Source of the DNA: a virus | Virus record (IMG/VR): IMGVR_UViG_3300021375_000007 | Location: 1 to 64,000 of that record | Length of the DNA stretch: 64,000 bases | Strand: one strand, 5' to 3' | Shown here: in pieces, positions 1 through 64,000 of the stretch | How positions within the stretch are numbered: position 1 is the first letter of the stretch | Layout of the letters: each line of letters begins with the position of its first letter | Notes under the pieces: model-generated | Seen by the model: only the letters and a program-made list of their open reading frames with translations | Databases searched by the model: none | Told to the model about the DNA's origin: nothing | Position numbers and translations under genes: made by a program

Positions 1-919
1 ACATGCAATTCATCATTGTAGTATCTACTGGCCTATCACTAAAGATAACTTTATATTTAGGACAAACTGCATTTTTAACTGCATATAGATCTGTTCCATT
101 CTGGTCAATTGGCTGAGTATGCATAAGTAATGCACATCGCTCTGCTTTATCCTCGGGAAGCATTTCGCAGAAATTATTAAATGCTAATATTACATCACCT
201 GGATGCTTTCTATGGATATTACGGTTATTCCAAAATACAACAAAGTCAACATCATTTGTTTTCTGAAATTCTTCCTTAAATTTAATATATTCATCATGGC
301 CATCTGTTAATGGTGTAATAGGAAAGAATTTCTTTTCATTAACTCCATGCGGTACCCATTGTACTGCCCAATCAGGTTTAGGAAATTTCCGTAATACATT
401 TTTTACGATATTCTGTGTTTGTCGTGATATATTCATTAGCAAATCACATGACTCGTAGAATGGCTCATTCCAAGTTGGATAAGGTAAATCATCCCATATG
501 TTATAATACATTAATGGCATGGTCTGACGAATTTCATGTTCCATCTGATATAACCATTGCCAGAATCTAGGATCTGTAAAATGCAATATTGCATCTGGCT
601 TTTCTATATTAATAATTTGCTTTAATATATTAGCATCGCCATATCCATCCGTTGGATATATTTTAACGTTAGCATCATCAACACCTGTTTCTTTTCTAGC
701 ATCTTCTGATATATCAAATACTTTACCTGAATCAGGATGCTTGACAGCTGCTCCTAGTTGCACCCAATCATATTCCTGGCAAGTACCTAGAACGAATTCT
801 CGTGACATAGTTGCAATTCCAGAATGCATTCGCAAATCATCTGAAAGTAAAAGTATTTTCTTTTTCTTTGGCTTGTTAGGATCTATCTTCCTCAGCCGAG
901 GTAACTTAATTGAACTCAT
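1..919 (-). CDS. Glycosyltransferase (GT-B/GT4-like), partial: runs off the window start
   Basis: Not in the ORF track. Manual translation from ATG at 919 gives MSSIKLPRLRKIDPNKPKKKKILLLSDDLRMHSGIATMSRE...DAILHFTDPRFW...YYNIWDDLPYP...VPHG...VVFWNNRNIHRKHPG, a typical GT-B N-terminal Rossmann domain. An AAGGAG ribosome-binding site and an ATATTTATA motif lie upstream. Confidence 0.8.
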   Translation of the reverse strand, partial: MSSIKLPRLRKIDPNKPKKKKILLLSDDLRMHSGIATMSREFVLGTCQEYDWVQLGAAVKHPDSGKVFDISEDARKETGVDDANVKIYPTDGYGDANILKQIINIEKPDAILHFTDPRFWQWLYQMEHEIRQTMPLMYYNIWDDLPYPTWNEPFYESCDLLMNISRQTQNIVKNVLRKFPKPDWAVQWVPHGVNEKKFFPITPLTDGHDEYIKFKEEFQKTNDVDFVVFWNNRNIHRKHPGDVILAFNNFCEMLPEDKAERCALLMHTQPIDQNGTDLYAVKNAVCPKYKVIFSDRPVDTTMMNCM

Positions 920-962
920 ATAACTCCTTAAACTATTTAATATAAATATATATTAGAGACAG

Positions 963-1175
963 TTAATCATCTTTTTTCTTGGAGAAAATATAGGTATCAA
1001 TTGGCCAAAATACTAATGATCCTATAAATTGAAATCCGATAACTGTTGCCCAATGTGGCCATTGCAAAACATCTGTAAATAAATAAAGGCAAGGAGTTGT
1101 AATAAAGAACCCTGCTTGCCATTTAGCCATATATTTACCAAATGTTTTTGTGAAATAACTTTTTATTGTATTCAT
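963..1175 (-). CDS. Small two-TM membrane protein, weakly GtrA-like
   Basis: 70 aa with two hydrophobic segments and a ...FWPIDTYIFSKK end resembling GtrA-family helices; next to a glycosyltransferase. Confidence 0.4.
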   Translation of the reverse strand: MNTIKSYFTKTFGKYMAKWQAGFFITTPCLYLFTDVLQWPHWATVIGFQFIGSLVFWPIDTYIFSKKKDD

Positions 1176-1573
1176 GATATAATTACTACTGGTTTATTTA
1201 ATTTTTTTACATTTTTTATTGCACTCTCTGTTCCATTGGTAGGTGCTTTTGCTGGTACCAATGCGATCATTTTATCGCATGCTTTTGCTATTAGCATATT
1301 CCTATGATGAAATTGTGATACGTGATATGGCTTTCCATAATAAGAATCTGGCATTACTGAATATAGATTGCGTGGTGTATGTGCTGGATTGTATTCTTGA
1401 TACTTTAATCCAAATTCAATTGCATATTTTTTTACATGGTGATCGGCTCCATCTTTAGCTCCACTACCAATGATTATTAATTCATCACCTACTTTACGCT
1501 TAAGAGATGTTAGTATATCTTTTATCTTACGAGTATTATTATATTCTCTCGCACCGATTATTGCTACTTTCAT
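1172..1573 (-). CDS. SLOG-superfamily (YspA/DUF2493-like) protein
   Basis: KVAIIGARE...GSGAKDGAD...RNMLIAKACD...GTESAI...KPV motifs. Confidence 0.75.
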   Translation of the reverse strand: MKVAIIGAREYNNTRKIKDILTSLKRKVGDELIIIGSGAKDGADHHVKKYAIEFGLKYQEYNPAHTPRNLYSVMPDSYYGKPYHVSQFHHRNMLIAKACDKMIALVPAKAPTNGTESAIKNVKKLNKPVVIIS

Positions 1574-2523
1574 TCTAATATTCTTTTAGCCTTCGGACAT
1601 AAATCTTCATTATTAGCAAATTCACAATAGCGACAGTTTTTGCGTCCTTTACCTCCAACCGCTGGATATTCCTTATCTAATTTATATGAACCATCCTTAT
1701 TGAAAGAGGATTCAATGAATTGAAACAAATCTCTATTCAATTTATTACGAGTCGGCTTGCCACTTGCAGGACGGAATTGTTGCACTCTCTTCTGTGGAAA
1801 CATAGCTCCTTCTATCAATTGACGCTTCACTATAAAGTATTCAATATGAATCTTTTCTGCATTAACATCGAATTGCTTAGCATAGAACTCTTTATATAAT
1901 ACCAATTGCTGAGCTTTAAGCTTATCAGCCTTTTGATATTTATTCCACCCCATTGTACTAGTCTTGATATCTATTATAACAATTTCATCCGTAACAGTAT
2001 TGCGTAATACTATATCTAGAAACCCAATCATCATAATATGAGAACGCTCTTCTGATACAGGATGGCATATCGGAACTTCAATTCCTACCAGCTCCCAATT
2101 CTTATTAGTGAAGTATGCAGACCGCTTACGCTTTACCCAATCTAATATTTCAACGCCATGAGTATAAAATTCACCCATCTGGTCTTTAGATGTAAAATGT
2201 TCTACACCATTATCCAATGACTTCTTATACTCAGCTTTCATGTTATCAGATAACATAGTATGCAATGGTAATGCATCAGCAGCCTTAATAGATTCCGTAT
2301 ACATAACTGTAAGATATGTCTGGAATGTTTCATGGAAGGCTGTTCCAAACAAAGTATGAATACTCTGCTGGAATGTTCTTAATCCTCTGGCATATCCTAA
2401 TTCCCATTGTTTAGGACATTTAGCATACATTGCATATTGAGAATACGATATCTTCCGGTCCTCTTTCTTTGGCTCTCTCAGAGAGAATTTAATAAGAGGA
2501 CTAATATAATTAGATTCTTTCAT
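1570..2523 (-). CDS. Cas4-like PD-(D/E)XK exonuclease
   Basis: ISYSQ...CP, FGTAFHE, GFLDIV, IIDIKTS, QLVLY and C-terminal CRYC...C (Fe-S cysteines). Confidence 0.85.
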   Translation of the reverse strand: MKESNYISPLIKFSLREPKKEDRKISYSQYAMYAKCPKQWELGYARGLRTFQQSIHTLFGTAFHETFQTYLTVMYTESIKAADALPLHTMLSDNMKAEYKKSLDNGVEHFTSKDQMGEFYTHGVEILDWVKRKRSAYFTNKNWELVGIEVPICHPVSEERSHIMMIGFLDIVLRNTVTDEIVIIDIKTSTMGWNKYQKADKLKAQQLVLYKEFYAKQFDVNAEKIHIEYFIVKRQLIEGAMFPQKRVQQFRPASGKPTRNKLNRDLFQFIESSFNKDGSYKLDKEYPAVGGKGRKNCRYCEFANNEDLCPKAKRILE

Positions 2524-2558
2524 ACTTTAATATAAGAAAAATTATTGTAAGCTACAAA

Positions 2559-2930
2559 TTATTTTTTCCATAATCCACGCTCTACCAATTGAGCAATAAT
2601 ACCGTAATTTGTAATATCTTGATAGGTATCAGTTAAAGCTTCATTATTTGCTTCACGCTTATTTACTAATAGATTCTTCCATCGGTTTACTTTATCATTT
2701 AATCTAAAGAACAATCCAGATAATGCAAATTTCTTTTCATCTTCTGTTTCAAGATTAGTACCTTGAGAAATATTCCCCATTCCATAGTCGAGATGTTTTT
2801 TGCAAAATAACTCGAATTGCTCATCCATAACTTGTATATAACCATTATATATAGCTGGATATTCTTTCATCATGATTTCTCGTGATAACGTTTCTATGGA
2901 TTGGGGTTTTACGTCTCTATTCTTTGTCAT
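2559..2930 (-). CDS. DUF1599-like nucleotide-modification-associated protein
   Basis: LFCKKHLDYG...RLNDKVNR...NEALTDTYQDITNYGII pattern. Confidence 0.7.
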   Translation of the reverse strand: MTKNRDVKPQSIETLSREIMMKEYPAIYNGYIQVMDEQFELFCKKHLDYGMGNISQGTNLETEDEKKFALSGLFFRLNDKVNRWKNLLVNKREANNEALTDTYQDITNYGIIAQLVERGLWKK

Positions 2931-3367
2931 TTTGGTTTTTTCAATAATCGTTTAATATTAGCATCATCATTACCATACCGCTTTAATTCAGATACTAATT
3001 CTTCCTTTGGTAACAGTTCTAAATAATCTGATGCTTCTTGTTTATTCACCCAAAAACGATCGCATATGAACTTCACTAGCTCCGGTTGATACTTATTACC
3101 TTTCTTACCTTTAATATACTTAGAAAAAGTCTTTACCTTAGGTAGCAGTTCATAATACAATTGATATACCTGCTTCTTATCTAACAAGCCAATAGTATAT
3201 TGCTGCAGCATATCAACTAACTCAATATAATCAGGATTCATTGATAGCCATCGATTAATAATATATGGACTAAACGATTTCCGGTCCACTTCGTTTAATT
3301 TATCCCAAGAGACTTTCTTATGAGTTAAATTAGCAAGATGATCAAATATAGTTGCTGGTTTTTTCAT
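2927..3367 (-). CDS. Clamp loader small subunit (T4 gp62-like)
   Basis: FSPYIINRWLSM...YELLPK.K.FSKYIK...EASDYLELL motif; close to the large subunit. Confidence 0.7.
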   Translation of the reverse strand: MKKPATIFDHLANLTHKKVSWDKLNEVDRKSFSPYIINRWLSMNPDYIELVDMLQQYTIGLLDKKQVYQLYYELLPKVKTFSKYIKGKKGNKYQPELVKFICDRFWVNKQEASDYLELLPKEELVSELKRYGNDDANIKRLLKKPK

Positions 3368-3368
3368 A

Positions 3369-4997
<1,629 letters not shown>

Positions 4998-5015
4998 TTA
5001 TTTTTTTATTAATTA

Positions 5016-5258
5016 TTATTCTGATGCAGGTAAAAATTCTGCATTAATATGTCCACAATCATCACATCTAAAGATTGGAATTGGAACAATCTGTTCTTTG
5101 CCGGTAGGTGAAATTATTGCTGATATCCGTTTGAACATTTGCACTGATCGAAAGATCTTTCCGCCGCATTCTTCACAACAAACATCTTTAAGATCATTTG
5201 CATTGATCTTTAGTCCAGCCTCTTGCCTTCCTATATTTAAATCGATTTCTTTTCCCAT
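5016..5258 (-). CDS. Small Zn-ribbon protein
   Basis: CEECG...CDDCGH cysteine pairs. Confidence 0.6.
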   Translation of the reverse strand: MGKEIDLNIGRQEAGLKINANDLKDVCCEECGGKIFRSVQMFKRISAIISPTGKEQIVPIPIFRCDDCGHINAEFLPASE

Positions 5259-5264
5259 AACTTA

Positions 5265-6194
5265 TTACTTTATTTCTGTTAACAATTTTACCATCATTGC
5301 CATAACATGCAATTCTTTATCAACTGCAAACGAATCCTGGTATTGAGCTTCTGCAAGTATCAATATACAACTTGCTACATGGCCTTTAGCATAATTATCT
5401 ATCTCATCAAAAAGAAAGCGATATAATGCTGTAAAGTCTCTTACTTTACTATCATTGATCAACTGGCGTATCTGCTTAAAGCATTCTTTCTTATCAGATT
5501 CATTATTCATTATACCAAGCAGCTTAGTCATATAATTTGCCTGAACAATACTATGGTCATCTAATTTAAGCACGTTATCTACCGTATGGCTTTGACACGT
5601 ATTAAGTATTCTACGTATATCCGGATAACCATTATTAACAACAGTAACAATATCCTTGTTATCAAATGTAACTTCTCTCTCTTGCAAGATAGATACCATT
5701 CGCTTAGCTACATCTGCTTTAGAAGGTGGCTCTATTCCAAATACCTGACAGCGAGACTGTATTGGATCGATAATCTTTTCAACATAATTACAAGTCAATA
5801 TAAATCTTGTAGTCTTTGAAAATGTCTCCATTAGGTTACGAAGAGCAGCTTGAGCATTGGCCGTTAAGTAATCTGCCTCATCGAGTATACAGATCTTCCA
5901 TCTACGGAATCCAATAGTACTAGCAAAATTCTTTATCTTCTCTCTTACCGTTTCTACGTTATTCTCATCAGATGCATTGATATACATTACATCAGCATCA
6001 ACATTGTTAGCAATAATTTTAGCTAGCGTAGTTTTACCAGTACCAGCCTGGCCATATAATAATAGATGTGGCACATCTCCAGATTCAATATAAACCTTTA
6101 CTTTACCTACGATATGTTCATTACCAACATATCCATCTAATGTACTCGGTCTATAGGCCTCCGTCCAGAGGCTATTTTCTACATTTCCAAACAT
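5265..6194 (-). CDS. Clamp loader large subunit (RFC/T4 gp44-like AAA+)
   Basis: WTEAYRP, GQAGTGKTT Walker A, NASD, LDEAD Walker B, SRC motif. Confidence 0.93.
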   Translation of the reverse strand: MFGNVENSLWTEAYRPSTLDGYVGNEHIVGKVKVYIESGDVPHLLLYGQAGTGKTTLAKIIANNVDADVMYINASDENNVETVREKIKNFASTIGFRRWKICILDEADYLTANAQAALRNLMETFSKTTRFILTCNYVEKIIDPIQSRCQVFGIEPPSKADVAKRMVSILQEREVTFDNKDIVTVVNNGYPDIRRILNTCQSHTVDNVLKLDDHSIVQANYMTKLLGIMNNESDKKECFKQIRQLINDSKVRDFTALYRFLFDEIDNYAKGHVASCILILAEAQYQDSFAVDKELHVMAMMVKLLTEIK

Positions 6195-6200
6195 TTGTTA

Positions 6201-6638
6201 TTAGTTACCTGATGAACCAAATCCTCCATCGCCTCTTTCTGAATCAGATAACTCTGATACTTCTTCGAGTTCAATTTGCGGATAAGGCATAATGATTAAT
6301 TGTCCTATTCTTTCTCCTTCCTGATATTTACGTATCATTGGATAATTCATATCCTTTGGAAATCGATATCTAAATTTAATTTCACCGCGATAGCCGGAGT
6401 CTATAACTCCTACACAATTTGTTAATGCCAAGTCGGTCTTGCTCACAGAACTTCTTGGAAACATTAATCCTACATGACCTTCTGGCACCTCTATCGCGAT
6501 CCCAGTAAAGTATTCAATATAATTGTGATTCGCATTAAACTCCATGGCTACGGCAGTGAAATCTAATCCAGCATCTCCATCTTTAGCATATTCGGGTATA
6601 ACTGCTTTAGGATGTAACTTTTTAATTGCTACTTTCAT
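6201..6638 (-). CDS. dut: Trimeric dUTPase
   Basis: AGLD, PRSS, GVIDSGYRGEI, RGDGGFGSSG. Confidence 0.95.
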   Translation of the reverse strand: MKVAIKKLHPKAVIPEYAKDGDAGLDFTAVAMEFNANHNYIEYFTGIAIEVPEGHVGLMFPRSSVSKTDLALTNCVGVIDSGYRGEIKFRYRFPKDMNYPMIRKYQEGERIGQLIIMPYPQIELEEVSELSDSERGDGGFGSSGN

Positions 6639-7351
6639 GATGGCTGTAGCTGCACTAGATAATATGTACTTGCAAATCCATCACCTTTAAACGTAACTCT
6701 TGCTAATCCTGCTTCAGATACTTCTAAGCTACCATCCGTTGCATCCTTGTTAGCTGTTAAGATTTCTTTGAATAGATTTGCATTGAAACAAACATTAGCT
6801 ATATCTGCATCAACAGTAGCATCAACATTAAATGTAATCCTACTTGTTTTCATGCTAGAATAATTGATAACTAGCTGAGCTTTGTTATTAGATGTGTTAA
6901 CAGCAAAATTAGTTGATTCTGGCAATGCATTCTTCGATTTAATAAATCTATCAGCAAATCCCTTATCAAGTTTAATCTTAACAGTAAAGTCAGGCAGCTG
7001 CTTCATTTTAGGTACTTGCCTAATAACAGCTAAATCTGCTAGCATAAAGGTAGCATCTGAATTACTATCTGATACCTGTAAGCTGTATGCAGTTTCTTCT
7101 GCTTTTTTGATATCAATGTTGATATCATTTTCCAATGCAGATAGAATCTTTACAAGTTGAGATGTCGCATAAACTCCTAACTCGCCATTCGGTAGATCAA
7201 AATCTTCTGCAGATACAGTACCTACAACATTCTGGTCATCTGTAATAAAGTCGCAAGACATTGTTTTATCTTCTACAACTAGTTTAGTACTATTAGCATT
7301 ACCAGCCAAATAATACTTATCAATAAACGAAATTAATTTTTTCTTTTCCAT
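6635..7351 (-). CDS. DNA polymerase sliding clamp (T4 gp45-like)
   Basis: About 238 aa from MEKKKL, ending ...GLARVTF...STYYLV; next to the clamp loader. Start moved to the ATG at 7351, just downstream of a promoter motif. Confidence 0.75.
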   Translation of the reverse strand: MEKKKLISFIDKYYLAGNANSTKLVVEDKTMSCDFITDDQNVVGTVSAEDFDLPNGELGVYATSQLVKILSALENDINIDIKKAEETAYSLQVSDSNSDATFMLADLAVIRQVPKMKQLPDFTVKIKLDKGFADRFIKSKNALPESTNFAVNTSNNKAQLVINYSSMKTSRITFNVDATVDADIANVCFNANLFKEILTANKDATDGSLEVSEAGLARVTFKGDGFASTYYLVQLQPS

Positions 7352-7373
7352 ACTATAATATATAAAATTTTTA

Positions 7374-8561
7374 CTAAATATCAAAAAACTTACTGAAAGT
7401 TTCATTATTTGCCATTGTTAATGTTTGGCCACCATATCTGTTATACAATCCTACATGCTTTTCATATACCATATATGGATCATCTGATTCGAACATTTCT
7501 TCCATACTCTTTAGCACTAGATAAAAATCACGCGGTAATACCTTTTCTAATAACTCATCATGTGAATTTACTAATTCTTTAACCTGCTTAACTGTTTCAG
7601 TATATACAAACAAATTATTCATTGTCATTTTATTGTATACATTTGCATCATATTTAGCAACTTCATCAAAAGTAAATCCTTCATATACCGGATGACCTAA
7701 TGGATTAGGTACAGCAGTACCTGGTATATATGGAAGATTTTCTCCTTTCGGAAAGTATAAATCAGTAAAGGTCATTTTACTCAATTGAGCTGAATGAAGT
7801 GAAGTTCCATATACTGGATATAATCCTGGTGATGAAGAATCTGTTGATATTTGAATTCTACCTCCATAATGCTTATTCATCATCTTTTGGAAGTATGCTA
7901 ACAAGAAGAAATCAGATATTTTAGAAATTCCTAATACATGCACAAACTTGTTCTGCGTCTTTTCAAATTCTCTATGCTTAAGTAATGGAGCTAATCCACT
8001 CATAAACATTGATACTCTTTTCTGAGCTCCACCAATACACCAACCATTGAAATCAAAGTCTCTGACTCGGTTATACCAAGTTTCATATTCTGCAATACTA
8101 TTACCTTGTATTACATTTAAGAATTGAGTTTTACCTGATTGATTCTCTGCAAAATATTTAAAGTTCTCATATGAGATATCTAAACATTCTCTAAACTTAC
8201 CTTCATACTTGATACGTGGCGGTATATCCAGGTTAACGGCAATATCCGAATTGGCCTCTAGCCAATGGAATATCTTCTCTTTGATCTCTGGCGACCATTT
8301 AATAGCCCCTGTAACCAATTGGAATCCGCCGGAATCACCTATAACCTGGACATCATCACCACAACCATACTTCTGCCTAGCTTCCATATCTTTATAATGG
8401 TGACCAGCAGTAATTAGGAAGTATGGATGTCTCCATCGCTCTGGAAATGACTTGTCGTAGAATCTAGCAGTTAAGCCTGGCTTAACCTCTTTATTCTTTT
8501 TCAGAGCATCTGCACTACCACCTGCTGATAATGAGGGGTAGTATATTAATTCTTTACTCAT
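7374..8561 (-). CDS. dpdA: DpdA-like 7-deazaguanine DNA transglycosylase (TGT fold)
   Basis: DSGGFQ, LDIPP, VIQG, GGA, HVLG and DSSS motifs of the TGT family; sits in a cluster with folE/queD/queE. Start at 8561 overlaps the upstream stop (ATGA). Confidence 0.8.
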   Translation of the reverse strand: MSKELIYYPSLSAGGSADALKKNKEVKPGLTARFYDKSFPERWRHPYFLITAGHHYKDMEARQKYGCGDDVQVIGDSGGFQLVTGAIKWSPEIKEKIFHWLEANSDIAVNLDIPPRIKYEGKFRECLDISYENFKYFAENQSGKTQFLNVIQGNSIAEYETWYNRVRDFDFNGWCIGGAQKRVSMFMSGLAPLLKHREFEKTQNKFVHVLGISKISDFFLLAYFQKMMNKHYGGRIQISTDSSSPGLYPVYGTSLHSAQLSKMTFTDLYFPKGENLPYIPGTAVPNPLGHPVYEGFTFDEVAKYDANVYNKMTMNNLFVYTETVKQVKELVNSHDELLEKVLPRDFYLVLKSMEEMFESDDPYMVYEKHVGLYNRYGGQTLTMANNETFSKFFDI

Positions 8562-9739
8562 ACATTTATTCCTTTTCTTGTTAATAGATGTTTGCATAAT
8601 TCTTTTTCATGCCAAACATTTAATTCATAATCAATTCCATTTGAAACGATCATTGCCTCAGCCAATATGCCAATATCACATGCTTCTGCAATACCATGCT
8701 CCGGTCTCTTTGTTTTAATAGCATTATTCAATACTTTTAAAGCACTATCAACTTTAAATGGAGTATATCTTCTACTAACATCAACCGTTTCTTTAAATGA
8801 TCTAAAATCAGGATATACTAAATCAGTATCAAATACATCACCTTCAACTGCTGTAAATGCTACATAATCTTGCAATGCAGTATTAAATTGTATTTCTGAA
8901 GTCCTGAGTTTATCATAATATTCCTGCTTAGTAATTCCTTCGCAGATTTTAAACCTTGGCTCCGCTTTAGCTAACTCTCGCAACGCTTCCACGGTACCTG
9001 GCATCATACTTCTAATTTCTTTACCTGAAGTAGTTATGTGCCATTCCCATTTTGGATTTGCATCTAGAAATTGCTTCGCCACTTCCATCATAAAGAATGG
9101 ATTCTTTTCTTTATCAAATCTTGAAGTATAAACTACTACATTATCCTTAAAGGTCTTTTGAATATCACCGGCGGTCTTCCGAACTGAGTCTGAATGAACT
9201 GGTAATCCTAATACATGAATAGGTGCAGTAAACCCTGCTTCTCTCAATTGGTCTCTATGAATTGTACTTGCTACAAATATGCCAGCTAGATATTTATCAA
9301 ATCCTAACTCGTAATATCGCATCCATTCTCTCATCGGAAACGTGAAATCATATTCATCAACCGATTGAGCCCAGCATCTTGTATAAACCTTTACATTTTT
9401 ATATCCATACAAGTCCCAAGCATAAAACAATGCTTCAACTCCAGGATGCCACATATCTTGAATATATACAACGTCTCCATCTCGGAAATCATCAGATCGA
9501 ATAGCTTCAAGTAATCGTGTTACTTGGCTCATTGCAAATACTCCACGACCTACTGCATCTAATACGGCACCAACTTTAATTTCCTGATCGGGATCATAAT
9601 CACCTGGCACTGATATAAAATCGGCATTATCTTTGAATTGATTAAATGCGGCTGGCATCCAATCTTCTGTTAATTGACCTGTATATCTTGCTTTAAGAGG
9701 TTCCAGGCCTAAATACCATACTTTTTTCTTTTTTGTCAT
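8558..9739 (-). CDS. GT-B glycosyltransferase translationally coupled to dpdA
   Basis: VVYTSRFDKEKNP...KQEYYDKL...FNTALQDYVAFTAVEG...YPDFRSFKE, a GT-B C-terminal domain pattern. Confidence 0.7.
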   Translation of the reverse strand: MTKKKKVWYLGLEPLKARYTGQLTEDWMPAAFNQFKDNADFISVPGDYDPDQEIKVGAVLDAVGRGVFAMSQVTRLLEAIRSDDFRDGDVVYIQDMWHPGVEALFYAWDLYGYKNVKVYTRCWAQSVDEYDFTFPMREWMRYYELGFDKYLAGIFVASTIHRDQLREAGFTAPIHVLGLPVHSDSVRKTAGDIQKTFKDNVVVYTSRFDKEKNPFFMMEVAKQFLDANPKWEWHITTSGKEIRSMMPGTVEALRELAKAEPRFKICEGITKQEYYDKLRTSEIQFNTALQDYVAFTAVEGDVFDTDLVYPDFRSFKETVDVSRRYTPFKVDSALKVLNNAIKTKRPEHGIAEACDIGILAEAMIVSNGIDYELNVWHEKELCKHLLTRKGINV

Positions 9740-9740
9740 A

Positions 9741-10184
9741 TTATTGCTCGTTCCTATCATACTTGTAATCATCAGGTGTAATTCGCTGCATGCAGCCTTT
9801 CATAGATTGAATAGAAGCATACTTACCAGTATCAATTGAAATAGTATCTGTACTCTTAAGAAGATCGATTGGATACCTATCCTCTATTCTATAGATTATA
9901 TGTACTCGATTAAATACACCTAATGGAATATCTTTAATAGTATTTCGATCGGCTTCGATAGTTACTACTTGATTGGTTTCTAGTATTCCTAATATATCAT
10001 CCCATGCATCGTTTGGCGTTGGATGTAGATATGGCTGATTACAGTTTCTTACATATTCAATAGTAAAATAAATATGTGGATACTCTTTATAATTTTCTGG
10101 AATATGCTTTCGTACAAATACCGTATCGATATCTGCAAACCGGCCTTCGCATTCACGGCCATACCAATGAGATTTACCTTTCAT
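9741..10184 (-). CDS. Hypothetical protein in the deazaguanine operon
   Basis: 147-aa ORF (WYGRECEGRF...TVFVR...HIYF) that opens the operon with the GT and dpdA, downstream of its own promoter motif. Confidence 0.55.
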   Translation of the reverse strand: MKGKSHWYGRECEGRFADIDTVFVRKHIPENYKEYPHIYFTIEYVRNCNQPYLHPTPNDAWDDILGILETNQVVTIEADRNTIKDIPLGVFNRVHIIYRIEDRYPIDLLKSTDTISIDTGKYASIQSMKGCMQRITPDDYKYDRNEQ

Positions 10185-10229
10185 CTTTTAATTGTTTGAT
10201 TTGTAAATAATATATGAAATTAATTTCAA

Positions 10230-12911
10230 TTATCCAAAAGAAAAGAATTGATTTAATGCTGCATTATTAGGAATAGTACCCCAATTACAAGCTGCATAGA
10301 AATCATTTAACTTGTTTTCAAATGCTCTATTGAAAATTTTATCATAGTCAATATAATCTTCAACCATCTTAACTATCTCAGGCGGATCTTCAAACCCTTT
10401 AATAGCCAGCTGGTCTATACCAAATGAATTGCTTTTTAAGTAAGTCCATTTAATCTTTTGTGCATCTAGTATTGGCGCTGTCGAAGTAATACTGTAATGA
10501 GTCAAATAATCATTATAATTCAACGCGGCCTTTACATGTACAGGAGTACGTGACTTACGCTTACCAAACAATTGGCCGGTCTTCCATTTTTTTAATTCTT
10601 TAACACCAATTGGCGACATTACTTGTAATAATGGTAATGACTTAATATGTTCTTTGAAATCTAAAATTTTAGTATCTACTAATTCTTTAGCCGATAGTTT
10701 AAGTATATCTTCTAATATTTCTGCCATGAACTTTCGAAAGGCAGGCGGGAAAGAAGATCTAACAACATCTAATCCTTTTACATCTAATCTAGATATTGTA
10801 TGTCCTTCCTGATTAATCAACCATTGAGCATAACGCTTCTTGGCAATCCACAATCCAGCCTTGGCAACAAACTCTTGCTTAATATCAAATCTATGATCTG
10901 TTACATTATGAAATCGTTGAGCATAGATATTGTACATTTCATTGATAAACTGCTGAACCTCGGATGCGACTTCGATAGTCTTTTCAGCCATCCACTTCTC
11001 ATCATTAATATCATACTCAGGATACCGCTTTTCAATAATTGGTAATGATGAAAAGAATACACTATCAGTATCTATATAGATATTGAAATCTTTTTCTACA
11101 CCAAGCTCTCGCGAATAAAATTTATTACCAATATCAGCCGTAAACTTAATTAATTGCTGACCGGTACTCGTAACGGCAACTGTATTATCAGGATCATAAA
11201 ATCTAAATCCAGCATTTCCTAATGCTCCATAAAAAGAGTTAAGCATAATTTTAGTAACTAGCTGCAGCCTATCATAATATACTGCTTTAGCATCATCACC
11301 TTCCTTTTCACTCTTCTTTCTTAAATTTTTATATTCTACACGTTCATTGAACCATTTATCCAAGATAACTGGTATCAGGCCTGGTGAATCTGTTTTATAT
11401 ACCACACCATTAGCCGCTATACTATATTTGTTAGTAGTTAACCATTCCTTAAGAGATTCAGTAGTATATCCTTCATTGCCTGGCATTAATGTTAAATGCA
11501 TTTCTTCGCCACGGATAAACTTATGGCCATCGAAGCCAACAATCTTACCTATTTTAGTTTCAGGTGAGATATTGCAAGTCATAATGATAGACGGATATAG
11601 AGATGTTAAATCTAAGTCATATACCCATTTATATAATCCTGGATCTGGAGTTTTTACATATGCACCTAATAAATCAATAGCAACATCTAATCCGCCAGGC
11701 AATGGCTTATTAAGGCCTGTTGATAGAATAAAGACATTCCGCTTGAAATCAATATCAACATATTCAGTTTTTTCACTTCCACTCTTCGATGTATGTATTT
11801 TCAATTGACCGGAAGGTGGCGTATCCTTTGGAATCTCATTAACACGAATTTCTTTGCTACGAGCTATATAATCGCCAGCCGTTTGTATCTTAACTCTTCG
11901 CTTCCTGGATGGAGCTACTATATTATTTCGTTTAAGATATGTTAATGATGCTCCGTCTAGATATCTAGTAGAATAAAATACATCTTCATATGGTACATGG
12001 CCTTTATGACATATACTCATTGCTAATTCAATAAGCTGCATCTTCTGATCTAATTCAACTACCAAATCAACATCTGTCAAGTTATAATCAATATACTTTT
12101 GAATATCGGTAGTAAAGAGAGTATTCAAATCCCCATCATATTCAATCTTACCTTTACCTAATTCTTTCCGAGATATCGCATCTAATGCATAACTAGATTC
12201 TTCGGAATATGTAAAGTTCTTATACAATGCCATATAGTCTAATGCAGATACACCTGCTATAGTATATGAATCGCTACGCTCATTATATTTAACTTCTTTG
12301 ATAGGTGACAATGCATTGGCCATCGATTTACCTAATACCGAAGTCATTCGCCTATATAAATAAGGAATATCAAATCCATCAATATTCCAGCCGGTTAAGA
12401 TAGTAGGATTAGTCTGATGATATTTAAACAAGAATTTCTGTAATAACTCTTCCTCGGTTTGACAAGATAAGATCTCACAGTCATTTGCTTCTTTAGATTC
12501 TACCAAACGACGCTTATCTAAAATAAACACGTATCGCATATCTACTTGATGATCATAATACGCGATAGATGTAATTTCTTTATTTGCAGTTTCAATATTA
12601 GGATATCCACCCTCGATATCAACCTCGATATCAAAAGTTAATATACGATGATTAACACTAGACTCATCTGAATCCGTATATCGATCAATCAGAACACGAA
12701 CCTCGGGTCTAACATCTGATTCATATAATCCATGATCATCGCGAGTAGGATTAAATACTTGTTCTAACTGATTACCATCTAATGCTACAAAAGGACCATA
12801 TGAAGATTTTTTATAAGCATATGGCTTATATTTTATCTTCTTATGACCTTCAATATCATCCCATAGATGAACAGTATTCGTCTTACGTTGATAGTATATA
12901 TTCTGATACAT
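10230..12911 (-). CDS. Family B DNA polymerase (T4 gp43-like) with 3'-5' exonuclease
   Basis: FDIE (ExoI), GWNIDGFDIPY, YNLTD, DLTSLYPSII, KIMLNSFYG, YIDTDS, KKRYA. Confidence 0.96.
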   Translation of the reverse strand: MYQNIYYQRKTNTVHLWDDIEGHKKIKYKPYAYKKSSYGPFVALDGNQLEQVFNPTRDDHGLYESDVRPEVRVLIDRYTDSDESSVNHRILTFDIEVDIEGGYPNIETANKEITSIAYYDHQVDMRYVFILDKRRLVESKEANDCEILSCQTEEELLQKFLFKYHQTNPTILTGWNIDGFDIPYLYRRMTSVLGKSMANALSPIKEVKYNERSDSYTIAGVSALDYMALYKNFTYSEESSYALDAISRKELGKGKIEYDGDLNTLFTTDIQKYIDYNLTDVDLVVELDQKMQLIELAMSICHKGHVPYEDVFYSTRYLDGASLTYLKRNNIVAPSRKRRVKIQTAGDYIARSKEIRVNEIPKDTPPSGQLKIHTSKSGSEKTEYVDIDFKRNVFILSTGLNKPLPGGLDVAIDLLGAYVKTPDPGLYKWVYDLDLTSLYPSIIMTCNISPETKIGKIVGFDGHKFIRGEEMHLTLMPGNEGYTTESLKEWLTTNKYSIAANGVVYKTDSPGLIPVILDKWFNERVEYKNLRKKSEKEGDDAKAVYYDRLQLVTKIMLNSFYGALGNAGFRFYDPDNTVAVTSTGQQLIKFTADIGNKFYSRELGVEKDFNIYIDTDSVFFSSLPIIEKRYPEYDINDEKWMAEKTIEVASEVQQFINEMYNIYAQRFHNVTDHRFDIKQEFVAKAGLWIAKKRYAQWLINQEGHTISRLDVKGLDVVRSSFPPAFRKFMAEILEDILKLSAKELVDTKILDFKEHIKSLPLLQVMSPIGVKELKKWKTGQLFGKRKSRTPVHVKAALNYNDYLTHYSITSTAPILDAQKIKWTYLKSNSFGIDQLAIKGFEDPPEIVKMVEDYIDYDKIFNRAFENKLNDFYAACNWGTIPNNAALNQFFSFG

Positions 12912-13417
12912 TAATTAATTTTATACAAATTTCTATAATTACGCTTAAGGCCATTGTCATCAAACCCATATCCTACAACCCATTCATCATCGATCTCAAA
13001 ACAGAAATGATCAATAGGAAACTCATTATCCTTTCTATTGACCAATGTAACTACCTTTACCTCTGCAGGCATTTCTGAATCTACTCTGTTTAACACTTCC
13101 ATCATTGTCTGACCTGTATCAACAATATCCTCGATAATATAAACACGCTTACCTTTTAAAGATAGTTCGATATCTTTAGTAAATTTAACGCCTCCGGAGT
13201 TATCTTTACCAATATAAGATTTTGGACGGATAAAATCAACCTCAATATCTATACCCATATCTTTCACTAGGTCCGTAAAGAACATAAAAGCGCCATTTAA
13301 TACACCGATCATTACCGGTGGATATGCTGAATTACTATTACGATGTTCTTCTGACAATGTATGAGCCATGGCTCTAACTCGTCGTTCTATTTTGTATTCT
13401 GGTATAATTATTTCCAT
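12911..13417 (-). CDS. hpt: Hypoxanthine/guanine phosphoribosyltransferase
   Basis: GVLNGAFMFFTDL, IIEDIVDTGQT PRPP-binding motif, WVVGYGFD...RN. Confidence 0.9.
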   Translation of the reverse strand: MEIIIPEYKIERRVRAMAHTLSEEHRNSNSAYPPVMIGVLNGAFMFFTDLVKDMGIDIEVDFIRPKSYIGKDNSGGVKFTKDIELSLKGKRVYIIEDIVDTGQTMMEVLNRVDSEMPAEVKVVTLVNRKDNEFPIDHFCFEIDDEWVVGYGFDDNGLKRNYRNLYKIN

Positions 13418-13596
13418 TAAGTCATTATATCATTTACAGCATCCGCAAATGCTTCCATTGGCGTTTCATGTTCCCCATGTAAGGCTAAAAGCAATGCATT
13501 ATAAACTAATTCAGCGTCCATATCAATGCGGTTAGCTAATTGTAGCTTAGTTTTAATATATTCTAAATCAGATTTAATTTGGCTATTACTACTCAT
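13417..13596 (-). CDS. Small hypothetical protein
   Basis: About 59-aa ORF filling the folE-hpt gap and overlapping both neighbours. Confidence 0.5.
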   Translation of the reverse strand: MSSNSQIKSDLEYIKTKLQLANRIDMDAELVYNALLLALHGEHETPMEAFADAVNDIMT

Positions 13597-14251
13597 ATCC
13601 TCTAACAAATTCATAAAACTCATTTCTAGTTGATGGATCATCTTTAAATGCTCCAGTTAGTTTAGACGTCTTCATCGAAGCACCACCATGCTTTACACCT
13701 CTACAAGATACGCAATTATGAGTAGCATCAATCATAACAGCAACTCCTTTACTGTCATTGATAATTGTATTAATTGAATTATGTATAGCAACTGTTAATT
13801 GTTCTTGTATAGCACCTCTTCTTCCGAAATGTTCTACTAGCCTATTTAATTTAGATAGTCCTATCACTTTACTATCATTGCCTGGTATATAAGCTACATG
13901 AACTTTACCCATAATGGTTTGGTGATGATGAGAACACATTGAAGTTAATGGTATGCCACCTTCAAATACCATACCATCATAGCCATCAGATGGGAATGCT
14001 GTAATATCCGGAGAACCTTCGTATCTGCCAGCCCATAAATCATTAACATATGCTTTTGCTACTCTATGAGGAGTATTATCAGAATTCGGGTCATTTCTCC
14101 AGTCACACTTAAGCGCATCTAAAAATTCACCAAATGCTTTAGTAGCATCTTTGATCATTTTTTGCTTGTCTGCATCTGTTACAGGTCCTCCGGGAGCGAC
14201 GCCATTAGCAAATCCTTCCTTAACTAATTCAATTGTTTTATCTTTTTCCAT
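13589..14251 (-). CDS. folE: GTP cyclohydrolase I
   Basis: TPHRVAK, SMCSHH, GLSKLNR, IQEQLT, HNCVSCRG, TRNEF. Confidence 0.95.
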   Translation of the reverse strand: MEKDKTIELVKEGFANGVAPGGPVTDADKQKMIKDATKAFGEFLDALKCDWRNDPNSDNTPHRVAKAYVNDLWAGRYEGSPDITAFPSDGYDGMVFEGGIPLTSMCSHHHQTIMGKVHVAYIPGNDSKVIGLSKLNRLVEHFGRRGAIQEQLTVAIHNSINTIINDSKGVAVMIDATHNCVSCRGVKHGGASMKTSKLTGAFKDDPSTRNEFYEFVRGYE

Positions 14252-14252
14252 A

Positions 14253-14552
14253 TTATCCTTCCGTTGATATCATTGATAATTCTGATTCTCTGATTAATGT
14301 GTACTCCTCTCCTTCTAACATAACCTTTCTTCCATCATTAAGCAAATGGTTCTGTATAAGTACCGTATCACCTACGGTAGTCGTCATTGGTATCTTATCA
14401 CCTGTTTGAGTAAATAGTCCAGTACCAACCGATATAACTTCGCCATATGTATATGACGTTTGATTGCTAGTAAGAAGAATACCTGAGGTAGTTTTCTTTT
14501 CTTCTTCCGTTACTTTAATTAGGAGCATATCTCCCATTGGTTTCATTTTCAT
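14253..14552 (-). CDS. groS: Co-chaperonin GroES
   Basis: MKPMGDMLLIK...TTSGILL...GEVISVGTG...VGDTVL...LIRESEL. Confidence 0.88.
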   Translation of the reverse strand: MKMKPMGDMLLIKVTEEEKKTTSGILLTSNQTSYTYGEVISVGTGLFTQTGDKIPMTTTVGDTVLIQNHLLNDGRKVMLEGEEYTLIRESELSMISTEG

Positions 14553-14559
14553 TTTAAAC

Positions 14560-15309
14560 TCACTTTTTTGTTAACTTCTTAAAATATAAATAATCTTTCT
14601 GAGATTTCCTAGAATTATTTCTCTTTGTAGTTACTACTAAATTATCTAATTCGCATACTTCATTAATAGTCCATTTATCATTAAATGCCTTTAATACTGA
14701 AACTTTGTGGTCGATAGTTGGATAGTCTCCATTAGTATAATGTAATTTAAAATTATCCTTAATATACTTGCCATCATAGTGATCATATCCGTCCCAGTTA
14801 TCATATATTTCTAGTCGTTTCATTTTAGTTCGATGACGTACCTTTTTAACATATTCTTTATATGTCATTCCTTCCACTAATTTTGACGTATCTACAGCAA
14901 TTCCTTTTTTAATCCTAGTTTTAAGACTTTTAGCTTTTGCCTCAGGTGAATTTGCGTTTTCTAATCGTTTTTTATTCTGGGGTGGTTGAATTTTATTATC
15001 AGATAACCATGTAGCATAACATGCATGATTACAAAATATACCTTTGTTTCTACGTACTTTATTTACCCATTTTCCACATGAATCACAATTATCACCTTTA
15101 CCACGACAAAGGTCAGAACAATATTTTATTTTATTTGCTAACCGTTTATTCGATTTAAATTCACTATTACATTTACTACATGAATATATAAAATCTCCTT
15201 CAAGGCTTTTTTTTACCGACTCACTAATTCTATTTTTTATTTCATTAGCTTTATCTTTACCATATTCAACTACCATATCGATATTCACTCTATGACTATT
15301 TCTTGGCAT
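14560..15309 (-). CDS. Free-standing HNH-type homing endonuclease with Zn-finger repeats
   Basis: CxxC...YCSDLC and FCNHAC repeats; C-terminal TIDHKVS...NLVVTTKRNNSRK; own AAGGAG RBS. Confidence 0.7.
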   Translation of the reverse strand: MPRNSHRVNIDMVVEYGKDKANEIKNRISESVKKSLEGDFIYSCSKCNSEFKSNKRLANKIKYCSDLCRGKGDNCDSCGKWVNKVRRNKGIFCNHACYATWLSDNKIQPPQNKKRLENANSPEAKAKSLKTRIKKGIAVDTSKLVEGMTYKEYVKKVRHRTKMKRLEIYDNWDGYDHYDGKYIKDNFKLHYTNGDYPTIDHKVSVLKAFNDKWTINEVCELDNLVVTTKRNNSRKSQKDYLYFKKLTKK

Positions 15310-15362
15310 ATTATCTCCTTTAAGATAAATATGCATATGCATGTAGTTTTATTCCTTGAAGG

Positions 15363-16208
15363 TCAGACCCCAGTGGTCTGATCCCAAGCCGAAATGTGCA
15401 TTCTAGATAGTGCTATAAATTTATATTTAATTCCCATTTCCATTACCCATTTAGTTCGCTCATGGAAATTTTCTCGCGAATCCATTCCTGGCATGCAACA
15501 TACATTTGTTATTGGAATGTTAAATGGATTGATAAATGTATCGAACATTTCTTTAATATCATCTTCATCTGAAACTACGAATTTAAATTGATAGTTAGGA
15601 TGTGACCTAATAGAATATAATGCATTTTCTCTAATGCGTTGCTTTTCATTCATACCAGAATTTGCTAGCTTAGGCGAACAATTAATCTGATCTATATAAA
15701 CGGCTAATTCAGACGTTAATGGAACTGTACCATTTGTTTCTATTTCGCAATAAGGTGTAAATGGTAAATCGCATGTATAACAATATTCTTCAAGGTATTC
15801 CATAAAGCCGACTATTGCTCGCTGATGCATTGGTATGGTAGGTTCGCCTCCGGTCCATATGATATGAATTACTCCTGATGCTATATCAGCAAGTATATCC
15901 TGCTCATCCCATCTTTCAACCAAATATTCATATGGCCGATGTGAGCCTTTTGCCCATTCTGGTATTGAATCACAAGTCCATGTAGCCTTACCTTCGAGTT
16001 CTAAATCTCCTTGAAATGATCCTGGCGTATCATCCCGTTCTTCTTTCTTAAACTTATTAACAAATTTAGGAGTAGCGCCGCATGTTAAATTGCAATTTGC
16101 CAACCTAATAAAATAAGCCGGTACCCCTGTAGTCTTTCCTTCACCTTGGATGGAATAAAAATCTTCTGAAATAAGTATCTTGTTTTGTTCTGATCCTGAC
16201 ATTGTCAT
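15363..16208 (-). CDS. queE: 7-carboxy-7-deazaguanine synthase (radical SAM)
   Basis: FYSIQGEG, FIRLANCNLTC...CDS, TGGEP, EIETNGT, SPKL, KFVV, RMH. Confidence 0.9.
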   Translation of the reverse strand: MTMSGSEQNKILISEDFYSIQGEGKTTGVPAYFIRLANCNLTCGATPKFVNKFKKEERDDTPGSFQGDLELEGKATWTCDSIPEWAKGSHRPYEYLVERWDEQDILADIASGVIHIIWTGGEPTIPMHQRAIVGFMEYLEEYCYTCDLPFTPYCEIETNGTVPLTSELAVYIDQINCSPKLANSGMNEKQRIRENALYSIRSHPNYQFKFVVSDEDDIKEMFDTFINPFNIPITNVCCMPGMDSRENFHERTKWVMEMGIKYKFIALSRMHISAWDQTTGV

Positions 16209-16675
16209 ACTCCTTTATATATAGCTGTATTTTTTTTATTTTCAAAGAATTCAACTTGTGCTACTTTAACTCTACCATTAGTCTCTTCTTGCACAAATGC
16301 ATTTAATTTCTTAAAGATAAACTCTGCAAATCTTTCGGCACCAACAGGACCAGCCATTGGTCTTAACTGTATAATACCTTTCATATGCATATCTTTAAAC
16401 ATTTCCAATTCAGGATCATCTTCTGCAATAACTACAGTATGGTCAAACATATAATCCATCCAGACCTTTGGACTGAATCCATCAATCTGAGTTTTAGATC
16501 TTTTCATACCACCAAAGTCCCAAACCCAATTTCGATGATCTAGTTCTCCTTCAAAAGTAACTTTGAATTCAATTGCATAACCATGCAAGAATCTGCAATG
16601 CGTATCTTTGGCCTGCCATTGTCGGAAGACAGTACTAAAGCCATCGAATATTTTTGTTGATTGAAATTTACCCAT
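16205..16675 (-). CDS. queD: 6-carboxytetrahydropterin synthase
   Basis: HCRFLHGY, WVWDFG, FDH, AERFA...E.FEN.KN.A.Y. Confidence 0.88.
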   Translation of the reverse strand: MGKFQSTKIFDGFSTVFRQWQAKDTHCRFLHGYAIEFKVTFEGELDHRNWVWDFGGMKRSKTQIDGFSPKVWMDYMFDHTVVIAEDDPELEMFKDMHMKGIIQLRPMAGPVGAERFAEFIFKKLNAFVQEETNGRVKVAQVEFFENKKNTAIYKGV

Positions 16676-16676
16676 A

Positions 16677-16982
16677 TTATCCTTCATGCGTCCAGGCTAC
16701 GAAATATTTCCGGCCTCCAGTTAATAAATGTGATGCTGTACCAGCACCGTTTAAAGCAAATTCAGCAAGATAGTTATCTCGATTATCTTCAGACTGAAAT
16801 AACGCAAAATTAGATGCATATGGATATGTCTCACTAAAAGATATCCCAGATGCTTTAACCGAATTTGCATTGACGGTCTCCATCAACATCGTGCGGAGAT
16901 ATTCTTGATCGCAGCTAGGAACTTTATACCAATTGAAGTCCAAAGCTAATTCTTTGTAATTAAATGATTTCTGTTTTGCCAT
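16677..16982 (-). CDS. Hypothetical protein
   Basis: ORF starting MAKQKSF, downstream of a promoter motif. Confidence 0.55.
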   Translation of the reverse strand: MAKQKSFNYKELALDFNWYKVPSCDQEYLRTMLMETVNANSVKASGISFSETYPYASNFALFQSEDNRDNYLAEFALNGAGTASHLLTGGRKYFVAWTHEG

Positions 16983-17041
16983 TTTATTTAAATTAAGATA
17001 TATACACAATATAAGAAACTATTTTCAATTTACCAAACTTT

Positions 17042-17230
17042 TTATAGAAACGCTGAACCCCATCCTATATGAATTATCACAGTTCGTTCTGTGAATCCAG
17101 GTAGTCTATTTTTTTCAAGCTTAGCTATTATCGCATCCATATGAGTGTTGCGAAAGGTCTTTTTACGGACCTTCCGGGCTTTTGCACTAGTCTTATATGT
17201 AATTGTAATCGGCGCTTTTACGTGTGCCAT
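17042..17230 (-). CDS. Small basic hypothetical protein
   Basis: 62-aa ORF in a tightly packed run. Confidence 0.5.
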   Translation of the reverse strand: MAHVKAPITITYKTSAKARKVRKKTFRNTHMDAIIAKLEKNRLPGFTERTVIIHIGWGSAFL

Positions 17231-17231
17231 G

Positions 17232-17462
17232 TTATTGTTTATCTACTAGAAAGAATCTTTCAAATTTAGCCGGACTAAATTTAGTTAACGGCTCATCTGA
17301 ATAATCCATATCAAATCTCACTGCATACTTGCCTTTCTTGGTAATCTTCTTGAGAGTACCAAAGCATCCGTTCCCATTAATGATATTATCACCTAAGGAT
17401 ACGTTAACTTCGTTGAGATTTACTTTCTCCCAGCCATCTGCTAAAAATTCTGCTTCTGACAT
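17232..17462 (-). CDS. Hypothetical protein, possibly SH3-like beta barrel
   Basis: 76-aa ORF coupled to its neighbours. Confidence 0.5.
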   Translation of the reverse strand: MSEAEFLADGWEKVNLNEVNVSLGDNIINGNGCFGTLKKITKKGKYAVRFDMDYSDEPLTKFSPAKFERFFLVDKQ

Positions 17463-17746
17463 TATGCTACTACTTTAAATTTAGGAAAGATTGCTACTCC
17501 TGGTCGACCGTATCGGTCCAAGCTATTTCCAGTAGTATCAATATAGAACCGTTCACCGTAATTATCAAGCAGATACTTCATAATCTTAACTCTGGTCTTT
17601 TCTCCTACTGCCCAATACTTGGTACGGTAATCAGCTCTTAGCTTCCGCGGCTCGGAAAATATTCTGCAAAAAGCACTTTCTCCAAACTCTGATTTAATCT
17701 CTTTCCCAATCTTACTAACAAGGGCAAAATATTCTACTTTTTTCAT
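17462..17746 (-). CDS. Hypothetical early protein
   Basis: 94-aa ORF directly downstream of repeat copy 1. Confidence 0.55.
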   Translation of the reverse strand: MKKVEYFALVSKIGKEIKSEFGESAFCRIFSEPRKLRADYRTKYWAVGEKTRVKIMKYLLDNYGERFYIDTTGNSLDRYGRPGVAIFPKFKVVA

Positions 17747-17750
17747 TTGA

Positions 17751-17845
17751 TATTATTTAATGGTTTAACTACTTAATTATCTAACACTTAAATATAAGAA
17801 TTATCTCAACGCGAACCAACCTTTTTGAAAACTTTTCTCAACTTT
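17751..17845 (-). repeat. 95-bp direct repeat copy 1, containing a promoter and leader
   Basis: Matches 18180-18274 at 91 of 95 positions by manual alignment; contains TTG-N20-TATATT. Confidence 0.92.
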
Positions 17846-17864
17846 AGATTGGTTCGGTAATTTA

Positions 17865-18173
17865 TTAATAGATTGCTTCATTTTTATGAAACTTTGGATA
17901 TAAATCTATCGTTTCCAAAATCCTATGAATGGTAAAATGCAACAATGGACTTTCAACTCTTATTACTTCCATTTCTTTATCATTGCGGATTGCATTTGCA
18001 TAATCAAATCCATCATATAATCCAGCAAGCATATTAGCTACTGAACCAAATGCAAGCGATCTTTCTGATGCATTATGCTCTATTCTAAATAATTCTGTCT
18101 TGCACATTGAGATCAAATCCATCGTCTCATCACTCATACACTCATGTCTATCAAAATACTTCATTTCATTCAT
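17865..18173 (-). CDS. Hypothetical early protein
   Basis: 102-aa ORF lying between the two repeat copies. Confidence 0.6.
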   Translation of the reverse strand: MNEMKYFDRHECMSDETMDLISMCKTELFRIEHNASERSLAFGSVANMLAGLYDGFDYANAIRNDKEMEVIRVESPLLHFTIHRILETIDLYPKFHKNEAIY

Positions 18174-18179
18174 TTAACT

Positions 18180-18274
18180 TATTATTTAATGGTTTAACTA
18201 CTTAATTATCTAACACTTAAATATAAGGTTTATATGAACGCGAACCAACCTTTTTGAAAACTTTTCTCAACTTT
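18180..18274 (-). repeat. 95-bp direct repeat copy 2, containing a promoter and leader
   Basis: Near-identical to 17751-17845. Confidence 0.92.
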
Positions 18275-18284
18275 TTTTAGGCGA

Positions 18285-18311
18285 AGAAAGGATATACAAT
18301 GTGTATATCCA
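18285..18311 (-). terminator. Hairpin downstream of the RNR gene, possible terminator
   Basis: GGATATACA-cat-TGTATATCC followed by TTTCTT on the minus strand. Confidence 0.5.
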
Positions 18312-18337
18312 ATCCTCTGTACCTAAATATGTATATG

Positions 18338-20194
18338 TTAAACTATTTCGCATGCTCCGCCAGCACAGGCTAACTCTCCAGACAAATCTGTGTCATCATC
18401 TAGTTCAACTATCTTGCTCAAATCAACATTGCTTAAACTCTTCATTAACTCATGATATTCATCTTCTGTAATATCCTCGAATGGTGCTTGCTTATATGTA
18501 TGATCGGCATATGGTAATACAGATAGACCATTATAATGATCTTTGTTATTCCACATCCATTCTCCTACAGAATCCCATTCATGGTCTCGAATTGATATAG
18601 TAGCAGATACATTATGAGTATTTGAACCGGACCGATGTCCTGACTTAATCCATTCTAAATGCACTCGCTTTACTCGTTCTAGCAATTGAAATGGTGATTC
18701 GGTTCTTAAGATTGAACCTTCTGGTGCTTTCTGTGGTACTGATATTACAGCAGTATCATGTGGTCGGAAATATTCATCTTCAATTAATTCTGGATGATGA
18801 ATAGCTAAATAAGTATAAATAGCTTCATTCTTACCTACTCTCACTCGCCTAATATAATAATCGTTATGCCAGGCATGAATGCCAGATGATGTTCCTAAGG
18901 TTAATGAGGTTGTGCCTGCTGGCTTTACGGTTGTACATCTTGCTGATTTATTGATACCTAATACTTTAGCTACCCTAGCATTTTCTTCTTTAACTATTTT
19001 AGCTGCAGATTTCATATTATATCCTAACACAGTCCCGGAACCTATACCAGTCATTGAAATACCAATAAGAGCATCTTTTTCTGTTGTTCGTTGCCAAATT
19101 GGTCTTAGATAATGAAAATCGGTATATCCTGCTTGAAGCGTGCCAATAAAGGTAGCCGCTTTAACTCTAGCCTCATAATCCTCTTGTGATGTGATATCCG
19201 ATGCATTTACCTCGCATAGATTACAGAATTGGTATGGCCTTAGGGCAATTTCACAGCAAGGATTAGTTCCCCAGTCTTTATCATTTGATAAATAGATACC
19301 AGGCTCACCTGCACCAGATGCTTCAATACGTTTCCATAATGTAGTAAAGAATTCTTTAGTAACCTTATGACGCAGCAATACTGCTGAATTATTTGCTCTT
19401 CCTCTCTGTGGATGCAATTCCCACCAGTTACCAGCTTTACAAGATATCATTTCATCATCATCCGCTGAAAACAGTGATATAAGTGCAGCACGCCTAATAC
19501 CACCAGCCAGAACGGCATCAGCAATATAACAAACGATATCATGCACATCAATAGCTTTGAGCTTCTCGCCATTCTGTTTCTCATTTAATATTCCTTCTAT
19601 TTTTACCAATGCCTCTTTAAGAGGTTGAGGTCCAGGGGCTTTACCACCTGACGTAACTAAACGAGCTCCTTTTGGTCTAATATCGGAAAAATCAAATTTT
19701 AGTCTGGATCCACCATAGAAATAACTCTTCATTAAAACTTTTATAGCATCCGCCCAACCCTCGATTGAATCTGCAATTAAATATCGCCGGCGTCGATCTG
19801 GGTTTGGAGCATGAATTTCTGGTAATGCATCTACGTGATGCCTCTGCACGGAATACCCAACTCCGGTACCACCTAGTAATAAGAACATTACTTCTGAGAA
19901 TGATCTCCAATCATCGATAGGTAGATATGCACAGTTATAAACTCTGTTAGGTGATATTTCTATAGGCTTACCACCAAATTGCAAGCTTCGCATTGATGGT
20001 AATACTTTTTTATTATATACAAATTTATATGCTGCTTCTATTTCATCTTTGATAGCAGGATATTTTTTAATATGCATTTCTTTGTTCCGAGTAACTAATT
20101 CTTCCCATGTTTCTCTTCGCTGTACTTCCGATTGATATTTAGCGTACTTCATATGTACGGTGATATCGGAGAGTATTTCATTAGATAGTTCCAT
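18338..20194 (-). CDS. nrdJ: Class II (adenosylcobalamin-dependent) ribonucleotide reductase
   Basis: RRETWEE, PSMRSL, YNC, GTNPCCEI, TTVKPAGT, C-terminal ACAGGACE; no beta subunit next to it. Confidence 0.88.
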   Translation of the reverse strand: MELSNEILSDITVHMKYAKYQSEVQRRETWEELVTRNKEMHIKKYPAIKDEIEAAYKFVYNKKVLPSMRSLQFGGKPIEISPNRVYNCAYLPIDDWRSFSEVMFLLLGGTGVGYSVQRHHVDALPEIHAPNPDRRRRYLIADSIEGWADAIKVLMKSYFYGGSRLKFDFSDIRPKGARLVTSGGKAPGPQPLKEALVKIEGILNEKQNGEKLKAIDVHDIVCYIADAVLAGGIRRAALISLFSADDDEMISCKAGNWWELHPQRGRANNSAVLLRHKVTKEFFTTLWKRIEASGAGEPGIYLSNDKDWGTNPCCEIALRPYQFCNLCEVNASDITSQEDYEARVKAATFIGTLQAGYTDFHYLRPIWQRTTEKDALIGISMTGIGSGTVLGYNMKSAAKIVKEENARVAKVLGINKSARCTTVKPAGTTSLTLGTSSGIHAWHNDYYIRRVRVGKNEAIYTYLAIHHPELIEDEYFRPHDTAVISVPQKAPEGSILRTESPFQLLERVKRVHLEWIKSGHRSGSNTHNVSATISIRDHEWDSVGEWMWNNKDHYNGLSVLPYADHTYKQAPFEDITEDEYHELMKSLSNVDLSKIVELDDDTDLSGELACAGGACEIV

Positions 20195-20317
20195 TTTATG
20201 ACCTTATATTTTTAAAGATTTATACTCTCGCGCGATACGATAATTAACGAATTCTTATATAAATATGTTCGCGCGGAGCTATTAACTCTGTTTTTGACTT
20301 AAAAAAGTAAAGCTTTT

Positions 20318-21673
20318 TCAACCGAAATCACCGCTCTTGATTTCCTTAAATTTTTGAGACAATAACTTCCGAGCCATTTCATTTCCATTAGACATTTGTT
20401 TCTGTGCATCTTTACCTTGTACAGATGTATCATTATATATATCAAATTGTCCATTAGATGTATTCATTTTACTTGGCAATGTAATACCATCAGGTCCAAA
20501 CCTATTTTTAATTACGTGCCATCTACCAGTACCAGCTAATTTATCTGTTACCTTTCTAGATAGTGATATAATGAAATCAGCCACCATTACCTTACCATAT
20601 GATTCAGCAATCTTACTTGCATCGATAACATCTTCCTCTAATGCTGATCTATTTGCTTGAGATGCGGTCCAGACTGGGATTTCATATTCACCTGCCATTC
20701 CTCGAAGGTCTTCATATATACCTTCCAATTCATGCCGCTTCTCTTGTCCGTGGCCTCGTAACAAATCAGCATAATCTACAATAATTAAGTCTGGATGCTT
20801 GCCTTGCATTATACATTTTTCAATATGAGATTTGATACCTAATACTGATACTGTCTTTGTTGGATAGTATTTGATAATTAAATCACCATCTACTCCTTCC
20901 AATTTTTCTTTTACTTCATCCTGATAATGCTTTAGATTTTGATTTGCAATACCAGTTATAACAGAATCATATCTCAATCCAACATATGCAGCATTTAATT
21001 CTAATGTATAATGTAATACAGTTTTTCCTTTCTTAACAGAATGTGCACCTATATTCATTAATGCCCAAGACTTACCAATACCGGCTGGTGCAACCATTAC
21101 ACCTAACTCACCTTTACCCAATCCACCATCAGTTAATTCATTAACAATCTCCCATGGCGTTTCTTGAGGGAACCGTACGGCATCTGTATACCGTGCATCG
21201 ATATCAATCATATAATCATGTCCAATATCTTTATCACCGCCGGCCTTTAAGGCAGTATCAATTTTAGCTTTAATATCTTCATACTTACCATTCTTAAGCA
21301 ATGATACTGAATCTAATATAGCCTTTTTGATTTCTTGATTCTTGCAAAACTCAATTGCTTGCTCTTTAATAAACTCTAAATCATCAGCGCCGGAATATTT
21401 CCATGCATCCTTAAGGTGATCTACAATTTGAGTCTTAAGAACATCATTTTCAATATCTACCATCTTAACCTTCATTACTTCTAATGAAGGCGATGCTTTA
21501 TATTCCCGACTATAATCTAATATTGTTTCAACTATCCATTGATTGGCTTCTGATTCAAAATATGACGGAATTAATATATCGGATATCTGCTGTAGAAATA
21601 TTTTATCAGTTAATAAAGATGTAATTGCTTTTATTTGGAACGTATATCCAAAATTCGACAAACGATCAGTCAT
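20318..21673 (-). CDS. Replicative DNA helicase (DnaB/T4 gp41-like)
   Basis: APAGIGKS Walker A, YTLEL, IVDYADL, WTASQANR, KNRFG. Confidence 0.92.
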   Translation of the reverse strand: MTDRLSNFGYTFQIKAITSLLTDKIFLQQISDILIPSYFESEANQWIVETILDYSREYKASPSLEVMKVKMVDIENDVLKTQIVDHLKDAWKYSGADDLEFIKEQAIEFCKNQEIKKAILDSVSLLKNGKYEDIKAKIDTALKAGGDKDIGHDYMIDIDARYTDAVRFPQETPWEIVNELTDGGLGKGELGVMVAPAGIGKSWALMNIGAHSVKKGKTVLHYTLELNAAYVGLRYDSVITGIANQNLKHYQDEVKEKLEGVDGDLIIKYYPTKTVSVLGIKSHIEKCIMQGKHPDLIIVDYADLLRGHGQEKRHELEGIYEDLRGMAGEYEIPVWTASQANRSALEEDVIDASKIAESYGKVMVADFIISLSRKVTDKLAGTGRWHVIKNRFGPDGITLPSKMNTSNGQFDIYNDTSVQGKDAQKQMSNGNEMARKLLSQKFKEIKSGDFG

Positions 21674-21706
21674 GTACTATTTCTTTTTATTTTTAATGTC
21701 ATACAT

Positions 21707-21737
21707 CAAATATATAATAATTTTTTAAATAATCAAA
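21707..21737 (-). promoter_or_regulatory. Bacteroidota sigma70-like promoter (TTTG-N19-TATATTTG) upstream of the helicase; representative of an 11-copy family
   Basis: Matches the Bacteroidota -33 TTTG / -7 TAnnTTTG consensus. Related T[TA]G-N19/20-TATATT sites at about 2529, 7357, 10209, 17008, 17791, 18220, 24747, 28688 (TAAATT variant), 52561 and 60680. Confidence 0.7.
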
Positions 21738-22791
21738 TGCTAGCGTAAGCATTCAATGAATTAAATGAATTAAGCAGCCAGGAATCGACATCTTTAATAG
21801 ATGTATATAATTTATCGACCATGAACATCTTTTTGAATTCTAATATGTTAGTTCGATGAGTTGTTTCATGTGTCTTATCAAGTATCAACATTTTCGCGTT
21901 TCCTGATATATCTACTTCTTGTAACTGCATCAATTGATGGTTGCGATCTAATACACCTGAATCAATGCCTGACTGCACTTTATGGTATATCTTTAATTTC
22001 GAATCAGCAACTCTATCAGCCGTATATTCTTTCATCTCATCTAATGAGACAGGCTGGTTTAATAGCATTGGATAATTTTTAATTAATGTTTTTAATCCAA
22101 CGCCATCTACCCCTGGAATATTATCTGATTTATCTCCAGAGAACATACGATACATCAAATAATTTTTGTGATGCATTCCTACCTCATCGGCAAGTGTTTC
22201 TGAAGTATACATTTTCTTTTTAACTGGACTCCATACTTGAATACGGTTGTTAACTAGTTGTAAGAAATCTCGATCGGTAGATACTATAGTTACCTTTTGA
22301 GAATCTTTAGTATAAATTTCATTCGCGATATATGCCATGGCATCATCGGCTTCAATATTATCTATTGCCATAATATTAACAGGCAATAAATTTAAATATT
22401 CAATCATTCGGTTGAACTGTCGTCTCATCGAGGCTTGCTCATCTTCCAGATCTTCAAATTCATCATGTCGGTTGAGTCGCGTTCTTACTGCTCGATTGGC
22501 CTTGTAATCAGAATATATCTTTCTACGCTTTACAGATCCACCCTTACCATCGAATACTACTACACATCTAGTAGGCTTATGCATTCGTATAACAGCGGCC
22601 AATGACCTCATAAATCCAACAACACCTCCGATATGGTCTCCATCATCATTTAATGATGGTATAGCCGAGAAGACTCGGATGAACAGGTTAAGACCATCAA
22701 TAACCATAATATGACTATTTCTGTCTTGTCCTTCCTGTTCAACCCGCTCCTCGTTAATTTGATTTAAAATTTGCTTGTATCTAGAATTCAT
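21733..22791 (-). CDS. 5'-3' exonuclease/flap endonuclease (T4 RNase H-like)
   Basis: IDGLN, VFDG, YKANR, EADD, STDRDFLQL, GDKSDNIPGV. Confidence 0.92.
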   Translation of the reverse strand: MNSRYKQILNQINEERVEQEGQDRNSHIMVIDGLNLFIRVFSAIPSLNDDGDHIGGVVGFMRSLAAVIRMHKPTRCVVVFDGKGGSVKRRKIYSDYKANRAVRTRLNRHDEFEDLEDEQASMRRQFNRMIEYLNLLPVNIMAIDNIEADDAMAYIANEIYTKDSQKVTIVSTDRDFLQLVNNRIQVWSPVKKKMYTSETLADEVGMHHKNYLMYRMFSGDKSDNIPGVDGVGLKTLIKNYPMLLNQPVSLDEMKEYTADRVADSKLKIYHKVQSGIDSGVLDRNHQLMQLQEVDISGNAKMLILDKTHETTHRTNILEFKKMFMVDKLYTSIKDVDSWLLNSFNSLNAYASI

Positions 22792-23930
22792 CCTTCTTCG
22801 TTTACAAATTCATCATCAATTATTATATCATCTATACCAATATCTTCACCTGGCTTATACTTAAGAATATATGATTTGCAAATTGCATTATATATCTCAG
22901 TTTTCAGAGTATCATCATCAATTACTAATTTTTCAAAATCTTTAGATAGGAATTTTACAGCCTTTCCAGCATCGCTAGTATATGTATACCATGCACCTGC
23001 CTGAGAAACTATTTTATGATCTTTCATAATATTTAGCCATCCACCATAATCATCAATACCAGACTCAAAATAGATATCATAATCAACCGTTTTCAAAGGA
23101 GGTCCCATGCGATTTTTTACAACTTGGGTTCTCGTCTTAACACCAACGACTTGATCAATGCCATCTTTTTTAACTTTGATTTGACCGACTGACTTCAATC
23201 TTAATCTTACTGATGCATGAAATGGTATAGCTTTACCACCCGAGGTGGTCCATGGATCTCCAAAACTAACACCTAACCTAGTACGCAGCTGATTTGTAAA
23301 TATCAAACAAATCTTTTCACGTCCTAACATATTAGTTAGCTTTCTCATACCCTTGGATAGAATAATGGACTTGGAAGTTGCATATCCATCCTTATCATAT
23401 TCAGCCGCCATTTCAATTTTAGTCGATGCACCCATTACGGAATCTACTACAATTGTAACTAACCGATCTTTACTAGATTTTCTAATTGATTCAATTATAC
23501 CTTCAATTGCCTCAAAAATATCCTCGATAGTTTCTAATGGAACATATAACATCTTTTCAAGATTAATTCCAATAGCCTCTAAAAAGTCTCGACTAATAGC
23601 ATTTTCAGTATCAATATATACTGCCATACCACCTGCCTTTTGAGTATTGGCCAAAGCATGGGCAGCCAATAATGACTTACCCGATGCTTCAAGACCAGTA
23701 ATCTCTGTAATCCGACCAACTGGAAATCCTCCATTAGGTCTATTGGATATTGCAAGATCTAGCATAGATGACCCGGTACCAACCCAACCCTTTACATCTG
23801 CCGGAGTATCAGTATCACCATCAAGAAAGAATGCTGTCTTATGATTGGTGTTTTTAAACTTCTTATTCAATGCCTCTGCAAGATCAATTGCTAACTGATC
23901 AGTCTGCTGGCTTTTAGTTTTACCTGCCAT
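22788..23930 (-). CDS. recA: RecA/UvsX recombinase
   Basis: GRITEITGLEASGKS, YIDTE, VVDSV, FTNQLR, SGGKAIPFHASVRL, KNRMGPP. Confidence 0.93.
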   Translation of the reverse strand: MAGKTKSQQTDQLAIDLAEALNKKFKNTNHKTAFFLDGDTDTPADVKGWVGTGSSMLDLAISNRPNGGFPVGRITEITGLEASGKSLLAAHALANTQKAGGMAVYIDTENAISRDFLEAIGINLEKMLYVPLETIEDIFEAIEGIIESIRKSSKDRLVTIVVDSVMGASTKIEMAAEYDKDGYATSKSIILSKGMRKLTNMLGREKICLIFTNQLRTRLGVSFGDPWTTSGGKAIPFHASVRLRLKSVGQIKVKKDGIDQVVGVKTRTQVVKNRMGPPLKTVDYDIYFESGIDDYGGWLNIMKDHKIVSQAGAWYTYTSDAGKAVKFLSKDFEKLVIDDDTLKTEIYNAICKSYILKYKPGEDIGIDDIIIDDEFVNEEG

Positions 23931-23946
23931 CTATAACCTTTTTTAA

Positions 23947-24711
23947 TTACTTGTTAAACAATTCGTCAAACGCATCTGATACGTTATCGACTTTACTTAC
24001 ATTTCCAGCAGGAGCTGCCGCGGCTGGTGCTGATGCACTTTCTTCTGCCGTTTCACCTTCTTCTGGATTCAACCAATTCTCCAATGCCTTCTCAAGTTCA
24101 TCATATGATGGTTCTTTGAAGATATCCGAGATGTTAGGTTGCTTGCTAGCTACTAGCTCCGCAATATTGCGATCTTCTGTTAGAGCCGATGTATTAGGCT
24201 TTACACGAATCGCTGTCTTCGGATATGTTCCTGGAGAATCAGATGGTGTAAATTCTACTACAACATCACGCCCATTCATTGGATCTGTAATATCACCGTA
24301 ATCTGGATCTGCGATAAATCCTAGGATTTCAGTATATACTGTTTTACCGAATCCCCAAAACTTAACACCTTCAGATTCTTTACCTCTTACAACAACAGGT
24401 ACATAAGTCCTCATTTTTGGTTCCATCTTCTTACCTAACTTCCATTCATCAGATACTCCAGATGATTTTAGTTTTTCGGAAAATTCTACAACCGGGTCAG
24501 GACGACCATATGTCATTGGTGATAGATAATTGCGTTTTGCAAGATCATAATGAAAATGCATTTCAAGAAATGGATTCTCTTTGTTGTGCTGATAAGGAAC
24601 AATTCTAATTTGTTGCTTACCTGGTTCAGGCTTCCACAGATTGTTCTGCCTGGTTGTTTGTGTCTGGAGCTTGCCCAGTTTGCTTCTGATTGCGTCTAAA
24701 TCAATTGCCAT
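23947..24711 (-). CDS. Single-stranded DNA-binding protein (T4 gp32-like)
   Basis: WKP...IRIVP...VKFWGFGKTVY...DITDP..GRD; acidic C-terminus DAFDELFNK. Confidence 0.85.
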   Translation of the reverse strand: MAIDLDAIRSKLGKLQTQTTRQNNLWKPEPGKQQIRIVPYQHNKENPFLEMHFHYDLAKRNYLSPMTYGRPDPVVEFSEKLKSSGVSDEWKLGKKMEPKMRTYVPVVVRGKESEGVKFWGFGKTVYTEILGFIADPDYGDITDPMNGRDVVVEFTPSDSPGTYPKTAIRVKPNTSALTEDRNIAELVASKQPNISDIFKEPSYDELEKALENWLNPEEGETAEESASAPAAAAPAGNVSKVDNVSDAFDELFNK

Positions 24712-24839
24712 TTGTTAATCCTATTTTTTAATGGTTAATAATTATTAATATAAGTACTTTCTTTCACAAATCCTAATGGTTCGTAAAAAAGTATTGAAAA
24801 AAATTGTTATTTGTTATTTGTTAATTGGTAATTGTTATT

Positions 24840-25247
24840 TTATCGGATGCCTTGAGCATCACCTTTGATGTTTCCTATAGCATCATCTAACTCATCACGA
24901 AGCTCTTCGAGAACTTCTGTCATTGCAGATATACTATCCTCGCCAATGGCATATGAACCACGTCTAGCGTTTCTGATTTCATATGATATCTTAGCAGCTA
25001 AATCCATTGCCGACAATACACCATTCTCGTCAAAATAATCTTCATTCCATCCATCACTAGATTCCCATGGCTCATCATTACCATCCTCATCGTCATATTC
25101 ATCCTCTCGTAATGATTTGGATTCATGTGCGGCCTTTACATCTGCCATTGTTGGTAATGGCTTACCTGGTTGACGTTCCCATGCATGGGCTTCGTTAAGA
25201 CGGTTACCGCCAATTCTGTTAAATGTGTCTCGTAATGTTTTTTTCAT
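24840..25247 (-). CDS. Acidic hypothetical protein, paralogue of 25259-25624
   Basis: Shares an N-terminal ~45 aa (TFNRIGG.RLNEAHAWER..GKPLPT.ADVKAAHE) with the neighbouring ORF. Confidence 0.65.
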   Translation of the reverse strand: MKKTLRDTFNRIGGNRLNEAHAWERQPGKPLPTMADVKAAHESKSLREDEYDDEDGNDEPWESSDGWNEDYFDENGVLSAMDLAAKISYEIRNARRGSYAIGEDSISAMTEVLEELRDELDDAIGNIKGDAQGIR

Positions 25248-25258
25248 TTCGGTGTCCT

Positions 25259-25624
25259 TTATGCAAGTTCCTCAGCAACCCGCTTCAGTATTTTATCTTT
25301 AAGATATTCTTCTTCTTCATCCGATGGATACTCATACCCAGAATCCTCTGCCCAAGGTCCAAAACCTAAATCAGATAATTGTTCCCAGGCTGCGTCGATA
25401 ATTGCAGCGATGGCGTTTTCATATTCTCTAGGATTCGCTTCAATCCATGCTTCTGGTAATTTAGATGCATTTGTATCATCTTCTTGTAATGAATTGGCTT
25501 CATGCGCAGCTTTAACGTCGGCTAATGTTGGTAATGGTTTGCCTTCTTCTCGTTCCCATGCATGAGCTTCGTTAAGTCGCTTACCTCCGATTCTATTAAA
25601 TGTATCTAGTAATGGTTTTTTCAT
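25259..25624 (-). CDS. Acidic hypothetical protein, paralogue of 24840-25247
   Basis: Start moved to MKKPLLDTF by alignment with the paralogue; ATATTTATA motif upstream. Confidence 0.65.
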   Translation of the reverse strand: MKKPLLDTFNRIGGKRLNEAHAWEREEGKPLPTLADVKAAHEANSLQEDDTNASKLPEAWIEANPREYENAIAAIIDAAWEQLSDLGFGPWAEDSGYEYPSDEEEEYLKDKILKRVAEELA

Positions 25625-25671
25625 TCGGTGGTTCCGTTTGTTAATAGTATTCATTTATAAATATGTTTCTG

Positions 25672-26058
25672 TTACAAATTCACGCGCCTATAAAAATCCA
25701 ATCTAATATGCCGTAATTCATCCTCGGCTGTTAATAATAAGGAATTTTTGTAACGATTCCAATCGATAATGAAACTTTTATCTAAAACTCCATTGTTACA
25801 TGATTTTACAACTACATTCAATGCATTAACTGTATATAATGTATTGGTTTCTTTTTTACGGTGTATTGATATTGTATTGCTAGTTCTTCTAGCCGCACCT
25901 GGTTCTATATTAAATGTTATATATAAATCGTCTGGGGTATCTGTGTTACTAAACACAAACAATCTATTCTCTGGTATTGTGTAAGAGGCCGTGACATAAT
26001 CTATAATGATATTTAAATCATTGCGATGTGCAAATGTACATAGCAGTTGTGGCCTCAT
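25672..26058 (-). CDS. Hypothetical protein
   Basis: QLLCTF...IHRKKETNTLYTVNALN; full-length ORF in the operon. Confidence 0.65.
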   Translation of the reverse strand: MRPQLLCTFAHRNDLNIIIDYVTASYTIPENRLFVFSNTDTPDDLYITFNIEPGAARRTSNTISIHRKKETNTLYTVNALNVVVKSCNNGVLDKSFIIDWNRYKNSLLLTAEDELRHIRLDFYRRVNL

Positions 26059-26061
26059 GCA

Positions 26062-27294
26062 TTACTCCTGTGCTTCTAAATATGCATATCCTTGTGCTGT
26101 TGGTGCCTGGAGATCAATAATCATATATCTGTTTCCGGCTAATCGTTCAACACCAAAATCAGATGCGCTTGCTATATGTGGTTTTGGGTTTCTATTTTTA
26201 TACCAAATTAGGCCATATATAGATTCAAAAAAGTTAGTTTTAATAGCATTCAGCTCAGATATAAATTGGTTTGGATTCTTAATAAATTCATTTTGCATGA
26301 TGCGATTAAACCAAACTTTGATATTTGTATTAATATTATCAATCGGATCACCAACAGTAATAGTTGCCGTCGAATCATTACTTGAAGATGTATTTATTTC
26401 TTCAGCATCTTTATCTGCTATCCAATATGTTTGCTGCTTACCACCTGAGGCTACTGACAACCTCGTGTCTTTTATATCAACATCTAAATTTGTTTTATAA
26501 AAAATATTATGTAATTCTTTAAATCCTTCATACCAATTATGAAATGCGGACTTTTTCCAATTACGAATGCTTTTTATATTTTGAATATCAATACTTTCTA
26601 TAAACCGAGTCTCGAATATCATAATTAATTTTTTTAAAGATTCTGCGGATTCAGGATCCACCATATCCTTTAAACTTTCATAAGGATCGCCAATGGCAGA
26701 TACCGGTTCTACTATTTCATTATAAAACTCTTGAATGTTGCTAGATAATTTATATTGGGTAGCAATGCCTAGCGATGCCGGGTCAAATGCGTTTCCTTTA
26801 GATAATTCTTTAACTTCCCATTCACCATATGGCATGACAATATCATGTTGAGAAGTCCCACCTGGCTCAGAATCCTTTACGCCTAATAATATCGGTACTT
26901 CACCATTACCCATTCCTCCTCGAGGGCCACCGACATTTACTTCAAAGAATTTTTCAAATGATTTCCATCCGGAACTTACAAATGATTTAATAGTATGTGT
27001 TCTTAAGTTTTTATTGAATTCGTCTTTCTCTTTATCCGATAGCCCGTTATACACATCAATAATTGATGTATTTACATTTTGCGGCAATCCAATAGATTTA
27101 ATAATTGATACTATATCCGAATCTTCCTCAGTAACCAACTCCACTGCTTCTGGTATAGGTTTACCGACGGTTGCATCATGTTCGGCAATTACATCTGCCA
27201 ATACAAATAATTCTGATTCAGAATACGGTGCTTCTGCATAACCTTTTGGTAGTCGATAAAACCATTCACGTATTACATCATCATTAATATTCAT
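26062..27294 (-). CDS. Hypothetical protein with a possible PD-(D/E)XK nuclease core
   Basis: GNGE...HDIV...WEVKE spacing resembles restriction-endonuclease-like folds; late-type motif upstream. Confidence 0.45.
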   Translation of the reverse strand: MNINDDVIREWFYRLPKGYAEAPYSESELFVLADVIAEHDATVGKPIPEAVELVTEEDSDIVSIIKSIGLPQNVNTSIIDVYNGLSDKEKDEFNKNLRTHTIKSFVSSGWKSFEKFFEVNVGGPRGGMGNGEVPILLGVKDSEPGGTSQHDIVMPYGEWEVKELSKGNAFDPASLGIATQYKLSSNIQEFYNEIVEPVSAIGDPYESLKDMVDPESAESLKKLIMIFETRFIESIDIQNIKSIRNWKKSAFHNWYEGFKELHNIFYKTNLDVDIKDTRLSVASGGKQQTYWIADKDAEEINTSSSNDSTATITVGDPIDNINTNIKVWFNRIMQNEFIKNPNQFISELNAIKTNFFESIYGLIWYKNRNPKPHIASASDFGVERLAGNRYMIIDLQAPTAQGYAYLEAQE

Positions 27295-27328
27295 CCTGCC
27301 CTAGTTTACGTTTTAAATAAATATCGAC

Positions 27329-28681
27329 CTAAACCAATACTTTACTAGTTACGTCGATTAAATCATGTAAATCGGCGCCTGCCTTTATCTTAACTGGAAA
27401 GTCTCCATTGTTACTCATTGCTTTTTGAATCTTCAATATGCATTCCTTACCATCCTTCATATCATAATCAAATAGCAGAGAATCATAAGTATATAATATC
27501 AATTTGGTATTGTAATCGTTTAGTACTTCATTAACTGCTTGTATGGATGTTATACTGTATTCCGTTTCTGTTGCTTGAAGATAATAATTGAAAAGCTTTG
27601 TTGCATTCATTCCTGAGTTTGCAGCTCTGGTGATTCTTCTTCCAAAGATAGGAGTTGCAATATATCCATTCGCATGAAATGTCTGATACAACTCTTTTAT
27701 GAATTCGCTGGTCTTCTGGAAGAACTCTATATGCTTGTATTTGTCATCTACTCTACCATACAGTTGCCGGAACGTTATCTGCTTGCTTTCTTCGTATTGC
27801 TCTTTGCTTAATTCTTCCGTTCCAAAATAATGCGTACCAAAATAAGCATGTATAGATTCTTTTGGCAAATCAAATCCTGTCAGCTTAGCCATTAACCGTA
27901 AATGATATGAATCATAATCCATCTCAATAAGCATTCCGGCCGGATATCTAGATACAAATGACTTTCGGCACCCGTCCTCTTTATTTAGAGCCGCATAATT
28001 TACTCCTCCAAATTTATTTGAAGGCCTTCCGGTGGATGTATATATATTGTATTCTGTATAAGCTGTATTGCGAAATAAATTGTTAGTTCTGAATGATTCC
28101 AGGAACACATTGTAATCAACCTGCATTCCATTCTGCTCTATAGAATACAAATTATCTATCACCATATGGTCATATGTATCAAATAAAGCATCCTTTTCAA
28201 ATCCGGTAAATGCTTTCATAAACTTTTTCACAATATTGCCACATCTCTCATAATGTCGAGTTATTGGTATGATATCATTAATATTGGTTTCATTGTGATA
28301 CCATTTGGCAAACCACGAATGAGCCTGAGTATCTGTATCCTCTAAATCCAATGATAAATTTGCTTGCCAATAAGATACCAAATCAGCGTCATAGACTTCG
28401 TTTGAATAGAAATGAGTGAACCGCTTCTTGTTAAGTACATAGATATCCTGGCTGGATACTAACTCTTGTAGACGTTCGGATTCCAGGCATATACAATCTT
28501 TATGATTGAATGGTACTATATAAGCATCATCTAAATCAATTAAATAAATGTATATGAATGATAATCGGGTGTTTACGTAATGACGATATTGGTCTGAATA
28601 GATTGGAATCCAAAAGCTCCTAGACTTAGCTAACTCATCTTTGAAGTTCTCTAGTTCTGGTATACTCTCGATTATTCTCAC
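27329..28681 (-). CDS. Compact family A DNA polymerase-like protein
   Basis: TGRPSN, motif A EMDYDSYHLRL, motif B SKQITFRQLYG, NYYLQATE, motif C YTYDS; GTG start. Confidence 0.8.
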   Translation of the reverse strand: MRIIESIPELENFKDELAKSRSFWIPIYSDQYRHYVNTRLSFIYIYLIDLDDAYIVPFNHKDCICLESERLQELVSSQDIYVLNKKRFTHFYSNEVYDADLVSYWQANLSLDLEDTDTQAHSWFAKWYHNETNINDIIPITRHYERCGNIVKKFMKAFTGFEKDALFDTYDHMVIDNLYSIEQNGMQVDYNVFLESFRTNNLFRNTAYTEYNIYTSTGRPSNKFGGVNYAALNKEDGCRKSFVSRYPAGMLIEMDYDSYHLRLMAKLTGFDLPKESIHAYFGTHYFGTEELSKEQYEESKQITFRQLYGRVDDKYKHIEFFQKTSEFIKELYQTFHANGYIATPIFGRRITRAANSGMNATKLFNYYLQATETEYSITSIQAVNEVLNDYNTKLILYTYDSLLFDYDMKDGKECILKIQKAMSNNGDFPVKIKAGADLHDLIDVTSKVLV

Positions 28682-28718
28682 ATAATGAATTTAAGAAAAT
28701 AATTTCAATAATCCTAGA

Positions 28719-29288
28719 TCAAAGTTTTGTTTCGCTATATTCTGCATCCGTTTCAAACCGATCATTGAATTCAGTTAATATAGTAAGAAAATCTCGTAAT
28801 CCAATAATATCTTTTGATGCCTTTCGGATCTCATCAGCATTCTTTTTTGCAACATCTTCCGGAGTACCTATCAATTGCCATTCCAATGTGGCCGAAGCAA
28901 ATAGCGGAGAAGCAGAGATCTCTGAGTAATTAGCAGAAGATACTTCATATATGAATTGACGCTCATTTCGCTTCTGAACTATATATCGAGTGAAGAATGA
29001 GTTTTGATAATCTGAATCTTTTGGTATTGGAAAGTAAGGTTGAATTATTTGTCTTGGCTGGAATGTGCCTGATGTTAATTCATTATACTTTTTTGTATTG
29101 GCGTTATTTAGTTCTACTGGTATTCTGGTTAATTCGTATCGGCTTAGCGTTTGGCTGTTGGGATTGGATTCATAATACCGACCACGCTGTTCGAAGAATG
29201 GTCCTTCATATGTATCTGTTGTGAGTGTGTTTATGAATTCACCGTTAGTGGTATATCCGTATCGTATTTTAGTTTTCCAGCGACTCAT
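28719..29288 (-). CDS. Hypothetical protein, tail/baseplate region
   Basis: 189-aa ORF at the end of the baseplate operon. Confidence 0.55.
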   Translation of the reverse strand: MSRWKTKIRYGYTTNGEFINTLTTDTYEGPFFEQRGRYYESNPNSQTLSRYELTRIPVELNNANTKKYNELTSGTFQPRQIIQPYFPIPKDSDYQNSFFTRYIVQKRNERQFIYEVSSANYSEISASPLFASATLEWQLIGTPEDVAKKNADEIRKASKDIIGLRDFLTILTEFNDRFETDAEYSETKL

Positions 29289-31495
29289 TATCCATATAAT
29301 CTTTTAATTGCAGCATTGTCATCTAATCCTAAATATTTTACTGCAGCCATTTCTGCATCTGTTCTAATAGTTGCCTGGCAATCTAATTCTGTCATCCAGC
29401 GCTGGGCCGATAATCCTTTATCTTCAGATAGATCAAAGCTATGCTTGATACCTAATACAGTAAAAGCCGTATTTTTTGGTATACTACTTGGTAAGCCTCG
29501 GTTTATATGTGATGCATAGTCTGCTCGCTGTGTAATAGCAATACCATTCCCCCATTTTATTCCAACTAGAGCTCTGGCCTTTATAGTTAATCTAAAATTA
29601 GTAATTGTCGTGTTTCGTTGAGCAATTTCATCAGGAGTTGGTACTGCTGGAGAACTTAAACTTATTAAATTATTTTGATACATCTTTTGCATGGATGTTT
29701 TTATAGTATTTCTATCTTCCAATTCATTATCCGACTCGGCAATATTTTTAGCCGCAGATTCGAATTGAGATTCTATCTCACCAAGTTCATTTGGATCTAA
29801 AAAATTAAAGTCGGCATTACCTGCACGTTGATTTATTTGTCCTGAGATCAAATTTGAATCCGCAACAAATGCTTTAGCTGCTAAGTCTTTAGGTACGGAT
29901 GCATTTATTTCAAATCCAGGATTCTTATCATAATTTAAAATAAGCCGTTGGTTGGTTGCATATATATAAAATCCTAAGGGAGGTGGTAATGATTTAGGAT
30001 CATCCGGCTGTATATTTCGATCTGATATATGATATACTAATGTTTCATCTACACTTGCCGCGTCCTTTAAGGATGTATATAAATCTAAATCAACTAAGCC
30101 ACCGGTGGCAGCTCGTATTTGGCTGAATAGTTGTTTAAAAAATTGCTGGAATGTTGATTCTTGTATATTATTGCCATTAGGATTATTAGCTGTTATCGTA
30201 CTAAAAAAATCCAAAATTACATACTGGCTTATCATTACATTTGACAAATCCCCAGCATCTAGGATTCTCGAGTAATAATCAGGTGTCTGGGTATTGACTA
30301 ATTGTAATATACCTTTATCAGTAGTATTTTTATTGCCAATATAATATGCATCGCCATTGGCTGGACAATACTTCTGGCCAGTGAATACTACTAGTCCAGG
30401 ATTACATGAAACTAAATAATCTGGACAAGTACCTTTTGCGTCATCGGCAAATCTAAATTCAGTATTTTCTAGATCTTCATCAAAGGACCTTTTACCTAAG
30501 TATTTAACTAATTTATTAATAAGAATTAATATAGATCCTAAACTTATATATGAATTTTCATAATTATCTCCGCTAAAGAAATTTATAAAACTATTTGTAA
30601 TTTCACTGCTTTCACGTGCCTTATCAAATCCAAATATTAGATCTTCAGATGTTTTAATATATCCATATTTATCTGAATTCCATTCGCTTCTAGTTTCTTG
30701 AAAATATGCAGCAAATAATTCTGCTACACTACTTATGTTTTTTGCGGTACCATCCTTAATTTTAACGGTTTTATATTTAAATGGATAAAATGTAGAATTT
30801 GGATTAATATCAGCATCAACTTTTAATTGCGCATATGCATCTGTAGTACCCATAATATCTATCGTTACTTTCCATGACTGATATGACTTACCTGTGTTAG
30901 TGTATTTAAAATTATAAACTCTGCCAGAGGCTTCAAATTTATTTGCTGTAGCGGATTTGTCTTTAATTGAATCCTCAACGGAGAATCCAGCACTACAAAT
31001 AAATCGTATCTTATTACCAATTACAGCTACATTTTCTAATACATCTTCAAGAAAATCATTACCAGCCAATTCAATATCCATTGAACCTTTTACTACTTTT
31101 CCAGTGCGGTCCGTACCACCGATTGTGTATTCGAATCGTGTAATGCGTGGGGTATATAAATTACCATCCATATCATTCTCGAGAGGAATTGCGCGGCGCG
31201 TGCCAGGACGTAGCCTGGTATCACCGCCAACAGTATTTAATACAGCAGGAGTTACTGATGCTAATGCAAATGAAGGTACATCGACGTCATCATCACCTTC
31301 AAAAGTTCCTAATGTGGCAGACTCCCGATAATATACTCTGCCACTAACATTGGTATATCGTCGTAAAAATTGAGACTGTACATTTAATAATTCCGGATCT
31401 GATGAATTTGCTGTCCAATTATCTGGATTAAATCGATGATCGGTTAGTTCATGAATTAAAGCTTTATTATAACTAGTATCAAAATAGAATGACAT
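29288..31495 (-). CDS. Putative baseplate hub-like structural protein
   Basis: 735-aa beta-rich ORF in the canonical position downstream of the tape measure and LysM-like genes. Confidence 0.45.
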   Translation of the reverse strand: MSFYFDTSYNKALIHELTDHRFNPDNWTANSSDPELLNVQSQFLRRYTNVSGRVYYRESATLGTFEGDDDVDVPSFALASVTPAVLNTVGGDTRLRPGTRRAIPLENDMDGNLYTPRITRFEYTIGGTDRTGKVVKGSMDIELAGNDFLEDVLENVAVIGNKIRFICSAGFSVEDSIKDKSATANKFEASGRVYNFKYTNTGKSYQSWKVTIDIMGTTDAYAQLKVDADINPNSTFYPFKYKTVKIKDGTAKNISSVAELFAAYFQETRSEWNSDKYGYIKTSEDLIFGFDKARESSEITNSFINFFSGDNYENSYISLGSILILINKLVKYLGKRSFDEDLENTEFRFADDAKGTCPDYLVSCNPGLVVFTGQKYCPANGDAYYIGNKNTTDKGILQLVNTQTPDYYSRILDAGDLSNVMISQYVILDFFSTITANNPNGNNIQESTFQQFFKQLFSQIRAATGGLVDLDLYTSLKDAASVDETLVYHISDRNIQPDDPKSLPPPLGFYIYATNQRLILNYDKNPGFEINASVPKDLAAKAFVADSNLISGQINQRAGNADFNFLDPNELGEIESQFESAAKNIAESDNELEDRNTIKTSMQKMYQNNLISLSSPAVPTPDEIAQRNTTITNFRLTIKARALVGIKWGNGIAITQRADYASHINRGLPSSIPKNTAFTVLGIKHSFDLSEDKGLSAQRWMTELDCQATIRTDAEMAAVKYLGLDDNAAIKRLYG

Positions 31496-31498
31496 GGT

Positions 31499-31771
31499 TT
31501 ACGGATTAAATGGGATTCGTATTAATTTTCCAGGCCGGATACTCAATGTACCCTTTCCTAAATTATTTGCAGATGCAATTACAGGCCATTGTGTCGATTG
31601 TCCATAAAATTCATGTGCCAATAAGTCTAATCGGTCTCCTTCTCGAGAATAGAAATAGGTATCACGTGAATCTCTTGCATATGATGGTATGATAATAGCA
31701 CGATAATATTCTTTACCTAAATTACCATTATTGTCTATTCTAGCTGTTTTTAATGAGTTATAACGTTCCAT
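31499..31771 (-). CDS. LysM-like baseplate protein (gpX/gp53-like)
   Basis: EGDRLDLLAHEFYG....WPVIASAN.L......PG..IRIP. Confidence 0.8.
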   Translation of the reverse strand: MERYNSLKTARIDNNGNLGKEYYRAIIIPSYARDSRDTYFYSREGDRLDLLAHEFYGQSTQWPVIASANNLGKGTLSIRPGKLIRIPFNP

Positions 31772-31773
31772 TC

Positions 31774-34197
31774 TTATCCTATTACTCGACTACTACCGCC
31801 GGAAAGTAATCCATTAGTATAATCACTTGCCTCGGCGCTCTTACTATTAGCCGATTCCTTGAATGTCATTGATACATTTACTATCATTGGCTGCTCATGA
31901 TCAATATCCCAGGAATATTCAGTATCAATATCAAATGATAATGTTTCTATATAGCCATATATTTTAGTATAATTACCGATAATTAATTTTAAGTTGTTTA
32001 AGACAGGTGATAATGTTGTTTTCGTGCCGCCGCCTAACCGTGCTACTGTTTTCTTTACACTATCGCCATAACCTATCTTAGCTAACGTATTTAGACTATT
32101 CATTACTCTTTCACGCTCTACTGCAGATAATACTGGTACTTTAAAATCTATACTTAAATTTCTCGATGTACTATCATAATTACCTTCTTTAATACGTGCA
32201 TATGCTTGTTGTAGCTCTCCGGTAGCAGTTGATATTGTCATACTAACCGAATCAATATACGATCTAAATCTGGCTACCGTATTATATGTATCTGTAGGCT
32301 TGTCATATTCAGCTATTACAAATTTAACCAAATCTTTCGTACTATTACCTAATACCAATTGGTCGGCTTTTTCTTTGTGCGATGTAATAACAGTGGCCTT
32401 ATTATCTATTACATATCGTGGATTGCTCCTATCCATTGTATTAAGATCGCCATAATCGCCAATACCAATTCTTTTAACTAAATTACTATCCTTATACTCT
32501 TTGTCCTTAGCATTTTTACCAACTCCGGTATTTTTAGGTCTCTGAGAAAATTCTAATCCGTAATTTGCTCTATTCAACGGCACGTTATCACGGAAATCAT
32601 TTGGTGTAATGGTACTAGTACTACCATCTGTTGTAGTTCTGTTAAGATCGCCATATGCTACTGTAGCATAACGCTTTCCTATATCTTTAATATTGCCATC
32701 ATTCTTACCTAATACTTTAGATTTAGCAGGATCTTTCTTTATTTCATCATATGTTTCACGTAATTTAATAATACCTTTGCCAGCCCATTCAGCTTCTTCT
32801 TCTTTTGTTAAAGGTGAATTATATTCTCTTGCAAGATTCGGACCAGGCAATGATGCTAACGCATCTGGCGATGTATAGGTATTATCATCTTTATATCGCG
32901 TGATATCATACGTGCTACCATCATCAACCGGCGTGAGAGCGACACCAGCAAACATAACAGGTGATTGAAGTACTGAGTATGGTGTAGTAACAAACCGTAA
33001 TCCTTTAGTTGGTTTATTCAGTAATTTACTCTGTCTTAAAGATGTATTAGTATATCGCTTATTAGATGTAATACCTATACCTAATACGGACTTAGGACCT
33101 GTTAAATCTGTTATTGTTAAATATGGTAATCCAATTGGAGTATTAAATAATGGTCCTAATCCAAATCCATTAAACGCTTCGGTATGTAATGTAGTCAATC
33201 GGTTAAATCGAGTACCAAATCCTAATATATTACGCTCCTTAATAACAGATTCATAATTATAGGATGTCAATCCAGATGGATCAAACGAATCACGTCTGAC
33301 ATGAAATGGCACTGGTGCATTTAGGCTAAATACCGATAATGGATTATATATTTTATTGGACCTAGGAGTTACCCCTGTCCAGAATCCAGTTACACCTTCA
33401 ACATTTGGATTCATTAATTGCAGGCCAAATTGCTTAGCCTGAAATATCAATCCTTTCGGTGATATCATAAACTTGCCAATTCTAGCTTTATCAACGGCTT
33501 CGCGCTCGACGGCAGTGGTTATTCCACCTCGAGGTATATCAGTTAAGGTATCTGCAAATCCTCCCCAATATTGTGGATCTGAATTATTATCTCTTTGTAT
33601 TCCTCGTAATATAAAAGGCTGATCTGTTGCTAGTCCAAAACTGTTCTTATTCCAGGCCGCAGATCTAACTTTTACTTTATTGTATATATCATCAATTGGA
33701 GAATTGGTTGTATATGTATCTGCTAATCCAGAGTTACCATATATAGCACCTATATTATCATTATATTTGTTATCTTTATTCCATCCGGTATGAGCATTTG
33801 GCTTCCAATCATATACATTACCGGTCGGTCCTATAGGGAATGGAAATCCTATACCTCCTTGATTCATTCTTCTAGATGTACCACTTTCTCCTAATGCAGT
33901 AAATATTGGATAATTATCTTTGCTTTCTCGATAGCCTGGTCCTAGGTTAAAGAATCCAAAATTATTAAATCCAGGACGGAATCTTATAAACGTGCCAATA
34001 TTGGCTGTTGTATTTTCTAAAAATAATGATTGGCCGGTAGATGAAGGAGCTGCTCCTATCGCATTTATAGGGGTATTACTAGAACCTGGGCCAATTGGCA
34101 TTGCGAATGGCGACCGTGCAGGAGTACTTCCTTGTGGCGAAGCTTCTGGATTCCATATACCAGCGGATAAATTCGATACTAATTCTGTTAATGCCAT
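31774..34197 (-). CDS. Putative tail-tube initiator/baseplate protein
   Basis: 807 aa; the C-terminal ~200 aa look like a tube-fold domain (FRSYIDSVS...SRNLSIDFKV...GYIETLSF....WDI...PMIVNVSMTF). Confidence 0.5.
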   Translation of the reverse strand: MALTELVSNLSAGIWNPEASPQGSTPARSPFAMPIGPGSSNTPINAIGAAPSSTGQSLFLENTTANIGTFIRFRPGFNNFGFFNLGPGYRESKDNYPIFTALGESGTSRRMNQGGIGFPFPIGPTGNVYDWKPNAHTGWNKDNKYNDNIGAIYGNSGLADTYTTNSPIDDIYNKVKVRSAAWNKNSFGLATDQPFILRGIQRDNNSDPQYWGGFADTLTDIPRGGITTAVEREAVDKARIGKFMISPKGLIFQAKQFGLQLMNPNVEGVTGFWTGVTPRSNKIYNPLSVFSLNAPVPFHVRRDSFDPSGLTSYNYESVIKERNILGFGTRFNRLTTLHTEAFNGFGLGPLFNTPIGLPYLTITDLTGPKSVLGIGITSNKRYTNTSLRQSKLLNKPTKGLRFVTTPYSVLQSPVMFAGVALTPVDDGSTYDITRYKDDNTYTSPDALASLPGPNLAREYNSPLTKEEEAEWAGKGIIKLRETYDEIKKDPAKSKVLGKNDGNIKDIGKRYATVAYGDLNRTTTDGSTSTITPNDFRDNVPLNRANYGLEFSQRPKNTGVGKNAKDKEYKDSNLVKRIGIGDYGDLNTMDRSNPRYVIDNKATVITSHKEKADQLVLGNSTKDLVKFVIAEYDKPTDTYNTVARFRSYIDSVSMTISTATGELQQAYARIKEGNYDSTSRNLSIDFKVPVLSAVERERVMNSLNTLAKIGYGDSVKKTVARLGGGTKTTLSPVLNNLKLIIGNYTKIYGYIETLSFDIDTEYSWDIDHEQPMIVNVSMTFKESANSKSAEASDYTNGLLSGGSSRVIG

Positions 34198-36443
34198 TAT
34201 CTTGCTCCTACTAGATATGTACTATTAATATCCGCCTGTGCTCTGATTTCGTCTACTACTCTATCACCTACGATGACTTGTACCGGTCTTCCAGATACTG
34301 CATTTATTAACTGCTGCAATAACCCTTCTACTCGTTCCATTGATCCATTGCCAGAACCACCTCTAACATCAGAAGCTAGGCCTCCTGGATCTTGTGTTGC
34401 TAATAGATAATCGCCAGGCGCTGTTGATATGATATTTCCACTAGGATCGATAACACCATCATTTATACCTGTCACTGTCATTGCTTCTTCAGCTAAATCA
34501 TATACAGGTATATCAGTATTTCCACCAAAAAGCCCCATTATTCTTTTATATGCATTTATAGCATTTTCATATACTATCTGAAATGGAAATAATAGCTGCT
34601 CGAGCACTGATTTAGCAAACAGCTTCACGGCGCCTATTAGATCTCCACTTAGTAATTTTTCCCATCCCTCAATCGCAGTCGTTATAGGTCTAAACGCTAT
34701 TTCAAGAGCTAGGGCGGATTGCTCGATACCAAATGCAATGAGTTCCACGAGTCCACTAATTATTTTAAATATAGGTGTAAGTGCTGATATAATCTTTAAG
34801 AAAGATTTACCAGCTGGTAATAAAGCTAATTTAATTTGATTTCCCATATCTGCAAAATCAGCTGACATCCGTTTGGCCGCTTGTTCTTGTGCCAATGCCT
34901 GCTCCAATTGTTCCGGCGTCATATTGGCTAATTGTTCCGTCGATAAATTTAATCCTTTCGCCGCGAGTAATTGTCCTTTCGTTGCATTTGTTAATTTATC
35001 TTGTATTGCTAAAGATTTAGATAATTCTTCAACAGACATTCCTGCTGCCTTAGCCGCAGCTTCTTTTTGGAACAGATCCATCTTACTAAATTCATCTATT
35101 CCACCCATTCCATCTAATATTAGCTTAGTAGCACCTGCTATATCATTATTCGCTGCTAATCGACGTGCCTCATCAAAATTAATTTCTTTGCCGGTTAAGG
35201 CCATAAATTCAAATTGGTTGGCTAAACTTGATTCTATATCTAATAATGATTCAGCTGTCTTGGCCATTTGATCTAAACTTACACCTAATTTACCAGCTTC
35301 GAATGCGGCCTTAGTTAATGCTTTAACATTACCACCAAAGAATTTTGCCGTTGCTTTTGCATTTTGGGCAATATCTGCAGTAACAGCGCCTACATTAAGA
35401 CCTGCTTGTGCAGCTTCCGTAGCTAATTCTCTTTGCGCATCCGCGGCATCCGCGGCAGGTACTCCTAATCCTATTAATGCATTATTTACTGCGGCTGCTT
35501 GTTCAGCACCATAACCAAATGCTTCTCCAATATTAGCAACTTCTGCAGCAACTTCTGCAGATAACATTGACATATTACCAAATTCTTTTATCGTAGCTTG
35601 CTGAACTGTTAATACATCTTTCATTGATATTAACTGATTATCTAATGATTCAGCTACATTTTGTGATTCAATTGATAATGCCTCGGCTTGAGCTACTGTA
35701 GTGCCTATATTTTTTGCCATTTCGGCAAATTGTTTTTCTAATGTAGCTGCCAATTTTACTAATTGCACTAACGCCGCAACAATTGCCAATGCCAACAATG
35801 GTCCTAATTTTACAACTTTCATGAATTTTTTCATTGCCTGGCTTGAAGCTTTGGTTATATCGCCTCCTGTTGCAAGCGTCTCATTGAATGCATCCATAGC
35901 CGCATTATGACCTTCCTGCAGATTCGATTTTATTTTGTTAAGGCCAATAATTTTTGATAACGCTCTACCCATGGGTATATACTTATCAATAAAGCTATCC
36001 AATTCTTGGCTTGCATTGCCTAATAAATCTAAAATTTTGCGACGATTATCTATTTCATCTTCACCTAATTCTTGCAATTTTCGTTGAGCACCTATAATGT
36101 GCTCAAGTCGAGTTACTCGTTCGGCTTGTTCTGCATTTAAATTTTCTAATCCACCGTTTAAAGCCACATATGCATGCATTTCTTCTTCTAACTTATCGAC
36201 TATATTTTTACTAACTATATAATTATCTCGCAATTCATCATTATATTGATTGCTTAATCCAACAATTTTATTTAATGACTTTTCTATTTCATCAGTATCA
36301 TTGCTAAGTCTTTCCGTCTCATCTGCCGCTACTCCCATTTTTTCTGCTACCTTACCGAGAGTAAATGCTACATCTTGCATTGCACTAACTAATTGCCTTG
36401 TTAAGTCAACCTGTTCCCGTAACAAATCATTATTATCTGCCAT
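34197..36443 (-). CDS. Tape measure protein
   Basis: 748 aa, helical and Ala-rich, with LLDIESS and INDGVI motifs; located downstream of the tail chaperone. Confidence 0.75.
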   Translation of the reverse strand: MADNNDLLREQVDLTRQLVSAMQDVAFTLGKVAEKMGVAADETERLSNDTDEIEKSLNKIVGLSNQYNDELRDNYIVSKNIVDKLEEEMHAYVALNGGLENLNAEQAERVTRLEHIIGAQRKLQELGEDEIDNRRKILDLLGNASQELDSFIDKYIPMGRALSKIIGLNKIKSNLQEGHNAAMDAFNETLATGGDITKASSQAMKKFMKVVKLGPLLALAIVAALVQLVKLAATLEKQFAEMAKNIGTTVAQAEALSIESQNVAESLDNQLISMKDVLTVQQATIKEFGNMSMLSAEVAAEVANIGEAFGYGAEQAAAVNNALIGLGVPAADAADAQRELATEAAQAGLNVGAVTADIAQNAKATAKFFGGNVKALTKAAFEAGKLGVSLDQMAKTAESLLDIESSLANQFEFMALTGKEINFDEARRLAANNDIAGATKLILDGMGGIDEFSKMDLFQKEAAAKAAGMSVEELSKSLAIQDKLTNATKGQLLAAKGLNLSTEQLANMTPEQLEQALAQEQAAKRMSADFADMGNQIKLALLPAGKSFLKIISALTPIFKIISGLVELIAFGIEQSALALEIAFRPITTAIEGWEKLLSGDLIGAVKLFAKSVLEQLLFPFQIVYENAINAYKRIMGLFGGNTDIPVYDLAEEAMTVTGINDGVIDPSGNIISTAPGDYLLATQDPGGLASDVRGGSGNGSMERVEGLLQQLINAVSGRPVQVIVGDRVVDEIRAQADINSTYLVGAR

Positions 36444-36451
36444 AGATTTCC

Positions 36452-36712
36452 TTATCTAGTATGACGAAATCTTTTTTTACAATTTGAAAGATGTGGATTT
36501 CTAGCACATATTGATTTTATTACTTGCTTAACATTTTGGCTTTGTTTAGCGTAATCTATTAAAGCAGCTTTTAATTCTGGATCTGCCTCTGCTTCTTTAT
36601 ATATCTTGCTAAATGTACGTTTTAATTTAGGAGCAAACATTAATCCAAGAAATGAACCTAATATAGATTCATTGATTTGCTTACCATAATGTTCTAATGG
36701 ATCTTTTGCCAT
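36452..36712 (-). CDS. Hypothetical protein
   Basis: 86-aa ORF with an RBS and late-type motif upstream. Confidence 0.6.
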   Translation of the reverse strand: MAKDPLEHYGKQINESILGSFLGLMFAPKLKRTFSKIYKEAEADPELKAALIDYAKQSQNVKQVIKSICARNPHLSNCKKRFRHTR

Positions 36713-36751
36713 AATAGTACCCTTCTTTGTTATAAATATAAGGATAGCGAA

Positions 36752-36967
36752 TTATCGTCGTCTAGATGACGCTGCTTTGGCCTTTTTAGTGGCTTCTTCT
36801 TCGGCCTTTGATTTTTCTTTGTGCACATTGTCTACACTTCTAATATAAAATGTACGTAACCAGATCGGCATATCATATACATCAGACCAGGTGAATCCAC
36901 CCTTACCCCAATATATAAGATCAAATATTTGTTTATGAAGTGTAAGTCGGTAGCTAGGCGTCAGGCC
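36752..36967 (-). CDS. gp51-like baseplate/tail assembly chaperone segment, probably reached by frameshift
   Basis: Not in the ORF track. Open frame GLTPSYRLTLHKQIFDLIYWGKGGFTWSDVYDMPIWLRTFYIRSVDNVHKEK...RRR*, beginning right after a T7 run at the end of the upstream gene. Confidence 0.7.
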   Translation of the reverse strand, partial: GLTPSYRLTLHKQIFDLIYWGKGGFTWSDVYDMPIWLRTFYIRSVDNVHKEKSKAEEEATKKAKAASSRRR

Positions 36968-37796
36968 AAAAAAAGTTGACTCCTATCGGTAAGCCTAAAG
37001 TAAATGGATCTCCAGTCTCTTCATCAATGAATTCAATATCCATATCAACGTCAGGCTGAACTGTTTTCATATGTGCTCTTAAGGCTCTGGAATCAATTGC
37101 ATATAATTCATCACGAACAAATTTACGAACTTTTTCTTTATCCTCATCTCCATCTATAGACGTAATTGAATGTGCCAATCTAGTTGTTAATTGTGGATCG
37201 GCACCTCCAGTCTTTCTTTGAAGCTTTTTAAGACCTTTCAATTCTTTTTCAATCATATCATTGTCTCTATGCGATAGCATTTTAAACGTTATAGTTCGTT
37301 TACTGGTCGGTAGCTGGAATGAGAATTCATTTACCCCAGCCTCTATCGAACCTTCGTCAAATGGACGATCATCAATGCTAGTGAGGTCTATTGTTTCTTG
37401 TTGTTTCTTACCGGAAGGAGTAGTAACCTCTGTTACATAATCTTTACCATATCCTAAGATACGTGCAGCAATCATAATTGCATTTTTATCACCTACCAGT
37501 AAATCATTGTAATTGATTCTTTGGCCTTCACCATTTCCTACAATAAGAGATTGAAATAATTTGTCTAATACAACTCCTTGCTGAATATATGATTGAGTAG
37601 TAAGAATATCTTCTTCTTTAGCCGTCATATATTTCATTTCCACTTTACCTGATGCCAATGGATTGTCTTTTGGATATAGTAATCCTTTAGATGGCAATGT
37701 TACAATCTCCGTTGGAAATTTAGGTGGTTGTGCTGCTTCTGGGGTTGGATTGGCTGGTGTTCCTGCCGACCTATGGTTGGGTAATTCGTTGCTCAT
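36954..37796 (-). CDS. Baseplate hub assembly chaperone (T4 gp26-like)
   Basis: VTLPSKG, YMTAKEEDIL, C-terminal LPIGVNFFWP. Confidence 0.8.
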   Translation of the reverse strand: MSNELPNHRSAGTPANPTPEAAQPPKFPTEIVTLPSKGLLYPKDNPLASGKVEMKYMTAKEEDILTTQSYIQQGVVLDKLFQSLIVGNGEGQRINYNDLLVGDKNAIMIAARILGYGKDYVTEVTTPSGKKQQETIDLTSIDDRPFDEGSIEAGVNEFSFQLPTSKRTITFKMLSHRDNDMIEKELKGLKKLQRKTGGADPQLTTRLAHSITSIDGDEDKEKVRKFVRDELYAIDSRALRAHMKTVQPDVDMDIEFIDEETGDPFTLGLPIGVNFFWPDA

Positions 37797-37835
37797 TAAT
37801 ACTCCTTATAACTTTTATATAAATATGCAGAACAG

Positions 37836-37863
37836 TAAAAACCTCCATATAAATATGAAGGCC
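37836..37863 (-). terminator. Rho-independent terminator after the tail tube gene
   Basis: CCTTCATA-ttta-TATGGAGG followed by TTTTT on the minus strand. Confidence 0.55.
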
Positions 37864-37888
37864 TTTACTTTAAATATATGTTTACAGA

Positions 37889-38377
37889 TTAGAACTGCAA
37901 TATTGCATAATCATATTTCAATGTAAGCTCGATTTGAACCGGGTCTTCTGTACTCCAATCCATATCACCAAAGGTGGCAGAAGAAATAAAAGCACCTTTC
38001 AATGTCCATTCCTCAACTTTATCACCAACTGGTCCTAAAGCATTGAAAGTGATATCTTTTTTGTAGAAGTCAGAATAACCATCTCTACCTGTTACAGATT
38101 CGTGATGCAATCGTACCCATTCCATTACTGCCTGAGCACCGGATGGTACTACTGGATCATATAATGTAATGCTAACATCTTGCCAACGACTCTTCCCTTT
38201 GATCTTTCTTTCAATGTTGATGTGATCTAATACAATCTCACCTTGATCGATTGATGGTCTAGATGCAGCTTTAATAAGATATGATGGAATCCCATCTACA
38301 TACATAATAAACCTGTTACTTACTTTTGGTTCATATGCGGTAAAAAATATCTCGGTTGGATCTAATAATTGTGCCAT
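37889..38377 (-). CDS. Tail tube protein (T4 gp19-like)
   Basis: YEPK..NRF, W.DVSITLYD, MEW, YKKDI, EEWTLKGAF, LTLKYDYA. Confidence 0.88.
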   Translation of the reverse strand: MAQLLDPTEIFFTAYEPKVSNRFIMYVDGIPSYLIKAASRPSIDQGEIVLDHINIERKIKGKSRWQDVSITLYDPVVPSGAQAVMEWVRLHHESVTGRDGYSDFYKKDITFNALGPVGDKVEEWTLKGAFISSATFGDMDWSTEDPVQIELTLKYDYAILQF

Positions 38378-38394
38378 TTATGTTTCCTCTTTTA

Positions 38395-38403
38395 TATAAA
38401 TAT
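38395..38403 (-). promoter_or_regulatory. Putative late promoter motif ATATTTAT[AT]; representative of about 16 copies
   Basis: Found in intergenic gaps just upstream of tube, sheath, neck, gp26-like, portal, PhoH, fibre and other genes. Confidence 0.65.
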
Positions 38404-38418
38404 CTACTTTCCTAATTT

Positions 38419-40197
38419 TTACTCTGGAAAAGCAGCTCCCGTTGGTAAAACATTGAAATCAATAATAATGAATTCTGCTGTCTTGGCTGGTTGCAAGAAT
38501 ATCTGTCCTACTAATTGATTTCTATCAACTACGTCTGGGGTATTATTTGTTTCATCCATTACTACCTTGAATGCATATAAACCTTGACGTTGCTGGATAT
38601 CTTCAAAATAAGGATTGACAATAGAAAGGAATCTGTTTCTAGTTGCGGTCGTATTTTGCTCGAATACCAAGAACTTACTAGATGATGCAACAAATTTCTT
38701 AGATGCGATAAGTAATCTTCGTACATTAATTCTATCCAATGCAGATGATTTTTTCTGTAATGTCTTTTGTCCAAATACTACAACTCCACTGTTAGGAAAA
38801 GTTGCAATAGGATTAACATTACTTTCATAAAGATCATCTCGGTTGGTTTGAGTTAATTTTCTCTCAGCTCGAATCACTGTTTCCAATCCACCTCTGTTAA
38901 GACCTGCTGGTGCAAACCAAGGAGCAGCTACCATATCATTAAATGCATATACTCCTGGAATCAATGTGGTGGCTGGTACCCAAATATTCTGACCTAAATC
39001 ATTATCTGCGATTTGCAACCATGGCCAATACATTGCATTATAGCTTGAATCTTCTGCTTCTGCTTGTGCTTGTGCTGCTGATAATCCTGACCCGTATAAT
39101 ATTGGATCTGATATCATAAAACAATCACCTCTACCTTCTACCATGCTTTCTGCCGTAGATAATATAGCACCGTGATTGGCTGCGCTATTAAGTAATCCTG
39201 GGAATGATATCAAATTAATATCATATTCATCTTGGTTACTTAATAAATTAATAGCATCTGTATAAGCTGTTTTACCTTCATCAGTAACACTTAGATTAAA
39301 TCCTTGCGTATTGGTATTGGTAATGCCATTATAAAATTGCTGTGGATGCTGAACGTTTCCATCTGACCCATTAGCAAATGTTCCTGATACTGCTTGTGGT
39401 AATGAAGCGGAAGCAGCACCTACTCTAACATTTCCATTTGAATCTAAATAATTAAGAGTGGTTTTAAGTACCTCGGCTCTTACATATTTAGACCTTACTG
39501 GGAATGAACCTGATAATTGCAAGAATGGTGAAGTGCCACCGGAATCTCTCATTGTAAATACCTGATCACCAATTCTCCGTGCAATATAATTAGGTGAATT
39601 TGGATCTAATGTAAGATTGTTATATTGTTCAACAATGGTTTTTCTTCTTGAAGTATCATCGCCTCTTCTAATATATAAACTAAATGTACCTAAATTATTA
39701 TTAACATTTGCTACTTCCCATCGTAGGTTATCAACAGAACCGGAAACAAGCATGCTATTTGTTGTTTCATCTGCCGCTATTCCCTCTCCTTCTGACGATG
39801 CTACAGCTTGACCACTATTCATAATAGCGCCATCGGCTAATGTATATAATCTAAATGAATTACCGGCTCCGGATGATGTTACAAAAGAATCAGCAGGAGC
39901 ATACGCACCAGCCATAATTCTTGTCACGGTTAATGTATCAGCATATTTTAAATAGTTTTGTGCTGATATAGATGTTAAATATTTATACGACTTTTCATCT
40001 GCACCAGAACCACTAATGAATACATCTCCAAATATTTGTCTGTATTCATCATACCCAGATACAATTGTTGGTACCATTGCTGGACCTTTTACGGTTGGTC
40101 CTACAACTGCGGCACCAATTGCACCTATTGCGGCTGGTAAAAATGATTGGTCAACTTCCCTGGTAAACACACCAGGACTTACAATTCTTTCGGCCAT
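38419..40197 (-). CDS. Contractile tail sheath protein (T4 gp18-like)
   Basis: SPGVFTREVD, PWFAPAGLNRG, GQKTLQ...DRINVRRL, FEQN, DETNNT, QPAKTAEFI. Confidence 0.95.
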   Translation of the reverse strand: MAERIVSPGVFTREVDQSFLPAAIGAIGAAVVGPTVKGPAMVPTIVSGYDEYRQIFGDVFISGSGADEKSYKYLTSISAQNYLKYADTLTVTRIMAGAYAPADSFVTSSGAGNSFRLYTLADGAIMNSGQAVASSEGEGIAADETTNSMLVSGSVDNLRWEVANVNNNLGTFSLYIRRGDDTSRRKTIVEQYNNLTLDPNSPNYIARRIGDQVFTMRDSGGTSPFLQLSGSFPVRSKYVRAEVLKTTLNYLDSNGNVRVGAASASLPQAVSGTFANGSDGNVQHPQQFYNGITNTNTQGFNLSVTDEGKTAYTDAINLLSNQDEYDINLISFPGLLNSAANHGAILSTAESMVEGRGDCFMISDPILYGSGLSAAQAQAEAEDSSYNAMYWPWLQIADNDLGQNIWVPATTLIPGVYAFNDMVAAPWFAPAGLNRGGLETVIRAERKLTQTNRDDLYESNVNPIATFPNSGVVVFGQKTLQKKSSALDRINVRRLLIASKKFVASSSKFLVFEQNTTATRNRFLSIVNPYFEDIQQRQGLYAFKVVMDETNNTPDVVDRNQLVGQIFLQPAKTAEFIIIDFNVLPTGAAFPE

Positions 40198-40253
40198 TGA
40201 TTATCCCTTTTATTAAGTTTTTATATAAATATGATATTAATCAGCCAAACAAT

Positions 40254-40523
40254 CTATTCGGTAGGTATAAATTCACCTTTCTCGAGATCAACCGATCCAT
40301 CGCCATATTTTTCATTTAATGCTTTAGCTGCAGCTTGCTCTTCTTTTTGTAACGTACCAAAATCGGCATTCAATTTGGTTTTAGCATTATCCAGTGATTC
40401 TAAATATTGATGCGTTAATAGCATTTCTATTTCTAACTGCCCAAATTCATATACTTTTGAATCGCTGCGTTCTTTTAGATTTTTTAAATTATCTAGTTCT
40501 TCTTGTGTTAACTTTGTTGCCAT
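40254..40523 (-). CDS. Small coiled-coil hypothetical protein
   Basis: 89 aa ending LNEKYGDGSVDLEKGEF. Confidence 0.6.
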   Translation of the reverse strand: MATKLTQEELDNLKNLKERSDSKVYEFGQLEIEMLLTHQYLESLDNAKTKLNADFGTLQKEEQAAAKALNEKYGDGSVDLEKGEFIPTE

Positions 40524-40550
40524 AATATAACCTTTTAAATAAATATTGCG

Positions 40551-41399
40551 CTATTGATCAAACCGTCGATAAAACGGTAGGAAATTACCATTGGTACCTA
40601 TATCATCTCCATACCCATCAGGCGGCGCTGTAAATTGAGTTTCTGCTAATTTAATCTGCTTGATACCGTATTGCTTTTGCACATTTGATTTATATAATTC
40701 TGTTTCTGGAAAAATAGTGCCTTTCATTGTTACTGGTAATGTAGCTCTTACGGTTCTATCTTCTCCAGTATCATTAGATAATTCATTTGCCACATCTTGT
40801 ACTATACAAGGAAATTTCCAGGTCGTGCCCCATGCAAATCCTCCTAATGGTATTATCTGCTCTAATACTTGATTCATTTGCTCTTGCAACGACGTCCATA
40901 TAAATACATCATAAGATATATCAACAAACTCAGGTATTAGCGTTACATAATATTCTTTGTTAGGCTTTGAATTTGATGTTGCAGAGAATCTATCATATCG
41001 ATGTCTGTTCGTATACTTGCTTTCTAATACTAAATTGTTACCAGCTGGATTTCTATTAACATCTAGCTTTTTCATCGAATCACGCTCGACAATAGAATTA
41101 CGACGGATCATAATAAGAGGGGTCATTGTTTTACCTTTAGCATCTCTCATATATCCATGTGCCTGAACTTGGCTCCATTTTTCTCCATTGGCATACATGA
41201 CTGGTATATCAATAACAGCATCATTTTCTATTATCTTAGGTTTAGCAACATCTCTAAGATAAGTTAATATTGCAAAGTCATGGTCGTATATTGTACATGC
41301 TTGCGTTTTAATTGTATCATCATCTCGCCGGACTTGTTCAGCTCGGTTTGATTTTGGATTATTAGTAAATGATGAATCTGTTCTGTCTAGTTCAGCCAT
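40551..41399 (-). CDS. Tail terminator/sheath stabiliser (T4 gp15-like)
   Basis: IPVMYANGEKW, PLIMIRR, VDISYD...MNQVLEQI; position after the neck genes. Confidence 0.65.
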   Translation of the reverse strand: MAELDRTDSSFTNNPKSNRAEQVRRDDDTIKTQACTIYDHDFAILTYLRDVAKPKIIENDAVIDIPVMYANGEKWSQVQAHGYMRDAKGKTMTPLIMIRRNSIVERDSMKKLDVNRNPAGNNLVLESKYTNRHRYDRFSATSNSKPNKEYYVTLIPEFVDISYDVFIWTSLQEQMNQVLEQIIPLGGFAWGTTWKFPCIVQDVANELSNDTGEDRTVRATLPVTMKGTIFPETELYKSNVQKQYGIKQIKLAETQFTAPPDGYGDDIGTNGNFLPFYRRFDQ

Positions 41400-41950
41400 T
41401 AGTTATATATCCCTCTATCTGTTGGTGAAATATAAGGCGGTTTATTTATACCGGACCTAACTTCTTCAATATTAATGTTATTACGTTTAGTAACATGAGC
41501 TTCTGCTATTATAGCAACACTATATCCAAATTCCTCATCCAATTCACCAGAAGTATTGCCTAACAATGTTGATGGATTTCTACCAGCCCAATACTGCGAC
41601 GATCCTACATTATCTATTTCATAATATTCATTATCCCATTCGATAACATCACCTTCTTCAACATGAATATTTTTATCTTTTAAATCATCACGTAAAAATG
41701 CAAATATACCAGTACGATTAAATTCTAAACCAAAATCATCTGAGGTAGCTGTTTTTTCATCCTTCTGAACTATTGTTGTAATTCTTGTAGGTTTATAATA
41801 TGTACGACGTTCTGATTCGCCGTATATATTTTCATTTGTACTATCTAATACCAATTTATAATGCAATACCTCAGTATCAATATACCGTAATAATTCACGG
41901 CTCATTGATCTAATTAACGATGCATCTCTACCTGATCCAAATAATGCCAT
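41399..41950 (-). CDS. Neck/head-closure protein (T4 gp14-like)
   Basis: NIYGES, FAFLRDDL, EGDVI.W...YYEI. Confidence 0.65.
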   Translation of the reverse strand: MALFGSGRDASLIRSMSRELLRYIDTEVLHYKLVLDSTNENIYGESERRTYYKPTRITTIVQKDEKTATSDDFGLEFNRTGIFAFLRDDLKDKNIHVEEGDVIEWDNEYYEIDNVGSSQYWAGRNPSTLLGNTSGELDEEFGYSVAIIAEAHVTKRNNINIEEVRSGINKPPYISPTDRGIYN

Positions 41951-41953
41951 ATG

Positions 41954-43120
41954 TTACCCTACATATATTCCTAACGGAATTTTATTCATTTGTTGTAACA
42001 TCGCATCCGATTCGGCTTGCTTTCTTTCTAATTGTGCTTGACGTGATAATGAATCTAACGTTTCTTTTAATTCAGTAATCAATTCTTCTTTTTTAGTAAC
42101 AGCGTTAGATATTAAATCAGATCCATTCAATGTGATTTCTGAATTAGGTATCGGTAACGAGCTATACTTGCTTCGAACTAACCCTAATAATTCTTTTGCT
42201 AATTCCAGAGTATATCTACGTATCCAATTTCGGCCTACTTCATTAATAAGATCATAATCCATTCTACCATATGGTATTGTACTATAATCACTTATCAAAG
42301 ACCCGCTTTCTGCATTATACTTTAAAGGATTACCTTTTTCGGAGGTAAGCATATAATTGAAATATACTGTTTCATCTCCAGATGGTATTGGAAACAATCT
42401 TATTTGCTTGTTATTGATATCAAAGCCATATGCTGATTTTCGTATTTGGTCATTGAATTCAATTGCCTGGATTCTTAATACATCTGCATACATCGGCATC
42501 ATCATAAATGATACTCCTGGCGAATAACCACCCCATCCAAATGAATCCATCATTTGCTGACTACCAGCTCCGGTACCTACGAAAGGATCGAAGAATCTAG
42601 TAATGGCTGGTGGTGCCTCATGGAATACTCTTCTTATTTCAAATGAATCTGTATCCGGGGATCCTTGTTCAAATGTTACTGATGAGGTACTTGTTAAATC
42701 ATATACCTGTACTCCATTCTTAACTGCAATGGATGCTGTATAAACATTTACGTTTCCTATAGCACCAGCCTCGGTACCATAATCTTGTGCCAATTCTATA
42801 ATACCTTGAAGATTGGCAGAAACTGCTTTTTGTGTTAATTGCATGGAAGCTGTTGCAGCATATAAATTAAGAAAGTTATCTCTTATATTATATGTATTAA
42901 CATGGCCACCATATTCATTTACAGCTTCTTCAAAACAAGAATAAAACGAGCCAGATGGTAATTCTACATCATTGACCGGATATCCTAATTTTTGAGCACA
43001 CCATTTAACAACATTATCTATATCAGATGCAAAATCAGGTTGAGCATCATAAAAGCCTAACGGCGTTTGGCCAGCGGCAAATGTAGATGAACCATCCCAT
43101 ACGGGTATATTAACAGCCAT
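41954..43120 (-). CDS. Neck/head-tail adaptor (T4 gp13-like)
   Basis: LGYPVNDVEL, WIRRYTL.LAKE.LG.VRSKY...P....LNG..L. Confidence 0.75.
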   Translation of the reverse strand: MAVNIPVWDGSSTFAAGQTPLGFYDAQPDFASDIDNVVKWCAQKLGYPVNDVELPSGSFYSCFEEAVNEYGGHVNTYNIRDNFLNLYAATASMQLTQKAVSANLQGIIELAQDYGTEAGAIGNVNVYTASIAVKNGVQVYDLTSTSSVTFEQGSPDTDSFEIRRVFHEAPPAITRFFDPFVGTGAGSQQMMDSFGWGGYSPGVSFMMMPMYADVLRIQAIEFNDQIRKSAYGFDINNKQIRLFPIPSGDETVYFNYMLTSEKGNPLKYNAESGSLISDYSTIPYGRMDYDLINEVGRNWIRRYTLELAKELLGLVRSKYSSLPIPNSEITLNGSDLISNAVTKKEELITELKETLDSLSRQAQLERKQAESDAMLQQMNKIPLGIYVG

Positions 43121-43183
43121 GAATTACCTTTTTATATAAATATCGAAGGCTACAAGAAAGGATGTGTTATAGTTTAAATGACA

Positions 43184-43756
43184 TTATCTTACCAAACTTA
43201 CTTTACCTACTATTTCTTTATAGTAGTTTTGATAATCTTGATAGCGTATTTTATAAGTATATACAGCTTGTGGGCATAAACGTCCTCGAACTTTTCCATT
43301 CCATCCACCATTAATATTACGAGTAAAATATAATTGTTGCCCCCACCGATTATAGATAGCCATTTCGTAATATTTGATGTTAGTTGCCTTTGCAGTAAAT
43401 ATATCATTATAACCATCATTGTTAGGTGTAAATGAATTAGGAACATAAATAGTGGTAGTATTACATGGCAATGTTTCCATTATCAAATTAACGCTACTTC
43501 CACAATTCAGATCGTTTGTCACCGTAACAGTCAGCTGACCGGTACCTGGTACATCATTCCAATCTACTAGTACATTACCATTATTGTAGTTAACTATTGT
43601 ACCATTGGTAACTTGGTAATTGTATTGATATTGTGAATTGTATGGCACTGTATATTGTACTGGCCTAATGCCATTATAGCATAAAGGTATACGATGGTAG
43701 TATTGTGCTTGTAACGTATTGCAAGCTAGTAATAAGATAATTAAATACTTAATCAT
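43184..43756 (-). CDS. Secreted protein with a T9SS type-B (gliding-motility-associated, CHU_C-type) C-terminal domain
   Basis: Signal peptide ending LQA-Q; an Ig/PKD-like segment; then IYVPNSFTPNNDGYNDIF...IYNRWGQ...WNG...YTYKI...GKVSLVR. Confidence 0.85.
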   Translation of the reverse strand: MIKYLIILLLACNTLQAQYYHRIPLCYNGIRPVQYTVPYNSQYQYNYQVTNGTIVNYNNGNVLVDWNDVPGTGQLTVTVTNDLNCGSSVNLIMETLPCNTTTIYVPNSFTPNNDGYNDIFTAKATNIKYYEMAIYNRWGQQLYFTRNINGGWNGKVRGRLCPQAVYTYKIRYQDYQNYYKEIVGKVSLVR

Positions 43757-44090
43757 GCGTTATAGCCCCTGTTACCGGTGTCGCATTAACCGTAACATCG
43801 CATAATACTATATTACCTACACATCCATTAATATCAGTTTCAATTACTTCAACTGCATAATTGCCTGGTATTGTAGCAGACCAATCAACTTGTATCGTAT
43901 TTGTGCCTTGCCCGGCTGCTATATTACCACCTGTAATATTCCATGCGTAAGTTGAGCCTGGCGTGGCAGGTACTGAATAGGCTGTTAAATTAGCATCTGA
44001 TTCACATATGAAATCTGGACATGGTAGATTTTGAGAATAACCTGCTAGCGTCGCTAGACTTAAAAATAATATAACTGCAATCTTTTTCAT
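43749..44090 (-). CDS. Secreted PKD/Ig-like protein with C-terminal PVTGAITHD
   Basis: Signal peptide MKKIAVILF...GYS-Q; YSV....GSTY.W.ITGG.I..GQGTN.I.VDW PKD-like motif; start moved to 44090, downstream of an RBS. Confidence 0.75.
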   Translation of the reverse strand: MKKIAVILFLSLATLAGYSQNLPCPDFICESDANLTAYSVPATPGSTYAWNITGGNIAAGQGTNTIQVDWSATIPGNYAVEVIETDINGCVGNIVLCDVTVNATPVTGAITHD

Positions 44091-44112
44091 TTGTATCCTT
44101 TTATATAAATAT

Positions 44113-44715
44113 CTAGTTATGTGTAATAGCACCTGTTAATACGGGAGGACAGCATTCTATTGTAGCATTAAAAGTTTCATTTGGATCTGCTTGGCAGTCT
44201 AAATTTATCCAACTACCTGTTTCCCCATCAGCATAATTTTCAATTATAATAGATAAATCATCACCATTTGTGTTAGGTGGGCAATCCCCCACAGTAACTT
44301 GAAACTGGAATGTCCAAGGGCCGTTCAACCCATCACCCCAATTATTACCCGGATTACCATCTAATGCACCACCTAAATTAGTATCATAAAACCACCCTGG
44401 GTTATTTATGATTATGCCTGTAGCAGATGATTGTACCATATTAACCCATAACCATACACCTGTTCCTGAGTTATTTGTTGGGAAACCTACAGGAACTAAT
44501 GAGGCAGCATCCCATCCACCACCTAACGCGACTGCAACTCCATGCATCCAATTTACCGATAATCCTTGGTAGTCTACTATAGTATAAGTAAATGTTATTG
44601 TTTGGCCTGGTTGGTATGTTCCTCCTATAGGTGGTATATCAACTGCAATGTTATCATCTAATATACATTGAGAAAATACTTGGAATGGGAATAGCAGTAA
44701 TAATAACCATTTCAT
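44113..44715 (-). CDS. Secreted beta-rich protein with C-terminal PVLTGAITHN
   Basis: Signal peptide MKWLLLLLFPFQVFS-Q; Gly/Trp/Asn-rich body with a DGNPGNNWGD motif. Confidence 0.7.
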   Translation of the reverse strand: MKWLLLLLFPFQVFSQCILDDNIAVDIPPIGGTYQPGQTITFTYTIVDYQGLSVNWMHGVAVALGGGWDAASLVPVGFPTNNSGTGVWLWVNMVQSSATGIIINNPGWFYDTNLGGALDGNPGNNWGDGLNGPWTFQFQVTVGDCPPNTNGDDLSIIIENYADGETGSWINLDCQADPNETFNATIECCPPVLTGAITHN

Positions 44716-44727
44716 GTGTTATATATT

Positions 44728-44958
44728 TTAGTCTGTTTCATCAGGATCTTTATTCCGTTCAACCCAGTCAAGATATTCCACGGGAGGTATTATTTTATAA
44801 TCCCACCCATCATAAGGATATTCATAACTTTCGTGATCTTCTATAAATAACTCATATGTAGGTGTTTTAATCCAATCAATGGCTACAAACCAATCTTCTT
44901 CTGGGTCGAATACTTGCTTATAAAAAGCTGGCTGTTCTGGTATTGAGAATCTTTCCAT
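44728..44958 (-). CDS. Small acidic protein downstream of the fibre gene, possible fibre chaperone
   Basis: 76 aa, YEYPYDGW motif; position. Confidence 0.5.
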   Translation of the reverse strand: MERFSIPEQPAFYKQVFDPEEDWFVAIDWIKTPTYELFIEDHESYEYPYDGWDYKIIPPVEYLDWVERNKDPDETD

Positions 44959-44964
44959 ATCTTA

Positions 44965-47094
44965 TTAGTTTACTACTGTCCACCCTTTATTGGTAGCTAT
45001 TGTTGTTGTGCATGTCGATGACCCAGGATTATTTGAAACTGTAACTGTTTTTCCTGACACCGTTGGGAGATCTGTGAATAATTCATCAATCTCAGTTGCT
45101 TCAAAATTACAGCCTGATATTGTAAAAGTAATCGGTATATTTCCTCCTTCAATCCTTCTTAGATTATATGCGTTATAAAAAGTATTGAGCATATTAGTAG
45201 CACTGGACCAATCTATACCACTCATAGTCTGGACGGTAGTGCACTCTCGGACTAGTCCTCTGAAGTTAGTTACGCTGCTTGTGTTACTTAAAAAATTAAG
45301 ATTAATTAAGCCGGTGTTTCGATAAAACATTCTATAGAGAGAATTAGTTGATGAGCAATTAATAGCTTGATAATTAACAATTCCACTAGCTTGAAACATA
45401 AACTGTAATACGGTAGCATTTGATGTATTTAAAGAAGGCATATCTGTTAACTTAGGTGTAGTTGCAAGCATACCGTTATAGTCGGTGGCGTTTGAGCTTA
45501 CAGTTATTGACCCTACAGATGCTAAAGATACACACCCACTAAACATACTATTTGGATCTAATGCATTTGGAGCATTGATATTTCCAACTTTGGTAAGTGA
45601 TATACATGATATAAATAAAGCATCGATATCAGTGGCAAGAGGAAAATTTAAATTTGGAATTTCCATTAAACTATTACAGCTTCTAAATAATACTCTAACG
45701 CTAGTAGCTGCAGAAAAATCAACATTTGGAAATTTTATTAACCTAGTACAGCCATCAAATATGACTCCCATATTTTGAACTCCTGAAGTATCAATTAAAG
45801 GAAATTCTGTAAGTGAACTACAGCCGGCTACGAATGACGTCATTGACGTTGCTGAGCTTATCACCAGGAGAGGAATTTTTGGCAATGAAAAACAATTCTT
45901 ATAAAATGTATTCAATAGTACTATTGAAGTAGCATCGAAAAATGGAGCGTATACCATAGAACTACAACCGCTAAAAAAGCTACTAGCATTTGTGCTACTT
46001 GAAATATTTAAAGTTTTTATTCCTTGTAATGACTGACAATTAATAAAAGTATTAATAGTATCTGTTGCCGTAGAGACAGAATATTCATTTAACCATTTTA
46101 AGTTTGAGCAGCCATTGAATACATTTCTTGCTTGCCCAGTTGCACTATTAGCTATGAATGATCCGTTATTAAGTTCTATAAGAGAAGAGCAGAAGCCAAA
46201 AGTATAAAGTAAAGTAGTAACAGAACTAACATCTATTTGAATTTTTTCTAAAGCAGTACAACCTCGAAATGTGTTAGACATATTGGTAATTGAATGAGAA
46301 CCTTCCCAAATGAATTGTTCTAACATTCTATGCTGAATATTCTGGGCGTAAAAAGTAAAACTAGTACAATTAACAGCTTGTACTAATACATCCAACCATC
46401 CTGTAGTTCTATTAGTTGACGAAACCGAACTGTGTCTTTGGTTAAAATCAATTAGGGTCAAATTAGATCCCACCTGAGGGTAAACTTTTACAATTGATTG
46501 CTTATAACCCAAATTAGTCAAATTACTGGCTGCTGAATAAGAAAAATCATGCTCAGCAGTTACACCTGATGCATAATTTACTACATTGCCATCTCCCCAA
46601 TCTACAGTATAATCTCCCTGGGCTTCCAATGCTACATAATTATGTTCTACATCAAAAACGGCATAAAGACCATATACAACCTGTTCATTTACGATAAGTG
46701 TAGGTAGATTAACCCATTGAGAGTTTCGTGTATAAGAATCGAGTATAGGAATAGCAAATATATTTTTTTCAGTGACAGTGTATGCACTTAATATAGGTGA
46801 GGATGAATCTTCAACATATCCGCCTATATTGATACTTCCTATAAAATCACATTCTAATGCATAACTAGACGATCCCGTTTGGTGAGTATAAGTCCCATTG
46901 GGAGTCTGTATAGTATAAATATACGTATAAGGTCCAGTACCTCCTGTAGCCGTAAGACTTAGATATATTGTATTCCCAAATGTGGTTTCCGTGATAGGAG
47001 TAGTAAGCCCGGCATCAGAAAATATACCTACTTCTAATCCGATTCCACCACCACCACCACCAGAGGTTTTAATATTAATATATTGTTGTATCAT
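44965..47094 (-). CDS. Tail fibre/receptor-binding protein with BspA/DUF285-like leucine-rich repeats
   Basis: YTVDWGDG, then many ~23-aa repeats of the form MF.GC.SL...P.IDTS.V; ends IATNKGWTV. Confidence 0.7.
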   Translation of the reverse strand: MIQQYINIKTSGGGGGGIGLEVGIFSDAGLTTPITETTFGNTIYLSLTATGGTGPYTYIYTIQTPNGTYTHQTGSSSYALECDFIGSINIGGYVEDSSSPILSAYTVTEKNIFAIPILDSYTRNSQWVNLPTLIVNEQVVYGLYAVFDVEHNYVALEAQGDYTVDWGDGNVVNYASGVTAEHDFSYSAASNLTNLGYKQSIVKVYPQVGSNLTLIDFNQRHSSVSSTNRTTGWLDVLVQAVNCTSFTFYAQNIQHRMLEQFIWEGSHSITNMSNTFRGCTALEKIQIDVSSVTTLLYTFGFCSSLIELNNGSFIANSATGQARNVFNGCSNLKWLNEYSVSTATDTINTFINCQSLQGIKTLNISSSTNASSFFSGCSSMVYAPFFDATSIVLLNTFYKNCFSLPKIPLLVISSATSMTSFVAGCSSLTEFPLIDTSGVQNMGVIFDGCTRLIKFPNVDFSAATSVRVLFRSCNSLMEIPNLNFPLATDIDALFISCISLTKVGNINAPNALDPNSMFSGCVSLASVGSITVSSNATDYNGMLATTPKLTDMPSLNTSNATVLQFMFQASGIVNYQAINCSSTNSLYRMFYRNTGLINLNFLSNTSSVTNFRGLVRECTTVQTMSGIDWSSATNMLNTFYNAYNLRRIEGGNIPITFTISGCNFEATEIDELFTDLPTVSGKTVTVSNNPGSSTCTTTIATNKGWTVVN

Positions 47095-48473
47095 AATTTA
47101 GATCCTGATAATATAACTAACCCTGCAGCTGATGAGGTTACTGATAATGTACTAAATTGGCTTAGTGATGAAGTAAATACATATGGAGCGCCACTGGATG
47201 AAATTTGTACAATCATTGCTGAACTGGTAACAAAACCAGCAAATTGCAAATTATAAGGTACAATGTAAGCAAATGATGTAGCTTCTTCAAAATTTAAATA
47301 TACATCAATATCTGTATTTTCTGGTACATTTGTTAATCCACTACCGTCACCACTAAATATACTAGCACTAATAATACTAGCTGTAATAGGTTGCTGAAAA
47401 GTAATACTATCGGTTACGGTAATAGGGGAAAGACCTGTAATAGTGCCAAATGAACCTGTTAAAGCAGTTACTGTTCCACTTGAACTTATATTACCTGATG
47501 CAGTTACAGGTCCTAATAAAGATAAGCCGGCTACTGTATTTAAAGTTATAGCAGTATTTGCTCCGTCACCTCCATATAGATTATTTGTCGCCAAATCATC
47601 TATAAATCCTCTACTGGCAAATACTCTTTCTCCATATAGGTAACCGGCACTTGAGCTTATATTTCCTGTTGTCGTAACGGCTCCAGCAGTTACTGTTCCA
47701 CTTGAACTTATATTACCTGATGCTGTTATGTTTAATATACCATTTATATTAGTAGCACCATCCCCTACTATATTTCCATTGGCATTAATATCATTAGTAA
47801 CGTTGAGATGACTTCCAGCAGTTATATAAGTTTGTGATATAATTCTATCTCCAAATACATTACCACTTGCACTTATATTACCGGATGCTGTTATGTTTCT
47901 GAAGATTACATCATCAGTACTAGTAAATTGCAACGAGCTAGATACTAGCCCGGCAGGTAATGTTGCTGTAGCGGTTACACCTGTCAGACCACTACCATCA
48001 CCATAATAACCAGATGCGCTAACATTACCTAATACAGATAATGTCATATAAGGAGATGTTGGTGCTAAATTAATATATGACCCACTATTAACTAAATCAC
48101 CATTATTGATTAATGCTCCATTTAATGTTAAAGCGATGCCGGATGGTATTATCAACTCACTACCTGATGATATTGTCAAGTCACCATTAAATATTAATGA
48201 GCCGTCTAATGTATATGAGCCTGATATTGGGTTCGGTATTGAATTTGGATTAATAGTAACAGATCCAGTAATCAATGTTTCTGAAAACAGATTAAATAAC
48301 GATGTTACTACTTCAATATTACTACCTGATATTCCTAACGATCCAGTAATACTATTTATCGAGCCGGACATTGTAGTTGATAACCATAACAGATTACCGT
48401 CCAGTTCATCAATAGTCAATTGAGAACCTTTTGCGGTCCTTGTTAATAATGAATATGGTGGTGTTAGTGGCAT
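47091..48473 (-). CDS. Tail fibre-like protein with internal repeats
   Basis: N-terminal KGSQLT..ELDGN; repeats of ITASGNIS[AS]SG; two GDGSGLT motifs. Confidence 0.7.
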   Translation of the reverse strand: MPLTPPYSLLTRTAKGSQLTIDELDGNLLWLSTTMSGSINSITGSLGISGSNIEVVTSLFNLFSETLITGSVTINPNSIPNPISGSYTLDGSLIFNGDLTISSGSELIIPSGIALTLNGALINNGDLVNSGSYINLAPTSPYMTLSVLGNVSASGYYGDGSGLTGVTATATLPAGLVSSSLQFTSTDDVIFRNITASGNISASGNVFGDRIISQTYITAGSHLNVTNDINANGNIVGDGATNINGILNITASGNISSSGTVTAGAVTTTGNISSSAGYLYGERVFASRGFIDDLATNNLYGGDGANTAITLNTVAGLSLLGPVTASGNISSSGTVTALTGSFGTITGLSPITVTDSITFQQPITASIISASIFSGDGSGLTNVPENTDIDVYLNFEEATSFAYIVPYNLQFAGFVTSSAMIVQISSSGAPYVFTSSLSQFSTLSVTSSAAGLVILSGSKL

Positions 48474-48483
48474 TTATTTTATC

Positions 48484-48750
48484 CTATTCAACGTAATCCG
48501 GGTCTACATATCCCGATACAACATATAATGTAGTTACTGGTGGTGTTATAGTTCCCGCATATCCACCTATAGGTCCATGTACTGGCTGTAATACTGGTAC
48601 TGCTCTTTTAACGACTCTACGTGACCTAACCGCTGCCACTAATTGCGTATTAGTTGCAGTTTCAACATTGTCACGGTATTGGCCACGCGAGAAATATGTA
48701 TCGGTGGTAGCAGGGGGTGATAAAGAACTTTTTCTTCCAGTTAATGACAT
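48484..48750 (-). CDS. Hypothetical protein
   Basis: 88 aa ending YVVSGYVDPDYVE; late-type motif upstream. Confidence 0.55.
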   Translation of the reverse strand: MSLTGRKSSLSPPATTDTYFSRGQYRDNVETATNTQLVAAVRSRRVVKRAVPVLQPVHGPIGGYAGTITPPVTTLYVVSGYVDPDYVE

Positions 48751-48780
48751 CTAGTAGATTCTCTTTAGAATAAATATTGA

Positions 48781-49437
48781 CTACTTCAATAAGTCGAAGA
48801 TTTCATCTAATGCAGCATGCCGGTGGTTATCTTTAAGCATTACCTCGTATACATACTTTGAGCCCCTTAATTTCGGTACATCATGTATAGCTGAATCGTT
48901 TGCAAACTTCAGATCGATCTGGTCTTTATCCCCGCAAAAAATCATTATAGAACCTTTACCTAATCGTCCTAATACCATTAGTAACTGTTGCTTAGTTAGA
49001 TTTTGGAATTCATCTACAATACATACTGCATTATCAAATGTACGGCCACGAAAGTGTGCTAAACTTAATAATTCAATATCTTCTGTTTGTTCCATTCTAG
49101 CTAATCCCTCTGCCTTATTATATACTTTGCGCATATTAGAACGTATTGGAATTATCCATGGATCCATTTTTTCTTCTAATGAACCTGGCAGAAAGCCTAT
49201 ATCTTCGGTAGCTACGGTTGGTCTCGTAATTACTATCTTATCAACTTCTCGCTTAAAGAATTTATCTAATGCTATCTGACAGGCTAGTAATGTTTTACCA
49301 GATCCTGCCTTTCCTATTACGAATGAAAAGGGTACGTGTAATATATTAGATTTGGCTGCTTTTTGCTCGGCCGATAATGTTAATGAAAATTTAACCGATC
49401 CCTTAGGTGGTGTTTTATCTGTATTCTTAGTTGCCAT
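48781..49437 (-). CDS. phoH: PhoH-like ATPase
   Basis: GKAGSGKT, ITRP, IGFLPG, FRGRTF, DEFQN, RLG, GD..Q.DL. Confidence 0.92.
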   Translation of the reverse strand: MATKNTDKTPPKGSVKFSLTLSAEQKAAKSNILHVPFSFVIGKAGSGKTLLACQIALDKFFKREVDKIVITRPTVATEDIGFLPGSLEEKMDPWIIPIRSNMRKVYNKAEGLARMEQTEDIELLSLAHFRGRTFDNAVCIVDEFQNLTKQQLLMVLGRLGKGSIMIFCGDKDQIDLKFANDSAIHDVPKLRGSKYVYEVMLKDNHRHAALDEIFDLLK

Positions 49438-49470
49438 ATCATAACCTTATTTAATATAAATATGTAACAT

Positions 49471-49496
49471 AAAAAAAGGGAGGCCGAAGCCTCCCC
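49471..49496 (-). terminator. Rho-independent terminator after the major capsid gene
   Basis: GGGAGGC-TTCG-GCCTCCC followed by T7 on the minus strand. Confidence 0.9.
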
Positions 49497-49525
49497 TTAA
49501 TTAAACATCAATTAGTAAGTACTAA

Positions 49526-51205
49526 TTAGATAGAGTCTAGACCTTCAACAAAGATCTTACCATAGAACTCAGGACGTACAATCTTCTTAGCGTAACGTGT
49601 CATTACACCTTTTCTCGGAGTGAAATCCTGAGGATCGTATACCAATGGAGTCATAATCAATGGAATATATGGAGCATATACAGCACCAGTTTCAAGGAAT
49701 TGTGATCCTCTGTATCCCATCAAGATAGTATTCTCAGTCATGTATGGGTTCTTGTAAACTTGGAATCTACTATTAATAGCACCAACTTTCTGAACGCCCA
49801 TTGCGAACTGCATCTTATCACCATCTGTATCAGCAGCATATCCTGGAATAGATTCTAGGATGGTAGCTACGGTTGGAGAACATACTAGGAAGTTTGCTCC
49901 TCCTCTCATAGTCAACTGATGGATCTTGTTACTTACCTTCTGAACTTTAGTTCCTAAAGTCTGGAACCAGGTTCCTTGGTTGTAAGCTTGAGCAGCAGAA
50001 TTGCCACTGGTAAATGATTCGCTAGCGGCATCATATTCAACACCAACACGTGCAGACCATCTTTCAACTGTCTGACCATTCTCGATCAACATATCAAGGA
50101 TCTCAAGATCGATTTCCTGTGAAATGTACTCAGAAAGCATTGAAGTTAATTCAGCTTCTGCATCAATTGAATGATAAGCATTTAAATCTTGAGCAAACTC
50201 AGGAGTCCAAACAGCTTTCAACTTACGTGTCTTAGCAACAATTGCTTCAGAACGCATTTGAAGATCGATTTCTGGAATCTGAATCTTACCATTTGTATCA
50301 AGCTGCTGTCCAACATTACCTACTTCAAAATCACCACGTGAGTCTGAACCTGGTTGTTTATTGAATACAACTTGAAGATCTGTTACATCTGCACCAGCAG
50401 TTGCAACCTTAACTACGAATCTGATTGTATCATCAGCAGTTGCACGAGTTACTAATTTAGTAAACTCTGGATATACAGCTTCGAGCTGAGCATCATTCGT
50501 CAAGTTAAAAGATCTAACTGCATTTACATCAGCACCAACGAGATCCGCGGTTCTTACATCTAACGTTTGAATCAATACGGGATTCGAGCCAGTTGATGCA
50601 AGAAACTCAGTATTAAAGTTAACATCAATCGGGGCAACAGAACCAGTTGCAAACCTATCGGCACTAATTGCTGTTGTAGCAGACGCTGGTGTTTCTACAT
50701 CCAAATCAGATGATGTTACAGCGTTAATAGAATATCCAAATCTTCCAGCACCATAAAGTCCTTGGGATGGAGCAGTTGTGCCACGAGCGGCATCAGTTAC
50801 ACCAAATACAGAATCTTCTTGACTCGTACGTGCTTGCCCTGTCTGGAACAATCCACCTTGAAGGTCGTTTCCATACTTGAAATCAAGATAGAATACAAGA
50901 CCTGATGGTAGGTTCATTGGTTGAACAGATACGAAATCCTTAGCAGCAATTTCAGCGAAGATTCTTCGCACTAATGGTAGAGCTACCCCTGACCATTCTT
51001 CTGAATTGGAATCTGTACCTGTTTGGTTGGCTTCAGTTACTAACTGCTTAGCCTGGTTCTCTAAAAGAACCGCCATACCTTGTGTTTCAACTTCATTCTT
51101 AAGTCCTTCAAGAAGTCCGGTTCGTTCCCATTTGGAAACAAGCGCTTTGGACTCTTTACGAGCATTAGCATGAGTATTGGTAGGCAAAAGTGAATTTACA
51201 TTCAT
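49526..51205 (-). CDS. Major capsid protein (T4 gp23-like)
   Basis: LLENQ, PLVRR, VQPMNLPSGLVF, AKTRKLKA.WT.E.AQDL.A.H..DAE.EL, YAPYIPL, MTRYA. Confidence 0.96.
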   Translation of the reverse strand: MNVNSLLPTNTHANARKESKALVSKWERTGLLEGLKNEVETQGMAVLLENQAKQLVTEANQTGTDSNSEEWSGVALPLVRRIFAEIAAKDFVSVQPMNLPSGLVFYLDFKYGNDLQGGLFQTGQARTSQEDSVFGVTDAARGTTAPSQGLYGAGRFGYSINAVTSSDLDVETPASATTAISADRFATGSVAPIDVNFNTEFLASTGSNPVLIQTLDVRTADLVGADVNAVRSFNLTNDAQLEAVYPEFTKLVTRATADDTIRFVVKVATAGADVTDLQVVFNKQPGSDSRGDFEVGNVGQQLDTNGKIQIPEIDLQMRSEAIVAKTRKLKAVWTPEFAQDLNAYHSIDAEAELTSMLSEYISQEIDLEILDMLIENGQTVERWSARVGVEYDAASESFTSGNSAAQAYNQGTWFQTLGTKVQKVSNKIHQLTMRGGANFLVCSPTVATILESIPGYAADTDGDKMQFAMGVQKVGAINSRFQVYKNPYMTENTILMGYRGSQFLETGAVYAPYIPLIMTPLVYDPQDFTPRKGVMTRYAKKIVRPEFYGKIFVEGLDSI

Positions 51206-51216
51206 TATATTTCCCT

Positions 51217-52098
51217 TTATTTAGAAAGACCAGCCAATTTCTTCCATCTAGTTGCTAATTCATTACCTTCAGTAATTACTCTAGCAGCTGGTTTGGTAGA
51301 CCTGGTTGGCTTAGACGCGTATGATTCTTTAATACGCACCTTTGATTTTGTTTTACCGAATCCTTCGGCTAAAGTTGAATAAACTAATTTCACTTCTCTC
51401 ATATTATGAGCTCGATCAAAGTTTTCAATAACTTTCATCTTTTGTGATTCATTCAACTCGTGGTTCTTAAATAACTTATTTGAGAATAGCAATTTAGCGT
51501 TTAGAAGATTAACTTCTTGAAGTTGAGATTTCAGATAACGGATTACATTGTAAGCTTCTTCCATTTCTTTCTCGTACTTACCTTCTTCCATTTCATCTTC
51601 GTCTGCAGCTTCGTCCATGTCATCTTCTTCTTCACGTAATGAAGCGATAACTTCATCTAGGTCAATCTCTTCATCCATTTCATCGTCATACTTACCTTCA
51701 CCGATTTCTGATGAATCACCAGCATCAACATCTAATTTGTTGTCACCAGTTCCAATTTCATCTGAATCAGCAGCGTCAAGTTCACGTAAAATTTCGTCAA
51801 GATCTAATTCCATGTCAGCATCTTCCATACCGGAATCGCCATCTAAGTCAAGTTCCATATCTTCTTCAAGATCTAAATCCATTGATGGTTCGATTGGTGC
51901 TTCTATTTCATTGCCTAAGTCAAGTTCCATGTCTTCTTCCATTTCCATATCATCTTCCATCTCTTCTGCTAATTTAGCATGGAGCATAGATTGTAAACGT
52001 GGAGTGAAAGCTTCTTCTAAAGCAGCTTTGGCGTTAGCCATTGCAGTTTCTCTTACAGCCTTTGCGTCAGCAATTGCCTCTTTTAAAAGATCATTCAT
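51217..52098 (-). CDS. Prohead scaffold/core protein
   Basis: Highly acidic coiled coil directly upstream of the capsid gene; EVNLLNAKLLF...W.KLAG. Confidence 0.75.
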   Translation of the reverse strand: MNDLLKEAIADAKAVRETAMANAKAALEEAFTPRLQSMLHAKLAEEMEDDMEMEEDMELDLGNEIEAPIEPSMDLDLEEDMELDLDGDSGMEDADMELDLDEILRELDAADSDEIGTGDNKLDVDAGDSSEIGEGKYDDEMDEEIDLDEVIASLREEEDDMDEAADEDEMEEGKYEKEMEEAYNVIRYLKSQLQEVNLLNAKLLFSNKLFKNHELNESQKMKVIENFDRAHNMREVKLVYSTLAEGFGKTKSKVRIKESYASKPTRSTKPAARVITEGNELATRWKKLAGLSK

Positions 52099-52226
52099 TT
52101 GTTGTCCTTAATTATAATTTGCGGAAATAAGATTATTCTGAATCTTAATAGATATAAATAAATTTTGTCAGGGACTATACATTGAGGTATAGTATCGGAT
52201 AATCAGTAATATATATGCCGAACAGT

Positions 52227-52255
52227 AAAAAAGGCGACCGTTAAGCCACCTTTTT
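52227..52255 (-). terminator. Rho-independent terminator after bS21
   Basis: AGGTGGC-ttaacg-GTCGCCT followed by a T-run on the minus strand. Confidence 0.65.
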
Positions 52256-52273
52256 ATTTAATCTATATGAATA

Positions 52274-52531
52274 TTAATCATACATATGCTCCCATCTCTT
52301 TCGCGAATTATATATACTCGTCTTTCTTGCTACACGCCTTTTGGTAGTAGGTTTAGTATATTCTTTGTTATCTTTTAGCTTTTGAATAACATCAGTTGCT
52401 TTAAGTTTGCTTTTCCAAGCTCGGAGCGCTCCTGCAATATCACCGGAAGGATTTCTTTTTGTTTTGGCTACTCGAGTAGCATTAGGGTTACCATGTACTA
52501 TAGACTGGTGGAATCGTAACTGTCTGCTCAT
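52274..52531 (-). CDS. rpsU: Phage-encoded ribosomal protein bS21 homologue (divergent)
   Basis: DIAGALRAWKSKLK...IQKLKDNKEYTKPTTKRR fits the bS21 pattern (ALRRFK...E.REFYEKP..KR); located among head genes. Confidence 0.75.
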   Translation of the reverse strand: MSRQLRFHQSIVHGNPNATRVAKTKRNPSGDIAGALRAWKSKLKATDVIQKLKDNKEYTKPTTKRRVARKTSIYNSRKRWEHMYD

Positions 52532-52586
52532 TTAATAATTTAATCGTTAATAATGCTTTTAATATAAGTAATTTATTTTATTTATC

Positions 52587-53177
52587 CTAATATTGCTCTT
52601 CATTATCAAATTCATCATCTTCTTCATCACCAAACTCATTCCATCCATCTTCTTCTTCATCATCCCACTCATTCTCCTCTTCTTCTTCATAATCAGAATC
52701 ATAATCGAATAAATCCACATCACTTTTAGTAGTTGGAATCATTTCTACATGACGCACTGCATATTTAAACAATCCTTCAAGAAACTTTTCATATTGCTTA
52801 TCCGTTGTAGTACCTACTACAGCTTTTTCAAGTTTCTTAAATGCATCTTGAATCTGAGGATCAATTTCGTTATGCCTACGTAAGAATGCCATTGCCGGTG
52901 CAGCGGTTTGTGTTCCATATCCTTGATAAAACTTATCACCGTCATTATACCATCGGTAACCGATTCTATTTACAGCACGGACTATCTCACCATTCAGAGT
53001 GCCGGCATTTCCTTGGCCTGGTACTAGCTTGTCAAAATATTTATCTAATTCTTTACCATCTTTGGTATCTCGTGCATATTCCAATAATTGGCGCTTTGTA
53101 TTACCAAATAATCTATTATAGGATTCTGCTAGATTAATTTTTTCAGCTTTAAAATTTTCTATCAAATGTTTTTTCAT
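52587..53177 (-). CDS. Hypothetical protein with an acidic tail
   Basis: LVPGQG...GEIVRAVNRIGYRWYNDGD; N-terminal LxE motifs. Confidence 0.6.
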   Translation of the reverse strand: MKKHLIENFKAEKINLAESYNRLFGNTKRQLLEYARDTKDGKELDKYFDKLVPGQGNAGTLNGEIVRAVNRIGYRWYNDGDKFYQGYGTQTAAPAMAFLRRHNEIDPQIQDAFKKLEKAVVGTTTDKQYEKFLEGLFKYAVRHVEMIPTTKSDVDLFDYDSDYEEEEENEWDDEEEDGWNEFGDEEDDEFDNEEQY

Positions 53178-53590
53178 TATAGCGATCCATTAACTTTGTA
53201 ATACTTGTTTAATACTGACCCCATATCTTCATATGCCGATTCTAATCGTTGCTGTAGACCATCCATCTCTCCGGAAGTCTTTTCAAATACTTTATAAGCT
53301 TCTTTTAATTGCTTCATATGACGTGATACAGTAACATTATCAAACCAATGTTCAGATTCTTGAAGAGTTAATTGTTCTGCCGCTTCTATGATATTTGCCA
53401 TATTAGATGCAGTTTCTTTTAATTTATTAGCTCTATATATGTTTTCACCGATAGAATGATAATTAGCAACTGCTTCCATAAAAGCACGTTTTTCATCCGT
53501 ATTCATTTTTGCTGGTTCTTCTTCCTGCAAAAACTTTTCATATAATGCCATTGCTGATTTAGTATCTTTCATTTTACTCTCCTGTATCAC
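53177..53590 (-). CDS. Hypothetical helical head-region protein
   Basis: WFD.VTV.R.MK.L...QRLE..YEDMG..L.KYY. Confidence 0.6.
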   Translation of the reverse strand: MIQESKMKDTKSAMALYEKFLQEEEPAKMNTDEKRAFMEAVANYHSIGENIYRANKLKETASNMANIIEAAEQLTLQESEHWFDNVTVSRHMKQLKEAYKVFEKTSGEMDGLQQRLESAYEDMGSVLNKYYKVNGSL

Positions 53591-53891
53591 CTATATTGGG
53601 ATCAATGCCTGTCATATCTGGTTCTGTGATTCCTGATTGTGACTTTTTCTTTCTTGTCAAGAATTTAATTGTATTATCTAAGCCTTTCTCCAATGCTCCC
53701 ATATACCGGGAAAATGTAATGAATTGCTGTTCGTTGTTAGCTTCTAGTTCAGTACCAACCTCTTTATGCACTTGCAATAACTCATTATATAAGTCATTAA
53801 ATTTACCAATTGCATAATCATAATCAACTTGCTCGGATAATATCTTAGAATATTCTTCTCGAATAATCTTTCTTAAATCATCTTGCTTCAT
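53574..53891 (-). CDS. Hypothetical protein
   Basis: 105 aa starting LRKIIREE..KILSE. Confidence 0.55.
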   Translation of the reverse strand: MKQDDLRKIIREEYSKILSEQVDYDYAIGKFNDLYNELLQVHKEVGTELEANNEQQFITFSRYMGALEKGLDNTIKFLTRKKKSQSGITEPDMTGIDPNIGDTGE

Positions 53892-53902
53892 CAGTTACCT
53901 TA

Positions 53903-54316
53903 TTAATATGGTGGTGTTTGTACACCCGGTCCATATTCACCTGGTGCATTAGGTGTAAGCGCATATGGTTGATTAGCTAATATATCAGCAAATGAAGTAC
54001 CACTACTTGCAAATGGATCCATATAATTACCAGTACCTATATCCGGAGATGAATTAATAGGACCATAAAAGCTAACACCGGCTGCACCTGCATTATGCAA
54101 AGACTTTCGGTTATTTATGCTTCTACTTTTAACATTGCCAAAAGCAAAGTTTTTATTTCCTATTCCCCATACACCTGAATCTTTTGGATCATCTCCATCC
54201 GGTCCAGGATTAGAATATCCAACAAGATTAGATACTGTGGTAGCTGGTAACCCGTTTGTTCCTTGCGTATATCCACCGTATAAACTTGTTCCTGCCATTG
54301 CTGCTAAAGATGCCAT
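53903..54316 (-). CDS. Gly/Pro-rich hypothetical protein
   Basis: 137-aa ORF coupled to the protease gene. Confidence 0.55.
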   Translation of the reverse strand: MASLAAMAGTSLYGGYTQGTNGLPATTVSNLVGYSNPGPDGDDPKDSGVWGIGNKNFAFGNVKSRSINNRKSLHNAGAAGVSFYGPINSSPDIGTGNYMDPFASSGTSFADILANQPYALTPNAPGEYGPGVQTPPY

Positions 54317-54317
54317 A

Positions 54318-54929
54318 TTAGAATTCCTTTATTATATCTGTTATCAATCTATTTATAGATAAATATGGATCTACGGTGCTTTTGCTCCCGGCAGATTCAT
54401 TAACCGGTGATAGAAAAGCTCCATGCGTCGATGGATTAGAAACAAAATCAAATCCTATCAATTCAAAGTCAGGCTGTACTTGCAATTCCATTCCGCTACC
54501 AGCTTCTGTCATTACCTCTTTCACTGATCCCATACCTCTAGAAGATATTCCTAATCTGATTCCAGATTTAAATAATTCCTTAAGTATATTACCGGATGGT
54601 GTTGATAATACTTCTACAGTACCTACCAAATCATTTCCAGCCCAATGCATTTCTAATACATTATGTGACACATTATTCAAATTGATAATGTTTGAATCTG
54701 GATGATCTAATTCACCTAAAGCTCTTCGCTCTTTAATAAAGGTATCATATTTAGTAGCTTCACGTTCTAAAATAGATTTCGGATAAACTCTTTCATTCTG
54801 GTTTTTAGCATCCGCTCTTTGTAATGTACCTTTAACAATTAACCGACCACCGTTATTCTCCAAACTTTCATTAATTTGTTGCGGAGATACTTGAAATGGT
54901 ATATAATCTAATATTAATTGCTTTGACAT
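54318..54929 (-). CDS. Prohead core protease (T4 gp21-like)
   Basis: NQNERVYP, ALGELDHP, GISSRGMGS, DFVSNPS. Confidence 0.93.
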   Translation of the reverse strand: MSKQLILDYIPFQVSPQQINESLENNGGRLIVKGTLQRADAKNQNERVYPKSILEREATKYDTFIKERRALGELDHPDSNIINLNNVSHNVLEMHWAGNDLVGTVEVLSTPSGNILKELFKSGIRLGISSRGMGSVKEVMTEAGSGMELQVQPDFELIGFDFVSNPSTHGAFLSPVNESAGSKSTVDPYLSINRLITDIIKEF

Positions 54930-54938
54930 TTTATTCCT

Positions 54939-55991
54939 TTATTTGGATAATTCTTTTAATCGATTAGATATACGAGTCATTCGTTCATTTATCTTTGCAA
55001 ATCTCTGTCCGGTTGATTTCCAGAAATGAGATGAATCAACACCTGTTTCTTGTTTGAGACGTAAATTGTTATTTACTATCTTTTCCATCTCACTTAACAT
55101 TTTATTAACTTCGGCAATACCTTTGTTAACTTTTTGCTTTGGAGTGGAATTTGGATCTTTTTTATATTCTCTATATGATACTGCTTCATCCAGTTTATTT
55201 AGAATTGGATATAATTCTCTAACCATGGTCGCGTCTTCTGGTATTTCATCTTTACCAACCATTGAGGCGCCAATGTGGTCAGCAACAGCATCAACATTGC
55301 CACCAGTTACCTTAAATCCTAGGTCTTTTAAAATATCTGCAGAAAGTTCTTCGATATCGCCGGATTCAAATTGACTATAGTTGCCTCTATTAAATTCGCG
55401 AATTTTTCTTACTGCTGCCGCTATATCAATATGCACGGCTTCTTTAAGGCCATACATTTCAGCCATCATTTTCTTAAAAGTAGATTTACCTTCCATTGGT
55501 TTGAATATTTTATTTGTTTTTGGAATCTTTTTCCATCCATCAACTTCTACGGTATCTTCATCAGCATCGCCAAATGCATTTGGAGTATCATAGCCTGGTG
55601 CCGAAGCCGTAGTCGACATTTCAGTTACACTTTCTTCTACCCAGGTATTATATCCTGGCTCAAGTATAAATGTATATGTATTGCCATCTCTAAATGTTAC
55701 TTCAACTCTATCATCTGAAATTTGTTTTACTTTTTTAGCTGTACCATAGCCTGGATAATCTTTTCCTGCCATCCATATAGCTACACCCATTCCGGTTATA
55801 TCTTCTTCCTCATCCATTTTAGCTATAGTACCAAAACGCTTATGAAGATATTCATCAGAATCATCTGTATCACCGTCATTATCAATATCCTTGTCTTCAA
55901 GGTTATCGAAATCTGTTACAGCTTCTTCATCATCAATGAAGTCTGCTTTTTCATGTATAAAATATTTTTTCATTTCAGACCTTAAACTCAT
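54939..55991 (-). CDS. Hypothetical head-region protein with an EF-hand-like DxDxDG loop
   Basis: DIDNDGDTDDSDEYL; modular segments separated by xxE motifs. Confidence 0.55.
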   Translation of the reverse strand: MSLRSEMKKYFIHEKADFIDDEEAVTDFDNLEDKDIDNDGDTDDSDEYLHKRFGTIAKMDEEEDITGMGVAIWMAGKDYPGYGTAKKVKQISDDRVEVTFRDGNTYTFILEPGYNTWVEESVTEMSTTASAPGYDTPNAFGDADEDTVEVDGWKKIPKTNKIFKPMEGKSTFKKMMAEMYGLKEAVHIDIAAAVRKIREFNRGNYSQFESGDIEELSADILKDLGFKVTGGNVDAVADHIGASMVGKDEIPEDATMVRELYPILNKLDEAVSYREYKKDPNSTPKQKVNKGIAEVNKMLSEMEKIVNNNLRLKQETGVDSSHFWKSTGQRFAKINERMTRISNRLKELSK

Positions 55992-56302
55992 TGTTGTCTT
56001 TTAAATGTAAATACATCGCCTGTATCTGCTACTATTTTACTTGGCGTAATATCATAAATAGTACCTACAACTAAATCATTGCCATCAATAGTAGCACCAC
56101 CAGCGACATGAATTTTAGTAGCGGCTACATTTGCAGCATTGCCAATTAAAACAGCACCATATCCATAATTAGAGCCGGTAAAGTTAACTGTTGCTCCTGA
56201 TGCTACCTTTAAGGCTGAATGATACTTGCCTGGAAATCCTAACCTATCAAATTGGTTTTTATCTGTTGCCACTGGATTATATGGTCCTGGATTATTTGCC
56301 AT
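55988..56302 (-). CDS. Hypothetical beta-rich protein, possible virion component
   Basis: 104-aa ORF in the head operon. Confidence 0.55.
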   Translation of the reverse strand: MANNPGPYNPVATDKNQFDRLGFPGKYHSALKVASGATVNFTGSNYGYGAVLIGNAANVAATKIHVAGGATIDGNDLVVGTIYDITPSKIVADTGDVFTFKRQQ

Positions 56303-57140
56303 TCTGAACTCCTTTTAATTGATCGATTAATTCATAATATCGAAGCATTGTAAGTATATGCTTGTCTTGAATAGTTTTAATATCATTCATTCCACTAACC
56401 ATATTGGTTACTTCCTGTAATTTAATCTTAACTACCTTAGATGGAATTGTACTATTCAATGTATTTAGATTTTCAACAATTACTGGAATTTGGTTTTTAA
56501 CCTTATCTAGCAATGCAGGAGAATTATTAACTGAATTAACATATTCTTTTAATAGTTCTTTTTGATCTACATTTAATCCAGAATACTTTTCATTGAACCT
56601 ATCAACTACAATTTTAGATGCAAGCTTCCGTACTACCGGATCTTCTTTAGTAAATGATTCATTAACTGGTATGGATTCTTTTTCTTTACGAATTACATAT
56701 TCAATTATCATACCTTGACATCTAGTAATCTCTGCAGGGGAATCGGCAATATTATATTCAAATAATTTATAAATACTTGCATTCAATTTATAGTTTGAAA
56801 TACGTGCATTTATAAAGTTTTCAAATACCAATTTGTTTTTAATATCACGAATCAAATTATATTTTGATCTACGCAATGTTGTTTCATTTAATTGCTTGCG
56901 TGATTGAACTGCGGCTGATAAAAATCTAGTAGCTTGTGCTTCGGCCACGAATCTTTCTTCGGCTAATGTACGGTATAGTGATAATTCCTTATATAATTCC
57001 GTACCTTCTCTGAAATGTTTCTTTAAAAGTACTATTGCCGGCGAGTCACGATTCTCCATCGTATCGGCAGCAACTTGACGTACTAACAGTTCAAAAAGAA
57101 TAGCAGTATTCTTTACTTTAGAATGTTTTAATGAATTCAT
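56292..57140 (-). CDS. Hypothetical head-module protein
   Basis: KHSK.KNT.ILFELLVRQ...FNEKY..L...QK.LLKEY; directly downstream of the portal. Confidence 0.65.
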   Translation of the reverse strand: MNSLKHSKVKNTAILFELLVRQVAADTMENRDSPAIVLLKKHFREGTELYKELSLYRTLAEERFVAEAQATRFLSAAVQSRKQLNETTLRRSKYNLIRDIKNKLVFENFINARISNYKLNASIYKLFEYNIADSPAEITRCQGMIIEYVIRKEKESIPVNESFTKEDPVVRKLASKIVVDRFNEKYSGLNVDQKELLKEYVNSVNNSPALLDKVKNQIPVIVENLNTLNSTIPSKVVKIKLQEVTNMVSGMNDIKTIQDKHILTMLRYYELIDQLKGVQNGK

Positions 57141-57188
57141 TCAAATCTTCCATTTTTCTGAGCATTTTTAATAAATATAGAACACATA

Positions 57189-59060
57189 CTATTTCACTGT
57201 TTTTTCGTCTTCAATTAAATTACTCTCGTCTAATAATGTACCATTATCATTATCAGAAGATTTGTCTTTAAGACTTTCATTTAATATTTGCTTACTTTTT
57301 AAACTAGTTGGTAATGTACTTATAAATGATGATATATCTTTCTGTTCCGTGCTTAAAGCACTACCACCTTTGAAATCCGAGGTAGTTGAAAAGTCAGGGG
57401 CAGCTTTATCTTTAACACCAAATGGATCTCTACCAAATGCATCTTTATGCTTGCCCCAAGTTCCATATTCTTTTGGACGGCCAGGTCCTGCTTCATTGTT
57501 ATCAGGCATACCTGGTAGATTGGCACTTGTTGCTGTATGCATGGTGGCTATATCATGTGGTGTACCAAAGCTCATATTTGTTTTCTTAGGATCATTTCCT
57601 TCGCTGCTTATTTGCTCTCTTCGGAAGCGTTCTTTAAGATCTTCTATTACCTGGTCTTGTTCGTTCTTCCATTCATCCTCAGACATATCAAATATATTTT
57701 CATATATCCATTGTTCTGAGAACATATTAAGTTCAATTAAATTAGCAGCCAACCCTTGACGCTCATTCATTAATTCAACTTTTTGCTTCTCATATATAAT
57801 TGAAGGACTAGTTAAATGTAATTCAAAATCAATTAATTCTTCATCTTGAAATCCTTGACTATATAAATGAACAATTGCTATCTTAGTTAGTTCTGAAATA
57901 AAGATTCTTTGAATCCTTTCAATTGTACGTGCAAATCGAATATCTTCTGCGGCTAATGTTGCTTTTCCTTCAACACCTTCGTCATATCCTAAGAATGCTT
58001 TTGGTATTTTAAGAGCTGACATCATCTTGTTACGTAAATATTCTATATCATCAATCTGACCATCATTTGATAAGCCTTGCAATGATTCAATACGTGTTCC
58101 AGACTCTCCACCTCTTACCGGAAGATAAAAATCTTCAAGCATATTCATCAAATTGAATTTAAGATTATATTCACCTGTCTGTTCATCGATATACGGAGTC
58201 TTTTTCATTTTGTTCATGATATTCTGCATATGAGAATCAACTTCGTTAGGCGGTATATTACCTACATCAATATAAAACAATCTTCTTTCTGGGGCTCTCA
58301 TTATTCTATGCAAGAGCATTGCATCTTCCATTAATATCAATTGCTTGAATACTTTTCGAGCACCTTCAATCATTGATTTACCATATGGTAAGAAATTAGC
58401 ATCTGATAGTAATCTGAAGTGAGCTACTTCATATGGTTCTAATTCATTCTTCTGTGATACTGAATATGAATTAACTGTTTGCAATGTAAATCTATATGCA
58501 TATGGATTATCAGGATCATATCCTTCTTCACGAACTACTTCATAAGATGACATAGGAGTTACATTAATAATTCCTATTTCCGGCTCGATATCTAAATGCA
58601 AATAAAAATCACCATATTTACATGCATTTCGTACCCATGGCCATAAATTGTATTCAATATTTAAAATATCATAAAACAAGTTATGTAGTATTTTTTGTAT
58701 CTTAGCATTATTAGTCTTAATACCTAATACATCATTTTCAACATTCTTTACTGTAGATTCATCTGCATATACATCTAATGCAGAGGCTATAATAGGATCT
58801 AAGTCCATTGCCTCATATTCAGTATATAATTCTGTTCTATTAGATTGAAAACTATATCCGGTACCATTATAAGTACTATACCGGCCTGATTTCTGCTGTA
58901 CTCCGGCGAATCGATCTGCATATCGACTATTATTAGCATTACCTGCTGATTGTAATCGGTTACTGTCTACGACCTTTAATCGATCCTTACCTAACCGACG
59001 AACTACTACATTTGTAGAAAATAGTCGTTCTAGTCTTTTAAAAAATGATTTATCTGCCAT
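57189..59060 (-). CDS. Portal protein (T4 gp20-like)
   Basis: PYGKSMIE, LMEDAMLLHRIMRAPERRLFYIDVGN, EDFYLPVRG, ALKIPK. Confidence 0.95.
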   Translation of the reverse strand: MADKSFFKRLERLFSTNVVVRRLGKDRLKVVDSNRLQSAGNANNSRYADRFAGVQQKSGRYSTYNGTGYSFQSNRTELYTEYEAMDLDPIIASALDVYADESTVKNVENDVLGIKTNNAKIQKILHNLFYDILNIEYNLWPWVRNACKYGDFYLHLDIEPEIGIINVTPMSSYEVVREEGYDPDNPYAYRFTLQTVNSYSVSQKNELEPYEVAHFRLLSDANFLPYGKSMIEGARKVFKQLILMEDAMLLHRIMRAPERRLFYIDVGNIPPNEVDSHMQNIMNKMKKTPYIDEQTGEYNLKFNLMNMLEDFYLPVRGGESGTRIESLQGLSNDGQIDDIEYLRNKMMSALKIPKAFLGYDEGVEGKATLAAEDIRFARTIERIQRIFISELTKIAIVHLYSQGFQDEELIDFELHLTSPSIIYEKQKVELMNERQGLAANLIELNMFSEQWIYENIFDMSEDEWKNEQDQVIEDLKERFRREQISSEGNDPKKTNMSFGTPHDIATMHTATSANLPGMPDNNEAGPGRPKEYGTWGKHKDAFGRDPFGVKDKAAPDFSTTSDFKGGSALSTEQKDISSFISTLPTSLKSKQILNESLKDKSSDNDNGTLLDESNLIEDEKTVK

Positions 59061-59087
59061 TATCTCGTTGTTTTATATAAATATTAA

Positions 59088-60668
59088 CTATTCTAATAAC
59101 CAGTTAAGATTATCATTATCTTTATCTCCAGATTGCCATTCCCAGCCTTGCGCGGTACCAGTTTTGCTAGAATATACTCCAGAATTTGATTTGCCAAAAT
59201 GGCCTAAAGCCTTACGTGATAAATCTAATCCTTGTTGCTTTAATCGTAATGCAGTATCTCGTATCCATAATGCAATTCCTAAGGACATAACTAAATCATC
59301 ATTATAACCTCGCTGAGCTTCTGCTCTAGAACCATTCCATATAAATGTAAACAATTCATCGATGCATCTATTTGAATGTACTACAATACCCTTTTCTCTG
59401 AAATATGTTTCTAATTTAGAAAGTAGCAATGGACGAGTTTTTGTCGTAGTTGAAAATCCAGGTACCATTTGTGATTTACTTTTGAGGTCATATCCTTTTC
59501 GTAAATGCACATTTTCATCTACATATGCATCTTGCTTGTAAGAATAATATAAATTATCATATCCTTTATCAATAGCAACTTGAATTGTCGCCCATCCAAT
59601 ATTATTGTTCTCAATAACTAATAACGCATTATTCCATTCAGTTGCAACTCCAATAAGCATATTACCATATTCGGTAGTACCTATCTTTCCTTTGTATTCT
59701 GCAACTTGCCGGACTTCATCTATATCAATTACATGAAACGCGCTGTAATCACTACCATCACCTCGAGCCACGTCAGCAACCACTGCGTATGATTTTGAAT
59801 AGTTCGGGTAATCCCATAACCAATAGTTTCCATCAAATCCTCTTTTTTCTATAGGGTCTTTTGTATATGTTTCTTTATACCACTGTAACAATGTACCGTC
59901 GATTACGGTATGGCCAGAAGAAACAAAATCACAATCACATTCCTGTGCTGCCATTTTCTCGCCTAAGAGCTGATCTTGTTCTGCTCTCCAAGTTTCATCT
60001 CGGTCCGGATGCATTGACCAATGTAATTCTATAGGTAAGAATTGCCCACCACTCTGAGCATCAACCCATGTTTTATGAAACCAATTACCGGTACCGTTAG
60101 GAGTAGATAATGCAATACAGCCACCACCAGTTGCTAACGTTTGTTGTGCCGCGGTCCATATCTCATCGATATTTTTAATAAATGCAGCCTCATCTAATAC
60201 TAGTAATGATAAGGCTTCTGATCTACCTGAGGTGCCTGATGATGATACGGCCTTTACTTGAGAACCATTTTTAAATCGTAAACTTAATTTGTTATTTTCA
60301 ACCAATCCACCTTGTAACCATTTTGGTAAATTATCATGCATTACCTGTATCTTAGTTACAAGATTTTTTGCAACATCTTTCGTGGTTGCAATTACTAGCA
60401 CATTGAAATCTGATTTAAAAAGCATTGACCATAAAATATAGCCAGCCGTTAATGTTGATATTCCTAATTGTCTAGATTTAAGAATAATTGAATATCGAGA
60501 ATCTCGTAATTCTGTTAATGATTGCTCTTGGAATGGATATAAATGAAAATAGGTTTTACCTCTGGTAGGATGTTGTATAATACAATACTTTTTCATGAAA
60601 TGTGCAGGATCTATTGCACATCGTTTAAACTCATCCTGTATTATTTCTCGTATTGATTTCTTGGCCAT
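59088..60668 (-). CDS. Terminase large subunit (T4 gp17-like)
   Basis: KSRQLGIST, LDEAAF, STPNG, ADVARG...D.S, NDDLVMS. Confidence 0.95.
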   Translation of the reverse strand: MAKKSIREIIQDEFKRCAIDPAHFMKKYCIIQHPTRGKTYFHLYPFQEQSLTELRDSRYSIILKSRQLGISTLTAGYILWSMLFKSDFNVLVIATTKDVAKNLVTKIQVMHDNLPKWLQGGLVENNKLSLRFKNGSQVKAVSSSGTSGRSEALSLLVLDEAAFIKNIDEIWTAAQQTLATGGGCIALSTPNGTGNWFHKTWVDAQSGGQFLPIELHWSMHPDRDETWRAEQDQLLGEKMAAQECDCDFVSSGHTVIDGTLLQWYKETYTKDPIEKRGFDGNYWLWDYPNYSKSYAVVADVARGDGSDYSAFHVIDIDEVRQVAEYKGKIGTTEYGNMLIGVATEWNNALLVIENNNIGWATIQVAIDKGYDNLYYSYKQDAYVDENVHLRKGYDLKSKSQMVPGFSTTTKTRPLLLSKLETYFREKGIVVHSNRCIDELFTFIWNGSRAEAQRGYNDDLVMSLGIALWIRDTALRLKQQGLDLSRKALGHFGKSNSGVYSSKTGTAQGWEWQSGDKDNDNLNWLLE

Positions 60669-60692
60669 AAAGTACTTTTAATATAAGAAAAA

Positions 60693-61112
60693 TTAAAGTG
60701 ATAACCAAATAATTGCCGCAATTGAACCAATTGCTATTGTGGTACCACTAGCTATAATTGCAATACGCTTTCGTCGCTCTTTTTTTGCTTTAACTAGATA
60801 TAATTTAATTTGATCATCCTTTACATCTATTAGATCATTCAAATCATTTACTTCATACTTATATCTACGTATAACACCTTTATAATTAATTATTACACTA
60901 TCCTTTTCTAATAGTTGAGCATCCTTAAGTGTTACAATTTTTCGAGTTGCGAGTAATTCAGCCTTACAAAAATCCCCAGACTTTATATCTTGTATAGCAC
61001 TTATAAGATATGATTTAGGTAAACAAATAATTGTATCATTTACCGTAACGCTTTGCGAAAAACTCTGAAATGTCGTTAGTATTAAAATTACTAATAGTTT
61101 CCAATGTTTCAT
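60693..61112 (-). CDS. Spanin-like partner: signal peptide, coiled coil and C-terminal hydrophobic segment
   Basis: MKHWKLLVILILTTFQSFS-Q; overlaps the upstream TM/coiled-coil gene in another frame. Confidence 0.5.
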   Translation of the reverse strand: MKHWKLLVILILTTFQSFSQSVTVNDTIICLPKSYLISAIQDIKSGDFCKAELLATRKIVTLKDAQLLEKDSVIINYKGVIRRYKYEVNDLNDLIDVKDDQIKLYLVKAKKERRKRIAIIASGTTIAIGSIAAIIWLSL

Positions 61113-61389
61113 TATAATCCTCCTTAAGGTCATTAATAACGATTTGTGTACTATCAATGCTATATTGTAATTTTGTTATAGATTGATTAAGGCTATCAAT
61201 ATTTTGAAAATATTTAGCACGTGCCACTTCATGCGATTGTATTACTACGTTTAGGCTATCTACTTTTTGCTGTAATTTATATTCTTTTACAGCATCTGCC
61301 GGAGATGGCCTTGTTATAATTGTCATTATTAATATTAGTAGTAATACGGCAATTGTTATAACGTGCCAATATTGCTTAACTAATGTCAT
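61036..61389 (-). CDS. Inner-membrane spanin-like protein
   Basis: N-terminal TM followed by a coiled coil (DSLN repeats); overlapping gene pair. Confidence 0.55.
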   Translation of the reverse strand: MTLVKQYWHVITIAVLLLILIMTIITRPSPADAVKEYKLQQKVDSLNVVIQSHEVARAKYFQNIDSLNQSITKLQYSIDSTQIVINDLKEDYNETLETISNFNTNDISEFFAKRYGK

Positions 61390-61991
61390 GATAAATCCTC
61401 TAAAAGTTTTTTCTTGAAATCTACAAACTCATTATCCATAAAATCTAAATATGTATCTCTGTCGACTTGATCCCATGTTTCTGTGGTACCATCGCTATTA
61501 ACAAATTCTTTTTTACCTTTCAATGCTTCACGCAATAATTCGAACTCTTTATCAACATCCTTAAGCCACGATTCGGCATTAGCTTTCATGAATTTTTTAG
61601 AATACTCTTCCCAAGCTTCTTTACCTTGTTGTTTAATCTTACGTTCGTTAACTAATACACAGCTAAAGCATGTCCCATGTATGCGATACATTTTTTCATG
61701 TAATTTCTTTTCATGGTCGCGCATATCACCACCACATTCGGGACAAATGGCTGGAATTGTCAATGCTTCACGGACCGTATCTATTATACTATTTCTTGCA
61801 GTTTTAACACGAAATCCGTCTTTCTGTTCCCACCGGTATGTAGTACCTGTTGCATTTGCCTCGTACCATACATCACCTACCTCTCGCTTTTTGCTAGCAG
61901 ATTTAGTATATCCACTAACCGATCGGTTTTGTGATTTATGACTACCGTCGAGTAGTTCCTTGATGTTTTCTAAATTACTTTTTTTTGTCAT
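61386..61991 (-). CDS. Hypothetical Zn-binding protein
   Basis: REVGDVW...CPECG...CFSC. Confidence 0.6.
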   Translation of the reverse strand: MTKKSNLENIKELLDGSHKSQNRSVSGYTKSASKKREVGDVWYEANATGTTYRWEQKDGFRVKTARNSIIDTVREALTIPAICPECGGDMRDHEKKLHEKMYRIHGTCFSCVLVNERKIKQQGKEAWEEYSKKFMKANAESWLKDVDKEFELLREALKGKKEFVNSDGTTETWDQVDRDTYLDFMDNEFVDFKKKLLEDLS

Positions 61992-62006
61992 AACTTGTTT
62001 TTTGGT

Positions 62007-62639
62007 TTATTCTTCTGGGAGTTCTTCTTCCTCAGGTTCTTCTATTGGCTCTTCTGGTATATCATCCACTGGTATATCATCAATAGGCTCTTCAATAGGT
62101 TCTTCCATTGGCTCTTCTTCACCTTGCTGAGCAAGCAATCCAGAAACAATATCACTAATCTTACTCGTCGGTACTCCGATCATTTTTGCAAACTTAACAA
62201 TTGCTTCTGCTCTTGCCGCATCAGGCTTAGAACCTAATCTTGCAAATCGTTTACCTAACACAGACTTACCTAGAATGCTAAATAATTGATTAACATCTAC
62301 ACGACCATCTTCTTCCGTTGGTAATGCAGGAATTTCTTCTTTTTCTTCACGTAATTTAGATTTATATCGTTTGGCACTTTCTACTAAATCCGGTAACGCT
62401 CTTTGCAATTTTTGCTTGGTAGAAGAATCTAATCCAACCTTCTTAATCATTGCAACAATAAATTCCACTTTCTGTGGCGGGGTTAGTTTACCAAATTCAG
62501 CATCAGAATCAAATTTCTTTAAAGCTGTTTTTGTAGCACCTTTTGCCTTTTTAATGTAATCAGGCTCATCTGCCTCTTTAAGATATTTACGAATTTGAGC
62601 TCTTATAGCTTCTCGTAATTTTTTTTCTGTACGTGTCAT
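62007..62639 (-). CDS. Hypothetical protein with an acidic Pro-rich tail
   Basis: KLREAIR...LKE at the N-terminus; EEP repeats at the C-terminus. Confidence 0.6.
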   Translation of the reverse strand: MTRTEKKLREAIRAQIRKYLKEADEPDYIKKAKGATKTALKKFDSDAEFGKLTPPQKVEFIVAMIKKVGLDSSTKQKLQRALPDLVESAKRYKSKLREEKEEIPALPTEEDGRVDVNQLFSILGKSVLGKRFARLGSKPDAARAEAIVKFAKMIGVPTSKISDIVSGLLAQQGEEEPMEEPIEEPIDDIPVDDIPEEPIEEPEEEELPEE

Positions 62640-62663
62640 ATAGTAAGTCCTTTGTTATAAATA

Positions 62664-64000
62664 TTACCGAGAATAACGAAATAGGCCTAATAGTTGATTT
62701 ACTGGTGCAAATGCGCCTGTATATTTGTAGGTCTTTCCTTTATATACAAATACTATGCCTTCTGATGGTACTATTTTATCAAAACCACCTAATCGTTCTA
62801 TTCTCTGTAATTGAATTTGTAATTTATTTAATGCTTCAAGATCATTTGAATCTTTAACAGCCTTTATTGCTTGTGCTACATCTTTCCTTAGGCTCTTAAC
62901 AGAATCCGCAGGATTAACTGCTAGATAATTAGTAATGTTACGCATTACATCGGCTCCTAACTCTAAAAAGATTTCTTCAAACTTTTTAATATTCTTTTTA
63001 CCTAAGGCCACTGATTGTGTTTTATCAATTTCTTTAGCCTTAGCTAATACAGCAGCATCAGGTATATTTTTTCCATTTAGCCTAAATGATTTATCACCCA
63101 ATGCCCATCGCCTCGTTAATCCATCTTTTACTTCTGGGGAGGCTTCTGGTATATTCTCATTAATGAATTTGGTCCACCATTCTTCATGATATTCAGATAC
63201 TTCTGCCTTATCCGGCAAACCAAACTCTTTTTGAATCTTATTTATCTTGCTAATATAATAAGGTACCTTTTCATCAAATTCAATATCCTTTTGCATTTGA
63301 ATTACATTTGGTGGTATAATCTTAAAATGCTCCTGTGTATCTGCATTTACTTTAGCAATTATCTTTTGAAGCTTATCACCCTGGTCTGGATATGATTTAA
63401 CTTTTTTACCAGTCTCATCAAATTCATCTAACCCATGGAATTGCAGATATGCAGCAGGTCCATATGATATAACATTTTGAGTGGCCGGATATATAATTTC
63501 CAAATTAACAAATCTACGACCATTCTGAAATAATTTAGTTCGTTGAGCTTCTGGTATTGCTAAAATAGCCTTTTCTAGATCTTCCATGGCATAAACAAAT
63601 GCTTTTTCAATATCTCCCCTGCCTTCAAATTTTTGAGCAATATCATCAATACTCATTGGATTGATAACTGTTGATTTATTTCTAGCAGCACCGACTTGAC
63701 CGTCTTTAAACGTAACTTGCAAATTCTGGCCATCCGTCTTTTCAGATACAGCTGATTCTAAATCTAATTCACCTGCCAATGACCGTCTTACTAATTCTTT
63801 AAGATCTTCAAAAGTTAAATCATTATCATCAAATGGATGTGCCATATGGCCTGCTGCTCCGCCTTCTGTTAATAATTTAGATTCTTTAAGAATTGATTTG
63901 AATTGCATGTTCCACCATTCTTTACTAGTTACAGATTCATCCATTGCTATTGGGTCCTTGCTAATTGTTTTAGGTGTTGCCTTAAGTACACTGGTAGGCT
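62664..64000 (-). CDS. Hypothetical protein with ligase-like nucleotidyltransferase motifs, partial: frame open to the window end
   Basis: EGGAAGHMAHPFD; SEKTDGQN (KxDG), NLEI, EGIVF and YKYTG resemble ATP-dependent ligase motifs I/III/IV/V; no stop upstream of 63944 within the window. Confidence 0.55.
   Translation of the reverse strand, partial: PTSVLKATPKTISKDPIAMDESVTSKEWWNMQFKSILKESKLLTEGGAAGHMAHPFDDNDLTFEDLKELVRRSLAGELDLESAVSEKTDGQNLQVTFKDGQVGAARNKSTVINPMSIDDIAQKFEGRGDIEKAFVYAMEDLEKAILAIPEAQRTKLFQNGRRFVNLEIIYPATQNVISYGPAAYLQFHGLDEFDETGKKVKSYPDQGDKLQKIIAKVNADTQEHFKIIPPNVIQMQKDIEFDEKVPYYISKINKIQKEFGLPDKAEVSEYHEEWWTKFINENIPEASPEVKDGLTRRWALGDKSFRLNGKNIPDAAVLAKAKEIDKTQSVALGKKNIKKFEEIFLELGADVMRNITNYLAVNPADSVKSLRKDVAQAIKAVKDSNDLEALNKLQIQLQRIERLGGFDKIVPSEGIVFVYKGKTYKYTGAFAPVNQLLGLFRYSR

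Follow-up and report, generated by a model that had tools for sequence, protein, structure and literature searches.

Three adjacent minus-strand genes of a T4-like marine phage probably encode one surface adhesin that is split into separately exported, strand-docking polypeptides, the last of which would carry the assembly through the host T9SS by means of its type-B C-terminal sorting domain (CTD). We put the probability of this reading at about 0.6. The evidence comes from gene anatomy, domain identities, the identity of two C-terminal tails, the truncation of the domain heads that follow them, synteny, and conservation in phages and bacteria.

Organization of the gene cassette

The window, i.e. 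the whole 64,000-nt stretch of DNA that was analyzed, contains the three ORFs (P1, P2 and P3) side by side between the fibre genes and the neck gene, as the original prediction had placed them (Table 1). The P2 ORF is listed from a GTG at 44132, but its signal peptide begins at the ATG at 44090, which was used as the start. P1 ends in CCPPVLTGAITHN-stop and P2 in NATPVTGAITHD-stop. The start of P3 overlaps the stop of P2 by 8 nt (ATGATTAA), and a stop/start overlap of 8, 4 or 1 nt was kept in 9 of 9 viral loci and in 20 of 21 metagenome loci of the phage type. P1 lies 0.45–1.2 kb from P2 in four contigs and was not seen upstream in a fifth (L011), and in one case (L035) P2 precedes an unrelated gene instead of P3. 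In related phages the cassette is located among replication genes. When the region was compared with cultured phages by blastn, a single match of 372 bp was obtained, which lies under the neck gene. Relatives of P1 and P2 were also present on contigs from a marine RNA library, which is no demonstration of transcription.

Table 1. Positions of the cassette genes and their features in the window.
Feature	Position	Strand	Description
P1, "tip"	44113–44715	minus	200 aa; secreted; signal peptide, residues 1–15; beta-sandwich adhesin-like domain; CC pair; tail PPVLTGAITHN
P1 C-terminal tail PPVLTGAITHN, proposed donor strand	44116–44148	minus	conserved in homologues
Late-promoter-like motif TATTTATATAAAA	44099–44111	minus	9 nt upstream of P2 start
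P2, "shaft"	43749–44090	minus	113 aa; secreted; signal peptide, residues 1–19; one PKD_6 domain without first strand; tail
P2 C-terminal tail TPVTGAITHD, proposed donor strand	43752–43781	minus	conserved in homologues; matches repeat-junction consensus
P3, "anchor"	43184–43756	minus	190 aa; secreted; signal peptide, residues 1–17; truncated PKD_6-like domain; type-B T9SS CTD
P3 PKD_6-like domain, proposed acceptor of P2 tail	43490–43681	minus	repeat-profile positions 13–75, E 2.8e-12
P3 type-B T9SS C-terminal sorting domain	43187–43447	minus	TIGR04131 positions 2–85 of 85, 60–62 bits vs cut-off 35

Two ways of joining the ORFs into one product were considered and dropped. Read-through or recoding across all three is at odds with their differing frames and with the presence of a signal peptide in each, and an apparent natural P2–P3 fusion (P0059, 204 aa) proved to be an upstream start call.

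The motif TATTTATATAAAA occurs 11 times in the window, always on the coding (minus) strand, compared to 1.9 expected occurrences. Besides the site in front of P2, sites precede the sheath gene (40219–40231) and the neck gene (43130–43142), in agreement with the earlier claim that the putative shaft gene has a late-type motif of its own.

Signal peptides and sorting domain

By inspection, P1, P2 and P3 each start with a classical n-h-c signal peptide followed by a glutamine at position +1 (VFS/QC, GYS/QN and LQA/QY, respectively), as had been predicted from their A/S-Q cleavage sites. This follows the Q-rule of Bacteroidota signal peptides (PMC5837995). All 21 P2 homologues have the +1 glutamine, and its conservation among 31 P1 homologues is 90% or more. 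None of the three proteins has a cysteine at +1, and hence none has a lipobox.

The predicted type-B CTD of P3 was confirmed by profile searches, with scores above cut-off for both CHU_C PF13585 (E 2.8e-15, 56.6 bits, cut-off 27) and TIGR04131 (E 1.6e-16, 60.2 bits, cut-off 35). It is the sole CTD in the 153-kb phage record, and the same searches showed no type-B CTD in P1 or P2. PorP/SprF-like shuttles serve to anchor type-B cargo, with one orphan shuttle shared among orphan cargos (PMC9143113, PMC12618676). An adjacent shuttle gene is usual but not obligatory, as orphan type-B cargos with an unlinked shuttle are known (PMC12618676). No porP/sprF gene adjoins the cassette, and the 153-kb record, which is 87% complete, gave no match to PF11751 at E ≤ 1. 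Export would thus depend on a host partner.

These features also bear on the idea that the three proteins are Ig-like decorations of the virion. The genes do lie within the structural module, between neck and fibre genes, and the P2 profile weakly matches the phage decoration proteins 5lxk (E 0.0056) and 8zvi (E 0.074). However, cleavable Sec signal peptides in all three proteins and the T9SS CTD in P3 mean that the proteins leave the cytoplasm, where virions assemble. Moreover, the cassette of related phages sits among replication genes, as described above, and the same kit is found on bacterial chromosomes (see below). We therefore regard a decoration role as extremely improbable.

Truncated PKD_6 heads of P2 and P3

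A PKD/Ig-like fold had been proposed for the middle protein and the CTD protein, and profile searches identified it in both. P2 scored 30.7 bits against Pfam PKD_6 PF19408 (cut-off 25). For the N-terminal domain of P3, Pfam reported no PKD_6 match at E ≤ 0.1, while a repeat profile of 85 positions, built here from 81 bacterial repeats, detected it with the E-value given in Table 1. Mature P2 aligned to positions 12–84 of the same profile (E 5e-27). By this profile, repeat positions 1–11 are missing in P2, and positions 1–12 in P3. An exhaustive profile search returned 5611 relatives, the top 150 of which were all giant proteins with tandem PKD_6 repeats (579–7315 aa).

The AF2 monomer model of P2 (pLDDT 78.5) has six strands and most closely resembles PKD domains and the Ig-like domains of GhpA, a T9SS grappling-hook protein (Z 7–7.7). 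Both P2 and P3 retain 8–9 residues ahead of the conserved cysteine, and residues 20–104 of the P2 model align structurally to small PKD domains. Hence, a short strand of the protein's own could occupy the canonical place of the first strand, and an incoming tail may pair with an edge of the sheet instead of closing a gap.

The shared C-terminal tail

P1 ends in TGAITHN and P2 in TGAITHD. The 153-kb phage record has 657 ORFs of 40 aa or longer, of which P1 and P2 are the only ones with an I.H[NDE] ending, and the two copies of the tail differ at synonymous sites. The shared tail is not due to chance. In 21 P2 homologues (61–95% identity), the P, T, G, I, T, H and D of the tail are invariant with synonymous codon changes. 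In 30 P1 homologues (60–92% identity) the tail is conserved as CC....T..I.H[NEY], and here too the codons vary synonymously. Judging from these substitutions, both tails are under purifying selection with synonymous variation, and the motif is thus conserved in homologues, as the original prediction required. In the AF2 monomer models the P2 tail is a coil (pLDDT 63–69) and the P1 tail is disordered (pLDDT 49).

The tail was identified by comparison with 307 repeat junctions in 90 giant bacterial adhesins. Their consensus reads V-T-[IV]-N-A-x-P(81%)-x-T(63%)-[SG]-x-I(88%)-T(54%)-G(76%)-[DN]-x-x-V-C(73%). The corresponding stretch of P2 is VTVNATPVTGAITHD, which matches this consensus position by position, except that the glycine is replaced by histidine. 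At this position about 1% of the bacterial repeats have histidine, and no giant has its C-terminus there. Based on this alignment, the tail, about nine residues long, consists of the linker between two repeats and the opening beta-strand of the PKD_6 Ig-like fold, with histidine in place of the usual glycine, and P2 and P3 appear to begin just after that same strand. The tail had been predicted to be either a sorting signal or a donor strand. The comparative evidence, with the tail equal to the PKD_6 first strand and the next proteins apparently devoid of it, favours the second of these options.

A tail with the sequence of an inter-repeat linker could also be a leftover of a multi-domain ancestor, since fission of a larger adhesin gene is plausible, or it could act in cis as a cap that stabilizes its own domain. 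The three proteins would then be physically unlinked. A leftover would be expected to decay, yet the seven residues named above did not change among the P2 homologues, and the glycine-to-histidine change is universal in terminal tails compared to about 1% of internal junctions. A cap in cis is hard to reconcile with P1, which carries a PKD_6-type tail but has no PKD_6 domain to cap, and AF2 folded neither tail back onto its protein. In single-chain relatives of P1, SprB repeats follow the P1-type domain in place of the tail, so that the P1 tail cannot act in cis there. Both variants are very unlikely in our estimation.

We also considered an intein-like His-Asn terminus, an isopeptide tag, and OMP or sortase-type C-terminal signals, and found no supporting domain or partner for any of them. 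Scans of viral contigs for TG[AP]ITH[DN]-stop recovered only the P1 and P2 families and one chance match of 11 aa. A scan of genome contigs for P.TG.ITHD-stop gave one chance match, a 27-aa frame in a Bacillota MAG. The latter pattern is too narrow for bacterial tails, which end in HW, HN, HF or HY, and this blank is therefore uninformative about bacteria.

The tip protein

P1 belongs to no family in Pfam, NCBIfam or PHROGs and had no match in a PDB sequence search. PHROGs likewise lacks families for P2 and P3, and the CTD is the one part of the cassette that NCBIfam names. The AF2 monomer model of P1 (pLDDT 79.6) is all-beta and weakly resembles cohesin, CLIPPER and pilin adhesin domains, at TM-scores of 0.3–0.4 that indicate a beta-sandwich and no more. 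The P1 domain was also found inside SprB-repeat CTD-B adhesins of 1512–1670 aa on phage contigs.

Chromosomal relatives of the cassette

A metagenome scan revealed consecutive tip, shaft and anchor genes on marine bacterial chromosomes, flanked by guaA, lolA and ftsK. Every tip and every shaft of these bacterial cassettes terminates in T..I.H.-stop. In all bacterial shafts and anchors tested, the Pfam PKD_6 match begins at profile positions 6–13 (residues 21–36), with scores of 21.5–40.2 bits, and 5 of the 7 tested pass the cut-off of 25. Six residues precede the conserved cysteine in mature anchors and 10 in shafts, compared to 12 in a full repeat. On long, housekeeping-flanked contigs the three proteins measure 385–938, 190–529 and 355–427 aa, respectively, compared to 200, 113 and 190 aa in the phage. 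Smaller forms of the cassette exist as well, e.g. L050 (213 + 187 aa), and are not assigned to phage or chromosome. The phage version is a miniature form of a kit that Bacteroidota carry on their chromosomes, and both belong to one wider family. The original prediction of a phage-built structure thus has to be revised, given that the same kit occurs in larger form on bacterial chromosomes. No published description of this three-gene kit was found.

Synteny links the tail to the heads. Upstream of each of the 35 complete CTD-B anchors lies an ORF that runs up to the anchor start and ends in TG.I.H., which bears out the suspected association of the tail with CTD-B genes, and a shaft comes after each of the 27 bacterial tips that end in T.PI[SN]H[NY]. 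This neighbourhood argues against a tail that acts as a tag for a host factor, such as a periplasmic chaperone, a T9SS component, a shuttle or a host PKD_6 adhesin, with the phage proteins acting separately or capping or poisoning host adhesins. Such a tag would agree with the unstructured tails of the monomer models and with the penultimate histidine, which is invariant in all tail classes while the last residue varies, and cross-talk is conceivable as heads of the same kind exist in bacterial hosts. However, the tail has the sequence of the first strand of precisely the domain with which the next encoded protein begins, tail-bearing genes abut head-bearing genes, and a general tag would be expected on other exported proteins, whereas in the phage it is confined to the two ORFs. 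We see only a small chance that this explanation is correct.

The docking partners could alternatively be repeated subunits. In a polymerizing fibre, the P2 tail would also fit the head of another P2, which would give a shaft of variable length with P1 as cap and P3 as base, similar to type V or chaperone-usher pili. P2 indeed combines a head with a tail, its tail in the window is nearly identical to that of P1, and it has its own late-type promoter motif. Across cassettes, however, the tails of tips (T.PI[SN]H[NY]) differ from those of shafts (TGPI.H.), and the heads of shafts, which start QT.TSPTQ.VC, differ from those of anchors, which start Q..V.LC. This suggests two specific lock-and-key pairs. 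In addition, the P1 tail drifts in related phages (ILHN, IFHN) while the P2 tail remains ITHD, and the translational coupling of P2 and P3 favours near-equal amounts of the two proteins. In five paired loci, a P1 tail with T occurred with D26 in P2 and one with L or F with H26, a pattern that is confounded by two clades. We consider a polymer unlikely; an ordered 1:1:1 chain fits better. The filament with a polymerizing shaft that was originally envisaged is thus not indicated, as the tail and head classes point to an ordered three-part chain.

Proposed assembly and its implications

In the proposed split adhesin, Sec would take each protein across the inner membrane. We infer that in the periplasm the P1 tail docks on the PKD_6 head of P2 and the P2 tail on the head of P3, in trans, either by strand complementation or by edge-strand augmentation. 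The product would be an ordered chain of tip, shaft and anchor, which P3, as the only subunit with a type-B CTD, would carry through the host T9SS. Because the phage encodes no PorP/SprF-like shuttle, the chain would be held on that of the host. No precedent for such piggyback T9SS export of CTD-less partners was found in the literature. The cassette would be transcribed with the late structural genes, and its likely role would be to equip the infected cell, or post-lysis debris, with an adhesin specified by the phage. Exclusion, jamming and adhesion had originally been put forward as candidate roles; late timing fits poorly with classical superinfection exclusion.

A broader proposition, for and against which we see about equal odds, is that Bacteroidota and their phages share a so far undescribed route of adhesin building. 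PKD_6 would be split after its first strand, and separately Sec-exported proteins would snap together by means of a T-G-x-I-x-H-x tail, after which the single type-B CTD, on the last subunit, would take them to the surface. The tips would be exchangeable (lectin, GEVED, SprB-repeat or the phage P1 domain), and the 1.5-kb minimal version of the phage would serve to give the infected cell a new tip or coat.

Should the docking prove real, it would explain how CTD-less proteins could reach the Bacteroidota surface via the T9SS, and a short peptide tag with its small Ig-like catcher would emerge as a natural means of joining periplasmic proteins. The conserved, unannotated three-gene locus that marine Flavobacteriia-like genomes carry beside guaA, lolA and ftsK would also be explained. 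A lytic T4-like marine phage would devote late expression to a predicted secreted cell-surface adhesin, which bears on phage-driven changes of host stickiness, aggregation and receptor exposure in dilute seawater.

Comparison with known systems

Single-chain T9SS type-B adhesins of the SprB type have the same parts in the same order, i.e. an adhesin-like tip domain, PKD/Ig repeats and a type-B CTD (CHU_C) (PMC9143113, PMC12618676). In the cassette these parts are distributed over three genes, each with a signal peptide, and only the last piece has a CTD. Relative to the single-chain adhesins, each break falls after the first strand of the following PKD_6 domain. Structurally, the P2 domain comes closest to the GhpA grappling hooks of Aureispira (PDB 9flp, 9fly and others), with 70–75 residues aligned at Z 7.5–7.7, values in the range common to any Ig-like fold. 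GhpA is likewise a T9SS-dependent surface fibre of Ig-like domains, but consists of one giant chain.

Type V pili (FimA/Mfa1) of Bacteroidota are built from tip, stalk and anchor subunits that connect through donor strands at their C-termini; their pilins are polymerizing lipoproteins from which a protease removes an N-terminal strand during maturation (PMC4789730, PMC8512630). Phylum and logic are the same, with a tip that is donor only, a stalk that is acceptor and donor, and an anchor that is acceptor only. The cassette differs in having no lipobox, no FimA/Mfa fold and no sign of polymerization; it has the PKD_6 fold and a T9SS CTD anchor instead. In chaperone-usher pili and other strand-complemented fibres (CupE, TasA, archaeal threads, cannulae), an Ig-like subunit is also completed by a strand of its neighbour (PMC10104325, PMC10151520, PMC9715654). 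Here, however, there is no chaperone or usher, the donor is a C-terminal rather than an N-terminal extension, and the strand concerned is the edge (first) strand and not the last. Searches of Pfam, NCBIfam and PHROGs assigned the cassette to no pilin, chaperone or usher family. Without these components and without a lipobox, the cassette does not belong to the pilus families and is a functional analogue only.

Among phage proteins, Ig-like decoration proteins such as Hoc and pb10 bind the capsid in the cytoplasm, whereas P1–P3 are routed out by their signal peptides and the CTD. The closest likeness in tagging phage proteins for the host T9SS is "Cryophage", which carries type-A CTD cargo, namely endoglucanase, GH39 and PA14 proteins (PMC7468147). 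These are single type-A CTD proteins, whereas the present cassette combines a type-B anchor with two CTD-less partners that bear a coupling tail.

The phage cassette and its surroundings

In the 153,457-bp virus record whose first 64 kb form the window (CheckV completeness 87%; source sample, seawater), the genes P1, P2 and P3, for the proposed tip, shaft and anchor, lie on the minus strand after a fibre-like 460-aa protein, a 709-aa DUF285 protein and a 76-aa ORF, and are followed in the same order by a head-tail adaptor (phrog_211), a collar-like protein, a T4 gp15-type sheath stabiliser and the tail sheath. The Gln directly after each signal peptide conforms to the Q-rule of Bacteroidota (PMC5837995). 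P3 scored above the cut-off of both curated models of the type-B T9SS C-terminal sorting domain (CTD) and carries the single CTD of the record; P2 passed the cut-off of the Ig-like domain PKD_6, and P1 matched no family in Pfam, NCBIfam or PHROGs. The C-terminal tails of P1 (...CCPPVLTGAITHN) and P2 (...NATPVTGAITHD) are encoded by two DNA copies that differ at synonymous sites, and the I.H[NDE] C-terminus was absent from all other ORFs of the phage (657 examined). The P2 stop overlaps the P3 start (ATGATTAA). Together, the ORFs, the CTD models and the two tails confirmed the original prediction of a three-gene cassette with signal peptides, a shared tail and a type-B CTD. No PorP/SprF-like shuttle gene was detected in the phage record.

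The motif TATTTATATAAAA occurs 9 nt upstream of the P2 start, with further copies ahead of the sheath and neck genes; its 11 sites in the window, against 1.9 expected, all lie on the coding strand, and it is probably the late promoter of this phage. Elsewhere in the window, a 139-aa ORF without a Pfam family has a signal peptide with a Ser-Gln cleavage site (MKHWKLLVILILTTFQSFS followed by Q).

Feature coordinates (positions in the window, or local to L-numbered viral or metagenome contig loci carrying relatives of P1 or P2)
Feature	Position	Strand	Description
P1	44113-44715	-	200 aa, signal peptide then Gln
P2	43749-44090	-	113 aa counted from ATG, signal peptide then Gln
P3	43184-43756	-	190 aa, signal peptide then Gln
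TATTTATATAAAA sites	span 936-59083; e.g. 37813, 38390, 40219, 43130, 44099 (P2), 59071	-	just upstream of structural genes
139-aa ORF	60693-61112	-	
LDKLCVLEAK / LIIIGC set	L030, L032, L036, L040		recurrent 88-aa membrane-anchored ORF (ends LDKLCVLEAK) and lipoprotein-like ORF (LIIIGC), between P1 and P2
ORF of the same set	L011 256-848		upstream of P2
Conserved ~100-aa ORF	L019 4951-5250; L020 6174-6488; L022 5778-6077		M..FNEFLNEG..SWGGMQF..., no signal peptide
Shortened P1	L022 4783-5280 (contig shared with L004, L048)		165 aa, tail lost; P2-P3 intact
Split P1	L047 2677-3326		two ORFs; P2-P3 intact
P2 without P3	L035 141-1023		unrelated 145-aa ORF without signal peptide
Paired P1/P2 residues	window 44116-44124 with 44010-44015; L018-L021		five loci
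UvsX/RecA-like gene	L004 6195-7151		beside cassette of related phage
Chromosomal cassettes	L070 2172-6221; L068 504-5476; L051 1616-6340; L101 1741-4568; about 25 further loci among L049-L104		marine bacteria, between guaA/LysM and lolA/ftsK
Single-chain P1-domain relatives			1670-aa protein of 642-kb uncultured phage; two ~1515-aa proteins on viral contigs; 342-aa fragment
Single-chain type-B CTD adhesins	L001 3476-8488 (LR756502.1, 642-kb uncultured phage); L023 4148-8707; L024 4470-9008		phage contigs; 1512-1670 aa; P1-like domain, 10-13 SprB repeats, PKD and CHU_C

Relatives in other phages

All 21 P2 homologues (61-95% identity) were 113-114 aa long and ended in P.TG.ITHD, and the roughly 30 P1 homologues (60-92% identity) ended in CC....T..I.H[NEY]; the tail codons varied synonymously from locus to locus. 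P1 clusters in the ESM Atlas were 98-100% viral, and partial matches were found in runs labelled marine metagenomes, of which three were covered. P2 and P3 adjoin, with overlapping stop and start codons, in every viral contig that has the pair, and P1 either directly precedes P2 or lies 0.45-1.2 kb upstream of it, small unrelated ORFs filling the gap; on one viral contig it was not seen upstream. In some phages the cassette adjoins the neck gene that it has in the window, and in others it is found among DNA polymerase and UvsX-like genes; it thus acts like a mobile accessory module.

Several further features were observed at these loci. The conserved ~100-aa ORF stands directly upstream of P2 in phages that have the cassette among replication genes. 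With P1 shortened at one locus and split at another, the tip seems to be dispensable or in decay in some lineages. In the sole exception to P2-P3 coupling, the ATG that overlaps the end of P2 opens an unrelated ORF. In five paired loci the P1 residue before the His is T when P2 reads PCPDF and L or F when it reads PCPHF, a pairing that, across two clades only, may be donor-acceptor covariation. In one UvsX/RecA-like gene the GGGG motif is followed by CLTPGSLVLMSDNSY..., a stretch that resembles the beginning of an intein.

Tip-shaft-anchor cassettes in bacteria

In a single metagenome scan, the P2 alignment picked out 79 loci, about 20 of phage type and some 30 others representing distant cassettes with the same logic. 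Their tips (213-938 aa) have a signal peptide, legume-lectin (E 3.6e-48), GEVED, SprB-repeat or Ig_7 domains, and the C-terminus T.PI[SN]H[NY]-stop. The shaft begins 13-74 nt later (187-529 aa), with QT.TSPTQ.VC after the signal peptide and P.TGPI.H[WNFY]-stop at the end, and the anchor (195-427 aa) lies within 16 nt of the shaft stop, a few overlapping it by up to 4 nt; it has Q..V.LC at its start and a CHU_C / TIGR04131 domain at its C-terminus. The proposed link of the tail to CTD-B genes held throughout: for 35 of 35 complete anchors, the upstream ORF stops at the anchor start and ends in TG.I.H. A shaft comes next after each of the 27 bacterial tips.

Several cassettes are carried on contigs of 155-600 kb, with guaA, a LysM protein, lolA and ftsK as flanks, so these cassettes are on bacterial chromosomes; there the tips have lectin, GEVED or SprB domains, and all tips and shafts end in T..I.H.-stop. 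The phage-only framing of the original prediction is hence not supported, and the phage cassette is a miniature of a bacterial kit.

Identity of the tail

Searched exhaustively as a profile, the P2 alignment matched 5611 proteins, and the top 150 were without exception tandem PKD_6 giants (579-7315 aa). Based on 307 repeat junctions from 90 giants, the consensus after the last strand was V-T-[IV]-N-A-x-P(81%)-x-T(63%)-[SG]-x-I(88%)-T(54%)-G(76%)-[DN]-x-x-V-C(73%). The P2 C-terminus VTVNATPVTGAITHD agrees at all conserved positions except one, where Gly is replaced by His, as in about 1% of internal junctions; no giant had its C-terminus at the end point of the P2 tail. A repeat profile of 81 units, each beginning at the linker Pro (consensus opening PTTSAITGDTSVC), matched mature P2 over positions 12-84 (E 5e-27) and mature P3 over 13-75 (E 2.8e-12), so that, by sequence comparison, each tail corresponds to the linker and first strand of a following PKD_6 domain, and P2 and P3 to PKD_6 domains beginning just past that strand. 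PKD_6 was likewise at the N-terminus of every shaft and anchor tested (profile start 6-13, at residues 21-36), with 6 residues before the conserved Cys in mature anchors, 10 in mature shafts and 12 in the full repeat.

P1 has no PKD_6 domain, and SprB repeats come next after its domain in single-chain relatives, a layout indicating that its PKD_6-type tail cannot serve P1 itself. In AF2 monomers the tail was unstructured in both P2 (overall pLDDT 78.5, tail 63-69) and P1 (79.6 and 49). The short N-terminal segment kept by P2 and P3 may fill part of the first-strand position, and the Gly-to-His change, universal beside the free C-terminus, could provide a cap for the strand or a contact to conserved His/aromatic residues at acceptor N-termini.

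Proposed assembly and role

The encoded order is always a donor, the tail, and then an acceptor, the truncated PKD_6 head: the first protein is donor only, the middle one both, and the last acceptor plus CTD. We propose that the tail strand would dock in trans onto the next head in the periplasm, after which the type-B CTD of the anchor would take the assembly out through the T9SS and would be held at the surface by a host PorP/SprF-like shuttle, as described for type-B CTD cargo (PMC9143113, PMC12618676). For the predicted donor strand, the junction consensus, the heads begun past the first strand and the 35 anchors provide strong comparative evidence rather than proof. Tip tails are unlike shaft tails and shaft heads unlike anchor heads; therefore an ordered 1:1:1 chain appears more likely than a homopolymeric shaft, and the polymeric filament originally suggested is not supported.

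The promoter motif that the P2-P3 pair shares with structural genes, and the all-marine relatives, suggest an adhesin put on the infected cell late in infection. Candidate roles are receptor masking on debris, sticking of infected cells to new hosts or particles, and interference with host adhesins; in Flavobacterium, phage resistance has often been traced to gliding and T9SS genes (PMC9804748). That a phage carries T9SS cargo is not in itself new, since one earlier paper reported type-A CTD cargo encoded by a phage (PMC7468147). Neither a precedent for piggyback export through the T9SS nor an account of this principle of assembly was found in the literature searched. Type V and chaperone-usher pili follow the same donor/acceptor logic, but here the fold and the export route are different.
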